From Convolutriloba macropyga (lineage: Eukaryota): DNA of 64,000 bases. Position numbers and translations under genes: made by a program. Each line of letters opens with the position of its first letter. The stretch's first letter is position 1. The stretch spans positions 27,280,001 through 27,344,000 of the forward strand of contig NC_134476.1 of the NCBI RefSeq assembly GCF_964194025.1, written 5' to 3'. Below, in pieces: positions 1 to 64,000 of the stretch. The notes below the pieces were generated by a model. That model did not search any database and had not been told where the DNA came from. It saw only the letters and a program-made list of their open reading frames with translations.

Positions 1-143
1 ACTGGTGCTGAGTGAGAAAAAGCCACATTCCAACATTTGAAATCTCTCAGCCTTCAAAATTATAAATGGGAGAAAATAACTGAAGCCAAAAAGCCCCATA
101 TATTTCCCCAGTTAAGCATGAGCGCATGATAACCTCAGCCTCA

Positions 144-537
144 GGATGCACTTCGAACAGACTGGATGAGATTGAGAACAGGACACCACAGCATAGTTTA
201 CAATGTCCTCTGCACATACCACACATGTTACACCGTCGCCCTCTTGTGATGCCGACTTGGACTTGCTCAGTTCCATTCGAGTACCATTATACACATTTCT
301 GTTGCTACTGTTCGCAAATTTGTCATCATTCGTTTTCTTTTTCTGATTTGGGCTACCATTAGATCCATGACCAGTAACTGGGGTCCTTCGCCCATTATTA
401 GCATCTGCTTCAGATGATGGTGCTTGCAGATTGTTCTGATTTCCTATCGAATCGTCATTTTGTTGTTGTTGGCGTTGTTTGTTATGTGAAGTGAATTGTT
501 TAACTCTCCGCATGCGAGGAGGCGAATTACCGCTCAT
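144..537 (-). CDS. ZNF598: E3 ubiquitin ligase ZNF598/Hel2-like, first coding exon (gene continues beyond left edge)
   Basis: Low-complexity N/Q/S N-terminus then RING start CVVCAEDIVNYAVVSCSQSHPVCSKCILRLR, matching the ZNF598 CxxC...C.HPVC..C...R pattern. Candidate donor AG|GTTATC at 144/143; the ORF otherwise stops at 112 before the RING is complete. Confidence 0.75.
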
Positions 538-805
538 TTTATATCTGAAATGATAAAATCACTTTTGGCTTTTCCATACAAAGTTTACTTTTTCCATACT
601 TTTCCATACTTTTTTGATGATGCTTTATAGATTTTTACGAAGCTCTCGGGAAAAGAATACGTAATTAAAACATTCTTTGAACGGTTTATCAACAAAATTT
701 ACATATGTACAACTATATCTACAATTTACAGGTGAGATTGATCACACGGCGCAAAACAGATGATTAAATGATAAATAAAGCTGCGAAGGAGCATCTAAAG
801 CACAC

Positions 806-3307
806 TTAAAAACAGAAGTTACTATGCATCTGAAGTTCGTGGTTCGTTTTAAACGGCCTCGCACATTTACTGCACACAAATCCACTCATTGGTTTTAAAG
901 TACTAGACGACGTCCAGCGATCCCCACCACCCCCGACTGAACGACCAGATTTTGGTCTAGCAAGAGGTGAAGAAACATTTTTGGCAGCTCCAATACCATT
1001 CGAACACACATTGGCACGCTTCTGAGCACTTTTAACACGCTCAACGTAACTCAAACTGTCGTTGGCAACTTCACCGCCATGATCGTGTTCTGTGTTGCTA
1101 AACCTTTCTGAGATCTTTGAAGATCTACTTTGACTTTGCAAAACATCTCTAGACTCTGTCCTGTAGTAGTTCATCTGCAGATCGTTGATCAAAGGCACTG
1201 GATCTTTGATCTTGCTCTGTTCGTAAGTGAGACTAACAGAGCCATCACTAATACTTGTTCTGTTCGATTTTACAGTGCTGTTTGTTTGTTTGTCATCGTC
1301 GGATTTTGAAACCAACCCTTCAATTTTGGATAAACTGCTTCTTAAACTGGAATTCAGCTCGTCCAGTTTTGCTATTCGCATCATGTTCGACAATATTTGT
1401 TGCTCCATTTCATATTTTATGTACCTAGGATCACTTGGGTCAAGACCATGGGATGCTTTGGAGGACGGCTTTGAGTCAATTTGCGTCAAATCGGGGAATA
1501 AAATTAGCATATCTTGTTTTTCCTTCAAATTAGAGATCTCTGCATTCAGAGTTTTCACTTCATCTTCATAACTTTTAATTTGGTCACTTATAAGCGCGTT
1601 TTCCTCTTCAAGGTTCTTGATGAAAATATTCTGTTCTGAAACCCGTTTCTGCAACGGAGCCAGCTCCTTTTTAGCAGTTATCAAATCATCTTTTGCCTCA
1701 TCTCTTTCAATTTCAAGCTCACTAACTTCTTGCTTTAAACTCTCACATTGTTCGTCTAATTCCTCCAATCGGCCAACTAATACATCTTGCTTGGAAACCA
1801 ATTCCTCGTCCCGATTCGAGCTTATTTTATTTTTAACGCGCTCTTTCTTTAAAACTTGCTCATTATTTTCTATCTCAATTTTCAGATTAGTAATTTCAGA
1901 TTCAAAGTCCGATATCTGATTGTACTTTTGTTCAATTTCACTTTCGGCTTCTGACAATTTTGAGGATAACTGGAAGCATTTATCTTCCAGAAGTTGATTT
2001 TCAACCTTCATTTTCTCAGTTGTGAGCAAAAATTTTTCCTTTTCTTTATTGATTTCGTCAATTTGAGCTTTCAAATCACGCTCTGCGTTCATGACCCTCG
2101 CTAGTTTGTCAGATAGTTCAGCAATGTTACCCTCTGAGGTACTTTTCAACTCCATATATTCAGAATTTAACTTTGAGATTTCCAACTGACTTTTCTCCCT
2201 TTCCACGCTTAACATATTGTCAAAATTGTTCAGCTTTTCTGAAAGTGTTTCGACCTTTGTTTTCAGCTCGCACGTTTCGCAGGAATAACTTTCTAGTTTA
2301 TTGTTCTGATCTTTACATTTCTTTAAGATTCCGTTTAAATCTTTGCTCAGTTCACTACACAATCTGTCAATTTCCTGCACTGATAAATTTCCAGTTTCAA
2401 TACATTCGTTATCTTTGGTGACTAAAAATTTGTTGTTCATCGCTTTTAATCCGTAATTTTGACACACGACATTAATCGAATCACATATTGCGAATATATT
2501 GCGTTGGAAAAGAGCACAGTTGTTACAGGTTGCGAATAACGTGTCGAATGTTTGGCATCCAACTGAGCTCAAAGAGGCACAATTTGCGCCAGAATCAGCT
2601 GTTAACTTTTGCGTTGTAAGGAGTTCCAGGTGTGGAACAATACTGGATTCGGATCCAGTACCTTCTGTATCTGCCAAACTTAACTGACCATTTGACGTCA
2701 CTACAGACTTTCCTTGATCGCTGCTTTTGTCAATGGCGTTTCGATTCTGTGTCGCTTCCAGATAATCGAGAGTCACTTTTTCTAAAGCTTCCTCTAATGC
2801 ATCCGCATTTCCAGATAGTAAAATATTCTTTTCTTGAGTTTCCAGAAAGATCTTAGTAAAGGCGCTGAGTTTGTGCCACAACTTTTTAACAAGCAATCCG
2901 GTTGACATTGAATGAGACCTTGTACCGGTGGTACTCACAGTGCTGTTAGAAGCCGCCGATCCGCTACGACTATTCCCCAGAATACTTCCAGGCACTGCCG
3001 CTTCCATTGTTTGGCTAACAAAACTGGTAGCAAGATGTAATAAATACACCAGTCTGTCAATAACCAACTCGTACATAATAATATGCGTGACCTGGTTATC
3101 TTCAGTTTCATCTGGCTCGTAACTGTAGTCACTGAGGAGCTCAAGGATGTTTAAATCACTAGCTAACTGGTCCGGATACTTCCAAGATTTGACATTGACA
3201 GCCTGGACACCAGATTGTGTAATCGTTTCTGATATAGTAGTATGTAGATCTAAGACATCTTGTCTTAAACTTTGGATGCAAGATTTACTCCCAAGCAAAT
3301 GTGCCAT
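806..3307 (-). CDS. CCDC157: Coiled-coil domain-containing protein 157, single exon, 833 aa
   Basis: N-terminus MAHLLGSKSCIQSLRQDVLDL...SWKYPD.LA.DL....LL..Y...H...YELVIDRL is the CCDC157 signature. Long coiled coil, FPDL and MEQQI..N..RI motifs, C-terminal CxxC..H...C finger. Confidence 0.9.
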   Translation of the reverse strand: MAHLLGSKSCIQSLRQDVLDLHTTISETITQSGVQAVNVKSWKYPDQLASDLNILELLSDYSYEPDETEDNQVTHIIMYELVIDRLVYLLHLATSFVSQTMEAAVPGSILGNSRSGSAASNSTVSTTGTRSHSMSTGLLVKKLWHKLSAFTKIFLETQEKNILLSGNADALEEALEKVTLDYLEATQNRNAIDKSSDQGKSVVTSNGQLSLADTEGTGSESSIVPHLELLTTQKLTADSGANCASLSSVGCQTFDTLFATCNNCALFQRNIFAICDSINVVCQNYGLKAMNNKFLVTKDNECIETGNLSVQEIDRLCSELSKDLNGILKKCKDQNNKLESYSCETCELKTKVETLSEKLNNFDNMLSVEREKSQLEISKLNSEYMELKSTSEGNIAELSDKLARVMNAERDLKAQIDEINKEKEKFLLTTEKMKVENQLLEDKCFQLSSKLSEAESEIEQKYNQISDFESEITNLKIEIENNEQVLKKERVKNKISSNRDEELVSKQDVLVGRLEELDEQCESLKQEVSELEIERDEAKDDLITAKKELAPLQKRVSEQNIFIKNLEEENALISDQIKSYEDEVKTLNAEISNLKEKQDMLILFPDLTQIDSKPSSKASHGLDPSDPRYIKYEMEQQILSNMMRIAKLDELNSSLRSSLSKIEGLVSKSDDDKQTNSTVKSNRTSISDGSVSLTYEQSKIKDPVPLINDLQMNYYRTESRDVLQSQSRSSKISERFSNTEHDHGGEVANDSLSYVERVKSAQKRANVCSNGIGAAKNVSSPLARPKSGRSVGGGGDRWTSSSTLKPMSGFVCSKCARPFKTNHELQMHSNFCF

Positions 3308-4499
3308 TTTAACGTTTTTGATGGTAATAATACAAATACATTTTCTGAAAAGAAACCCAAAGAGGTTAAAACATTCAAAAGAACAATTGACGTGATCGGT
3401 TCATTTAAATCTCAGCAATTACGCATACAATGCAAAAGTATGGTCAACAGAAAGCGAGGTCAAATATGCCCTCGGTCTACATCGTTACCTATTACTATCT
3501 TAAAACATGCAAAAATACCGATTCCTACTACGTCTCAGGGTTTCCCAAAATGCAAAAAAATACCATTCCAACCCCAGCAAGAGGCTGTTTTAAGCCGTTT
3601 TTGAGGAAACTAAAATTGCAATGCGTTCGATGCAAATCCAATATAAAAAGTTTACAACACACTGTAAAAACAGTTGATTATTTTGTTCAAAAGATAACAA
3701 AAATCCCAGAAAAATTGAGAAAATATTGGCTTTATTGCAAAGAGTCTCACAAAAGCAGCTTAACAGTGAAACGATTTAAGAGCTATTCAAACCAAATTTG
3801 AAACACTAAGCTATTTTTAGTTCCCTAACGACATTCTATTTTTATAATTTGAAACGTAACAAACAGATCAGATTTAAGACCATATATTTAGCCAAACGTT
3901 TGAACTGCGCAGCGAGATAATACGATTTGAATGATGTTTTTACCAAGTTATACATTGAACTAATTTCGTACATGTGAAAGACTGAATGAGATATGATTTA
4001 AGGATATAAGAGGACAGGACAGCATATTCCAAAGAGTCGATATGAATAATTCACTCTACAATAGCACTTCGAGTAGAATTCGAGCAAGAGTTGGGATATT
4101 GAAACAAACTGACCATTTGGAAAGCATAGTGAGTGGAAAACTAATTTGAAAGCTAAAGCAATATCCATTAAAGGCAAAAACTGAAAGAAAAACGGCTGCT
4201 TTTGACACAAAATGATAGCCATAAAAGTGGATCGTCATCCTCTACAGTGCAAATTTGATCAGGATAAATATCAAACTAATAAAGGCATCAGAGGCTTTAA
4301 AAAACATACCAGGACAAAAGAATTCGATCTGAGAATTTTAAAAATCGAAGATCTGACAATCAGACTGAAGGAAAAAGACTCAAACTTAAAAAAAATGAAG
4401 CAACCAATAGAAAAAGCAAAGTGCATCCGGAAAAACAAACAGGAAAATAGAAAAAAAACGAGATACAAAAAATGTGTCTGATGCAAGAAAAAAGCGCAA

Positions 4500-5365
4500 A
4501 CCGACGAACCTGGACCAAATCCTGTCACCTCATCGCGGTGGTCTGGTGGGCTCGAAGAGAACCCTGCCCGGCCAGATGACCGAGCGGTGGCTGTCGGAAA
4601 AACGCGAGCAGAGCCGCAATGAGATGCAACAGGTGCCTTATCTGGTTCCACGCTAAATGCGCCGACACTGCAAAACTTTCCTCTGGACCTACCAGGCCTG
4701 AGTCTACTGGCCCGTACAATGGACTTGCGGTGAATGCAGGAATGACGCCTCCCCCTCTTTGATACTATGCCAAACCTGTCTAAGAAACAATTGGATAAAG
4801 TTCATTCACCAGTGAGGTATGGACGACGGTTCTGGTAACAGTGGCACGAAAAATGGAGGCTCCGGAGTCTTCATCCAACGACATGCCACATTTGAAACTG
4901 TTATCCTGAAGAAACCTGCTGGAACCGTCTCTTCAAGCTACAGAGCAGAGGTGATAGCTATAATTGAAGGAGCAAAGTGGACCGTGGCCAACGCATCAGG
5001 AGGTGACATAGGTTTCCTGACAGATTCAAAGTCACTAGTAGAACCTCTGAACAATGGACAATCTCACAAGAACTGGCCCAAACTTCACGAACTCTCTGAT
5101 GCCTTATTGGAGACCTACCTCCACAGAATAGGGCGAGCCAAGTTCCCAACATGTCCCTGTGGCACCTCGAACCACGACCCGGAACACCTACTGCTAAATT
5201 GCCGACTACACGAAGATGAGAGAAGGAGAACCCTGGGATTAAGACCCTTCGTTGAAACTCTGTGGGACGAACCTCGAACAATAGCGGCATTCCTCCGCAG
5301 GACCGGCCACCTGGGACCGGCAACACTCGCATAAGCGCAGTACGGGAGCAAACAACAATCAAAAA
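4500..5365 (+). mobile_element. Internally deleted Ingi/I-group non-LTR retrotransposon (degenerate 2A peptide, PHD, RNase H, CCHC)
   Basis: SGGLEENP(G)P at 4542-4570; PHD GGC...CNRCLIWFHAKC...WTCGEC at 4571-4740; RNase H DGS...GGSGV...SSYRAE...TDSKS in ORF 4819-5334; C-terminal CPCG...HLLLNC; CAA-rich tail after the stop. No APE or RT present. Confidence 0.75.
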
Positions 5366-6148
5366 CCATGAACTGATAGAAATATTGGTTTGATTTCTTG
5401 CATCTTTTGCCTACACTGAAGTGCATTGTACGGAACGGAAATCTGAACGGAATCTGTTTAGAGTACGACGTGGCTGGTTCAGGCTCTCAGTCCGCTTAGC
5501 TGTATAACGCGAACTGAGCTGGCATTTAGTTACCAGGGGCACCATGTCTAGGCACCGGATTACTGGACCTCCTCCGAAGTCGTTCGTCTCAGTATTGCTC
5601 CTCCAATCCCCGCCCCTAGTAAAACTTAACCTTATTTGTACAAAAAGGATTGTACAAAAATTACAAAGCTTTTCAATGAAATGTACTTTGTCTTTGACGA
5701 TGCTTATCATTTCTCAGATATCTTAAACTCAGAACTGTCATGTGCTAACCAAATGGAAATCACTTTTTTCAGTAGTTTGTCTCTGCACAACTACAGGACA
5801 AAAAGTTTATGAAAAGGGCAAGTCTAATTTAACAGCACTTGTTGAAGCAGCTCTATAATTCATCAGAAAACAATTAACGTTGTTCATTCTATTACATGTA
5901 CTGTTTTTCGAACTTAGAATAGCAGATTTCAAAAACTGACGAAACTCGGCGAAAAAACCATCAATACTCTCGACGAAAATGCTCCACAATTTTGATCAAC
6001 TCGATTACGTGTTAGCACCTATTTAGCCAATAAAGAAAGCTAATACCAATATATAGCATCCACTTATTAATAGGCAAAAGGCAAAAAACTTAATGCGTCT
6101 AATCTCTCGTAATGTGTTTAATTTGTGAACACGTAGAATCTAATAACA

Positions 6149-6969
6149 TCTAAGTATATGTTGGAGTATAGTTCTGGGAAGCCTAAGGCAATTAGAGCTC
6201 AGAGCCGAGGGCGTTTGCGCCCGAGGCAGAGCTCGAATTGCCGAAGGCTTCCCAGAACTATACTCTAACTTATTTAGACTCCAATTTCGCTGTTCAAAAC
6301 TCAAAGAGATAATCCAATTAAAATTTATAGTGACATTGCAATTCTCGTGCAGCGAATCAATCCAACAATTGAATAATCGTTCAACTCAATTAATATTTTT
6401 TTGAATTCCTTGATAATTTGTAGGAGCGAATGGATTGCAGGGGTTGTCAGCCGGCTCTGTTGTGTTACTCTCACTGTCACTTTTAATGATTTTTAGAAAA
6501 ATGAGCAATTTATAAAAAAAATATTCCTTTGAATTGACTCAATTACAGACCTTAAAAAAGTCCTCTTTGCCGAAGTTGATATATTTTATGACTGTTTCCT
6601 GTTTTCAGTTATCCCATTTAATTATCATTGAAAAGTTTATGCTTTGTCTCATGAGAAAAAATTGGACTTCCAATAAAATTTTCCGAGAAACACGCCTTAA
6701 GGCTTCCAAGAACTTTTTCCAAGAAGTTTGCTCAGTTGATTGCTCACATTATACCACTTTGTAAGGTTGAACTCTTCGAGACAAGTGTGAAAAATGAGCG
6801 AAAAACTGATTAAGTTCAAAGTCTAGTGTGATATGAAACGTGAAATCTTGAAAAAAATTGGACGCTTGACAAAATATGAAATAATGACTTCTTGCTTGAA
6901 AAACTTCCAAAATTGATGATCGAGCCTAACTTTTTTGTTGATTTTCTTTAACAGCGAAATTGAGGTCTA
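6149..6969. mobile_element. Non-autonomous DNA element: ~130-bp palindrome abutting 20-bp inverted repeats
   Basis: Hairpin 6149-6279 with ~50-bp arms. IRs TAGACTCCAATTTCGCTGTT (6275-6294) and AACAGCGAAATTGAGGTCTA (6950-6969). Inverted second copy at 51079-51920. Confidence 0.7.
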
Positions 6970-7444
6970 CGAGCATCTGCATGTTACATTACAAAACTGT
7001 TCCAAAACTCTTGCAACTAATCCCGAGAATTTAGTTTAGAGCAATGAAATGTTCAATTTACAAACAAATTTGTGTTTCGATTTGAAATGTTGAGCATAAG
7101 CGGGCTGATAACAATTTTGGGCTCAAAAATTCTTGATAACTGATTACTGATAACTGATAATTTCTTCAAATTATGAATTTTATGAATTATGAATTTCATT
7201 ATGAATTTATTACTTCAAATTATGAATTTTATTAAAAATTCATGATAACTCCTATTTCTTCTTTCAATCATTAGAAAAGTTTTAAATAGTCAGATGGAAC
7301 TAAGCAATCTCAGAGATCTTGCATTGTCCGTTTCTCGAGCGTCGCATGACTATTTCTCAATGAAGGATCAATTCACTATAATAAAATAATAACCTGCAAC
7401 AAACTTCACCGATGCATATTTCTGGGGCAAAAAACTGCAGAAAC

Positions 7445-7773
7445 ATAGCCGGCAGATTGCCAGAATAGCTGCGAAAGAATAGACTTGCGTGCCGTATAAT
7501 AGAGCTAGAAACAGATACAGATCTGAAATGAAAAAAAAACGACGAAGCTCAAAAGGCTACGTTAAAGACATTCAGGGATAAATTAATAAAGCTTGTTGAA
7601 ATTCATTCCGCAGAAGCCTCTTATTAGGGACCTTTACTGCACATACGAGTTCCTTTGCCCTTAAACTAACTCAAATTAAACTTAAGTTTTAAAGTGCAGA
7701 AGTCCTTTTTTTGAGTGAGAAAAGTCACGTATGATCAAAATCTAATCACGTAAATGATCTTAAAACCTTTGCT

Positions 7774-7804
<31 letters not shown>

Positions 7805-8990
7805 AGAGAGTAAGGAATGACATCAAGTACGTAAACGCCCCTAGTGAGAGGAAGAAGTCATCCCGAAAATTTGACTTTCAGCTCTGCTGTGTGAACAAAT
7901 GTAAAATTAAAAAGAGCGTCAGACGACCAAACAAAAAAATATAGCAGGACAAGTCCTGACGTACAATTCAAAGAATTTTCATTAACTGAACAGAAAACTA
8001 GAAAATAGCAGCGATAGACGCTTGTGGCCTTCCATGAATTGAAACAACTAAAGAAATAAGATAGACAGATCCACTACCAGTCCTTCAATATACCACTAGA
8101 CTTTTTGGGTTAGAATCGGACTGTCAATTTTATGACACATACAGTCTATAAGGAAAAAGCCCTAAATTTGGCACCACTTAGATGCACACTATTGATCTTT
8201 AACTAGTAAATGTTCATTAAAAGTGAAGCTCCGTAATTAAAGCTCCATGTTCATAAAAATTAAAGCTCCATAAGTCAGTTCAGAAGTCATTTTTTAATTG
8301 AGGTAAGTCACGCAATTGATTCAAAAGTAGAAAGGACGTCACGCGCACAAAATTTAAATGCAAAGCAGTAGAAGGCATTGAAGTCATCAAAAAAGTCAAT
8401 TCCAAGTAGTCAGGTCGTAAGAATCATTGATGCAGACGACGAATTAAAAAAACATAGCAGGCCAAGTCCTGACGTAAAATTAAAATAATTTTCATTGGCT
8501 AAACGAAAAACAAGACATAGAAAGGACTACGAATGAATTGTGAAAACCATTTCTGAAAAAAAATAATCAGTGTTAAAAATTAAGCATGTGATAAAAAAAA
8601 CACTAGCGAGAAATTGAAATTTAGTTCAAACAAAAAACTAGGCCTAGAATAAACTATGAATGGATTGCGAAAACCATTTAGAAAAAAAATCCGATGCAAA
8701 AAATTGAAAAATAGTAAAAATCAAACTGAAATTGCCGCATGTGAACAAAAAACCACTAGCGAGAAAGCGAATTTTTGTTTAAACACTGTTTTCTCACTCT
8801 ACTTAAAAATTAGAGCGAAAAAAATTCACGCCGCAAAACCACTCGCTTTTTCGCTCCATTTCCTGTTATGGCGTGAAAATTATGAAAATGTGTGAACAGA
8901 TCTTAAAAAAAGCGCCCCAATACAATTCAAATTCTTTGAATTGTAAAAACCAAAAGCACTGCAATGTAGCTCCGCTCAGCTTACAGCTAT
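7445..8990 (-). mobile_element. HINE/Helentron-like family A, composite copy, with (GA)n microsatellite at ~7774-7810
   Basis: Starts ATAGCCGGCAGATTGCCAG; ends TAGCTCCGCTCAGCTTACAGCTAT; internal modules shared with other copies. Confidence 0.6.
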
Positions 8991-9971
8991 AAAAAAACCC
9001 CGACAATGTTCAGTTTTTCATGAATTAAAAAGCGAGCGGTTTGCAGGGGTAGTCGGTAGCTTAAGAGCAATCTGAACTTGATGAGCGGCGTGTGCCAGAA
9101 ACGTGTGGCGCGGGCAAGGACGTGAAATAACAGGATCGATCGACAAATTTGAAATGTATAGAAAAACAGTCGAGAACGCCCGGCGAGGGATTGGCTTTGG
9201 ATGCAGCTAACTGAATTACAGGGACACGGAGGTTCGTAGCCTAGATAGAGCGCGAGGATAGAAGAGCTCAGAGGGTAGAATTGGAAGGGACGAGGAGGAC
9301 GGCGGACCACAATTGCCCTCTAAACCATAATAATCTACCTTTTCAAGAGTCGGAACTGTCAAGCAAAAAATTAGCATAAAAACAAAAAAACAAACGTTTA
9401 CAATACGTGCTTCAAACTTCGTTCGAGAGCTATTAAAACGCCATCATGCCTATATGGGCTCAATACTCTTTGCTTCGCGGCCCTTAAAAATCTACATTTA
9501 TCCAGTTTTGACTTGTCTTTTCTAGAAAAAATTTGCTAAGCGGCGTTAGTCATTCGTTGCTTTTGATTGACCATAACAATGTTCAACAGTTCTAAACCTC
9601 TGCACAGATTCCTATGCCCAAAAATAGACAAAAAATTTGTGTGAAAATAAATTCTCTAACAATATATACTACTTTAAGATGTGTTGTTGATTGAATCGAA
9701 TACAAGCATTACAACATTAAAATAAATCTAGACAGAGAACACGATTTGTGCCGCAGCAGAAAAATCAAACAAACGTAAATACATTTCATCGAAGCAGTGC
9801 CCCAAAATGCCCTTTAATTAAGAAAGGCAAATAGATATACCATCTCATATAGATCAAGAATCGAGGAAGTCTGCTTACACTAATTGATAGGTGAAGAGCA
9901 CAATCAAATCAATGGGTTTTACTGATATCAGCACCACAATAATCGTGAATTGTTATTTCTTCATATAAGTG

Positions 9972-10851
9972 TCACCTAAACCCAGAATCGGAGGTCGGAA
10001 CAAAAGCTTCGGGTCTCAGGGGGTTGCCAGATGCCAGTCGTTGCCTAGTCTGGATAGCTGCCATTGCCAGCCCATTTGTCATCATCTCATTTTCCTCGCC
10101 CGAACTGTATTCATCACCTTCCTGCTCTTGGAACAGCGCGCTTCCCGAAAATACTGGTGCACCGGAAAAGTTGCCAGTGTTTTCATCATCTGGATGTGTA
10201 CGTACTCGACCATACAACTGTACATCGCCTATGCTACTGTTGTAGGAATGCAATTGCTGACCATTGACCTTTACGTTGTTCAGTCCATAATTCGTCCTCG
10301 TCCCATTGGCTAACAGTTGTGACATACCAGCACTGCCCGCTGATTGGACAGCTTTGAACTCGTTCAATCTAACACTTGTTGATGCATGATTACTATTTGA
10401 GGTCGACGATGATGTTGGAAACATGAGCTCTAAGTCGGCATCCAAACTATCAACAGGGTGACTTGAGTCCTTAGATACTGCCACAGAAAGTGGGCCACTA
10501 CCGTTAGGTGATGAAAAATTAGATGCCAACTCGTATGCTGACCTCTTTCTTGCCGCTTCTAACACACTTGGCGAAATACTGAGTTTAGATCCGGATGATC
10601 CCTGGGTATCGCACGCAACGCTAAGGGAATCCATGGAAGTGGCATTTGGAAAAATTGGCCTCCCGATTGGAATGGAGGCGGTTCTCACTCTCTCGTAAGC
10701 AGCTATCAGTTTGGTTTTGTTAGACAGGAATTTGAGCACTGCGTTGAGGTCACGGAGTGTCTTGTGAATTGTGAAGCATCCAGAGGTCAAGTTGAGCTTG
10801 TACCGCAGCTGGCCAATATTCTTGTTAATACAGAACAAGGCATGTAGAAAC
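9972..10851 (-). CDS. UVRAG: UVRAG coding exon 5 (last)
   Basis: Acceptor TTCTTTAG|G, phase 2. RFLHALFCINKNIGQLRY...HKTLRDL matches UVRAG LLNKNIAQLRY...QTLPNL, followed by an S-rich tail; TGA at 9972. Confidence 0.85.
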
Positions 10852-11149
10852 CTAAAGAACGGATATAAATTGACGCAAGGTAGACAAAATTCACAATTTA
10901 CATCTTTGAAATTCTCTGTCATTACTTAAACTTGCAACGTTGATAGATTCAATTGCAGCAAAAGGATAGCAAACTGATCAAAATGAAGCGTCTTGAAAAA
11001 CATATCAAATGTGTGTCCGGAAACAGACCTCAGAATAGGAAAAACTGCTTTCGAAGAACAAACTTTTAGTAAAAAACAAAAGTATTTAAAATTTATACGA
11101 AAAACTCTCTCAATGTCCCAACCGTCCATCTTAAAAAAAAACTGAAGCA

Positions 11150-11520
11150 TCAAAAGATGCTGAATTTTTCGATCTACTTTGCATCCGTCTTCAGTAAATC
11201 AAATATAAACATCAAAAACAAACTTGAGTGAAATCAACACTGCAAAGAAGAAGGTATTAGCGAAACATTACGCGTACTTATTATCCCAGACAAATCAACT
11301 GGACCGACCATATGGGATACACACTTTTGAAAAACTGCCACAAAGCCCAGTGCGAATCACTAAATGGACAGGTGATTCTGCCTCACCCAGAATATAACAT
11401 TGAAAAAAGCAGTTTAATCAGGATAATCAGTACACCGGAAACCTTGTCGTTGGTTTTCTCCCAAGTACACTGGAAAAAATCAGACTCTGGAGGACCAGAC
11501 TGCAACACTACATAGAAACA
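11150..11520 (+). mobile_element. Degraded CR1/L2-type LINE fragment
   Basis: Broken translation YFASVFSKS ... PDKSTGP ... LLKNC....CESL resembles the pre-RT region of CR1-group ORF2. Confidence 0.45.
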
Positions 11521-11522
11521 TA

Positions 11523-11923
11523 ACCGACTAACATCGAGCGTATTGCTCTCGAACGACCGGCGAGCGGTTGGCTTCGTCAGTAGCTAAGTAGCTAGCCACG
11601 GGGGGGGGGGGGGTGCACCGGGGGCTGATGGTGGGGCAACACTGGGTTGGGGGGTGGGGGGTCAACAGGGGGGGGGGGGGGGGGGTGTCTCAACCTCTAA
11701 GAACCGCCCTTCACACCATAAGTATAAGTCTCCAAAACAGTTTGCGCTGAAACAGAGCTGAAAGGCTCCAAGAGCACTTAATGCCCGCTGGGCGCTACCT
11801 GTTTATCCCGATTTTGAGGACGAAAAGTCAAAAGCGTCAGACGAAAAATCGGTCAAGCGAAAAATCGCATAAAAAGACCGACAGGACTAATATAATTGCT
11901 ACAAACTTCGTTTGAGAGCAATT
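11523..11923 (-). mobile_element. HINE/Helentron-like family B
   Basis: IRs ATTGCTCTCGAACGA (11542) and TCGTTTGAGAGCAAT (11908-11922), small hairpin just outside the left IR, internal G tracts. Related copies or parts at ~17195, 18193, 18930-19185, 19378-19690, 19927-20332, 26600-26850, 30174-31263, 35560-35720, 40062, 51930-52067. Confidence 0.65.
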
Positions 11924-12852
11924 AATTATATCACAACATTAGGAAGTTCCAGCTCTGAAAGTGAAAACAGAACTCATAAGCAAGATTTTCCGTCAAATAC
12001 ACCCACAATACAAAAAACCTTAAGAAACGTCAAAAAACGTCAAGCAGTCAAAGTTGCTAAGAAAACTGAAGAACCTATCCGGTCTCCTAGCTTTCTTATC
12101 TTGGCTGTTGCGATATATCCTTTTTGTTGTCTGGGTGGTAAAAATTTTACCCTTAACAACGAGAAAACCTCCCTGGCTATGTCCATTAGGCAATCAAAAT
12201 AGAGACCAGAAATTCGAAATGCAGCGACAGGAAAAATGAATCTACTGAAGAAAATGCGAATCGAGTAGATTAACTAGATTAACTATCGCATCCTAAAAGG
12301 TTGTTTGTGCTAACTGTTTGCGTCAATACAATGAATATCTTCAATTTGTACCATTTGGTGTATTTGGCGGTATTAGTACTCGGGAACTATTTAGAACAGT
12401 TTAGTACAATTGAGAGGGATGTGGGAGTGGAAAGTTTAACTTAGTTGTTTTCCGGAAGAGCACCAATGTAAAACTGGCGATAAATTATTCCCAATCCAGA
12501 AGCGGATTCTAAGTTTAAAACTGTACACAGATAATACGAAACTTAAACTAATGAGAAAAGTAGACATTGATTTTGATAGTCATTTACAGATCTGCCTTCA
12601 AATTCTCACCCACGAAACAAAAGCCCAAGAAGCCCAAACTAGGGTCCAAAAAGTATCAAAGTTATTAACGACCTTTTAGGAACATTTCCCCAAAACACAC
12701 TACCATATGATACTTTTGGTAAAACTCGGACTAAGCTACCATCATAAAACAGATCAGCTGTATATATTAGCTCCTTTTAAGCTACTTTTCCGGATAACAA
12801 TTTATGATAATTGGTGCGTTGAGTGTTTTCAGTGAACAGCTAATTGTGAAAA

Positions 12853-13372
12853 ATAGCCGGCAGATTGCCGGAAAATAAGCAGAGATAGTCGCTTGTGGCC
12901 TTCCATGAATTGAAACAACTAAAGAAATAAGATAGACAGATCGACCCCCAGTCCTTCAATCGACCACTAGACTTTTTGGGTTAGAATCGGACTGTCAATT
13001 TTATGACACATACGGCCTATAAGGAAAAAGCCCTAAAAAGCTTTTTCAAAATTTGAAATCAAAAACTCAAAAATAATACTCAAGAATTGGCATATAAATT
13101 TGGCACTACTTAGATGCACACTATTGATCTTCAACTAGTAAAGGTTCATAAAATTATCGTAAAAGTTCCATAAGTGAGTTCAGAAGTCATTTAATTGAAT
13201 GAGGTAAGTCACGCAATTGACCTTAAAGCAGAAATAACGTCACATGCACAAAATTTATTTGCAAAACAGTAAAAGTCACTGAATTGAAAAAGTGAATTCC
13301 AAGAAGTTGATGAAGACGACGCATTTAAAAACCATAATGTCACCAATAATAGCCGTTATCTCTTCGCAGCTA
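12853..13372 (-). mobile_element. HINE/Helentron-like family A copy
   Basis: Hairpin CCGGCAGATTGCCGG at left; AATAGCCG..CGCAGCTA at right; body nearly collinear with 8010-8450 and 20576-21080. Confidence 0.6.
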
Positions 13373-16300
13373 CAAAAATAACTATTGTCTGTTGTAGTAT
13401 TATTTTTGTAACCAACAGGTGAGGGAAAAGTAAACGCACGGTTGCACAGTTTTAGAAACTTCGCTTCACATAATTCTAGATGTGTTTTCTATAATACTTA
13501 ATGAAATCTGCATTGAAAGCTAATGAAAGCAATTATAGATAACTTAGTTGGTTGTCTATAGCATATAGCAATCAACCACATCAACGATTAGGTTACGTAA
13601 AGAAGAGAATCTGGAGGAGATTGCCATGGACATCACTTAGACGATTAATTTCTCAGTGTCAACCGCCCACGCTCCTTCAAGCAGACGAATAGTAAAGCCT
13701 TTCTGACGACAGAGCTGCCTGCTCGTTGAACCCTTGAGAAAATTTGCAGTAACTTGAAGGGCGATACCTTGACATTCTATTCAAGTGGATTAATACTTTT
13801 CTGTTTGGTTTGTGGAGTGAACACCGACGAGCTCTTCACATCTGCAATCTTGATTAAAATATATTGACCGATCAAGTATTAGTTAGACTTATCAATTAGT
13901 TGACTTGAGAACCTCGTATAGTTCCCAATCTTAGAGTCATCACTAAACATATTTGGTAATAACGTTCTTGAGCACTATAGAATATCACTCAACGTAAAGA
14001 GGTATTAAAACATGTTCTTTTATATAAACTTTATGCTTTTGGCTTGAGTAAAGTACCCTAACTCCTTGACTCACTTAATTTAGAGATGGAACGGTAGGCT
14101 TGGTATAACCCTTTACTCTATTTAAGAGCAGTAGGCTAGTGAAGTTACTAGCCTTTCCAGTAGCGCTTTCTTCGACTGGAATATTCCAGGAGATATCTGG
14201 AATTAGGAAAACGAGAGACCTGCATCCTAAATATTCAAATTCTATATAACTTCTAATAAACAAAATAATTGGTAGCTCGCCAGAAAATATCCGCAATACC
14301 GCAATAGCTCCATAGATCTGCAGCGAACAAAAACAGTAAAAAGGCAGACCAGAAAATTACTCTTCAATAAAGGTAAAGATGTTACATTTTTTGATAAAAA
14401 ATCTGTATAAGTTAATGCTGCCTCTAATAGACGCTCCCAAATAACCTTCATTTAGAGTGACACACTCACTTGACCTTATCTCTTTGAATTAAAGTAACGA
14501 AGAGTCAATTTCAAAGTGATGAAGTCATTTTTGAGAGTGAGGTAAGTCACGTGCGATCAATGACTTTGTGATCAAAGAGTGAAAAATGACGCCACGCACA
14601 CACTTCAAATAAAAATGCATGAACGAATGAGCATAAAGTAGATTTCAAGTGATTGTGACGTCAAATGGACGTCGTCACAAAAGAACTACAAACTACTTTT
14701 TAAACCGACTGGTTCCTGTTCCTACTGACTAAAAACAAAAAATCAGTAAACATGAAGATAAAAAAATTACATTACTCCTATATGTAAAATTAGCCAAATC
14801 TTTGTACCCAGTCGAAAACCTACGCGAGCGGCAAAAGTCAAGTCATTCTAGGCTCCCCAAACTTAAATTTGGAGAAAAGTTGAACATAGCAAGAAATGAC
14901 AAAATGTTATTAATTTATCAATTTAGGTAAACTCTTTCAATCGAAACGCTATTTTGCAATATCAAAACAGGAATCAATTGGTAAAAAATGACCCTTTGCC
15001 ACTTTAACAATAAACACTAGTATATAATAAAACGCTTTAAATCACAATGAACGCGATAAAACAAAGCATTGACCAAAAACAAATCAAATCGAAATTAATC
15101 ATGAAAAAGAGTAAAGAGGCAGAACAACATTCCAACGCAAAAATTCGTATGATATTAAAACCCAGACCTAAGAATATTTGCACAAAAAGAGTGTAGTTCA
15201 GAATTTTTAAAAAGGAAGCTAGGAAAAATTATATGATATTATATGCCATATTATGATAAACAAAATCAATTGCAAACAAAAAATCAAAGAAAAAAAACAA
15301 AAAAATATAAATTAATTAATCAGGGCCAAAAGAAATATAGGCGTTAGGAGAATGTTAGAAAGAAACATGCTAGAATGTGGAGAATAAATACATTGATAAA
15401 AATATTAGATAAGACAAATTCGCAATTACTGAGAAAACAAAAAATTAAATTGGAAACCCTAATTAAACAAAATGACAAAAAGTTGAGGTAAAAAAACATT
15501 GATTTACTGTTATTAGGCTATCGAGGTTTAAGAACATTACATAGCCATCTTCCTGTGTCAGTAAGAAGTGGAAACAGCTCAAATGCGACAGTAAAACAAT
15601 TTGAAAAAAAAATGTTCAAAATATGGTTAAAAATGTTCCCTGAATTTTAAAGAGTTACAGCCAAAAACAAATCAATTAGAAACCAAAAACACCGAGGAAA
15701 CCGAGAGACTTTTTTAAGTAAATACAATGAAAGACCAAACAAAAAAATTAGAAAACTTTGACAAAAACCAGATAAGTATGTGTACAAAATCGGATTAGTA
15801 TGTGTACAATTTTATAAAAACAAATTACCTCACGTCAAAAAGAGACCTCCAATTCAGAAATTATCAAAAAGACGTTGACATATTTACTAATTTCGTCAAA
15901 AAGTCCATTCGAAGAGCCAAAATGAAGAAAAACTCAAAAATTGACAGAAAAAATTAGGAATTATGTGCCAATTTTGAACTTTAAACGCATTAAGCTACCA
16001 GAAACATTGGTATCGATTTCAGATTGTTTCATATGCAAACGGCACCGATCAAAATTTTCTACAAAAAAATCCAGGTTACAAAAAAAAATTCGGCCGAATG
16101 GACGAAAAACTCTCATCTATATGCGCCAATCTCTCAAAAACTCTTTTCAAATTCAAAAAGTCATTCACTGAACGCAGCGCATGAACAAAAAACTTCTCTC
16201 GCTCAGAAAAAATTAATTCACACGGCAATTTTACTCACTTTTAAGATTAGGTCAAAACGCCGCCTGAACAAATAGTACTTCCGGTAAAAAAAAACCTTAA

Positions 16301-16628
16301 GAAAACCAATACTCCTCTTCGAGTCGTACAAAAACCAAGAGAAGGCCAATAAGAGCCCCAGCTATTGCTGTGCGGCTATTAAAAAGAGGACCAAAATATA
16401 GAACATCGTGGAACCTGACGGTTTACGTTTTTCGTTTTAGACCGAAGAGAATATTCATTTCAACGCATTGCTTTCTATTTGAAAGATATGTTTCATTAAA
16501 GCTAACAATTTACAGCGACAACCGCATAATGCAAGTTTCTGCTATCTGGTTTTAATACATAAAACGTTCCATACTGGCATAATACATTTACAGTATTACA
16601 CAACTAATGAACATGCACAATCCCTGAC

Positions 16629-16846
16629 CTGAAATCGTCCTTGACACGTAGCTTCCTGTCTAGCACCAAGTCATACTCTCTGTTCTCTCTGTAGTCTCTC
16701 AGGTCTATCTGGTTGTCAATCACAAACCACCTGGCAGGGGATGAAATGTCTATCTGGTACCTGAGGACTGTGGCAGAAACTTGTGACATCACAACGAGAA
16801 CCCACGCTACGTAGCATACAGCTGTCACTATCTCGAAGTCGTCTAT
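16629..16846 (-). CDS. UVRAG: UVRAG coding exon 4
   Basis: TTTTAG|ATAGAC ... TTCAG|GTCAGG (phase 0 to 2). IDDFEIVTAVCYVAWVLVVMSQVSATVLRYQI aligns to [20 protein letters not shown]...PLRYPI. Confidence 0.85.
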
Positions 16847-19800
16847 CTAAAAGCGAGGTTTAAATGGACCGTTTGCTTATCCATTGAACAAGCTCATCCA
16901 CTAAACAATATTTTTGAAATTTCTGTTCGGAGCAATCAACACATATCAATCAAAAATTTAAGCAGAAAAGCCAGAACTAGAAAACCTATTTCAATTTTAA
17001 ACATTCAAGTTAAGTCCAATAAAAAACGGAAACATTTACCCCTCAAACTGTGCATTTGAGCCTTATCAGCAGCTTTGGTTAACCGTGTCTAGAAACGAGC
17101 ACTAGAACTCTAATCAAGGAGGCTCGCAAACCTATGCGTTCGCACTGACGTTCCGACCTTCCGCTCAAAGTTATGATCAAAAAGTAAACACACAGACTAC
17201 CGTCGGACGAATTGCTCTCAAACGACAGGCAAGCGGTTACTCCTTTGGTTGTAGCTAGCTTAACTTTAGACCTAGTCACAGTGTGGGGGTAGAAAAGTAG
17301 TAGTGCGGGGTAGAAAGAGGGGTCCCTCATCTATACTAATTCAAAATTTCCTTTCACGATTCACGCCGGTAAGTTTTGCCTACTCAACACCGGAGATCCT
17401 ACACTTAGAGCCTGCTAAAGATCTAAGCGATCTACTCGGACACACAATACCCCCCGCGCTTTTCCAGTTTATCTGTTTTCCAAGTCAGCTTCACTCGCTG
17501 AAGCATGTTGTTACAGAAAAGTAAAAACTTTCACGCATAAAAATTAAATACACAAAACAAAGCTGGTAGACTAGCGGAAGCGACTGGAAGAGTCGTCCAA
17601 TCAAAATTCAAGAAGATAGAAGCAACATCAAACTCAAAAAGAATGTACAAAAACAAAAAATTGATTGCCTAAGAAATAAAGAGGAGGTTAAGTAGCTGTT
17701 GTAGGAATCGGAGGGAGCTAACTTGAAGGATAGAAGTGCAATTGGACCAAAACTTCTTGAAATTACCATTTTAAACTGAATTTTCCAGTTGTTCCTTTCT
17801 TACTGTACATAAGAAACTAAGCTGCTGTTAAAGTCTATTTGAAGAAAACAGACGTCAACGTTCTAAAAACAAGTAAGTGTTCGAAAAGAAAGAAATTAAA
17901 GTTCAAGTAATGAAACATTTTTCCGCTAAAAACCAAGAGATACCAATAAACTTCTTCTACAAAGGAAACATGTTTACTAAAATGGCATCAATATTCGATG
18001 GAGAGCAATCAACAATTTTAACTTCTCGATTGGAAAATACCGCAGAAATTCAGCACAAAGAATTACGTATTTCGCAATCACGACGTTAAATCGAACTTAA
18101 TTCAGTCTCAAGTCAATTGCCTCCAAATACGAATCATACAGGCTCTTTATCGCCTGAGTACGATCATCTTTAAGTCAACAAAGAAACATAAACTGACCAA
18201 GGTCGGACAAATTGCTCTCTAACCACAGTCGGGGCAAGTCTAAATCAGAGGGGGCTGTAGCGTAGATAATTTCTTTAAAACTTCTATGGAGGAAAAGATT
18301 GAATCACTGACCTCAGGAGTAAAAGCCAGGCATTATTAACTCGAATATTATGGCCTTGTGATACTTTATCTTACAATAGCTTTTGTTTTAGCAACAAACT
18401 TGAATTCTGAATAAGAGCAACTTAGGTTACGCAAATATCGAAGTCACGCGTGAGCAAGTCTCAAGAAGTGAAATCGAACAAATGTTCTAGAACAAAACAA
18501 TCAAGCAAAATTTCTGCATCAAAAAGACACACATATTTACAATATTTGCTCAGAACTTCGTTCAAGAGCTATTAAAAATATGCGAACAACTTAGGGTAGT
18601 GAAAAACAAATTTTCAAAAAGAGTACGGTCATTTTACTTCCCTAAAGAATAATAATAGGCCAGGCTACTTTATGACCTGAGCTTATGAGACAGCTCTTTA
18701 AATTTACTATAATTGATGGCATAATTGCATTTACTTTTCATCACAATAAACATCTGTAAAAATTGAAAATTAAATAAGAACAATACTCCAAGAACAATTG
18801 TTTTGAATAATCACATACTTACGAGCTACAGTGAGAGGGATCTTTGGCTACACGGGGTCCTTACGGCCTGAACGATGTGCAGGGATAAGGATGGGGGTGA
18901 AGTGAGGAGGGCTGATGTGGGGGGCAACCTCTAAGGACCACCCTTACCCCCATACACCATAAGCATAAGTCTTCAAAACAGTTTCTGTGAACCGCATACT
19001 TGGACACTAGTGAGCTGAAAGGCTCCAAGAGAACTTAATACCGGCTGAGCGCTACCTGTTAATCTCGTTTATGGGCACAAAAAGTCAAATGGGTCAGACG
19101 AAAAATTGGTCAGGCAAAAAAATTGCAGTAAAAAAGTCCTAGACAGGACTAATATAATTGCTACAAACTTCGTTTGAGAGGAATTTAACTTGTTAAAAAA
19201 TTTTACATTTAGGAATAAAATTATACAGAGCTCTTTAAAATTTTGTTTTATATTCACCTGAAAACTGCCTCACCACTGCCTGCTGTTCTGTTTCATGGTC
19301 AACTAATGATATCTTCAAAAAGCTCAGTTTTCATGGGTGGTTCTTTTTCAATAAAACCTTATTGTTGCAGAATATTGTCGACTAACGTCGAGATAATTAC
19401 TCTTAAACGACTGGTTAGCAGTTGGATACGGTGGTAGCAAGCTATTTTTGTTTCAGTGAGGCGCAAGCTTAAGCTTGAAAGAGAAAAAGAGGCGTGGGTC
19501 AGTAGTAGCAATGGTTGGGCAGACTAATAAAGCTCTGAGAACTGCTCAACACCTTAATGCTCTCCTGGCTTTACCTGTTTGTCCCTTCTTGAGGACAAGA
19601 AGTCAAACGCATCAAACAAAAATTTATCAAGCAAAAATTTGCACAACCCACAGGACTATATAATTGCTACAAACTTAGTTTGAGAGCAATAAATAAAAAA
19701 AATTGTCTCACATACATTTTAGGTTGAAAAAATTCGGCATTCTTCAATTGTGCATTTATCTACCAACATTTTTAGAGCAACCACTAAAGAGCTCTGAGAT

Positions 19801-19926
19801 TTACAAATCCTTTTCTACGTTGTTTTATGGAATAACGTATAAAAACGATTCAGATTTTATCCGTTTACTGTTAGGGGAAACCTTATTCTTCAATTAGAAA
19901 ACAAAATTCATACCATAAATAAATAA

Positions 19927-20332
19927 TGTCGCATGACAAATTGCTCTCAAACGACAGGCAAGGAGTTGGCTTTGGTATTAACTAGCTTATGCTTAGAGAG
20001 GTTATGTTCACTGGAGAGACAACTGGGGCACAAAATTTCACTCTCAACCATGAGCTATAGGCTTACAGTTCGGAGACGGTTGGATAGTTGCGCTGACCGG
20101 CGGCCGCCGCGAGGGGGGGGGGGGAGTAAGTGCGCGGGAGTTTAACGAGAAGGGATTTAAAAGAACGTCTCAGACTTAATCAGTTTTAAAGGTTAGTCGG
20201 TTTTCGCGACCAAAAGTCACAACAAATTGCTGGTCAGACTAAAAAACTATCAGACGAAAAATCAGAAGTCCAAAAAATGGCACAAAGACCAACAGCAATA
20301 TAATTGCTACTATACTTCGTTTCAGAGCAATT
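19927..20332 (-). mobile_element. HINE/Helentron-like family B copy
   Basis: Hairpin TGTCGCATGACA plus AATTGCTCTCAAACGA ... TCGTTTCAGAGCAATT. Confidence 0.55.
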
Positions 20333-20575
20333 TAAAACCACTCTTTAATTTGCAAAAAAAACTAACCTGTAGGAGCTTTCGAATGCTGCCACTCATGTCT
20401 TGTTTCGATCAATATTTAGAGGTTCGAAACGAGAGAGCAAAAAAACGGCCTAGCGTACACAATTAATTGGAACCTCAAATTAACGCGTTTTGCATTATCT
20501 TGTTTCATTTGACAATATTTCCAATCGCAAAATAACAAAATCGCATAAGAACAACAATCCGAAAATAATATAAAA

Positions 20576-21666
20576 ATAGCCGGCAGATTGCCGGAAAATC
20601 GCCGCGATGGACGTTTGTGTCCTTGCATGAATTGAAGCAACTAGATAAATAAGATCGAAAGATTGACCACCAGTCCTTTAACAGACCACTATACTTTTTG
20701 GTTAGATTCAGACTCATTTTTATCAGACACATTTGCTCTATAAAGAAAAAGCACTAATGGAGCTTTTTCAAAATTAATATTTGAAATCAAAAACTCAAGA
20801 CTCTAATACTCGAGAATTAGAGCATATACGTTTGGCACTACTTAGATTCACACTATTGACCTTTAACTAGTAATTGTCCATAAAATTTAAAGTTGATTAA
20901 GCGAGTCCAGAAGTCATGTTTTTGAATGAGGTAAGTCACGCAATTGACATAAAAGCAGAACAAATTGCGTCACTCACACAAATTTTAACTGCAGAGCAGT
21001 AGAAATCACCGAAATTGAAAAAAGTCAACTCCAAGAAGTTGGTCGCAAGAATCATCGATGAAGACGACAATTAAAAAACATAGCAGCACAAAACCTGGCG
21101 TACAATTCAGAGAATTTTCATTGACTAAACAAAAAACTAGACCTAGAACAGGCTATGAGTTCATTGAGAAAACCATTTCTTAAAAAATCAGATAACAATA
21201 ACGTAAACTCAAATGTCAAAATGCCGCATATGAACAAAAAATCACTCGCGAGAAATGGAAATTTGGTACAAACAAAAAACAAGGCCTAGAATGAACTATG
21301 AATGTATTAGGAAAACCAATTAGAAAAAAATCCGATCCAAAAAATCGAAAAAAAAACAGTAAAAAATGAAATTGCCGCATGTGAACAAAAAACCACAAGC
21401 CAAAAACAGAATTTTTGTTCAAACACCGTTTTCTCTCTACTTTAAAATTGGAGCGAAAAAGTTTCACGCCGCAAAACCACTCGCTTTTTCGCTCCACTTC
21501 CTGTTTCGGCGTGACCACAATCACTACTCCAAAATCACTTCAAAAATTATGAAAACGTGTAAACAGATCTCTAAAAAAAGTCAGCGCCCCAATACAATTC
21601 AAATTTTTTGAATTGTAAAAAAACCACGATGTCCCCAATAAAAGTCGCTATCGCTTCGCGGCTATT
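20576..21666 (-). mobile_element. HINE/Helentron-like family A copy
   Basis: ATAGCCGGCAGATTGCCGGAAAATCGCCGC ... CGCGGCTATT. Confidence 0.65.
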
Positions 21667-21730
21667 AAAAATAAATTGAGATCAATGAATCAGGTAAGAG
21701 TTACATAATATAAATGAACGATTGATGAAC

Positions 21731-22634
21731 ATAGCTGGCAGATTGCCAGAAAATAGCCGCAATAGATTTGTAGATCGACAGTCTAAAAAAAACAGTAAAA
21801 AAGACAGACCAAAAAAATTCGTCTTTTCATTGAGGGCTGATCTGTTATATTTTGATTGAAAATCTGTATAAATTATTTCTGCCTCTATTAGCTGATCTCA
21901 AAAAACCTTCATTTAGAGTGACACACACCCATTTGACCTTATCTCTTTGAATTAAAGTAAATAAAAGTCGATTTCAAAGTGAGGAAGTCATTTTTGAGAG
22001 TGAGGTAAGTCAAGTGTGACCAAAAATTTAATCACTCGCATGAACAAAAAAACTCGCTCCACTAAGAGCGAAAAATGACGTCACACATGCAATTCAGTTG
22101 AAATTGCATGAATGAATGAACAAAAAGTGGCTGTGACGTCATATGGTCGTAACAAAAATCATGACGACGAAATAAAAAAACATAGCAGGACAAGTCCTGA
22201 CGTACAATTCAAAGATTTTTCATTGACTAAACAGAAAACTAGACCTAGAAAGGACTATGAATGGATTGGAAAAACCATTTAGAAAAAAATCCGATCTAAA
22301 AAATCGAAAAAACAGAAAAAATCAAAACGAAATTGCCGCATGTGAACAAAAAACCACTAGCGAGAAAGCGAATTTTTGTTCAAACACCGTTTTCGCACTC
22401 TACTTTAAATTCAGAGCGAAAAAATTTCACGCCGCAAAACCACTCGCTTTTTCGCTCCACTTCCTGTTTCGGCGTGACCAAAATCACTACTCCAATTTGA
22501 CTTCAAAAATCGTGAAAATGTGTGAACAGATCTTAAAAAAAAAAAGACAGCGCCCCAATACAATTCAAATTCTTTGAATTGTAAAAAACCAAGAGAAGGC
22601 CAATAATAGTCCCAGCTATCGCTGTGCGGCTATT
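21731..22634 (-). mobile_element. HINE/Helentron-like family A copy
   Basis: Hairpin CTGGCAGATTGCCAG plus AATAGCCGC at left; AATAGTCCCAGCTATCGCTGTGCGGCTATT at right. Confidence 0.65.
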
Positions 22635-22694
22635 AATAAAATATTAATTCATAGTCACTTATAGCAAATTGTTACGTTAATAGCATTAACAGAC

Positions 22695-23089
22695 CTTGGA
22701 TACGTCAATACTCCTAGCTCCATTTTTCGCCATATGGTAACCGGGATCAAACACTTCAGATTTGGGGAGCCACAACCCACATATGTACCATTGCTTATCA
22801 TCCACAGAATGATTACCCTCTCTAGGCTGATTGTGGGCTCGATTACTGGATCCAAACATCGGGATCCGGTTAATCAGAGATCCCATTTTGCCCACTTTGA
22901 GAGGCGAATGTGCTTTTTCCGTGATGTTGAAAATTCCCTGCAGTTCGTTCAGAATGTATCCCCGGACAAGCTGTTTCTTCTTGCGCACTATAGAGAAGTT
23001 GTTCTGAACTTTTCCGAGTTTGCTTCTGAGGTCTGTGATTGTCTCTTTACAGCTAACGTTGTCTTCTTTCAGACATTGGTTGGCCAGTT
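22695..23089 (-). CDS. UVRAG: UVRAG coding exon 3
   Basis: ATTTAG|AACTG ... AAG|GTCTGT (phase 1 to 0). ILNELQGIFNI...WYICGLWLPKSEVF matches LLSELSYIYPI...YFVCGVKLPNSEDF. Confidence 0.85.
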
Positions 23090-23717
23090 CTAAATCAAAT
23101 TAAACAGTTAAACGAAATAGTAGTTTTAGCTTCAATGTCTTTGTCTCGTAATGTCTTTGTCTTAGCTTCAATGTCGTTAGCTTCAATGTCTTTGTCTCTT
23201 ATTCCACTCAGTTATCTCCGATAATTAAACAGGTTTTTTAAACTAATTATTGGGAAGAAACCAACAAATTTTAACTAATTTGAAAACTTGATTTTCAAAA
23301 TAATATAAACAAAGGCTTGCATGAATTGTTTAATTTTTTTTCTGTTTTAAGTATCTTTAATCTTTTGGTTATCATCTAGTTTAATTGTTTCGAAAAAAAC
23401 TTTATCGGCAATTGCATGAAACCGAAAAATATTACACCTAGAATTTTTGCTCAAAGCAGTACATTAAGATCTCATACCAATCACCGTTTCATGAGCCTAA
23501 ACAAAGATCATATCAAACAACATGACCATGATCTCTTCTGCTTCGAAGCGAATCTTCGAAACTCTTACTATTAAGTAGCCAAGTACATGTTCGCTTTGAG
23601 TGCGAACATTATCTAATGTTTACAAAAAGGCCCAAAGTAATGTGCTTTATCAATGCAGTTGTCTATCACAATTGCAAGATGTGCATTTGACAGTTCAGTC
23701 TTCAACTATCACCTGAA

Positions 23718-24055
23718 ATGAAATTGCTGAAGATTGTGACTTTATTGTTTTCGACACTGGTATTATATCTCAACAACGCAAATTGTTCGGAGTCAAAAAC
23801 GCTTTCACATTTCTGCCAAAAGACGCTTCCAAAATTAAGGAAACAGTACAGTGACCTTGCAACTGAAATTGGGTATCTTTACTCATGCTGTGCCGAGATT
23901 TCGACTAAAACCCAAAATTCATGTTTACAAACAACCCTCGCGATTGTGCCCTTTGTAATGTTCAACCTGGAGTTCATGCTGGAAAGGTTGGAGACTGCAC
24001 GAGTAGCTCCCACGATAACCAAAGTTCCTAATATTGACGTCACTGCTCTGTCCAG
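23718..24055 (+). CDS. Annexin-like protein exon 1 (signal-peptide-like N-terminus, Cys-rich domain)
   Basis: MKLLKIVTLLFSTLVLYLNNANC..., ends PTITKVPNIDVTALS (annexin pre-core motif). Donor AG|GTGAAT, phase 2, compatible with exon 2. Confidence 0.75.
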
Positions 24056-24433
24056 GTGAATATTGATTGATAAGTATTAGCTACAGCTAAGAAGCAACAT
24101 GGTTAAACATAAACGACTACCGTCCTACGAATCGCTTTCAAATTTTGTTCGAGAGCATGTTTCATTAATATGAGTTCCGTAAGGTACAAGTGATAGTATT
24201 GGATCAAACAATTTAATCTTAATCAACGTCTGTCTTTCTACATCAAACCGATAAAGGATATTTCAATATCTGACAGACGAAAAGTTAAATTTCAGATTGA
24301 AAAAATTTGTCTGTAATTTAGACCAATTAGCTATCTTCATTCTCCGCTCAGAAAACTTCGACTTATATATTGTATTCTGAACTCATCCTAATTTCAATCC
24401 TGCCAGTTAATTTTTAAATTATGAATTTCAAAG

Positions 24434-24649
24434 AAAACTCCACAAAGCAATCGACGGATGGGGTACAGATGAGAATAAACTGATCAATGTCTTGTCAAGC
24501 ATCACTGGGAAGCAAAGAGTTCGACTGTCACTCAGGTACAAGGAGATGTACAAGTCATACCTCAAGAGTGACATCAGAGGAGATACATCAGGCAGTTTCA
24601 AAGACCTCCTCATTGCCCTAATGTACTTCCCCGAGGAACACGATGCATG
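24434..24649 (+). CDS. Annexin-like protein exon 2 (repeat 1)
   Basis: KLHKAIDGWGTDENKLINVL...QR...Y.EMY...L.SDIRGDTSGSFKDLLIALM; GxGT-38-D site intact. Not in the ORF track. Confidence 0.9.
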
Positions 24650-24844
24650 GTAGTATACAAAATTCATCCAGAAATGGTTGCATCACAACACATGAATCTT
24701 CACTCGCCAGCGGTTTGCTTGGCTTATCGTAGCCGGCAGATACCCGGCAAAATATCGTGATGCAGACATTTCCTAATTAATTTGAAAAATCCATTGCTCA
24801 GTTTTATCAATAAGCACAATTTCATTATAGCAAAAAAAAATAGC

Positions 24845-25420
24845 ACACTGCCCGCAAAAAAAATAGCAGTCAAAGTAAGTTAGCACCCCCCCCCCCATTT
24901 TTACGAAGTATAAATTCAATTTTTGAGGCAATATTACTCAAATCAACTTAAATCACATTTTAAAAACTATGTTTATACCATTGATGCCTACATGAGTCCT
25001 CTCGCCTACCTATACAACTCGGATAAAACGATCATTCACTTAGCAGAAAAATTCCAATGTGAATTTGATGAACGTCCTCCAAGTTTCACAGTAAAAAGAA
25101 AGTTATCACAAGATTATAATTTATTCACATCGTTTCTCTCTATAAGGTTTAACGCAAGCGCAAATTTTGCCATTGTTGCGCAAACCTGAAAACATCAAAT
25201 CTTGTGCCAACTTTTTACTGTTAAACTTGGCTGAAGTTCATCAACTTCAGATCGGAATTTCTAGTAAGTCAACGTTGCGTTTAGTCTTCGGAGTTTCGTA
25301 GATAGGGGATCAATGGTATAAAAATGTTTTCAAAATCTGATTTTAAGTTGGAGTAAGGTTGCCTCAAAAATTGCACTTCTTCGTGAATATAGGGATGCTA
25401 ATTTACTTTTGCCTTTCAGT
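24845..25420. mobile_element. Foldback MITE, Tc1/mariner-like
   Basis: Long diverged inverted arms (~250 bp), e.g. AATTTTTGAGGCAA / TTGCCTCAAAAATT and TATACCATTGAT / ATCAATGGTATA. Ends resemble Tc1 CACTG....CAAAA. Confidence 0.6.
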
Positions 25421-26179
25421 ATAATTATAATAAAAAACTAGACTTCGAGTGCCACGAAAATGTGTGAACATATCTTAGCACAACGCCCAAATACAATTCA
25501 AAATCTTAGAAATGTAAATAAAGGATGAATTGTAAAAAAAAAACATTTCAATGTGTCAGAGTCAAAACCATTAGCTGACCATTGTAAATCTATCAAACAC
25601 CATTTTCTTTGATTTCTCGCTCTGCTTTCAAAATTAGTGCAAAAAAAGCACGACGCAAAATCACTCATTTGATCATGCCGCAAACCTCTGGGCAAAGCAG
25701 CGACCCAAACCAGATTAAAATTATCTACTAAAAATAAACCGCGAGTTCCGAAATAAAGCTAATCTCAGCTCGCAGCTTTGATTTAAAAAAACCTGACTAG
25801 GAGTCTCTCTTCAACCGTGTGGTTCATTTTAACTCTAATTGCTTTTCATATTACGGCCGACCGGTTTAGGCTAAAGTATTTTTGTCGCCAGATATTTTCA
25901 AGAAAAGTAATCCGTGCGTCAAACTTATATAATAATAAAGCAAAAATCATTTCAAAAACATAACTGGAAGATTGCCAAAAAATAGCCGCAATAGCTTCGT
26001 AGATCTGCATTATCAAAAAGACAGTAACATAGCCAACAGATTGCCGGAATAGCTGCAAAAGAAGAGACTTGCGTGCCGTAAAATACAGATAGAAACAGTT
26101 GGAAAAAAGTCATTGTGGCCAAATTTTATTCAAAGGGTGTGTATATTTGAGAACAATTTTGGGTGCAAAAACTTTAGAC

Positions 26180-26258
26180 GAAGCAGAGGTTCGAACCCCC
26201 AATCGAACCCCCCAGAAGTGTAGGAACCGGCTGCATTTACCAATGGGCTACATGTCCC
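26180..26258 (-). repeat. tRNA-derived (SINE head-like) fragment
   Basis: Minus strand GGGACATGTAGCCCATTGGTAAA (A box-like) ... GGTTCGAACC (B box). No intact cloverleaf. Confidence 0.4.
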
Positions 26259-26959
26259 TTGTGCTCTATTAAATTATAAACAAATTTGTTTTAGCAACAG
26301 GTCAAATTCTGAATACAAGCAATTTAGGTCACGCGAAAGCAAGAAATTAAGCGTGAAAAAAGTCTGAAAACGTGAAGCGATAAAGTTCTAGAACAAAATG
26401 TAAAAAGAGCGTCAGACGACGAAACCAAAAAAACCAAGAGCACCGCAATATAGCTCCGCTCAGCTTACAGCTTTGTAGCTATAAAAAGAAACAGCAGCTA
26501 TGAAAAAAAAACAAATAGCCTTCAATTAGAATGGCACACATCCACTTGACCTTATCTCTGAATTAAAGTAAGAGAGAAGTCAAATTCAGAGTGAGGAATT
26601 CAACCTCTAAGAACCGCACTTCACATCATAAGTATGTCTCCAAAGCAGTTTCTGTGAATCGTATACTTTGAGACAAATGAGCTGAAAGGCTCTAAGATCA
26701 CTTAATACCCCCTGTGCGCTACCTGTTTATCCCGTTTTGGGGACGAAAAGTCAAATGGGTCAGACAAAAAATCGGTCAAGCGAAAAATTGCATTAAAAAA
26801 AGACCAACAGGACTAATATAATAGCTACAAAATTAGTTTAAGAGCAATTAGTCACGCCGACGAACAAAAAAATCGCTTCAATATGAGTGAAAAATGACGT
26901 CACACACAAAATTCAGTAGAAATTGCATTAAAGAATGAAGAATGCTAGTAACAAAAATC

Positions 26960-27135
26960 GGATCTATTCTGTTCTGCCCCCCCCCCCCCCGCAGCTTAGT
27001 GAGCTTAAATCTTTTATGACACCCAGGCGCACGTGCTATTTTCTTACATAGTAACGTGCTATATAACAAGATATAATTTGTAACTGGGGGTCAAAAAACA
27101 CTGGGGGGAGGGGGGGGGCGAAACAGAATAGATCC
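26960..27135. mobile_element. MITE with GG..CC termini and 8-bp TSD (Merlin/MULE-like)
   Basis: TIRs GGATCTATTCTGTT / AACAGAATAGATCC; TSD CAAAAATC at 26952-26959 and 27136-27143. Related copies at ~50731-50890 and ~52077-52243. Confidence 0.75.
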
Positions 27136-28145
27136 CAAAAATCTTGACAAAAAACAAAAAAACCAAGGGAAGGTCAATAATAGCCTCAGCTTTCGCTTTG
27201 CCGAAAATAAAGAAAACTTAAGCGCGAGCTGACACGTGTAGGATTAATAAGGTGAAGAGAGAAAATTCTACAATGAAAATAGATTTACTCGTTAACATCG
27301 ACAAGTTGCTCAACAAAAACAAAATTGATACGCAAACAGTAACTAATGATGTTAACGATGAGTTCAAATAGATCCGACGTTGAAAAGAGCCAGAAATTTA
27401 ATAAAAATAATAACTTAATTTGCAAACTCAATTAAATTTAACTCCTGAATTGATACTAGAAAATTTTAAACCAATTACAGCCCAGTTTTTCAGAGTTGAA
27501 TTTTTTTTATTTACCTGCATACTAAATCTAAAGTGATGAAACAATTGATTGGACTGTAATTTTCGCGGGATACGGCAATGCTTCAGCGGCTGATGGGGAC
27601 TTGATATGGATCTATCCCAACAGGACAGGAGATTATCCAAGCAAATAATTTTCGTATTAATTATTACTACCAATTTAGGGCAATTCAATGTTCTTGGCTC
27701 TTTTTGGATCACGCCAGCTTTCAGTGATTTTTAACGTCGGCTCTTTTTGACTGAACCCTTTTAACATTTAATAAATTTGAGAAATTTTGCACGATATAAC
27801 CAAATTCCATTCAACTTCCGACCAGACAACTCGGTTTCGGAAAAAAACCATGGAAAAAACCCCCTAACCAAAATTAAATAGGAAAAAAACCGACGAAAAG
27901 AAACCTCCAAGGAAAAAACCCACGGAAATAAACCCTCACTTGACTGTCAAAGAGATGTCAAATCAATCAAATTAAATAAAACACAATTACACAGATAAAA
28001 AGCAAAAGATTGAAACAGTTTCTCAATTATGCAATTGTCAGCAAATGAAAACTGGTCTAAAACTCAAACAGGTACCGAGTTAGGAAATGGGATTTCGCAA
28101 ATATGTCTGACCGTTTGAATTTAGTTTGAGCGTTTGTTGTTATAG

Positions 28146-28194
28146 GATTGTGAGAGACGCGATTGCCCCAACTGGAACGAAACACGACGTACTG
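28146..28194 (+). CDS. Annexin-like protein exon 3 (49 nt)
   Basis: TATAG|G ATT GTG AGA GAC GCG ATT GCC CCA ACT GGA ACG ... CTG|GTCAGA encodes IVRDAIAPTGTKHDVL, the start of repeat 2; phases 2 to 0 fit both neighbours. Confidence 0.8.
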
Positions 28195-28577
28195 GTCAGA
28201 TACATATAATATTCTACCATAACAACAGCTAGACCTATTATAGCTCACCTACATATGTCGGTTCACTTTGCAACTTCATTGCTTTAATATCAGCAATTCA
28301 TGGAAGCTTATGATTTTATCATCATCCAAAGACCTCCACAAAACAGACAAACAAGTTTTTCCTTATGAGTGCCAAAAGCAAAGAGTTTAGCAGTTTACAG
28401 TAGTGAATATTCACTGACTTTTTCATAAAAAAACTAAATTAAAATTAAAAACAAACAGCTTTAACCAGCACCTCAATACAATTCAAATTCTTTCAGTAAA
28501 TATTTATTCTTTCATGAGTGATAGTTATAAAAAGTAACTGGGATAATACGTCTCAAGTTGAACACAGTGCAATTTAG

Positions 28578-29069
28578 GTTGACGTCATAGCCACAAGCTC
28601 AGTAAACGAAATGCTCCACATGCGTGAAGCCTACCAGCGATTCTACAACATCTCGGTCGAAAGGGATCTAGCCAAGGAACTAAACGGGCAGGGTATCTAC
28701 AGAGATCTCATTCTCCATTTGGTCAACCGCTACACCAACAAGCAAAACATCACGTGGGTGAAAGACATGGTTAAACGGAGCGGCGACGCCTCAGATGGTG
28801 ATTTGAATAACTTTGTCCGAGTTATGAGGGCACTATACGCTTGCGGATTGGCAGGACGGCATTACTATTTTGCTCAAAGAATCCATTCAGCTGTGGCTGG
28901 AGCAGGCACTAAAGACTCAGAGCTCATTGGTCTGATCACTTCTCGAACAGAGCGGGATTTAAGGGCTGTCCAAGAGAGCTATCTAACGCTATACGAACAC
29001 AGTTTGGCTTCTGATTTGAAAAATGATCTTTCCGGAGACTATTTGAAGCTCATGCTTAAACTGCTCTAA
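28578..29069 (+). CDS. Annexin-like protein exon 4 (rest of repeat 2, shortened repeat 3, repeat 4)
   Basis: TTTAG|GTTGAC; ends FAQRIHSAVAGAGTKDSELIGLITSRTERDL...SLASDLKNDLSGDYLKLMLKLL*. Joined CDS is 1095 nt (364 aa). Confidence 0.9.
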   Translation, partial: VDVIATSSVNEMLHMREAYQRFYNISVERDLAKELNGQGIYRDLILHLVNRYTNKQNITWVKDMVKRSGDASDGDLNNFVRVMRALYACGLAGRHYYFAQRIHSAVAGAGTKDSELIGLITSRTERDLRAVQESYLTLYEHSLASDLKNDLSGDYLKLMLKLL

Positions 29070-29550
29070 TTGCTGAGAGATGTTGTAAAAAGCAGTGAAT
29101 TCTTAGAGGTATTCGTAACACTTGCACAGAAAATCAACCCCTTAATATTGGCGGCATTATTATTGAAGCTCATGACTGTAATTTAAAACAATATAACCCT
29201 TCAAAAACAATATTGTGGTAGTGTAAATGATTTCCCTATTTGATTTCTTCCTTGAAATCACACACTGTTGAGGAACCTGAAAAATTGGTCCCGAGAAGGG
29301 TACTATCCAAATACATTTTTGACAATTAAAAAAGGCACCGTTCCCTTTAACAGGTGGAATGGTAAGCCTCTATGATTGATCTAACCAAAACGTTATAATT
29401 GATGTAACTTTACGTTGCTACGGCCATACTCACCTCTTCAAGTATATATAAATGATTATCAAAACAAAAACGGGCATTCGTTTCTCCATACCAGTTTAGA
29501 ACAAAATAAACTCTGAAGGAGAGAAGAAGTTCATCAGATATTAATCTTAC

Positions 29551-29919
29551 CTAATTCTGATAAAATCTTAGCATTCGCCTCGCGAGCATTTCGTCTGTTG
29601 AGGTTTTCACACTTTATTCTGAAATGTTCAGCCGCCATTGTTGTCGTACGTTGGCTCAAATACTCAATACGTTCCAGTTTCTTCCGTGTAGCTTCAAACT
29701 TATCCATGAGGTCATTAATCTGAGACCGGAGATTGTTGCGTTCTTTCCTCTTCTGTTGAATAACAAATGCCTTTCTGTGGATAAGGCGAAGCCTCTGCTC
29801 ATCAAGAACCCTGTTTTTTATAGTTGTGAAGCTGACGTCACTCAGATTGCGCAATAGAGGGGGTTCTATCCTCGGATAAATCGAGGGGTTATCGAAAGCA
29901 CCAAGGTTTTGGATAGAAT
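29551..29919 (-). CDS. UVRAG: UVRAG coding exon 2 (coiled coil)
   Basis: GTTCAG|AT ... G|GTAAGA (phase 1 to 1). RLRLIHRKAFVIQQ resembles SLLRLHRAQCAIKQ. Confidence 0.8.
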
Positions 29920-30690
29920 CTGAACAGACAACTCTTATGAACAAATAATTCACTCTCATTAACTATTAAGGAAGCTCTGTATTAAGCGTTTGATTATCAA
30001 ACTTCAACCCATTTCAATTCAAACTATCCGCAATATAATGAAAAAGCCTTGATAAAAACTTTCTATTATCACAAAATATTGACTAGTGATCAATACAGTT
30101 TTTTTTAAAAAAAACAAACAAACCAAAAAACACCTGAAACTTTTCTTACAGATCTTAAAACAAAAAAAACATAACCGACTAAACGTCGGAAGAATTGCTC
30201 TTGAACGACTAGTGGAAGCTCTAATCAATTGCAGCCTGCTTCAGTCGGGGGGGGGGGGGGGGGGTGGGGGAGCCTAAATGGGACTAAGAAGTTCTCTAGT
30301 GGGCTTCAAATAACCACATTAGAGGTTAACATATACCACTATTAAGATTTCAATTGAATGGCACTAGTTTCGGCGCACTTTTCATTTGACTTTTAGTAAT
30401 AAATTGCCGTCAATTGAGTTCAGCTGCTTGAAATTGTGATTGAGAGAGAATTTTAGATCACGCGAAATGCAAAAAGTCAAGGGCGTAAAAGTCACTCGAA
30501 AAGTCAAAATTGTCAAGCGAAAATTTTGTATAGAAAACATAGCCGGTAGAATACCAGAAACGACTCGAATCGTCGTGCAAAATAATCTCTACCCTAACTT
30601 GGACAAAATCAGATTATCGAAAAAAAACACTAGAAATAACAACAATACTAGACCAATATAACATAAAAAGCGTTAAAACTTTTTCAGTTC

Positions 30691-30980
30691 AGGGGTGTGG
30701 GTAGGTTCTGGTGGAGGGGGGGTTGGAAGGTGGGGGCAGGTAGGTTGTGTAGGTAGGTGGGGTGGGGTTAGTAGGTACGTTGCGGGGGGGGAGGTAGGTA
30801 CGCGGGGGGGGGGAAGGTAGGTACCAGGGGGGGGAGGTAGGTACGGGGGGGTAGTTACATTGGGGTTGGGGGGTAGGTACATTGGGGGGGGGGGGGAGTT
30901 GGGTGGTGGGGGTAGGTACGTTGGGGGGAGGGGGGTAGGTACGTGGGGGGTATTTTTTTGGGGGGCGGGGTAGGTAGTTA
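30691..30980 (+). repeat. G-rich minisatellite (GnTAGGTAC units), G-quadruplex-prone
   Basis: Repeated GGGG..TAGGTAC(G/A/C) units with long G runs. Confidence 0.85.
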
Positions 30981-31769
30981 AATGGGACCAAATTTTCTCA
31001 AATTGACCTCTTCACCTTGAATTACAGACTGTTACCAATTGCTATACATTACAAACTAAGCTACTGTTAAAGTCCAATGTTCGAAAACAGAAGTCAACAA
31101 TCAAAAACGGAGGTAAACGCTCGATCTGAAAGAAGTCAAAATTCAATTCATGAACAAACTTGCTTTCTGCTAAAAAAACCTGTGGAATCTCAATACTCCT
31201 CTTCGAGTCGTAAAAAGACACACAGGTTACAATAATTGCTATGAACTACGTTCAAGAGCAATTAAACAACATTAACTCAAATGTTACTCAAACTTTAACA
31301 ACCAAATATCAACAAATTGAACATCCCTGAGACAACAGACGTAGCGAAAAAATGGAATTATCCCGAGTGCAACAAAAACAATGGGTAGAATTACTTGAGA
31401 CAGAAATCTGATTACATAAACTTTGATGGGCACCTGAATTTTCAACAAAATGGAAAAAATGTGCTGCAAAAAATTGTTTTGAATCCGAGGCAATCAAAAA
31501 GTATTTTGCTGTCCATAAAAGACTAAAACTAGCAACAGCATTGGTACTGAAACGTTTCACAAAAGCGCCGTTCTGCTAAATAGTATGAGCGCATCGCTTT
31601 TAAATTCAGTAGAAAAACGAATTGAGCTGAACCAACCAACGAGCGGTTCGCTTCTGTAGTAGCTAGCTGGGGCTTAGGGATGCATCATTGGGGAACGGAG
31701 TAGGGGTCGAGCAAAGAAAGGGGGTTGATTTGTAGGGCTAGATGGGGGGGGGGTCGAAATCATCAGGTG

Positions 31770-32590
31770 GAAGCGCCCCTCCTTGCAAACGAGGATTTCA
31801 GCCGTCTCGTCTGTTGCTAGGGAAGTTCTGGCTTGGAATCGTTAGCAACATCAGTTGAAGTATAGTGTTAGTCTTGCAGTTTACCTTTGTCAGTGATGAA
31901 GGTCGCGAGTTGCTGACAGTCCTGATACGACAGGAAATCCAGGAAAGTAGATGTGGTTGCGAGGGCCACGCATGATCGTGGTTCTTACAAACGAAGAAAA
32001 AGTGGTAGGCATTTTCCTCTGAACTTTTAAATTCGCAATTGGGAGAAGCTGCATGGCTTAATTTCTATTCCATCTCCTTGTATTCCAAGGAGTTTCCAAA
32101 CAAAAGTCCAGCAACCTTGTTTGCTTTGTAAGGATTTCTGCGGAGCAGTGGGCTTGTTGTTCCTATCTCTGGGACAAATCTCGCGAAATTCTTTAAAAAT
32201 CCTAATGTGTAGGACCATCTATTGGCTCATTCTTTGTTGACAAAATCTGCTATTGAATTCGCTGAGTATTGCGGTGGATCCTCGTTTGCGGCCACTTGCC
32301 TTTGATATCTTTCTAGATCGTTCTGCAGGATATGACTTGTGCTCCGTTGTAATTGAAGTGCTTCATCGCGGGCAGTAGAGATCAAGTCTGGGCCATTGTC
32401 TTGTTTTGATGAGGAATTTGAAATTCAAGCTTTTGCCAAAGATGTCCACCGGTGGTATACTGAGGGCACACTCGGCTGCTGGAATTGACGGTGAGGCAGT
32501 TTTGTAAAATGGATCGAACGACCTTGTTCTGAAAACTTTGGAGATCTTTCGTTTTTTTTGCCCCCATACCGATATCCTACTTTTCAAAAA
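31770..32590 (-). mobile_element. 5'-truncated, frameshifted non-LTR retrotransposon 3' end
   Basis: Post-RT motifs ISVWG...LQSFQNKVVRSI...ECALSIPPVD and C-terminal zinc knuckle SPNCE....EENAYHFFFVC. Confidence 0.65.
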
Positions 32591-34073
32591 CTAAATATGC
32601 TGACCCTGCAACCAATACCATCAGAACATCTACAGTAAGTTTTTCCATTTTTAACCCATTTTCGATTCTAATTATCTTGAAAACTGCTGCAAATTATGGT
32701 TAAAAGCACAAAATAATGGGTCAGAGCTGTAAGAAGTTTATCTTATCTTTTATGGAACACTAGCATGGAGAAACTTTCGGTTTGCTTAATTGAGTTAAAT
32801 TAATCTGACATTTTGAAGTAATTAACTAATTGTGTTATCTACTATATCTTGGTTTCTACGACTATCCATTATATCTTTATAACCTCTTCGCGTTATAATA
32901 TTTTGATATTGTTATCCAAAATGCACTAACAAAAAAAACGCCCAGAAATTTCTCACCTCAACGGAAAAAGGTAAAAGAAAAGAATATTTAAAATAACGTA
33001 TTTCCGGCACGTATTTCTCGCGTCTTCAAGAATCCATCAATTTCATTTTTTCATAAAAAGCAAACCTAAATTTTGAGGAATTGTTAATTTTAAGTCTTTA
33101 CTCATGAAATATCTCCAACTTATTTTTTCAAGGGAACTCAAAGTTATTAGTCAACCTAAATGAGCGATTCGCGAAAATAAATACTTTGTCTGTCACCAAT
33201 TTCCACATGTTTACAAAAAGATGTTTCAACTTAAACGCAAATTACTAAGCGATATATCTAAAGCCTGATCTGCTTGAGAAACACAATTTATCAAGAACTA
33301 TTTTCAGGAGCACAAATCCTTGCGCGAAAAAACCACCCTCACCAATAGTCATCAAAGCTGGGGAACAAGCACAACAACTTTCAGACAAACCTCTGTCAAG
33401 ATTTTCACAAAAAGAAAATTTTTGAATTCCTCATGCTTCTATATTTTAACAGTGCCATTAGACTGTCAATGATTTCCTTAAAACAACATAGCAAAACACA
33501 GCAACAATTAAGAATTAAATATAGCTAAAAAGACGGGAAAAATCAGAAGAACAACATGTTCTAATTAAAAATTGAGAAAACAAATTACTCAAAAACAAGG
33601 GTTCTTGAAAATGACTTCCATGCCAAATTGTTCATTTTCGAAAACCGATCGCATAAACCCAAAAAAACCTGTGCAGATACGCTTGAATTAGTGAAAAATT
33701 TTCGTCAAAAATGAGAACATAGAGTTAATCTGTCAAATAAGCAACCGTAGCGCCAAAAGACACGAGTGAGTCACAATGAAAAAATTTCCAAACATTGATA
33801 ACTCGTAAAGCGAAACATCAACATTTTTCCAGCAACATTGAATTTTGATATTAAATAAAGAATGACATTAACCGCGAAAAAGTAAACGCAAATAAGAACA
33901 TAATTTGAAAATTTACTTTTTCAGAAACTAGTGACGTAAGAATAATCGATATCAACATTTCATATAAACAATTAAACTACGCATCACTAGAAAGCGCATA
34001 CTATACAACAACCTTGCCGAAATCAACGAGCAACGAACTGAAACAAAAAGCAAAAACAAATTTAAAAGAAAAC

Positions 34074-34592
34074 ATAGCCGGCAGATTGCCGGAAAATACC
34101 CGCCGTTGACGCGCTTGATGCATATCGGGATTGAAACAGAAAAAAAGAAAAGATAAATTGACAAATTTTGTTCTATTTTTTTTTCAGTGTCAAAAAGTGT
34201 TCTAATGCGGCGTAAATTTTCAGTTGGATTCCAAAACTATACTTAACTCAGCTTCTAAACAAAGCTAATAAGCTTAATACCAATTTCAGCTAGCAAACAC
34301 TCTAATGAACTTTGATAACCTAACTCTCAATGACTTAATCACCGGACTTTATCGGTTTATCCCATCTCCTTTGATTTTTCTCTTTTGACCTTGACTATAT
34401 TAACTATCTTGGGTAATTCATTGAGTGAATGGATTTAAAAACCATTGAGTTGAAACACTGAGTGAGGTAAGTCAGAAGTCAAACGTGAAAGTCGTGACTT
34501 ATGTACTACGAAAAACGTGATAAAAAGGTAAAGCCAATTAAAAAAGGAGAGCGCCTAAATAATAGCCGTTTGAGAGGCTGATGGCGGCTATT
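34074..34592 (-). mobile_element. HINE/Helentron-like family A variant
   Basis: ATAGCCGGCAGATTGCCGGAAAATACCCGCC ... AATAGCCG..GGCGGCTATT. Confidence 0.6.
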
Positions 34593-35744
34593 AAAAAATC
34601 TGCATAATAAAATAAATAACAATGGCATGCATACAATTTTAATAGAAAAATATCCTTTCTTTATTCCCATTAAGTGAAATGGACCAAAATCATATAAAAG
34701 CGAGATTCAAAATTCCACTAAAACGTATAAAAAAATCGGCATCTAATTTGATTCAATTATGCCTCAATAAAGACATTTGAAAAAAATATATACTGGCAAA
34801 CTTTAAAAATCACTAATATTTTTGACAATAAATGGATTCAAAGCCATAAAAAGTATTAGCTGCCGGTTCAGGGATTCTAAAATTTGCATACATACGCAAT
34901 TGGAGTACATGTGTAACTTGAGAGAATAGCACTCAAGAGAAAAAACACTAAAAAGAAGTCAAATTTAGAGACGTGAAAAAAAAGTTCCCTCTCAAAAACC
35001 AAAAGTTTGTTTGAACACCAAATTCTCACTCCACTTTAAAGTAATTTGAAAAAACGCTGCAAAACTAACAGTCATTTCGCTCCGTTTACTGCTCCAGCGT
35101 TACTGAATCCCTACTCTAATTTGACTTCTAATCGACAATCTTTCGATAGTAAAGGAAAATTAGGGCCGCTATAACAGCCGGCTGAGAAGATTAGGACGGC
35201 TATTAATCTCCCCATTAAGCGAAAAAAATGCACACTTTTGTATACGAGAAGTTAATTTCAGCTGGTAAACGGAAAAGAATTGTTTTAAACTAGATATTAA
35301 AATGAGCTCATACTACGTTTATTATCTATCAGAGGGTAATAGTTTTCATGTTCTTTCGGCCTTGTGGTACTACTAGTGTCCACTTGCATTTGAAAAGATT
35401 GATGCTTCTATACCCTCCAAAATTGGCACTTTGCTCTGTTTCACTGCACAAAGGAGGGAGGGGGGTCCAAACCGCCCAAAAAATGCATTTACACATGACT
35501 TTATGATTTCTCAGCAGCTTTGATGAATTGTACACAAAGAGACTAGCGCATCACTGAGAGAGGTGCTCAGCGACTTAATACCCACCGGGCTTTACTTGTT
35601 TATCCCATTTTGAGGACGAAAAAGTTGAAAGCGTCAGGCTAAAAATCGAACAGGCAAAAAATCGCATATAAAAGACTGCAAGGACTGATATAACTGGTAT
35701 AAACTTCGTTTGAGAATAATTAAAAATGAAATACTTAGACTAAC

Positions 35745-36291
35745 CCGGACTACAATAGAAAGCGTCATTGAAGACTAAAATGAAACTGTTGGGTTTGAAC
35801 TTCAACTGCGATAGGTAATAGACAGAAGATCCAACAAATTCAGTCAAGTCTATCAGAACTCCGCCGCCTCCTTGGATGAAAGAGCCGATAAATATTAAGT
35901 TCTCAATATTAACTGTCTGGGAGAAGGCCACTAGGTCATTGCAGCAAACTTCAAGGACGAAAGATCTTGTTGAAAGTAGACTGTCGAATTCTGTATCGTG
36001 TAACTGGAAATTGTGATAAATAAAATCTCTTTTGGGTTCTAACTCTCTACTGTTATGCAACACTGTTCCCAATAACGACTTGATAACTATTGTTAGAGAC
36101 TGGGATGAAAGTGAAACAGATTGTGACGAGGCATTGGGGCTCGTGCCGCTTTGCGGTGATGGTAGGAGGACATTTCTGAATATGATTTCTGATATGCTTC
36201 TTAGTCTGCGTTGGTAGAGTATGTCTTGAAAGAAGATGCCCAAATTGTGCGGCTTCGGGACGCACCCTTGCACGTCTGTCACTATCTGCAT
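35745..36291 (-). CDS. UVRAG: UVRAG coding exon 1 (C2-like domain)
   Basis: YQRRLRSISEIIFRNV and NSFILVFNDAFYCSP match UVRAG QRRLRHLRNIAARNI and NEIIFGLNDGYYGAP. Donor G|GTTAGT, phase 1. Five exons total 2409 nt (802 aa). Confidence 0.85.
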
Positions 36292-36652
36292 TCACTACTC
36301 TGAAAAAAATAATCAAGCTTTCTAGGAGTGTTGACAAAAGTTATAATCACATTACCAGTGATATTATGGACTTTCAACTTCGTAAAAGGAAGTCGAAATT
36401 GAAATGTTGGTACGGCTACAACTAAGAATCAGCTATTATCCACACATCTATCAGCTTACTTGAAAATTGAAAAAAAATGCCCACCTGATTAAGCAAATAA
36501 CGCTTCATTTGGATCAAATTTTTCCTCCCTCTGCTACCACTTTAAGTTTGCGTCAAGTTAAAAAAAACGATGAGGATTGTTTGAATAATAAATTCAATTT
36601 ACTGCTTAAACAAATTGAACCAATTTATCATTCAACTCCAGAGAAGAAAAGA

Positions 36653-36841
36653 TTAATCAAACAATCCGAAACCCATGTCATCATCGGATTCCTCTTCTGA
36701 CTCCTCCTTTTTCTCTTCTTTCTTCTCTTCGGCAGGAGCATCAGCGCCACCCGCAGCAACACCACCGCCACCACCTGCAGCAACTGCTCCACCACCCGAT
36801 GGAACAGATGCCATTTTAGATGAACCAGAAGCGATCAGACC
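36653..36841 (-). CDS. RPLP2: 60S acidic ribosomal protein P2, coding exon 2
   Basis: [18 protein letters not shown]...[25 protein letters not shown]; acceptor TGCTCCAG|GGT. Confidence 0.95.
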
Positions 36842-38095
36842 CTGGAGCAATAAGTCTATTTAACAAAATCACTAGTTCTCAATTAGCTCTTAATTTACAA
36901 TATGTCTGTAGTCAATATACATTAGTCAAAGTGACAGCCAGAACAAATGTACAAACGGTAAGAATCAATTCTTAAAACGAAAATCTCACCTTTTAAAGAC
37001 TTAAGAAAACATGCAGCTCATAAAATGACATCCGCAAGATCTTGAGATAGTAACAGCGTCTTTCGTAACTGTAACGGTGATGGGAACCAACAGTTTATAT
37101 CACTTGCTTTTAACACACTCATAAATGAAGATCCTCGTGGATAAGACACTCGTGGTCAAAACCCAACCCCACCCCATCCAGTACGTTATGCACCCGCAAA
37201 GCACGTGCCATTAAATTGAAAACCATTAAGATTATGAAAGTATGGCACGTGATTTGGGGTTGCAAATACTATGCACCAACTAAGCAAAGGGAGACGGAAA
37301 AAGATACCTAACCTTTCCTATATGATATGCTTTCGAGCGTAGTAGTTTTAAAAAACCCAAAGAGGTCTTGAGAAGCCGATTCTCTGAGAACCGCTAGCTA
37401 ACAATAATTTAAAGAAAGCCCATAAATATCAGGCTAACAACCGAAACATCCAAATGAGAAAACCATTTTATGTTCAAAGTTATTGTAAAAGTGGGACTGA
37501 GCAAAAATGTAGAGCTATGATAATTTCGCTAATTTCATTCCTTTCACTGCTCGCCGAACTTTTCAGATGAAGAGCGCATTGGGCGAAAACTATCAAGCGA
37601 AATATCGGATAAGAATGGAAACAAATCGCAGATCGTAGAGTTGTGCCAACTGAAATCTAGAACCAACAATGGCATAACCAATATTCAAAATATACTACAA
37701 GGCGAGCAAAAGAAGCTTCAGACGTAGATAAATTTTCTCACTTTTTATGATAGGAAGGGTGAAGGGGTATGTTCGTACTTGTGAGGTAGTCTAGTCGTGA
37801 ACAATTAAGGTTCGGCTATAACAAAAAAAGCAAAATATTGGAGAAGACTAGAGACTGGAGGGAAAAAATTAGCAGCACCAAAATGAAGTAAAAATTATCT
37901 ACGTCACTCTAATTGCCAAAATGAAGCAAGAAGAAAGAAAAAACATGAAGTAACAAAAGAAAAAAAATACTTATAGCTTGCAAAAAGAAGCCTTACTTTG
38001 ATGAAAAAAGAAAACAGCGCGTCCTCTTTCCTATCAAAGCCAGGCTTAATTTTTATTAAAACTTCAACAATACTGTAAGAAATCATATAAAAAAC

Positions 38096-38808
38096 ATAGC
38101 TGGCAGATTGCCAAAAAAATAGTCGCGACATCTTTGTAGATCTGCAGTCTCAAAGATCGAAAAAAAAACAGACCGAAAAAGAACATCTCTGCACTAGATG
38201 TTATATTTTGATTAGAATCCTGATTAACTTTATGTCTACTTCTAATAGCTGCTCTCAAAAAACCTTCAATTAGAGCGACTTATACTCACTGGACCTTATC
38301 TCTTTGAACTAGAGTTAAAAAGGTCGATTTCAGAGTGAGTAGTCATTTTTGAGAGAGGTATATCACGTTGGGCGAAAAAATTTTATCACTCGAGTGTACA
38401 AAAAAAATCATTTCAAGTAAAAATGACGTCAAACAAAAGTGACATAAACTCGACAGTAGTAACCTTCAAAAAGAGTCATACAAACGTAGTGACACACATA
38501 CTCACTTGACCATATCGCCTCAAATTAAAGCAAATAAAAAAATTTAGAGTGTGGAAGTCATTTTTGAGAGTGCAGTAATTCAATTGTGACCAAAAAGGGC
38601 ACCGAAATGAACAAAAATCTAGCTCTACTGTGATTAAAAATGACGTCATACGCACGCGCAACCCAGTTGAAATTGCATGAACGAATTAACGAAAAGCAGA
38701 TTTGAAGGCGATTCTGACGTCATATGGTCGTAACAAAAATATTGACGAAACTATAAAAAAAACAAAGAGAAGGCCAATAATAGCCCCAGATATCGCTTTG
38801 CGGCTATT
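38096..38808 (-). mobile_element. HINE/Helentron-like family A copy
   Basis: ATAGCTGGCAGATTGCCA ... AATAGCCCCAGATATCGCTTTGCGGCTATT. Confidence 0.6.
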
Positions 38809-38935
38809 AAAAAAAACACACGGATACAAAGTGAAGGATAAAACAAAATTTGCACAAATAATTTAACTTGCAAAGTTTGGTTAATTTACTAATGACTTTC
38901 ATATTTCAACTGCCGCCAATTGAGTTCGGTTGCTT

Positions 38936-41900
38936 AAAAGTCTGAATCAGAGCAACATAGAACATACAAGTTTAAGAGTCAACTCTTATGAAAATTGCCC
39001 AAAATGTCAAAACGGTCAAGCAAAAAAGTTGCACAAAACGACCTGAAAAATTGCTTCAAACTTTATCGAGAGCGATAAACAAGAAATTTTAAAGCAAAAA
39101 AACTCATCAAAATGTTTTCAGCAAATTGTCAAAGTTAGAAAACCAATAGTTCTATATAAAGAATCAGTCAATGAAAAAAAAATGCACCACAAAGAAGGCC
39201 AGCTTTCAATAACATGGAATAACAAAATGAAAAAGAAGCAATAAATGTGGGCAGAAAAGGGTCCAAATTTGTGGGCAGAAAAGGGAACTCATTTAATTTA
39301 GAGTTGAAGTAAGTTTTCGTCATGAACTTAACACCTATCTATTTAAACACTAAATCAACTTTTCAAATTTGATTTGCACTATTGAATACATCTTCTAACT
39401 ATTAATTATCCTTTGCAAAAACAGAATAGCAAATGTTTAAAAAAATGCTCTTAAATCTGATCAAAATAATCAAAAAAGAGGAAAGTAATACAAAAACACC
39501 GCTCTACCACAATGTGTGCAGCTCATGTGTAAAACCATTAATTCAATTTTTCAGATTTGATTTGCACTATTGAATACATCTTCTACCTAATAGTTATCAA
39601 TTGCGAAAACAGGATAGCAAATGTTTGCAAAAATGCCCTTAATTCTGATCAAAATAATCAAAAGAGGAAAGTAATACAAAAACGCCGCTCTTTAACACTG
39701 TGAAAGTTGGCTGGTCCTGTGTCCTCACCCTCGCCCTACTAAGAGTGACAAAAAACTAGGCACGCGATTCAGTTGAAATTGCATGAATGAAGGGAAAAAA
39801 AGTAGATTTGAATTAAGCGTGAAGTCATATGTTCAAAACAAATCTTACCGACAAAAAGCGAGAGAGGGACAATGCGAGCTCGCTAAAGCAGCTATAAAAA
39901 TAGATATACAGACAGACCTAGAAAATTGAAATCCAAAGAATGGGTAGCAAAAATAAAAAAAAACTATGAAAAGCACATATCATCCCTCAATAAAAACTAC
40001 TATTGAAACGTCACCAATTTCGATCCGCTTTATCGAACTAAAGGTTTATCCGCATTGAAAATTGGTCGACGGACCATTTGCTCTCGAACGACTGGCGAAA
40101 TTTAAATAAAACTAATTTTGGGTGCGCTTCTAATCGTAAATTTAGAAGTAAGCTAACACATAATTTAGAGAATTAAATTCTGTATGAGAGCAATTTTACT
40201 CAGGCAAAAAAGAAATGAAAAAGTTACTCGAAAAATAAAATCCGTCAAACTAAAGACAATGAGTCGCAGAAATGCAGAAATGAAAGGCCGATCAAAGACC
40301 TAAGAAATTGCTTAAAACTTTGTTTCAAAACAACTAAGAAAAAACATGAACATCTTCAGATAACTCTCAAAAATTTTTATCTGATTAAGTTGTCTGATGT
40401 CCAAATTTTCCAAGCAGTCATACGCATTCTGCTCTTGAAAAGTCTGAATCAGAGCAACATAGAACATACAAGTTTAAGAGTCAACTCTTATGAAAATTGC
40501 CCAAAATGTCAAAACGGTCAAGCAAAAAAGTTGCACAAAACGACCTGAAAAATTGCTTCAAACTTTATCGAGAGCGATAAACAAGAAATTTTAAAGCAAA
40601 AAAACTCATCAAAATGTTTTCAGCAAATTGTCAAAGTTAGAAAACCAATAGTTCTATATAAAGAATCAGTCAATGAAAAAAAATGCACCACAAAGAAGGC
40701 CAGCTTTCAATAACATGGAATAACAAAATGAAAAAGAAGCAATAAATGTGGGCAGAAAAGGGTCCAAATTTGTGGGCAGAAAAGGGAACTCATTTAATTT
40801 AGAGTTGAAGTAAGTTTTTGTCATGAACTTAACACCTATCTATTTAAACACTAAATCAACTTTTCAAATTTGATTTGCACTATTGAATACATCTTCTAAC
40901 TATTAATTATCCTTTGCAAAAACAGAATAGCAAATGTTTGCAAAAATGCTCTTAAATCTGATCAAAATAATCAAAAAAGAGGAAAGTAATACAAAAACAC
41001 CGCTCTACCACAATGTGTGCAGCTCATGTGTAAAACCATTAATTCAATTTTTCAGATTTGATTTGCACTATTGAATACATCTTCTACCTAATAGTTATCA
41101 ATTGCGAAAACAGGATAGCAAATGTTTGCAAAAATGCCCTTAATTCTGATCAAAATAATCAAAAGAGGAAAGTAATACAAAAACGCCGCTCTTTAACACT
41201 GTGAAAGTTGGCTGGTCCTGTGTCCTCACCCTCGCCCTACTAAGAGTGACAAAAAACTTTAGGCACGCGATTCAGTTGAAATTGCATGAATGAAGGGAAA
41301 AAAAGTAGATTTGAATTAAGCGTGAAGTCATATGTTCAAAACAAATCTTACCGACAAATAGCGAGAGAGGGACAATGCGAGCTCGCTAAAGCAGCTATAA
41401 AAATAGATATACAGACAGACCTAGAAAATTGAAATCCAAAGAATGGGTAGCAAAAAAAAAAAAAAACTATGAAAAGCACATATCATCCCTCAATAAAAAC
41501 TACTATTGAAACGTCACCAATTTCGATCCGCTTTATCGAACTAAAGGTTTATCCGCATTGAAAATTGGTCGACGGACCATTTGCTCTCGAACGACTGGCG
41601 AAATTTAAATAAAACTAATTTTGGGCGCGCTTCTAATCGTAAATTTAGAAGTAAGCTAACACATAATTTAGAGAATTAAATTCTGTATGAGAGCAATTTT
41701 ACTCAGGCAAAAAAGAAATGAAAAAGTTACTCGAAAAATAAAATCCGTCAAACTAAAGACAATGAGTCGCAGAAATGCAGAAATGAAAGGCCGATCAAAG
41801 ACCTAAGAAATTGCTGAAAACTTTGTTTCAAAACAACTAAGAAAAAACATGAACATCTTCAGATAACTCTCATAAATTTTTATCTGATTAAGTTGTCTGA

Positions 41901-41945
41901 TGTCCAAATTTTCCAAGCAGTCATACGCATTCTGCTCTTGAAAAG
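38936..41945. repeat. Near-identical tandem duplication, ~1.5-kb unit
   Basis: TCTGAATCAGAGCAACATAG at 38941 and 40443 (offset 1502); units differ by only a few substitutions and homopolymer lengths. Each unit has an internal ~190-bp diverged tandem repeat. Confidence 0.95.
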
Positions 41946-42449
41946 TACAACAACGCACTTTTCGCTCCTTTTACTACTCCAGTGTCATTAAAAGCGCCAC
42001 TCTATTTTGAATTCGCATTGAAAAAGCCGAAAAAAAGACCGCTTACCACTACAATTCAAATTCTTATATTGTGAGAAAACTAAAATTCGTAAATTGCACT
42101 ACTACGAAAAAAAGACAACACGTCCTGGATTTTGTCAAAACTGCATGAAATATGAACAAAAAGACAATGAAGTGCTCGTGACGTTATATGACAAAAAAAA
42201 CTTGAAGACGAAATAAAAACCCAAAGAAGGCCAATAATAGTCTCATCTATTGCCTTGCGGCTATTAAAAAACTCTGTACAATGCATAAACAATTTTTAAG
42301 AAGATGAAAAACTACAACTTTATTTGCCAGAAGATAGCGGCGATAACTACGTATATCTGTAGTAGTAAAGATCGTGAAAACAGAAGATCGCAAAAACAAA
42401 AAGAAATTTTGTCTTATCATTAAATGTTCAGTTGCTATATTGCTACTAA

Positions 42450-45400
42450 GAATCTTTATAACTTAGTGTTGCCTCTATTAGATGATCTTAAATAACTTCC
42501 AATTAGAGTGACATAAACTTGACAGTAGTAACCTTCAATAACTTAGTGACACACACACGCTCACTTGACCTTATAGCCTTAAAGCAAAATAAATTCTAGA
42601 GAGCAAAATAAATTCTTAAATTAAAGCAAAATAATTTCTAGTCATTTTTGAGAAAGCGGTAATTAACTTGTGACCAAAAAGGGCACCGAAAAGAACAAAA
42701 TTCTTGCTCCACTACGAGTAAAAAAAATGATGTCACACGCGCAATACAGTCAAAATAGCAAGATCGTACGAAAAAGCAGATTTGAAGTAATTGTGACATG
42801 GTTGTAATAAAAATCTTGACGACGAAATGCTAAAACACCATGAGAACGCCAATAATAATCCCGGCTATCGCTTTACGGCTATTAATAAAACAAATATATA
42901 TAAAAGAAAGTAGGAGACCAAATTTCCAATCAATTAGTTTGCAGCGTTTGATCAATTTACCAATGACTTACCTGCCGCAGTTTGAAGTACAGTGCAAAAA
43001 ACATAGCCGCAAGAGATCCGGAAACAACTCATAATCGACTTCGCCGAAAAAACCTCCTTTCAGATATCCAGTACCTACTATCACAAGGCCAGAAAAAATT
43101 AAACATTTCTCAATTTTCATCTCTATGAAATAGTAAAAGAAAATGCCTGGCAATATTAAGTTTCAACTCAGTTAATAACAAATGAAATACAGCAAAGAAA
43201 TGGGCAAAATATTGCTCAAATAGCCGAATAATCCGTAAAATCGTTGAAAAACCTCATATTAGCGGAAAAACACCCTTCAATTATTGAAACGCTTAAGCTC
43301 TATCAAATCAGCAGAAAATTGTTAACTTATTCTTCAATAACTTTTCAGACTACATAAAATACATAAAACAAAAAAACAGCATGAAAAAGACGCACGTCGA
43401 CAAAAAATTTGCTCACAAAGCAAGAACTTTTTACATCTATTTTTCTCGCTAAGTTTCAAAAGACAGTATTAACAAGAAACCGCTCTCACATTTCTCCGCA
43501 CTTCGAGTTTGTTCCACAAAACAACTTCAAATTTTATTCTTTCCCTGAAATTATGGTTCCCTTGCTCGCCCATTTATCTAAAAACATTGCTGGCAGATTA
43601 CGGGAATAGCTGCGAAAGAAGAGACTTGCGTGCCCGATAATAGATAGATATATATCGAAAAATTTATCGACGCCGCTCAAAAAGCTATGTAAAAAAACAG
43701 CAATAAATTAATAAAGCTCGTTAAAATTCATTGCGCAGAAGACTTCATTAGAGATCATTATTACAATTATTACATATGAGTTCATTTGACCTTAAATTAA
43801 TTCAAAATAAAGTTTTAAAGTGCCAAAGTCATTTTATTGGGTGAGGTAAGTCACTTATGATCAAAATCTAATCACGCAAAAAACTTTTCCTAGAGTGAAA
43901 AATGCCGTCACACGCGCAAAAACAGTTAGAGGAAGAAGACATTCAGAACGTTTGACTTGTTCAGCTTTGCTGTGTGAACAAATGTAAAACGAAAAAGAGC
44001 GCCATAGGACGAAAGAAAAAAACATAGCACGACAAGTGTTGACATAAAATTCATGTCATTGACTAAACAAAAAACTAAACCTAAAACGAACTATGAGTGT
44101 ATTGGGAAAACCATTTCTTAAAAAAATCAGATAAAAAACAAAATCAATGTCAAAACGCCGCAAGTGAACGAAAGACCACTAGCAAGAAAAGAATTTTTGG
44201 TTCAAACAAAAACAAGGCCTAGAACGAACTATGAATGGATTTGGAAACCATTTAGAAAAAAGTTGTTATAATGTGACTCAGAATCTTTATAACTTAGTCT
44301 TGCCTCTATTAGCTGATCGTAAATAACTTCCAATTAGAGTGACAAAAACTTGACAGTAGTAACATTCAATAAGAGTCAAACAAACTTAGTGACACACACA
44401 CTCACTTGACCTTACCGCAAAGCACAAAAAAGTAAATTACACAGAGAGAGGAAGTTATTTTTGAGAATGCGGTAATTAACTTCTGACAAAAAAGGGCACC
44501 GAAATGAACAAAAATGTTGCTCCACTACGAGCAAAAAAAACGTCACAAGTGCAATACAGTCGAAATAGCATAAACGTACGAAAAAGCAGATTTCAAATAA
44601 TTGTAACATGGTTGTAACAAAAGTCTTGACAACGAAATGATAAAAAAAGACCAATAATAATCATCCTGGCTATCGCTTTACGGCTATTATTAAAAACAAA
44701 TGGATATAAAATAAAGTAGAAAACAATATTTCAAATCAATTCATTTGCAAGTTTGATCAATTTACGAATGACTTACTAGCCGCCGTTTGAAGTACAGTGC
44801 AAAAAACATAGCCGAAAGAGATCCGGAAAAACCTCATAGGCAACTTAACCGAAAAACTTGCTTTCAGATATTCAGTACCTACTGGCACAACGCCAATAAA
44901 AATTTAATATCTCTTTTTTCGTCTAAATTCATTAATGAAGTGAAATAATAAAAGAAAATGCCTGGCAATATTAGGTTTCAACTCAGTTAACAACAAATGT
45001 AATGGAGCAATGAAATGGGCAAAATATTGCTCAAATAGCCCAAAAATCCAAAAAAGGCAGAAAAACCGTCAATTTAGCGGAAAACACCCTTTAATCAAAA
45101 CGTTTAAGCTCTACCAGAAGCACTTGAATATTGTTAATTTAGTCTACAATAACTTTACATACCAAAAATAATACATAAAAACCAAAAAAACAGCATGAAA
45201 AAGACGCACATCGACCGATAAAATCGCTCACTTAGCAAAATTCTTTTCTTACCTACTTTTCTCCCTAAGTTTTAAAAGAGGGTATTAACAAGAAACCGCT
45301 CTCAGATTTCTCCGGACTTCAAGTTTGTTCAACAAAACAACTTCTCGAAATTTTGGTTCCCTGAAATTCTGGTTACCTGGCTTGCAAACTTATCAGAAAC

Positions 45401-46310
45401 CCGTCGTCGGCAAATTGCCGGAACAGCTGCGAAAGAAAAGAATTGCCGTATAAAAGAAATGGAAAGATATAAACGGAAAAATTTATCGACGCCGTACAAA
45501 AAGCTGAGTAAAAACACAGCGATTAAGTTTTAAAGCTCGTTAAAATTCATTGCGCAGAAGTCTTCATTAGAGACCATTATTACACATATGAGTATCTTTG
45601 ACCATAAATTGATTCAAAATAAACTTAAGTTTTAAAGTGCCAAAGTCATTTTATTGAGTGAGGTAAGTCAATAATGATCAAAATCTAGTCACGCGAAAAA
45701 CTTTTGCTAGAGAGATAGAAATGACGTCACGCGCGCAAAAGCAGTTACTGAGAGGAAAAATTCATTCAGAAAGTTTGACTTTTTCAGCTTTGCTGTGTGA
45801 ACAAGTGTAACACGAAAAAGAGCGTCAGAGGACGAAACAGAAAACATAGAAGTACAAGTCCTGAAGTACAATTCAAAGAATTGCCATTGAATAAACAAAA
45901 CAATAAACCTAGAACGGACTATGAGTGCATTGGGAAAAACCATTTCTAGAAGTCAAATAAAAAAATCAGTGTCAAAATGCCGTATGTGAACTAAAAACCA
46001 CCAGCGAGAAATGGCAGTTTGATTGAAACAACAAACTAGGCCTAGAATGAACTGTTATTGAATTCGGAAAACCATTGAGAAAAAAGTCTTTATAATGTGA
46101 CTCAGAATCTTTAAAACTTAGCGTTTCCTCTATTAGCTGATCTTAATTAACTTCCAATTAGAGTGAGATAAACTTGACAGTAGTAACATTCAATAAGAGT
46201 CACACAAACTTAGTGAAAAACACAACCACTTGAACTTATCGCCTTAAATTAAAGCGAAGAAAAGTAAATTGTAGTGAGCTAGTTGTTTTTGAGAATGCGG
46301 TAATTAACTT
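42450..46310. repeat. Older tandem duplication, ~1.83-kb unit, ~2.1 copies
   Basis: AGAATCTTTA(T/A)AACTTAG at ~42450, 44280 and 46104; collinear internal blocks (e.g. TTTGAAGTACAGTGCAAAAAACATAGCCG at ~42981 and ~44786). Confidence 0.85.
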
Positions 46311-48943
46311 GTTTGAATGCTTTTCATTGACTAAACAGAAAAATAGACCAAGAACGGACTATGAATGGATTGGGAAAACCATTTAGAAAAAAATCCGATC
46401 CAAAAAAAATCAAAAACCTGTAAAAATCAAAGTGAAATTGCCGCATGTGAACAAAAAAACACTAGCGAGAAAGCGAACACCGTTTTCTCACGCTTTTTTA
46501 AAATTAGAGTGAAAATCACGCCGCAAAACCATTCGCTTTTTCGCTCCACTTGGTGTTTCGGCGTGACGAAAATCACCACTCACAGTTGACTCTATATCAT
46601 GAACATAGCAGGCAGATTGCCAGAAAATGCCGCAATAGTTTCGTAGATCTGCAGTCTGAAAAAACGTAAAAAAGAAATTTGCCTTTTCATTAAAGGCTGA
46701 TATGTTATATTTTGATTAAAACCTGTATGTTTTTGCTGCCTCTTTTAGCTGCTCTCAAATAACCTTCAATTAGAGTGACACACACCCATTTCACCTGATC
46801 TCTTTGAATTAAAGTAAATAAAAGTCAATTTCAAAGTGAGGAAGTCATTTTTGTGAGTGAGGTAAATCAAGTTGTGACCAAAAATTTAATCACGCAAACG
46901 AACAAAAAAACTCGCTCCACTAAGAGCGAAAAATGACGCCACGCACGCACGCAGTTGAAATAGCATGAACGAATGAACAAAAAGCAGATTTGAAGTGGTT
47001 ATGACAAAAACCCAGAAGGACTATGATTGGGAAAATCATTTAGAAAAAAATTCTATAAAAAAATTTTTAAAAAACATGTGAGCAAAAAACCACTTGAGAG
47101 AAAGCTAATTTTTGTTCAAACACCTCTTTCTCACTCTACTTTAAAATTAGAGCGAAAAAATTTCACGCCGCAAAGCCACTCGCTGTTTTGCTCCACTTCA
47201 TGTTTCGGCGTGACTGAAATCACTAATCCAATTTGACTTCAAATATCATGAAAATGTGTGCACTTGAATGCCATCGATCTACTCATTAGACAAAACGTGC
47301 CTCCACTAATTTATGATTATCTTGAAACAAAACCATGAAACAAAACGCAAAAACAAGGAAACCAAATTTGTTAAAGTATGATAAAAATCTTGTCAAATTT
47401 TGTCATAAATTGAGATCCACAAATAACTATCTGTGCCAATATTACTTCATCAAAACAAATAGTAATTATTAAAACCACTTATGAGAATTTTGTAATACTT
47501 GAGGCCAAATCATGAAAAATAAGCTCGTACAAACAACTGGGACTAAAAAACTGGAAAAATTAACTAATTTGTGAATATTACAAAAGCACATAAATCCAAA
47601 GAAAAGTTCGTTTCATCAAATAGGGTACGCAGATGCTCGCAAAACAATAGGCAAGTCATATTAGGTTAACAAACTTGTCTAAAATACCGGAAAACAATGC
47701 AAAAAAATTTAAAAAAATTCAATTTTTGCCATTTTTTGTCATATTTTTCAACAAAAAATGCTTAAAAATGCTTCATATCCACAAAACTGAAACCACTTAA
47801 TATCTAAAAATTGTACAAGTAATAGGTGTCTTTTCAATGCCCATTTGAGGCAGTAAAACAAAACAATCTTTAACTGCAAAAGTTAGCCCAAAATTCAGCA
47901 AAATACATGAAAAACCTCCGAATGAGCATAAAATTCATATGAAGTTCCAGAAACCTTCAAACCACTACCAAAACCAGCCTACAATTAAAACAAAATCATA
48001 GCCAAACCGAAAAAAACCGCTTTGAAATTCCGCACATGAACAGAATTTTTTTTCACTCACAGAATTTTTTTTTTTTCACACCTCAATTTTTCGCTCTAGA
48101 AATCAGCGATATGAATAAAAAAACATTCTCATTTCGCTCCACTCTTCATTTTGTTCAGCAACAAAATCACTCCACATTTTTTATGTGTTTCATTTCCTGC
48201 TTCCTCCAATAAAATTGTTATTAAAAAAGGACTTCTCCAATACTCGTCGAGTCATAAAAAAAAGACAGCGTCCCAATACAATTCAAATTCTTTGAACTGT
48301 AAGAACCAAGAGCACCGCAAAATAGCTCCACTCAGCTTACAGCTTCGCAGCTAAAGAAAACAAAACCATAACATAACGCCTCTTCGAGTCGTAAAAACAA
48401 AGAGAAGGCTAATAATAGCCTCAGCTAAAGCTTTGCGGCTAATAAACAGGCACATAATTCCTCAATAACCACTTCCTTTATCAATAAATACTACTATTGA
48501 AATGTAAGCAAATTCGTGCCGCCTTAGCGTGCCAAGGGTTTTGCACATTAAAAATTGGTCGATGCTCGTTTTGTTCTCAAACGCCAGGCGAAACTAAAAA
48601 AAAACTAACTTTGGGCGCACTTAAGATTTGAAATTTAGTAGTAAACTGACACAACTTAATTTAGAGGCGTAAATTCTGTACGAGGAGCAATTTTGGTCAC
48701 GCAAAAATCAAACGCGAAAAAGTCAAATCCGCCAGACGAAAAACGCTCAGTCGAAAAATTGAAAGGCCTAGCAAAGACCCAAATAATTGCTAAAAAATTT
48801 GTTTAAAACAAGTGAGCATAACATTAACATTTTCAGATAACAACTCTTGTAAATTTATCTGATCAGGCTGTCTGGGGTCCAAACTTTTAATGCTGCCACA
48901 CGCATTCTGCTCTTGAAAAGTAAATCACGTGGAACTATAAAAC

Positions 48944-50044
48944 ATACCCGGCAGATTGCCGCAAAAAAGCCGCCGTTGATTCCCATAACTCTATTGGGAT
49001 TGAAAGAAAAGAAAATGTCAACGAAAATTGATTTTTGTACAAAAACATTTTTAAGTGCGCTTTATTTTGATGTCATTTCGTAGTTGAACATACTCCTGTC
49101 TCTCAGTGAGAGGCTACAGGGTCTAGTATCAATACCAATAAGCATTATAGATAGTAACTAAAACTTATGAGAACAAAGTTCAAGTACCGGGCATCTAAAA
49201 ATGGGCTTTATGGGTTTATCCCGCTTCTATTTCTGACTTTCTTCGAATTCTATTTCTGATTTTTATACTGACTCTCTTCATTTTGAATTGCTTTGCTGAG
49301 CAGCTGCTGTTCAAAAGGACTTTGAGCGGAAAGAGAGAAGAGAGAAACTAGCCTAGAGAAGTCAAAAAGATTTCACGCAAAATGTCGAAAAAGCGGCAAA
49401 AAGGTAAAGCGAAAAAAAGTTCGACGAAGTAAAAAAACATAGCAGGACAAGTCCTGACGTACAATTCAAAGAATTTTCATTGACTAAACAGAAAAACTAG
49501 ACCAAGAATGGACTATGAGTGAAATGAGAAAACCATTTTTTAAAAAATCAGATCAAAGAATAAGAAAAAAAACAGAAAATCAATGTCAAAATGCCGCATG
49601 TGAACAAAAAAACCACTAGCGAGAAATGAAAATTCAATTCAAACAAAAAACTATGCCTAGAATGAGCTGTGAATGGATTGGGAAAACCATTTAGAAAAAA
49701 ATCCGGTCCGAAAAATCGAAAAAACAGTAAAAATCAGAGTGAAATTGCCGCATGTGAACAAAAAACCACTAGCGAGAAAGCGAATTTTTGTTCCAACACC
49801 GTTTTCTCACTCTACTTTAAATTTAGAGCGAAAAAAATTCACGCCGCAAAATCACTCGCTTTTTCGCTCCATTTCTTGTTTCGGCGTGGCCAAAATCACT
49901 ACTCCAATTTGACTTCAAAAATCATGAAAATGTGTGAACAGATCTTTAAAAAAAAGACAGCGCCCCAATACAATTCAAATTCTTTCAATTGTAAAAAAAA
50001 TACGAGCGCTATAATAGCCGGCTGAGAAGATGAGGGCGGCTATT
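48944..50044 (-). mobile_element. HINE/Helentron-like family A copy
   Basis: CGGCAGATTGCCG at left; AATAGCCGGCTGAGAAGATGAGGGCGGCTATT at right; body similar to 22180-22590. Confidence 0.6.
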
Positions 50045-50136
50045 AACAATGTAAGACAATATGAAAAACTTCGCGCACGGAAGGAATATTTTTGGAACGA
50101 AGTACAGAAGATTAAGTCCGCAAAAAGCTCACTTGC

Positions 50137-50289
50137 CTCAATATTTTGTCCTTTTAACTTCTCCAAGACACTGTTCAGATATTTGTCTTCAACTTCAGCT
50201 CCAATAGCTTCTAGTACTGCAGTAACATTCTCCTTGTTGGGAACTTTGCCGCTCAAATGGACAAGCATACAGGCCGCTACGTACTTCAT
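50137..50289 (-). CDS. RPLP2: 60S acidic ribosomal protein P2, coding exon 1
   Basis: MKYVAACMLVHLSGKVPNKENVTAVLEAIGAEVEDKYLNSVLEKLKGQNIE (51 aa); donor GAG|GCAAGT. Joined protein is 113 aa. Confidence 0.9.
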
Positions 50290-50498
50290 GATCACACCTA
50301 AAATTATACCAAAACTATCAGTTCAACGTATAACAAAAGCATATTAATGAGAAAAACCATAAACAAAAACACCCAATTTATGAGCTTATGTCATTCATAA
50401 AAAGGCCACTAGGCTGGAAGCTATAATGCGAAAGCCCCAAAAAAAAAACTTATTAGTAGTTATATGCTATACTAGTAGTTATATTAGTAGTTATATGC

Positions 50499-50619
50499 TG
50501 ATAAAAGTAAACGCAGAAAATCTACTTGAAAGTCTGTTTTTGGTGTCAATATTAGTAGCAGACAAATATTGACGCCAAAAACAGGCTTTTAAGTGGATTT
50601 TGTGCGTTTACTTTTATCA
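50499..50619. repeat. Imperfect palindrome, ~55-bp arms
   Basis: TGATAAAAGTAAACGCA...GTCAATATT / AATATTGAC...TGCGTTTACTTTTATCA. Confidence 0.85.
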
Positions 50620-50944
50620 ATATTTATCAATAGTTTTGAACGATTCCTTTGATTATTGTCTTATTCGACGGATAATCGTCAAAGTTAAATAGATCTAAAT
50701 TCAGAATACAACAATTCAGAATAAAATTTCGGGATCTTTCCCTTTGCCCCCCCCCCCCAGCTTACTGGGTGCATATTATTTGCACCCCAACGTGCGCCAT
50801 ATCTTTATATAGTGATTTACTATGTAATGACACGAGCTCTGTAACTGGGCCTAAATAACAGACTGGGGTACGCTGGGTTACGGGTGCAACGATAAGCAGG
50901 ATTGGTCGCTGATGTCTGTGCGTGTATGGGGGGGGGGGCTGTGT

Positions 50945-50975
<31 letters not shown>

Positions 50976-51078
50976 GGGTCGAACACAAGAACGTTTTCAA
51001 ACCATGAAATTACGTCTCAAAAAGTTTTGTTCAATTCCATACATAGAGTATAGTAAGGCGGAGGGCTCTAAGCGAACT

Positions 51079-51920
51079 TAGACCTCAATTTTGCTGTCAA
51101 TAATAATCAAAAATAAAGTTAAGACTAATCACTAATTTGGTAAACTGATCAACCAAGAAGTCATTATTGCAGACTTTTCATGCGTTCTACATTTTTTTCA
51201 AGCTGACAAGATAGAAGAAAAATGAGCAATCAATTCAGCAAACTTCTTGGAAGCCTTAAGTCATGTTTCTTGGAAAAAAATTATTGGAAGTACAATTTTT
51301 CCCGAGAAAAAGAATTCACTTTTCAAAGATGATACAAGGGGATAATTCAAAAAAGGAAACAGTCACAAAGAATAAAAACTCTGGCAAAAAGATTTTTGTT
51401 AAGGTCTATTATTGATTCAATATCAAGAAATAATTTCATAGTTTGCTCGTTTTTAAAAACCAAAAAGAGTAACATTGAGGGTGACAAAAGAGTTTGCTGA
51501 CAACTTCTGCAATCCCTTTGCTCCTACATTAATAATTAGTTGAGATTATTAAAAAAAAAACAATTAAAGATGAATTTTCAAAAATTCGGAATAAAGAGCT
51601 AACAAAGAATTGAGTGCAAACAGCGATTTCGACGATAATTCAGTTTTGTAACGAGAACTGGTTTTGATTTGAAGAGAGTAAGAACTAGAAGAAACACACA
51701 AACAAAAACTCCAGGAAAAAACGAGTTGAAAAGTATTCTTTCGAAATATGCAGAACTCAAATCTTACTTTAAATTTCAATTGAATTCTCTCTGTTTTGAA
51801 CAGCAAAATTGAGGTCTAAATAGTTCTGGGACTCCTTGGGCAAATCGAGCTGTCGCAGACGCCCTCGTTTTTGAGCTCTAATTGCCTTCGGCTTCCCCGA
51901 ATTATATTCCAACATATACT
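51079..51920. mobile_element. Inverted second copy of the 6149-6969 element
   Basis: IRs TAGACCTCAATTTTGCTGT (51079) and ACAGCAAAATTGAGGTCTA (to 51818), followed by the same palindrome at 51819-51920. Confidence 0.7.
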
Positions 51921-52822
51921 CAAGCCCTCCGAGCGCTATCTGTTTATACCGTTTTTGAGGACGAAAAGTCTAACGAAACGGGCGTTCAGACGAAAAATCG
52001 GTCAAGCAAAAAATCGCATAAAAGGCCAGAGGACTATAATTGATACAAAATTCGTTTGTTAGCAATTGAACATTTAGGATATTCTCCGTTTGTGCCCCCA
52101 GCTTAGTGGGTGCATATTACTTGCAGCCCCCAGGCGCACGTGACATGTTTACATAATGATTTACTATGTAACGGCACGTGCTCTGTTAGTGGGGGGGAGG
52201 GGAGGGGACACATAACGTACTGGGGGCACAAATGGAAAATTCAACATTTCAATCAAACGGAAAGGTTTGAAAGAAGAATACAAAAATGTGCTGTTGAGCA
52301 CTGTCAGCAAAAACTATTCTGTGAAGAAAATGCCAGTACCTAGAAAAGTAACTTCCAATTAACTTAACTTCCAATTGTATTGATTAAGATGCGTTCTTTT
52401 ATTCTCCTTGGACATTAATTTTAAGTGCCTAAGACCCGTAAAGACGTATTTATTGTTGTTATTATTATTAATTTTATTACGGCTTCCACAAACGTGCTCC
52501 CGCGATATTTATATGTATATAGATGAATCATACTAGTTTAAGTTTGTTAAGTTTATTTCTTTTGAGAACCGTGTTTATTGAGGACCGTGTTATTTGAGGA
52601 CCGAGCATAATTGTTGTGATAAACCTATTAAATAGTATGCGGCTGGGCTGAATCAAACCTACACCTTTTCAAACCTCGCCACCCCAGCCGTAGACGAGTG
52701 AACCAATCTCCCACCCGACTCATCACATCAGGTCGTATCAATCTAACTGATTTCATTTTTAGAACAATTTCTTGTGTTTTGAATGTTAGCAGGCTCCGTG
52801 AATGGGACGTTTTGATGCCAAC

Positions 52823-53258
52823 TATAGTAGCCGCCCGTGGGCAATACTCTATGTCCTTGTCTAATTGAGCGTGGTACTTCGTTAACAGGCAAAGTTATAA
52901 GTTAAATTGTTACATAGATTATGGTGAAGAAAAGTTGGTTTAATTAGACTAGATTTATTAGAGTGGTTAGCTCTGATGGAAGTTTGGTGTTCAATGAATG
53001 AATTTATTCCTCGCTTTGGTCGGTACCCAATATCGGTTCTATCATTGTGGTAAATACACTAAGTCAACAAAGATCTGTCAGTTTTGTCGATTTCGCTCGA
53101 AGTCCGAGCTTTGCCTGATCACAGGTCTATTTTCGTTTCTGACACCTATCAACCTTGTGTCAGACATAAATCAGGTAATAAATCAAGTTTTAAACTAAAT
53201 CTTTAACCCTGTAAACCAAGATTTTCAGCACTTTTTTTATATGCGTGTGATACTCACA
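52823..53258 (-). repeat. 3' LTR
   Basis: Direct repeat of 61879-62318, roughly 85-90% identical by eye; TGT...TATA termini. Confidence 0.92.
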
Positions 53259-53371
53259 GTGCCTCCCTCTTAACAAGAATAGAGATTACCACTCACTCAA
53301 AATAACACAATATTTTCATTCACAGTTCTTAATATGTGAACGTCTCACTATACAAAGGTTTGTAGCTGCAC

Positions 53372-53970
53372 ATGGAAAATTTAGTTATCAGTTTTCGTTG
53401 TTCATATTTTTTCTGCCTCGTCAAGTACAAATATGTTGTACGCTTCTCGTGCCGCATCATTTGTCAGAATTTGATATGCCCGGTTGCTGGTCATGAAGAA
53501 TTCCTTGTCTCCACCTTCTTAGCAACTTTGACTTTCGAATCGTCCAACTCTTGCTTCAATACCTCAATGGATTGCTCCTGTTCAGCATTTCTGGCTGCTG
53601 CTGCATTTAAGTTATCTCGTAACGCCTCACACCCGGCACTCCATTTACCCAAATTTTATTTTGTTGCCTCTTTGGTCTTGTTGCAATAGTTATCCCGTTC
53701 CTGTCGAAGCTCGACGAGGACTTCTTGAAGTGAAGAGTTAGTACTCGTCATCTTCTACAACTGTGAGCACTGGTTTTGCAATTCCGCTTCAGTATGCAGA
53801 GCACGCGACCGAATATTGGCTGGTGCCAGATGTTCTAGCGTAGTTACTTTCCGAGTCCGCGACAGACAAGATTCAATTCGATAAACTCCTGGGGAAATCT
53901 TGGAAATAACTTTCCACAATTCTGGCATGTAGTATACATATTCACCAATCTGTGGAATCTTGTTACCCGA
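53372..53970 (-). pseudogene. Extra ORF of the Gypsy element (SH3/GPY-F-like module plus coiled coil), with in-frame stops
   Basis: IPQIGEYVYYMPELWKVISKISPGVYRIESCLSRTRKVTTLEHLAP...EAELQNQCSQL*KMTSTNSSLQEVLVELRQERD. Confidence 0.5.
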
Positions 53971-54023
53971 TATATTAGATAAAAAAACTCCTTTTTGCTT
54001 CTAAAGTTTATCAACATTTTCAA

Positions 54024-54297
54024 TCTTGAACTCGAGATTTTTCCTCTTTTCTTTGTTCTCGAATTCGATACGTTCTAGTTTTTTTGGTCTTGATCTCAAG
54101 ATAACTTTTTTCTTGGTCTCGAACTTGAGGCAAACTTTTTTTGGTCTCAAACTCAAGACTTTGCCTTTTTTATTTTTTTGGTCTTGAACTCAAGACAATT
54201 TTTTTTTGGTCTCGAACTAGAGACACTGCTTATTCTTCTTTTTTCTTTTTTCTGGTCTCAAGACGTTCCTTCTTTTTTTTAGTCTTGTACTCAAGAC
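54024..54297. repeat. Array of ~9 short palindromic units (consensus GTCTTGAACTCAAGAC) spaced by T tracts
   Basis: Units at ~54024, 54057, 54087, 54116, 54144, 54181, 54209, 54255 (partial), 54282. Confidence 0.8.
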
Positions 54298-54314
54298 AAC
54301 TCTTTTCTTTTTTT

Positions 54315-56265
54315 TTAAACAACTGACTCTTTTAAGGACTCTTTTTCCTTAACTTTTTTCCTTTGTTCTCGGCGTTCATTTAATAATTTTAGTAATTGAC
54401 TATACATATGTGTTCCCGTTATAGGGTCAAGATTTCGCAATAGTTGTCGCCAAGACGCTCCATTAAAAACTAATCCTAAATATATGACCAATTTAGAAAA
54501 ATTTTTCACAAATGGAAAATTGAGGTAGACTGTTAAGACTGACACAGCAAAGTCCTTCGCCTTAACCAAATGTATAAGCTTTCGGTTCTTAAATTCCCAA
54601 AATTGTTACTTCTTGTGTTAGAAAAATTGTTGTTAGAACTGATCGTTCCAGTAAATAAAATTTTCATGACTGTATTTTCCATCCGAATCTCGGAATGCTT
54701 CCCGACTGATAATTCCTTTACTATGATGGCGAATTGTTCGAGAAATTTGACTTTGTTTTACGTCTGATATGGAGAAAAGACTGCAATGCAGGTTTTCATC
54801 ACTTACATTCAAGATATTTTTCATCGACCACTGATATATCTCACGATTAAATTTCTGCAGCGTTGCTCCATATTGTTGAAAACTGCCGTCTTCTAATTTG
54901 ACAACATTTGGGTACAGCGGGTTGCTTGCAGTGATTGTATAATTATGATACAAATTTTCTGTAATAGTGCCCATATATCTCAAAAAAGAAAAATTCTGAC
55001 CCTCTACTAACACAGAAATTTCTTCTATGCAAAAAGGAAGTTTAGTTATTGTTGCTACCATCTTTGCACATTTATGAAGATATCACACAGATCCTGCTCT
55101 TTCGACGTGCGTTCCTTTCTCGAAGAGCGTAACTGATGAACTAACACTGTGTTTTGATATTTCAATCATAGTTTGAGTTCATATTCGTTGAACGTTCCAT
55201 TGGAGCGTTCTAATTTTCATTAAAAAAATTCTCTCTTTGAGAAATTCGAAATTTATGGTGTCAACAACGCTTGAAAGAAACAATTCTATGGTTACTTTAA
55301 GTTTACCGGTTTTCACTTCCGAGCTTTCCTCGGAGTGAAAAACACCTGGAACTCTGGTTGGTTTCACCTGCTGTCCACACAAACTAATTTCTTTTTCCTC
55401 TAACATTTCTAATGCAAAATCTTCATACTTGTTTTTTTGTAAAATTTTTTCGTCGATAAGAGTATGCTTGTTGTTAAAAAAATTTTTGGAGGTTCCTCTC
55501 TATTAAGTTGTTTGATCGTTTGCCATGTTTGCTCTTCTTGATTTTCAAAAAAAAAAGTTCACTAAGTCGTATTCAAAATATGTGGTTTTGAATAAAAAAA
55601 ACAGTTTTTGAGAAACCTAGGGGATCCTTAAAATTTAATAAGTTTCTTTGTAGCAATTCTCCCCAAATTGTTCAGATGTAAATTTTTACATTAATTACCT
55701 TATTTCCAATAGGTTTTTGTCCTGTAGGTGAAGTCCATTCTACAAGCTCCGCATACATAGCGCTTTTGCGCCCATTTTTTGTCATGAAGCTTCGACTATG
55801 CTCTTCGACATAAGTGGTTTCATTGGTCTGTCGTAAAAGTTTTTCAGTTACCGACCTGTCGACTTTAAATGTCCCATTTCCAAAACCTGGTACTGACAAG
55901 TTTTTGTTCTGCCAAATATCCCTACAAACTCCCTCATTTAAAGGGTATATTGATTTTATTAGTCTCGAATTCTCTGTGAAAAAAACGGCATCTTCATATA
56001 CATTGCTTTTTTTAAGCGCCCACACCGTTTATACCGCTTCATGCATGCAAAAATTTAGTTTTATCTCAGGCTGAACCTCAGCATATATCAAATTACCTTC
56101 TTCTTTTGTTTTCGATACTCGAATTTTGTTATCACAGTTTGTCATCTAGAGAATAGACCTTTGTTGATACAATATTGTCAAAATCATAACCGCATAACTT
56201 GATAAAAGGACATGGAGAATCAAAAATGGCTGGCAATGCCAGATACAAACATAGTGATACTCCAT
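54315..56265 (-). pseudogene. env-like glycoprotein (chuvirus G-like), frameshifted
   Basis: Hydrophobic leader then GYD(F)...TKVYSLDD; VCRDIW; FALE...SLCGQQVKPTRVP; AGSV*YLHKC.......LPFCIEEISV; NPLYP; C-terminal hydrophobic segment followed by NGASW.QLL and a K/R-rich tail. Confidence 0.7.
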
Positions 56266-56759
56266 CACACGATGCTCCGGACGAACTCGTCTTTCTTTTC
56301 GATTCCATTATTTCTTTCTGGATTTTCCTGAAACAAAAACATCATCAATTTCCTAGCTGCTAAAGTACTCCTCATCTTGCTCAGTAAAAATTTCTTCAAT
56401 TTTTCAGGCACCGATTTTAATTGGCTGCTAGACCTTGTAGCCATTTGTGGTGCCTTGGGATCACTGTTAATCATTTCTTCAGTACTTTTTATTTTACTAC
56501 TAGATTCCTGTGGCTTTTTTCTGGTTTTGGAACTTTGGTCTCTGCTGCTTTTTTTTCCAGTGTACTCTGTAGGTTTTGATGAAGTTGCTCCTCTTCCCTC
56601 GGCAAAATTGTGTGCCTTCTCTTGTCCTTTAGAGATTTCTTGCTCTGATTCTTTAACTTCATTCTCAGACGTAACATTTGTAACATTTAGTGAATCGATA
56701 TCATCCTCAGCTTTGGATTGATTTTCTGTGTTTAGATTGCTTTCAGTGTCTGTTGATGA

Positions 56760-59700
56760 TTATGTTTCAATTATATCGCCGTCGTCTGAGCTGGTCAGAT
56801 AGGCATTCTTCTGCTCCTTAATGGTTGTTTTTTGTTTCGCCTGAGGCTCAGACGTGAATGGTTTTTCTCGTGTTTTATATTTCTTCAGTCGGTCATAATG
56901 GACCTTAATAGCTTTCCTCGTCTTTTTATCATCTTCCTTGAAATTCAAATTATTTATAATTTCAACAAAAACATCATCAATTTGTGTATGGTCCTCCATA
57001 AAAAAAAGTATATTTTCTTGTTCCTCCTTTTTTAATCGTTGGGTTGAAAACTAACACTTCTTCACCAACTTTATAGTTCGGTCCATACTTACTGCCATCA
57101 TAAAAGGTCTTCTGGCGTTCATGTTCGACATCCATATATTCTTGCATCAACTGATGCGTTTCCTGTAGTTTTTGTTTCATTGTGAAAAACATAGTCACTT
57201 GGTGTTGCATATATTGGTGTCTGTGGTGTGCTACAGATGCAGTCTATAGGTAGTGACAGTGGAAAACCCAGTACCAAATACGCTGGGCTGCATTTTGTTA
57301 CACTATCAATTGATGATCGATATGCAATCATCGCTAAAGGTGGATATTTTGTCCGCTCATGTTGATATTGGCCTATGCATTTGGAGAGACATTCTTCTAT
57401 TGTCCGATTTGTTCTTTCAATCATCGCGTTCCCTTGTGGGTGGTAGGACGTATTTGATGTCCTCCGAATTCCTAGTTCCCTGCAAAGACTACGAAATAAT
57501 TTTGACATAAAGTTCGATCCTTGGTCACTCTGTAGGTTGACTGGACAGCCGAATCGCACTATCCAGTGTTCAACAAACGTTCTTTATACGATTTTTGCCT
57601 CTTGATTGCGTAAAGCTATGGCTTCGTACCACTTACGGAATTGCTCACCGATAATCAAAATGTACATGTTTCCCTGAGATTCGGGAAGTGGACCCATGAT
57701 ATCAAGAGATACTTGCCAAAATGGATGACTAGGTTTCCTTTTTGTGAGTGAATGCCGATATTTCTGCTTAGTGCGTTTCCTTTTTAGGCACACAGAAAAG
57801 CTTTCTGTCCAGGTTTTTACGTCCCTTCTCATGCACGGACAAAAAAAACTTTTCACAAGCCCTTTGGTAGGTTTTTTCAATCCCAAAGTGACCTGCGCTA
57901 GGAGAATCATGCAACAGCTCAAGCACGTTGGACACTCTCTCCCACGGTACAAGAATTTGGTAAACAGTCTTAAAGTTTGGTTCTGTTTGGTGTTTACGAA
58001 ACAAAATCCCGTCTATGAGACAAAGATTTTAATACTGAACACAATATTTCCATAACTCCTTCGATGCTCCATTTTTCAACTGCCGTGATTCAGGTCGTTT
58101 CTTGTTTAGTACCCAGGAATATAATTCTTTGAGTAGTTTGTATTTTTTGCTGCGAAAATCATAATGGGTTTTATTTCGCTCTGCATTAATCGCAAAAGCG
58201 TTAACAGAAGCCGTTTGTTCATTGTCTTCTGTGTTTGTTTGCGGCAGACAGATTTGTTGCCTGCTCTATGCTTGATGTCAAAGTTAAATTGACCAAGTTT
58301 CTCTATCCATCTTGCAACCATACCGTCTAGTTCTTTAAAACTATAGATCCAGAAAAGCGCCCGGTGGTTCGCTATAATTAAAAAGTGCTGACCAAGTAAA
58401 TAGTTTTTCAAATGCTGGGTAAAATGAACAATTGCAAATAATTCCCGCTTAGTGGCTGAAAAATTTCATTTAGTTTTACTCAGATTTTTGCTAACATATG
58501 CAATAATTCTATCCTCCGTTCCTTGCTTTTGGGTAAGAAGGATCTGTAGTTAATGTATACGGATCCCTATTGTTTGGATATCCTAAAACTGGGGGGTCTA
58601 AAAGCTTCTTTTTAAACTCCGTTACCACATTTTTGCACTCTGTACTCCATTCAAATTTATTTGACTTATTCAGTAAAGTGCAAAATGGTTCTGCTGTTTT
58701 TCCGAAACTGGGAATAAATTTCCGATAATAGCCCACAAGGCCTAGAAAGACTCTGACGTCCTTCAGAGACAATGGTTCATTCATTCTTTCTACCGCTCTT
58801 ACTTTATCTGGGTCGATCTCGACTCCACTCTCGGATATAATATGCCCCAAGAAGCCGACAAGTTTTTGGAAAAAATTGCATTTTGATCCCTTAATCTTTA
58901 ATCCATTCTCCGCTAAACTTAGAAAACCAGTTCTAATCGTTTCAGATGTTCGTCGAAAACCTCAACAATAACGTCATCCAGATACACTAGAGCCATATCG
59001 TAAGAGAGACCAGCAGAAACGAATTCCATTAGGTTTTGAAAAGCACCCGGAGCAGACGCTGGTCCTTTAGGGAGTCTTTTCTTTTTATACAGGCCTAGAG
59101 GCGTTATGAAAGCTGTTAAATTCTGACTCTCTTCCTCGATCGCCATCTGAAAGTATCCCGACAACAGATCTATGTTCAAAAAGTACATATTTCCCGCCAG
59201 TGAATCAATAACCACAGTAATTCTTGGTAAAGGCCAGCATGTTTTTTCTATTTGTTTGCTCAGACTACGGTAGTCTACAACCAAGCGATAATTTCCATCT
59301 TTTTTTGGTGCAAATAATAATGGTGCTAACCAGTCGGAATGTGTTGGTTCGAATATGTCGTCTCGTTCTAAGTCTTCAAAACATTTTTTCTTGGCTTTGC
59401 TTTTCTCAAAGTTCATGCTGCCGTATGTACGTCTGAATGGCAAAGCATCTTTTTTTAATTTTATTTTATGATAAATTCGGTCGCAAAATCCCATATCATT
59501 TGAGTTTCGCAAAAATATTACTTCAAATTTTGTGCAAAGTGACCTCACTTTCGTCATTTCCTCACACGACAAGCTCATTGAATTTGAGTTCACATGTTTC
59601 TCAAAATCAGATTCATCCTTATGTTTTCCTTTATTGCCAGGGTTAATTTGTTGTACTCTTGAAATTTCATCAATGTTTTCCGCAGATGCGATTCTCGCAT

Positions 59701-60352
59701 TTTTGTAAACCTTCTTTGGTTCTAAAGTAGGGTTCAGAATTCGAATTCATACGACATCATCAACAATGTCATTCAGCGATCTCGCTATTAATAAGGGTGA
59801 TTTGTCTTCGAACTCTTTCATGGTTTCGACTATAATTTCTGTTTGCTGTGTTTTGTTACATTCTTCATCGATAATTTTGCGTTTAATGAAACCATCGCAG
59901 CGACAAGGTAATTTGTAATCCTCAGCAGCACTTAAAAACAGATTCTTATTGCTTCGTTGAGATGAGTACAATTGTAATTTTTTCCCAATTGTCCCGCAAA
60001 AAAGTTCGCTTTTTCTGAGCTTTAAAGTACAGTCAGAGATATATAACAACTCAATGCCCAATAAACAAGGCGTGATCTCAATTTTGGTCCCCAGAACTCA
60101 ACTGTTATCTCAGTTGTAAATTTTTGAAGTTGGACCTGAAAAGCTGTTGAACCTTTCACAGGCATTTTTCCATTGTTGGCAGTTGTTTCTTTTATTGCAC
60201 ACTCTGATCTGCCTGGGTTCTCCCAATTGCTGGTAGAGTGTGTCATTTAAAAGATTAACACTACTTCCACTATCAATTAGGGCTGTATCAGTTTGTCTTT
60301 TATCATTATTTTTGGCAAACAAGGCCTCCACTGGGCTGTTTCCGCAACGCAA
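56760..60352 (-). pseudogene. pol: Gypsy pol (protease, RT, RNase H, integrase), frameshifted
   Basis: PR ALIDSGSSVN; RT VVDYRSL, PLPRI, DLLSGYFQ, TAFITPLGLY, YLDD; RH HRAL.W...ARW...L..F.F.IKHRAG; IN HDS..AGHFG, LDIMGPLP, SDQGSNF, YHPQGN..IER.NRTI, GPY, VHYDRLKKY. Confidence 0.93.
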
Positions 60353-60482
60353 AATTTTTACGTAGCTAGCTGAAAATGAAGCCCTGCCATCTTCACCTAA
60401 TTTTTATTTAAATACGAGAAAATTCATTTGAAATTATTTGGCCCCCCGCTTTCAAAACAATTCCTGCATTCTTTTGCTGACC

Positions 60483-61410
60483 TCAACGGCGAAATTTTTC
60501 TCTCTTTAAACTCACCGATGTCTTTGACTGCTCGGCAGGACTCTCGTGCAACCGTTCTCGGCTTCTGTTCTCTCCTCCTGGTGTTGGCGATTGCTCTCTA
60601 CTGTCGCATTGGGTTAGTCGATTATCAGCGCTGCTTCTGTTATTGCTATTATAGTTTCTATTTCTGTCTCCGGTTTCTCTTGAATTACGCTCACTTCCGC
60701 GCAGAAACTCTTTTGGCCTCGCTCCTTGCGATGAAAAATTTTTATTGTCCTGCCTGTTAGATTGTTTAGTCTGCAGTATTCGCACTAAGTCGTTAATCGA
60801 CTTAACTAGTTGAGTGTTTTCATTCGACTGGTTGGAAGAAACCCGCGGCTCATTATCCACCTCCTCAATTTTCGTGACTGCTTCAATATGTAGTGCTCTT
60901 TCTAAAGATTTGTCTAAAGTCATATCTGCGTCACCCAAGTTCTTTCTCAGGTCGAGTCGCACCTGACTATTTTCTATGTCTTCCCCTCAAATCTATTCTC
61001 TTATTTCATTAGACTCCTGAGGCTATGCTTTAAAGGCTAAAATTTGCAAATGACCGAAAAAATTTGTTAATTTTTCACCCAGATGCTGGGCTCCCCTAGA
61101 TAGCCCCCCCCCCCCCGGAAAACTACAGGTTCCTCATTATGATGTTGTCTGAAAGCTTTTACGGTCTCATCATAGCTCTTCCTAGTGTCCTCTAAAAGTG
61201 TACGATAGAAATCAATAGACAACCTTTGTAGCCTTAACGCAAAATAATGCAGCTGTTCATCAATTTCGGTTTCGGCGCCGTTTATTGTTTCATTTCTTTG
61301 CCTTGCTTTCTGAAGTTGTGACAAAATCTCAAAGTGTGTAACATAACTTTCAAAATCTTTCAAACCCGTAAAAGGCTCCGGTAACTGCGTTTTTGATGAG
61401 TGCCGAGCCT
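60483..61410 (-). pseudogene. gag: Gypsy gag, frameshifted
   Basis: PEPFTG..DFESYVTHFE..., TLDKSLERALHIEA, and a degenerate zinc knuckle near 60450-60475; lies between PBS and protease. Confidence 0.75.
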
Positions 61411-61878
61411 TCAGTGTTTTATTTAAAAACTGCTGTTTTTCAAATTATTTCAATAATTATGTTCGAAACCCGAACTACAGTTTGACAATCTAAATCAGCA
61501 GCTTTTGAATTTCATTAACACTGTATTTTTTTCCTGAAAAAATTCAAAAAACTCTAAGTTCAATGGTGTATTTTAAGTCAAATTATGTCGAATTTAAATT
61601 CGCTTAGTTTTGATGGCTATTTTATTATCGAAAAAACATGTAAAAACCGATTTGCGATAATCAAAATTTTAGGGAGTACTCACTCGAAAATTCGAAGATG
61701 GCAGTGTTCCTTGTCGAATCCCGACAACAGTTCAAAATTCCTCTTTCAGGTCGTGATGTTAAGACGTCAGACTCGTGTCGAAATTTTCAAACAAAAAATG
61801 GATTTCTTTTAGAAATCATTACAACGCTCAATATTATTGGGTGGTGGTTTTATATTTACTTTTAATCTCTGTCGCCAC

Positions 61879-62318
61879 TATAGTAGCCGCCCGTGCGCAA
61901 TACTCTATGTCATTGGCTAATTGTGAGTGGTAATTGGTTAATATGCAAAGTTGTAAGTTAAATTGTTAAGTAGATTATGGTGAAGAGAAGTTGGTTAAAT
62001 TAAACTAGATTTAATAGAGTAGTTAGCTCTGATGGAAATTTGGTGTTCAATAAATGAATTTATTCCTCGCTTTGGTCGCAACCCGGTTCTACCGGTTCTA
62101 TCATTGTGGTAAATTAAATAACTCAACAAGAATATGTCAGTTTTGCTGATTTCGCTCGAAGCCCGAGCTTTGTCTATACACAGGTCTATTTTATTTTCTG
62201 ACAACGATCAACATTGTGTCAGCCATAAATCAGGTAATAAAACAAATTTTAAACTAAATCTTTAACCTTGAAACCCGAGGTTTTTAGTACCTCTTTTTAT
62301 ATACGTGTAACACTCACA
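61879..62318 (-). repeat. 5' LTR
   Basis: Direct repeat of 52823-53258, followed on the minus strand by G-TGGCGACAG. Confidence 0.92.
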
Positions 62319-62322
62319 CAAC

Positions 62323-62870
62323 TCTCTTTCCTCCAGCTACTCAGACTTGGTCTTGGGTACTTCTCGTACCAAATATATAGACGAGCTTCAAGTACAGGGT
62401 TGTGTTCACTCCTATCGAGACGCTAAACTGCTAGATCTCTGTGATGCTATCAATCAATACCCAAATCAGAAACTGAACACTGTTGTTGCAATTGCTGGCT
62501 TCAGTGATCAACGTAGTATTATGAAACTTTCATAGAGCATTGGAAATTCATCAAACTGCTTATTAATGTAAAATTTAGCCCAAATAATTCGATTGTTCTC
62601 AAAGTTATACCCACCAGCTGTAAACGCCTCTTAAATCGGGAAGTTAGTGCCCGTAACTACGCTTTGTATAAATATATTGATTCTTGTGCCTTTAAGCTGT
62701 TTATTGTTTCAACCTCATTTAGAAATGGTCTTGATTCTAAACTATTCTGTAAAGACACCGTGCACTTCTCCTTTCATGGAAACCATGTTTTCACTATTAT
62801 TCTGTTTAACATCATTCAATATTTAAAATATCGTTGCTGTTATTACGCTCCTGTAATTACCTTAACCTAG
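62323..62870 (+). pseudogene. SGNH/GDSL esterase-like ORF; its first 7 codons lie at 52802-52822, split off by the Gypsy insertion
   Basis: Block I LVLGTS, block III IAGFSD, block V KDTVHFSFHG; frameshifted. Confidence 0.65.
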
Positions 62871-62911
62871 TTCCCTCATTAAGACCTTCCCCACACCTAG
62901 ACCGTAGCCTG

Positions 62912-64000
62912 ATGGCCGATCAAAACCATTGTCCACTTTGCAAGGGTTGCCTACGTAGGGGAGGCGTCTGGTGTCATACATGTTATAAGTATTTTCACGT
63001 GAAATGCAGCTGCAAAAGCTGCTCTGAGGTCACCGCGGCCACCGAAACAGCAATCGCAACGCCGGCACCACACAATGTTTTGACCGTTCCCGACACTCCA
63101 CTCATAGATCTTGCAACATCGCACGCCCACGAAAATGCCGTCGCAACGTCGGATAATTTTTGGAACAATTTTTTAGCCCTATCACGCGGTAACAGTGCGC
63201 TAAATATATCGCGATGTCGTCACATAGAAGCCCTTGTTCTTCATGCTCAGCAGGAACAAGACAAGGGAGCAGTTCGCCGAAACCCTTCACGTGTCCTCGC
63301 CCCGATTGCCGTAAACACGGATAGGTCCGATATATCTCCGAACCCCTGTCTGATACGTCCGCTCTCAATCCTTAGTCGAAAAGAGAACACGGACAATGGA
63401 TCGAACAATAAGACCATCAAGCGTAGACTGCGTGCGTGGCACAGCTGCAACTTCTCAGAACTGTTCTGTGAAGCGAAGGCAATCCAAATGAGATTGAATT
63501 CAAGGAACAAAGCACTCTGATCTCAAGATGTTCAAAGATTTCATGTCGCGTGGTAAGATCAGTAATGCTATTCGCGTTCTTTTGCTCTTGAGCATAAAGG
63601 CCGTGCGCTCGCACCTAACAATCTCATAGACGGTAGACGGGTCCTTGAGAATTTACGCGACAAACATCCTGAAGGGCAACCCTTGGAGCCCAACTGCATT
63701 CAGAGCAAACATCCACGCACGCTTCCCTACCACCCTGCTGTTTTTGACAAAATCAGTGCCAGGCTTGTCCAAAAGCCTGCAATGAAAACTCTCGGCAGTG
63801 CCGGGCCGTCAGGTCTCGATGCCAATGACTGGCGTAGACTACTTGCTAATTTCGGGCAAACCTCCACGAACCTGTGCACGCTTGTTGCCAAGTTTTTTAA
63901 GAGGCTGGCCACGTCCATAATACCACCGGATGATTTGATTGCATACAATGGTTGTCGACTAGTGGCTCTGGATAAAAATCCAGGTGTGAGAACTATTGGT
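62912..64000 (+). mobile_element. CRE-clade-like non-LTR retrotransposon, PHD plus RT N-terminal region (runs off right edge)
   Basis: CPLC...VWCHTCYKYFHVKC; KRRLRAW....SELF.EAKAIQ.RL; LRDKHP; GSAGPSGLDA.DWRR; CRLVALDKNPGVRTIG. Confidence 0.75.

Follow-up and report, generated by a model that had tools for sequence, protein, structure and literature searches.

A conserved acoel annexin with a predicted signal peptide and a clade-specific four-cysteine N-terminal domain

The window, a 64,000-nt stretch of contig NC_134476.1 of Convolutriloba macropyga, carries an annexin gene whose four plus-strand exons join to 1095 nt in frame and encode 364 aa followed by TAA, and all of its introns start with GT and end with AG (Table 1). 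This gene model, proposed by a first-pass annotation made from the letters of the window, was borne out by the in-frame joining of the exons on the translation and by intact orthologues of 364–365 aa. The start of the mini-exon was fixed at 28146, since a start at 28147 broke the frame. The first positions of annexin repeat 1 were assigned to the end of exon 1 because the exon 2 Pfam match begins at profile position 5, and the ..ALSR/repeat 1 sequence is contiguous in two of the orthologous contigs (L012 and L013). In the genomic DNA runs, the summed contig depth reached 10^5–10^6 from about 24858 to 28543. The N-terminus of the protein reads MKLLKIVTLLFSTLVLYLNNANC, followed by the predicted cut and then SES, and its cysteines lie at positions 23, 33, 57, 58, 69 and 290.

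Table 1. Features of the annexin locus, in positions of the window
Feature	Position	Strand	Content	Basis
Intergenic stretch	23104..23717	.	Presumed promoter and 5′ UTR	Lies between annexin and conserved upstream neighbour
Exon 1	23718-24055	+	Leader, N-terminal domain and start of repeat 1	
Leader, aa 1-23	23718..23786	+	Predicted cleavable signal peptide (MKLLK / IVTLLFSTLVLYL / NNANC)	n-/h-/c-region layout
N-terminal domain, aa 24-108	23787..24041	+	Clade-specific; Cys 33, 57, 58, 69; RVAPT linker	No Pfam family
End of exon 1	24042..24055	+	Start of helix A of annexin repeat 1 (..ALSR)	Exon 2 Pfam match opens at profile position 5
Intron 1	24056..24433	+	Phase 2	GT..AG
Exon 2	24434..24649	+	Annexin repeat 1, intact type II Ca2+ motif	PF00191, 1.2e-18
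Intron 2	24650..28145	+	Full of very high-copy repeats	Read depth
Exon 3	28146..28194	+	49-nt mini-exon: start of repeat 2, degenerate Ca2+ loop (IAPTGT)	Frame check
Intron 3	28195..28577	+		GT..AG
Exon 4, whole	28578-29069	+		Frame check; Pfam Annexin match
Exon 4, first part	28578..28724	+	Rest of weak annexin repeat 2	PF00191, 20.6 bits; alignment to repeat 2 of canonical annexins
Repeat 3 remnant, aa 251-298	28725..28868	+		Alignment with five canonical annexins
Repeat 4	28869..29069	+	Annexin repeat 4, intact type II Ca2+ motif, then TAA	PF00191, 67 bits on 28866-29063

On the 5′ side, tblastx matches to a conserved upstream neighbour ran to about 23103 in all relatives, and this neighbour apparently lies on the minus strand, head-to-head with the annexin gene, as judged from the strand of the L012 gene call. 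An in-frame TGA at 23688–23690 is located 10 codons 5′ of the annexin ATG, and only about 615 bp remain between the ATG and the neighbour. Because of this stop and this limited room, a further in-frame exon upstream of M1, against which the first-pass annotation had cautioned, appears unlikely.

Three other contigs (L012, L013 and L017) carry intact orthologues in syntenic positions, each with conserved neighbours on both sides of the annexin gene. In L012 and L013 the leader, the Cys domain and annexin repeat 1 form a single uninterrupted open frame of 184 codons, which assigns exon 1 to the annexin gene and confirms the junction between exon 1 and the annexin core that had been read from the window; together with the conserved synteny, this frame rules out that exon 1 is part of another gene. 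Intron 1 is missing from L012 and L013 and sits at another position in L017, so that the joining of exon 1 to the core is independent of any one splice prediction. The mini-exon is found at the same length in all three contigs. L017 stays in frame only with one GC-AG intron, a point counted against the reading of a secreted annexin.

The coding sequence indicated purifying selection on the annexin gene, with dN/dS values of 0.65 for the fast-evolving leader, 0.10 for the N-terminal domain and 0.04–0.05 for the annexin repeats, and with pN 0.22 and pS 0.77 between the window and L017. Polymorphism was taken from four genomic DNA runs of resequenced individuals from one study. Six of the seven exonic SNPs listed were synonymous, the remaining one being K64R; at least six synonymous changes among the seven listed would arise by chance with a probability of about 0.001, assuming that one quarter of changes are synonymous. 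By these sequence comparisons, the locus is a real, conserved gene of this acoel. A search of the Logan transcript-derived proteins with exon 1 gave no match, and the ordinary annexin of a related acoel was found there as a spliced transcript (P0020), which hints at low or restricted expression of the leader-bearing annexin.

The leader was assayed in the four orthologues and in five canonical annexins with a heuristic script based on the n-, h- and c-regions and the -3/-1 rules, the criteria being a positive n-region, a hydrophobic h-region of 7–15 residues and small residues at -3/-1. All four orthologues showed an n-region charge of +1 or +2, uncharged runs of 11–13 residues, a 9-residue hydropathy of 2.4–3.7, and small -3/-1 residues at aligned positions, within 4–6 residues past the core. 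The window leader carries a net charge of +2 at its start and a 13-residue uncharged core, with A at -3 and C at -1, and the candidate cleavage sites were ANC/S, TTA/K and ATA/K, with several weaker ones in L017 (e.g. TLS/T). This layout was kept in three orthologues at a sequence identity of only 17–38%, and the same script detected none of these features in the five canonical annexins. By the heuristic rules, the leader thus has the make-up of a classical signal peptide, and the basic, hydrophobic and A-x-C regions first noticed in the window belong to a layout that passes in all four orthologues.

Directly after the leader, the four cysteines that had been noted ahead of the annexin core (C33, C57, C58 and C69) are invariant in all four orthologues with conserved spacing, C-x23-CC-x10/11-C, and the domain also carries a conserved hydrophobic helix, AIVPFVMFNLEFML, and the linker motif RVAPT. 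No conserved His or Asp partners were found near these cysteines among the orthologues. The cysteines outside the domain are unconserved and the window protein would have an odd number of them after cleavage, which counts against its being a secreted protein. The AF2 model of the domain is a four-helix bundle with a pLDDT of 76; an earlier fold of the domain plus repeat 1 for three sequences reached a pLDDT of 51, too poor for use. Relatives of the domain were sought widely. Exon 1 matched no Pfam family, its sub-threshold match to the ArcB TM domain being dismissed as chance, and an exhaustive phmmer search with the domain gave one match cluster. The paralogues with the same C-CC-C domain that the first-pass annotation had proposed to look for did not turn up in the organism's own genome, where the search returned the gene itself plus one chance match at E = 5.7. 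No usable match was obtained against the ESM Atlas features, Foldseek of the model against the PDB gave nothing at E <= 0.001, the Atlas shape search reached TM <= 0.45, and the wide VIA-align search gave a best Z of 5.9, as for generic helical arrangements. Saposin rows at E about 9 were rejected as noise. The domain is therefore without relatives outside the acoel clade and without a convincing fold match in these searches.

The rest of the protein is an annexin core. The Pfam Annexin profile PF00191 (cut-off 25 bits) matched exon 2 with 67.4 bits (1.2e-18) and exon 4 with 83.2 bits (1.3e-23), the repeats above the cut-off in the genome scan lying at 24432–24620 and 28866–29063, and repeat 2 scored 20.6 bits, under the cut-off. 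With at least one repeat over the Pfam gathering threshold the protein falls within the Annexin superfamily; of four complete repeats of ~70 aa, only repeats 1 and 4 exceeded the cut-off. In the alignment with the five canonical annexins, repeat 3 is short by ~45 residues, spanning helices A to C/D and the Ca2+ loop, with the last helix left, and this gap is identical in all four orthologues; because of it, the core is not that of a canonical four-repeat annexin. Counted on the translation, the type II Ca2+ motif GxGT-38-D/E is intact in repeat 1 (GWGT...D) and repeat 4 (GAGT...D), the repeat 2 motif reads PTGT...E in the window and a degenerate DTVT in L012 and L013, and none could be read in repeat 3. 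The best PDB alignments were to repeat 4 of annexins A5 and A6, and the identity to annexin paralogues of the same genome was about 30–42%. A search with a paralogous annexin brought up matches at 46–51% to molluscs, annelids and echinoderms; the mitochondrial COX1 frame contained 11 TGA codons, its longest stretch free of them being 74 aa. Compared with canonical annexins (A5 and A6; PDB 1avr and 1m9i), the acoel protein thus shares the PF00191 repeats, the repeat 4 alignment and the Ca2+ motifs of repeats 1 and 4, whereas it adds a secretion-type leader and a four-Cys helical domain of ~85 aa, lacks the ~45 residues of repeat 3 and has a degenerate Ca2+ loop in repeat 2.

The N-terminal amphipathic helix of annexin A1 packs into repeat 3. 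By analogy only, the acoel protein combines a strongly conserved hydrophobic helix (AIVPFV.FNLE..LE) with a repeat 3 that is truncated; the two helices show no sequence similarity. Annexins as a family reside in the cytosol and are exported from it by unconventional routes (PMC12249911), and the premise of the first-pass annotation that annexins lack signal peptides held for the five canonical proteins but not for the family at large, given published precedents (PMC2791119; PMC5078806). The annexin-like effector 4F01 of the plant parasites Heterodera schachtii and H. glycines, a product of the oesophageal gland, is 340 aa long and has a predicted N-terminal signal peptide and all four annexin domains complete (PMC2791119). 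A venom annexin of Psyttalia concolor, from an insect venom gland, has a predicted signal peptide and two annexin domains (PMC5078806). Annexins with predicted signal peptides are therefore rare but known. The acoel annexin resembles 4F01 in its predicted signal peptide, its restricted lineage and in being made for export, as far as its sequence predicts; 4F01 lacks the Cys-rich N-terminal domain and belongs to a plant parasite (PMC2791119), whereas the worm with the present gene is free-living and photosymbiotic. For the Psyttalia protein, compared by description, no four-Cys N-terminal domain is described (PMC5078806). Because each distribution is restricted and the N-terminal domain is acoel-only, the three leaders are likely of independent origin, again on a comparison by description.

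Taken together, the evidence favours a functional gene of this acoel, present also in its relatives, whose annexin product would be sent into the secretory pathway, a reading to which we give a probability of roughly 0.68. Its main competitors concern the leader. It could be an uncleaved signal anchor; the annexin would then be a type II membrane protein, held at the membrane with its core facing the lumen or the cell exterior. The hydropathy maxima over 19 residues (1.3–1.7) come close to the transmembrane threshold in common use; they are borderline for an anchor and count against a secreted protein, and the -3/-1 sites are less clear-cut in L017. We consider such an anchor unlikely, since uncharged cores of 11–13 residues are too short to span a bilayer and all four orthologues carry the aligned small -3/-1 residues. 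It is slightly more improbable that the protein is not targeted to the ER at all and is a cytosolic annexin, its leader a membrane-inserting or protein-binding helix and its cysteines metal-bound or reduced. Such a protein would conform to the cytosolic habit of its family, but the leader has kept its physicochemical layout and not its sequence, as is typical of signal peptides, the cysteine pattern in a helical domain immediately behind it fits disulfides, and the missing His or Asp partners speak against a metal site.

The gene itself might be unexpressed or decaying, or the model might fuse exons of separate genes, and the failure of exon 1 to find a paralogue in its own genome is compatible with either. 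Four intact orthologues of equal length in synteny, dN/dS values far under 1 everywhere but in the leader, the predominance of synonymous changes among the listed SNPs and the continuous frame of L012 and L013 all argue to the contrary, and we regard both possibilities as very improbable.

For the secreted annexin, the following course can be proposed from its predicted features. A signal peptide of 23–24 residues would take the nascent chain to the ER and be cleaved after ANC, and the mature protein of ~341 aa would open with a small domain of four helices, as in the predicted fold, in which the four conserved cysteines may pair as two disulfides under the oxidising conditions of the lumen. 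The RVAPT linker is followed in the sequence by the core with repeats 1, 2 and 4 and the last helix of repeat 3. Because repeats 1 and 4 keep the canonical type II Ca2+ motif, the protein is predicted to bind acidic phospholipids on leaflets that face the Ca2+-rich lumen or, outside the cell, the seawater. It thus probably acts in secretory compartments or outside the cell, with secretory-granule, wound or symbiont-facing membranes as candidate target surfaces; the mucus or gland role suggested earlier is a guess. A more elaborate proposal, which we hold unlikely, is that the four-Cys domain is a new fold filling the gap of the truncated repeat 3, giving a rebuilt, disulfide-stabilised extracellular annexin for a lineage-specific secretory structure of convolutid acoels (e.g. 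the luminal membrane of an extrusome or of a rhabdoid or mucus granule, or the membrane enclosing the algal symbiont), as part of a wider acoel export of cytosolic folds.

Annexins are the textbook case of export without a signal peptide, and their route across the membrane is still debated. Here, an annexin with a predicted signal peptide and a putative disulfide domain has been kept under purifying selection in at least four species, which suggests that the membrane-binding module of annexins may work directly on luminal or extracellular membrane faces. With acoels added to cyst nematodes and a braconid wasp, at least three distinct animal lineages have an annexin with a predicted signal peptide. 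The acoel gene also offers a natural minimal annexin core without most of repeat 3, and an orphan domain of four predicted helices and four cysteines. In photosymbiotic acoels, where to our knowledge hardly anything has been learnt about the molecules of secretion, this annexin is a candidate marker of a secretory cell type.

The annexin gene was reassembled by script from the four phase-compatible GT-AG exons proposed in the first-pass annotation, and the joined exons (1095 nt) read in frame through 364 codons to a TAA, in agreement with the 364-aa product claimed there. The start of the mini-exon is fixed at 28146, as the frame is lost if it is moved one base later. The protein begins with MKLLKIVTLLFSTLVLYLNNANCSES and carries Cys at residues 23, 33, 57, 58, 69 and 290. 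Pfam PF00191 (Annexin) matched exon 2 at 1.2e-18 (profile positions 5-66) and exon 4 at 1.3e-23 in two stretches, and no credible Pfam family match was found for exon 1. Since the match in exon 2 begins at profile position 5, the first four positions of repeat 1 are encoded by the end of exon 1 (..ALSR/KLHKAIDGWGTDE, slash at the junction), a first hint from sequence that the exon 1/exon 2 join is genuine.

Coordinates of the annexin gene, its orthologues and surrounding features (unprefixed positions are those of the window)
Feature	Position	Strand	Remarks
Upstream neighbour	22686-23103		strand not settled; conserved beside annexin in all four species
Exon 1	23718-24055	+	AG...GT flanks, script assembly
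RVAPT	24000-24014		aa 95-99
Intron 1	24056-24433		phase 2, after ALSR
Insertion polymorphism	24158		27 bp, intron 1
Exon 2	24434-24649	+	AG...GT flanks, script assembly
Intron 2 repeats	24858-28543		3.5-kb intron; dense, extremely high-copy
Exon 3, mini-exon	28146-28194	+	AG...GT flanks, script assembly
Exon 4	28578-29069	+	AG...GT flanks, script assembly
Sequon N225-I-S	28647-28655		NAS in L017
Sequon N258-I-T	28746-28754		NST in L017
Downstream neighbour	29534-29959	-	coiled-coil-like protein; conserved in all four species
Proline-rich open frame	30689-30991	-	PPPNVPTPTTQ... repeats
L012 open frame	L012:9845-10399		184 codons
L013 open frame	L013:10001-10555		184 aa, P0003
L017 orthologue, 5' part	L017:8467-8767, 8903-9320
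L017 degenerate copy	L017:10868-11047		partial, last-exon end
Polinton/Maverick-like element	L013:1351-5849, and L014		rve integrase, family-B DNA polymerase
Ordinary annexin paralogue	L004:1264-2583	-	C15, about 48.65 Mb in the window's genome

With exon 1 as query, an exhaustive phmmer search of 1.84 billion representatives matched one cluster, whose members P0001 and P0002 are encoded on an ENA assembly contig (L012). There, the leader and cysteine domain are encoded together with annexin repeat 1 in a single open frame, which shares the end ...PEEHDAW with window exon 2. A profile search found a second frame of the same makeup on contig L013, and a search with exon 4 found P0014 on contig L017, a closer relative of the window gene. 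The gene models are intact in L012 and L013 (three exons and 364 aa each) and in L017 (five exons, 365 aa, one GC-AG intron needed). Because homologues of the neighbours on both sides are present in kept order on all three contigs, the annexin genes there are orthologues; gene callers omitted exon 1 in L017, so that the small number of database orthologues carries little meaning. About 400 bp 3' of the L017 stop lies a degenerate, partial copy of the last-exon end (..LASDLKRDLSRDTLKLMLELI).

The N-terminal half of the gene is intron-free in L012 and L013, and L017 carries a phase 0 intron nine codons 5' of the window intron 1 position; its second intron, inside repeat 1, requires a GC donor and has a CT microsatellite at its start. 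Compared by sequence, these differing positions suggest that introns were recently and independently gained or inserted. With intron 1 absent in L012 and L013 and shifted in L017, the exon 1 join is independent of any single splice prediction, and its connection to the annexin core is upheld by the uninterrupted frames of L012 and L013. An upstream in-frame exon has little room, as a TGA lies in frame 10 codons 5' of the ATG and the upstream neighbour matches stop at about 23103, leaving about 615 bp of intergenic region shared with the annexin. The four runs matching window DNA are genomic, because their contigs read through intron 1; this intron has five SNPs in 378 bp, and its insertion polymorphism occurs in three of the four runs. 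In these DNA runs, contig depth sums to as much as about 7.9e5 over the intron 2 repeats, vs about 50 for the exons.

The window protein shares 67% aa identity with L017 and 50% with each of L012 and L013, which are 79% identical to each other. Between the latter two, Nei-Gojobori dN/dS ratios, rough owing to high dS, were 0.65 for the leader, 0.10 for the N-domain and 0.045, 0.054 and 0.036 for repeats 1, 2 and 4, respectively; pN was 0.22 and pS 0.77 for the window vs L017. Within the species, at least seven exonic sites differ from the window in contigs of three samples, and those listed comprise six synonymous changes and K64R. As judged from these substitutions, the proposed frame is under purifying selection, exon 1 included.

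The basic, hydrophobic and A-x-C cleavage regions previously noticed at the protein start turned out to be a predicted layout common to all four orthologues, with one or two basic residues, an uncharged core of 11-13 residues (9-residue hydropathy maximum 2.4-3.7) and, 4-6 residues past it, small residues at -3/-1 in aligned positions (ANC/S, TTA/K, ATA/K); in L017 several weaker candidate sites, including TLS/T, satisfy the -3/-1 rule. None of these features was present in the five ordinary annexins checked. Leader identity among the orthologues is just 17-38%, and retention of the physicochemical layout despite this divergence appears typical of signal peptides. A 19-residue hydropathy of 1.3-1.7 is borderline for a membrane anchor, and the predicted cores, being shorter than a membrane span, argue against a signal anchor. 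Two sequons common to the window and L017, at positions where L012 and L013 have none, would fit glycosylation along the secretory pathway, though weakly.

In the N-domain (residues 24-108), the four Cys counted earlier ahead of the annexin core (C33, C57, C58, C69) are invariant in all four orthologues with their spacing kept, C-x23-CC-x10-C (x11 in L017); two predicted disulfides would be the obvious reading of four invariant Cys behind a signal peptide. The hydrophobic stretch AIVPFV(M/L)FNL(E/Q)..L(E/A) is nearly invariant. AlphaFold2 with the four-sequence alignment gave a domain of four helices (mean pLDDT 76; 80-90 for residues 1-70) and, between it and repeat 1, a disordered linker; the RVAPT in this linker is invariant in all four and may be a site of processing or recognition. 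Sequence relatives beyond the clade were not found by exhaustive phmmer against the 1.84 billion representatives or by profile search, nor were language-model neighbours, nor, in its own genome, the C-CC-C paralogues that the first-pass annotation had suggested seeking. Structure searches with the N-domain model returned nothing convincing in Foldseek against PDB (best E = 7), the Atlas shape search (TM at most 0.45) or VIA-align wide (best Z = 5.9).

Alignment of the four orthologues with five canonical annexins indicated a gap of about 45 residues in repeat 3 of all four, which removes the linker, helices A and B with the Ca2+ loop, and part of helices C/D; the last helix is kept and runs into repeat 4, whose best alignment is to repeat 4 of annexins A5 and A6. 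Of the type II motif GxGT-38-D/E, as counted in the translated sequence, repeats 1 and 4 carry an intact copy and repeat 2 a half-degenerate one (PTGT or PSGT; DTVT in L012 and L013; acidic cap retained), and repeat 3 has none; repeat 2 scored 20.6 bits in the genome scan, under the Pfam cut-off. Annexin A1 has an N-terminal helix, and by analogy it is tempting to connect the very hydrophobic conserved N-domain helix with the gap in repeat 3. The own-genome annexins on C12, C15, C3 and C7 share 30-42% identity with the window gene over the last repeat, and by sequence the latter is a divergent, single-copy member. In the C15 paralogue, one 439-codon exon encodes the first repeats and, ahead of them, a long N-terminus rich in Pro, Gly and Tyr, of the annexin A7/A11 type; the orthologue of this paralogue in a related acoel is expressed, with P0020 (83% identity) as its spliced Logan transcript. 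Exon 1 had no match among transcript-derived proteins by exhaustive phmmer, and expression of the window annexin may be low or cell-type restricted.

The upstream neighbour appears head-to-head with the annexin, taking its strand from the L012 gene call, and the downstream neighbour protein matched no Pfam family. GC skew jumps sharply at 30-32 kb, where the proline-rich frame lies. In one relative, the Polinton/Maverick-like element lies 5' of the annexin orthologue and occurs on two contigs, both from one sample. The mitochondrial COX1 frame has 11 TGA codons, as the invertebrate mitochondrial code predicts. The C. macropyga genome is described as 1 175.98 Mb in 15 chromosomal pseudomolecules (PMC13650328), and the assembly carrying the window, at 27280001-27344000 of contig C9, has 1,175,981,408 bases.

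Collectively, these results demonstrated a conserved, selected gene whose product has a leader, then a helical domain with four Cys, then an annexin core of a little more than three repeats, in which two Ca2+ motifs are intact. This architecture is strongly supported, and from it we infer secretion: the protein would enter the ER and be cleaved at residue 23/24, its disulfides would form, and it would bind acidic lipid surfaces Ca2+-dependently from the luminal or extracellular side, a binding that at seawater-level Ca2+ would be essentially constitutive.

According to reviews, annexins have no signal peptide and leave cells unconventionally (PMC12249911, PMC7869467). Leaders are known from the cyst-nematode gland effector Hs4F01/Hg4F01, whose four annexin domains come with a leader predicted by SignalP and found in Heterodera only (PMC2791119), and from a venom protein of Psyttalia concolor that has two annexin domains behind a signal peptide of 20 aa and was detected in venom by proteomics (PMC5078806). 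No paper joining acoels and annexins was found in the literature. The acoel gene adds a case, probably an independent one, to this rare known kind and, unlike the nematode and Psyttalia proteins, has an extra cysteine domain and a repeat 3 deletion and belongs to a free-living symbiotic worm.
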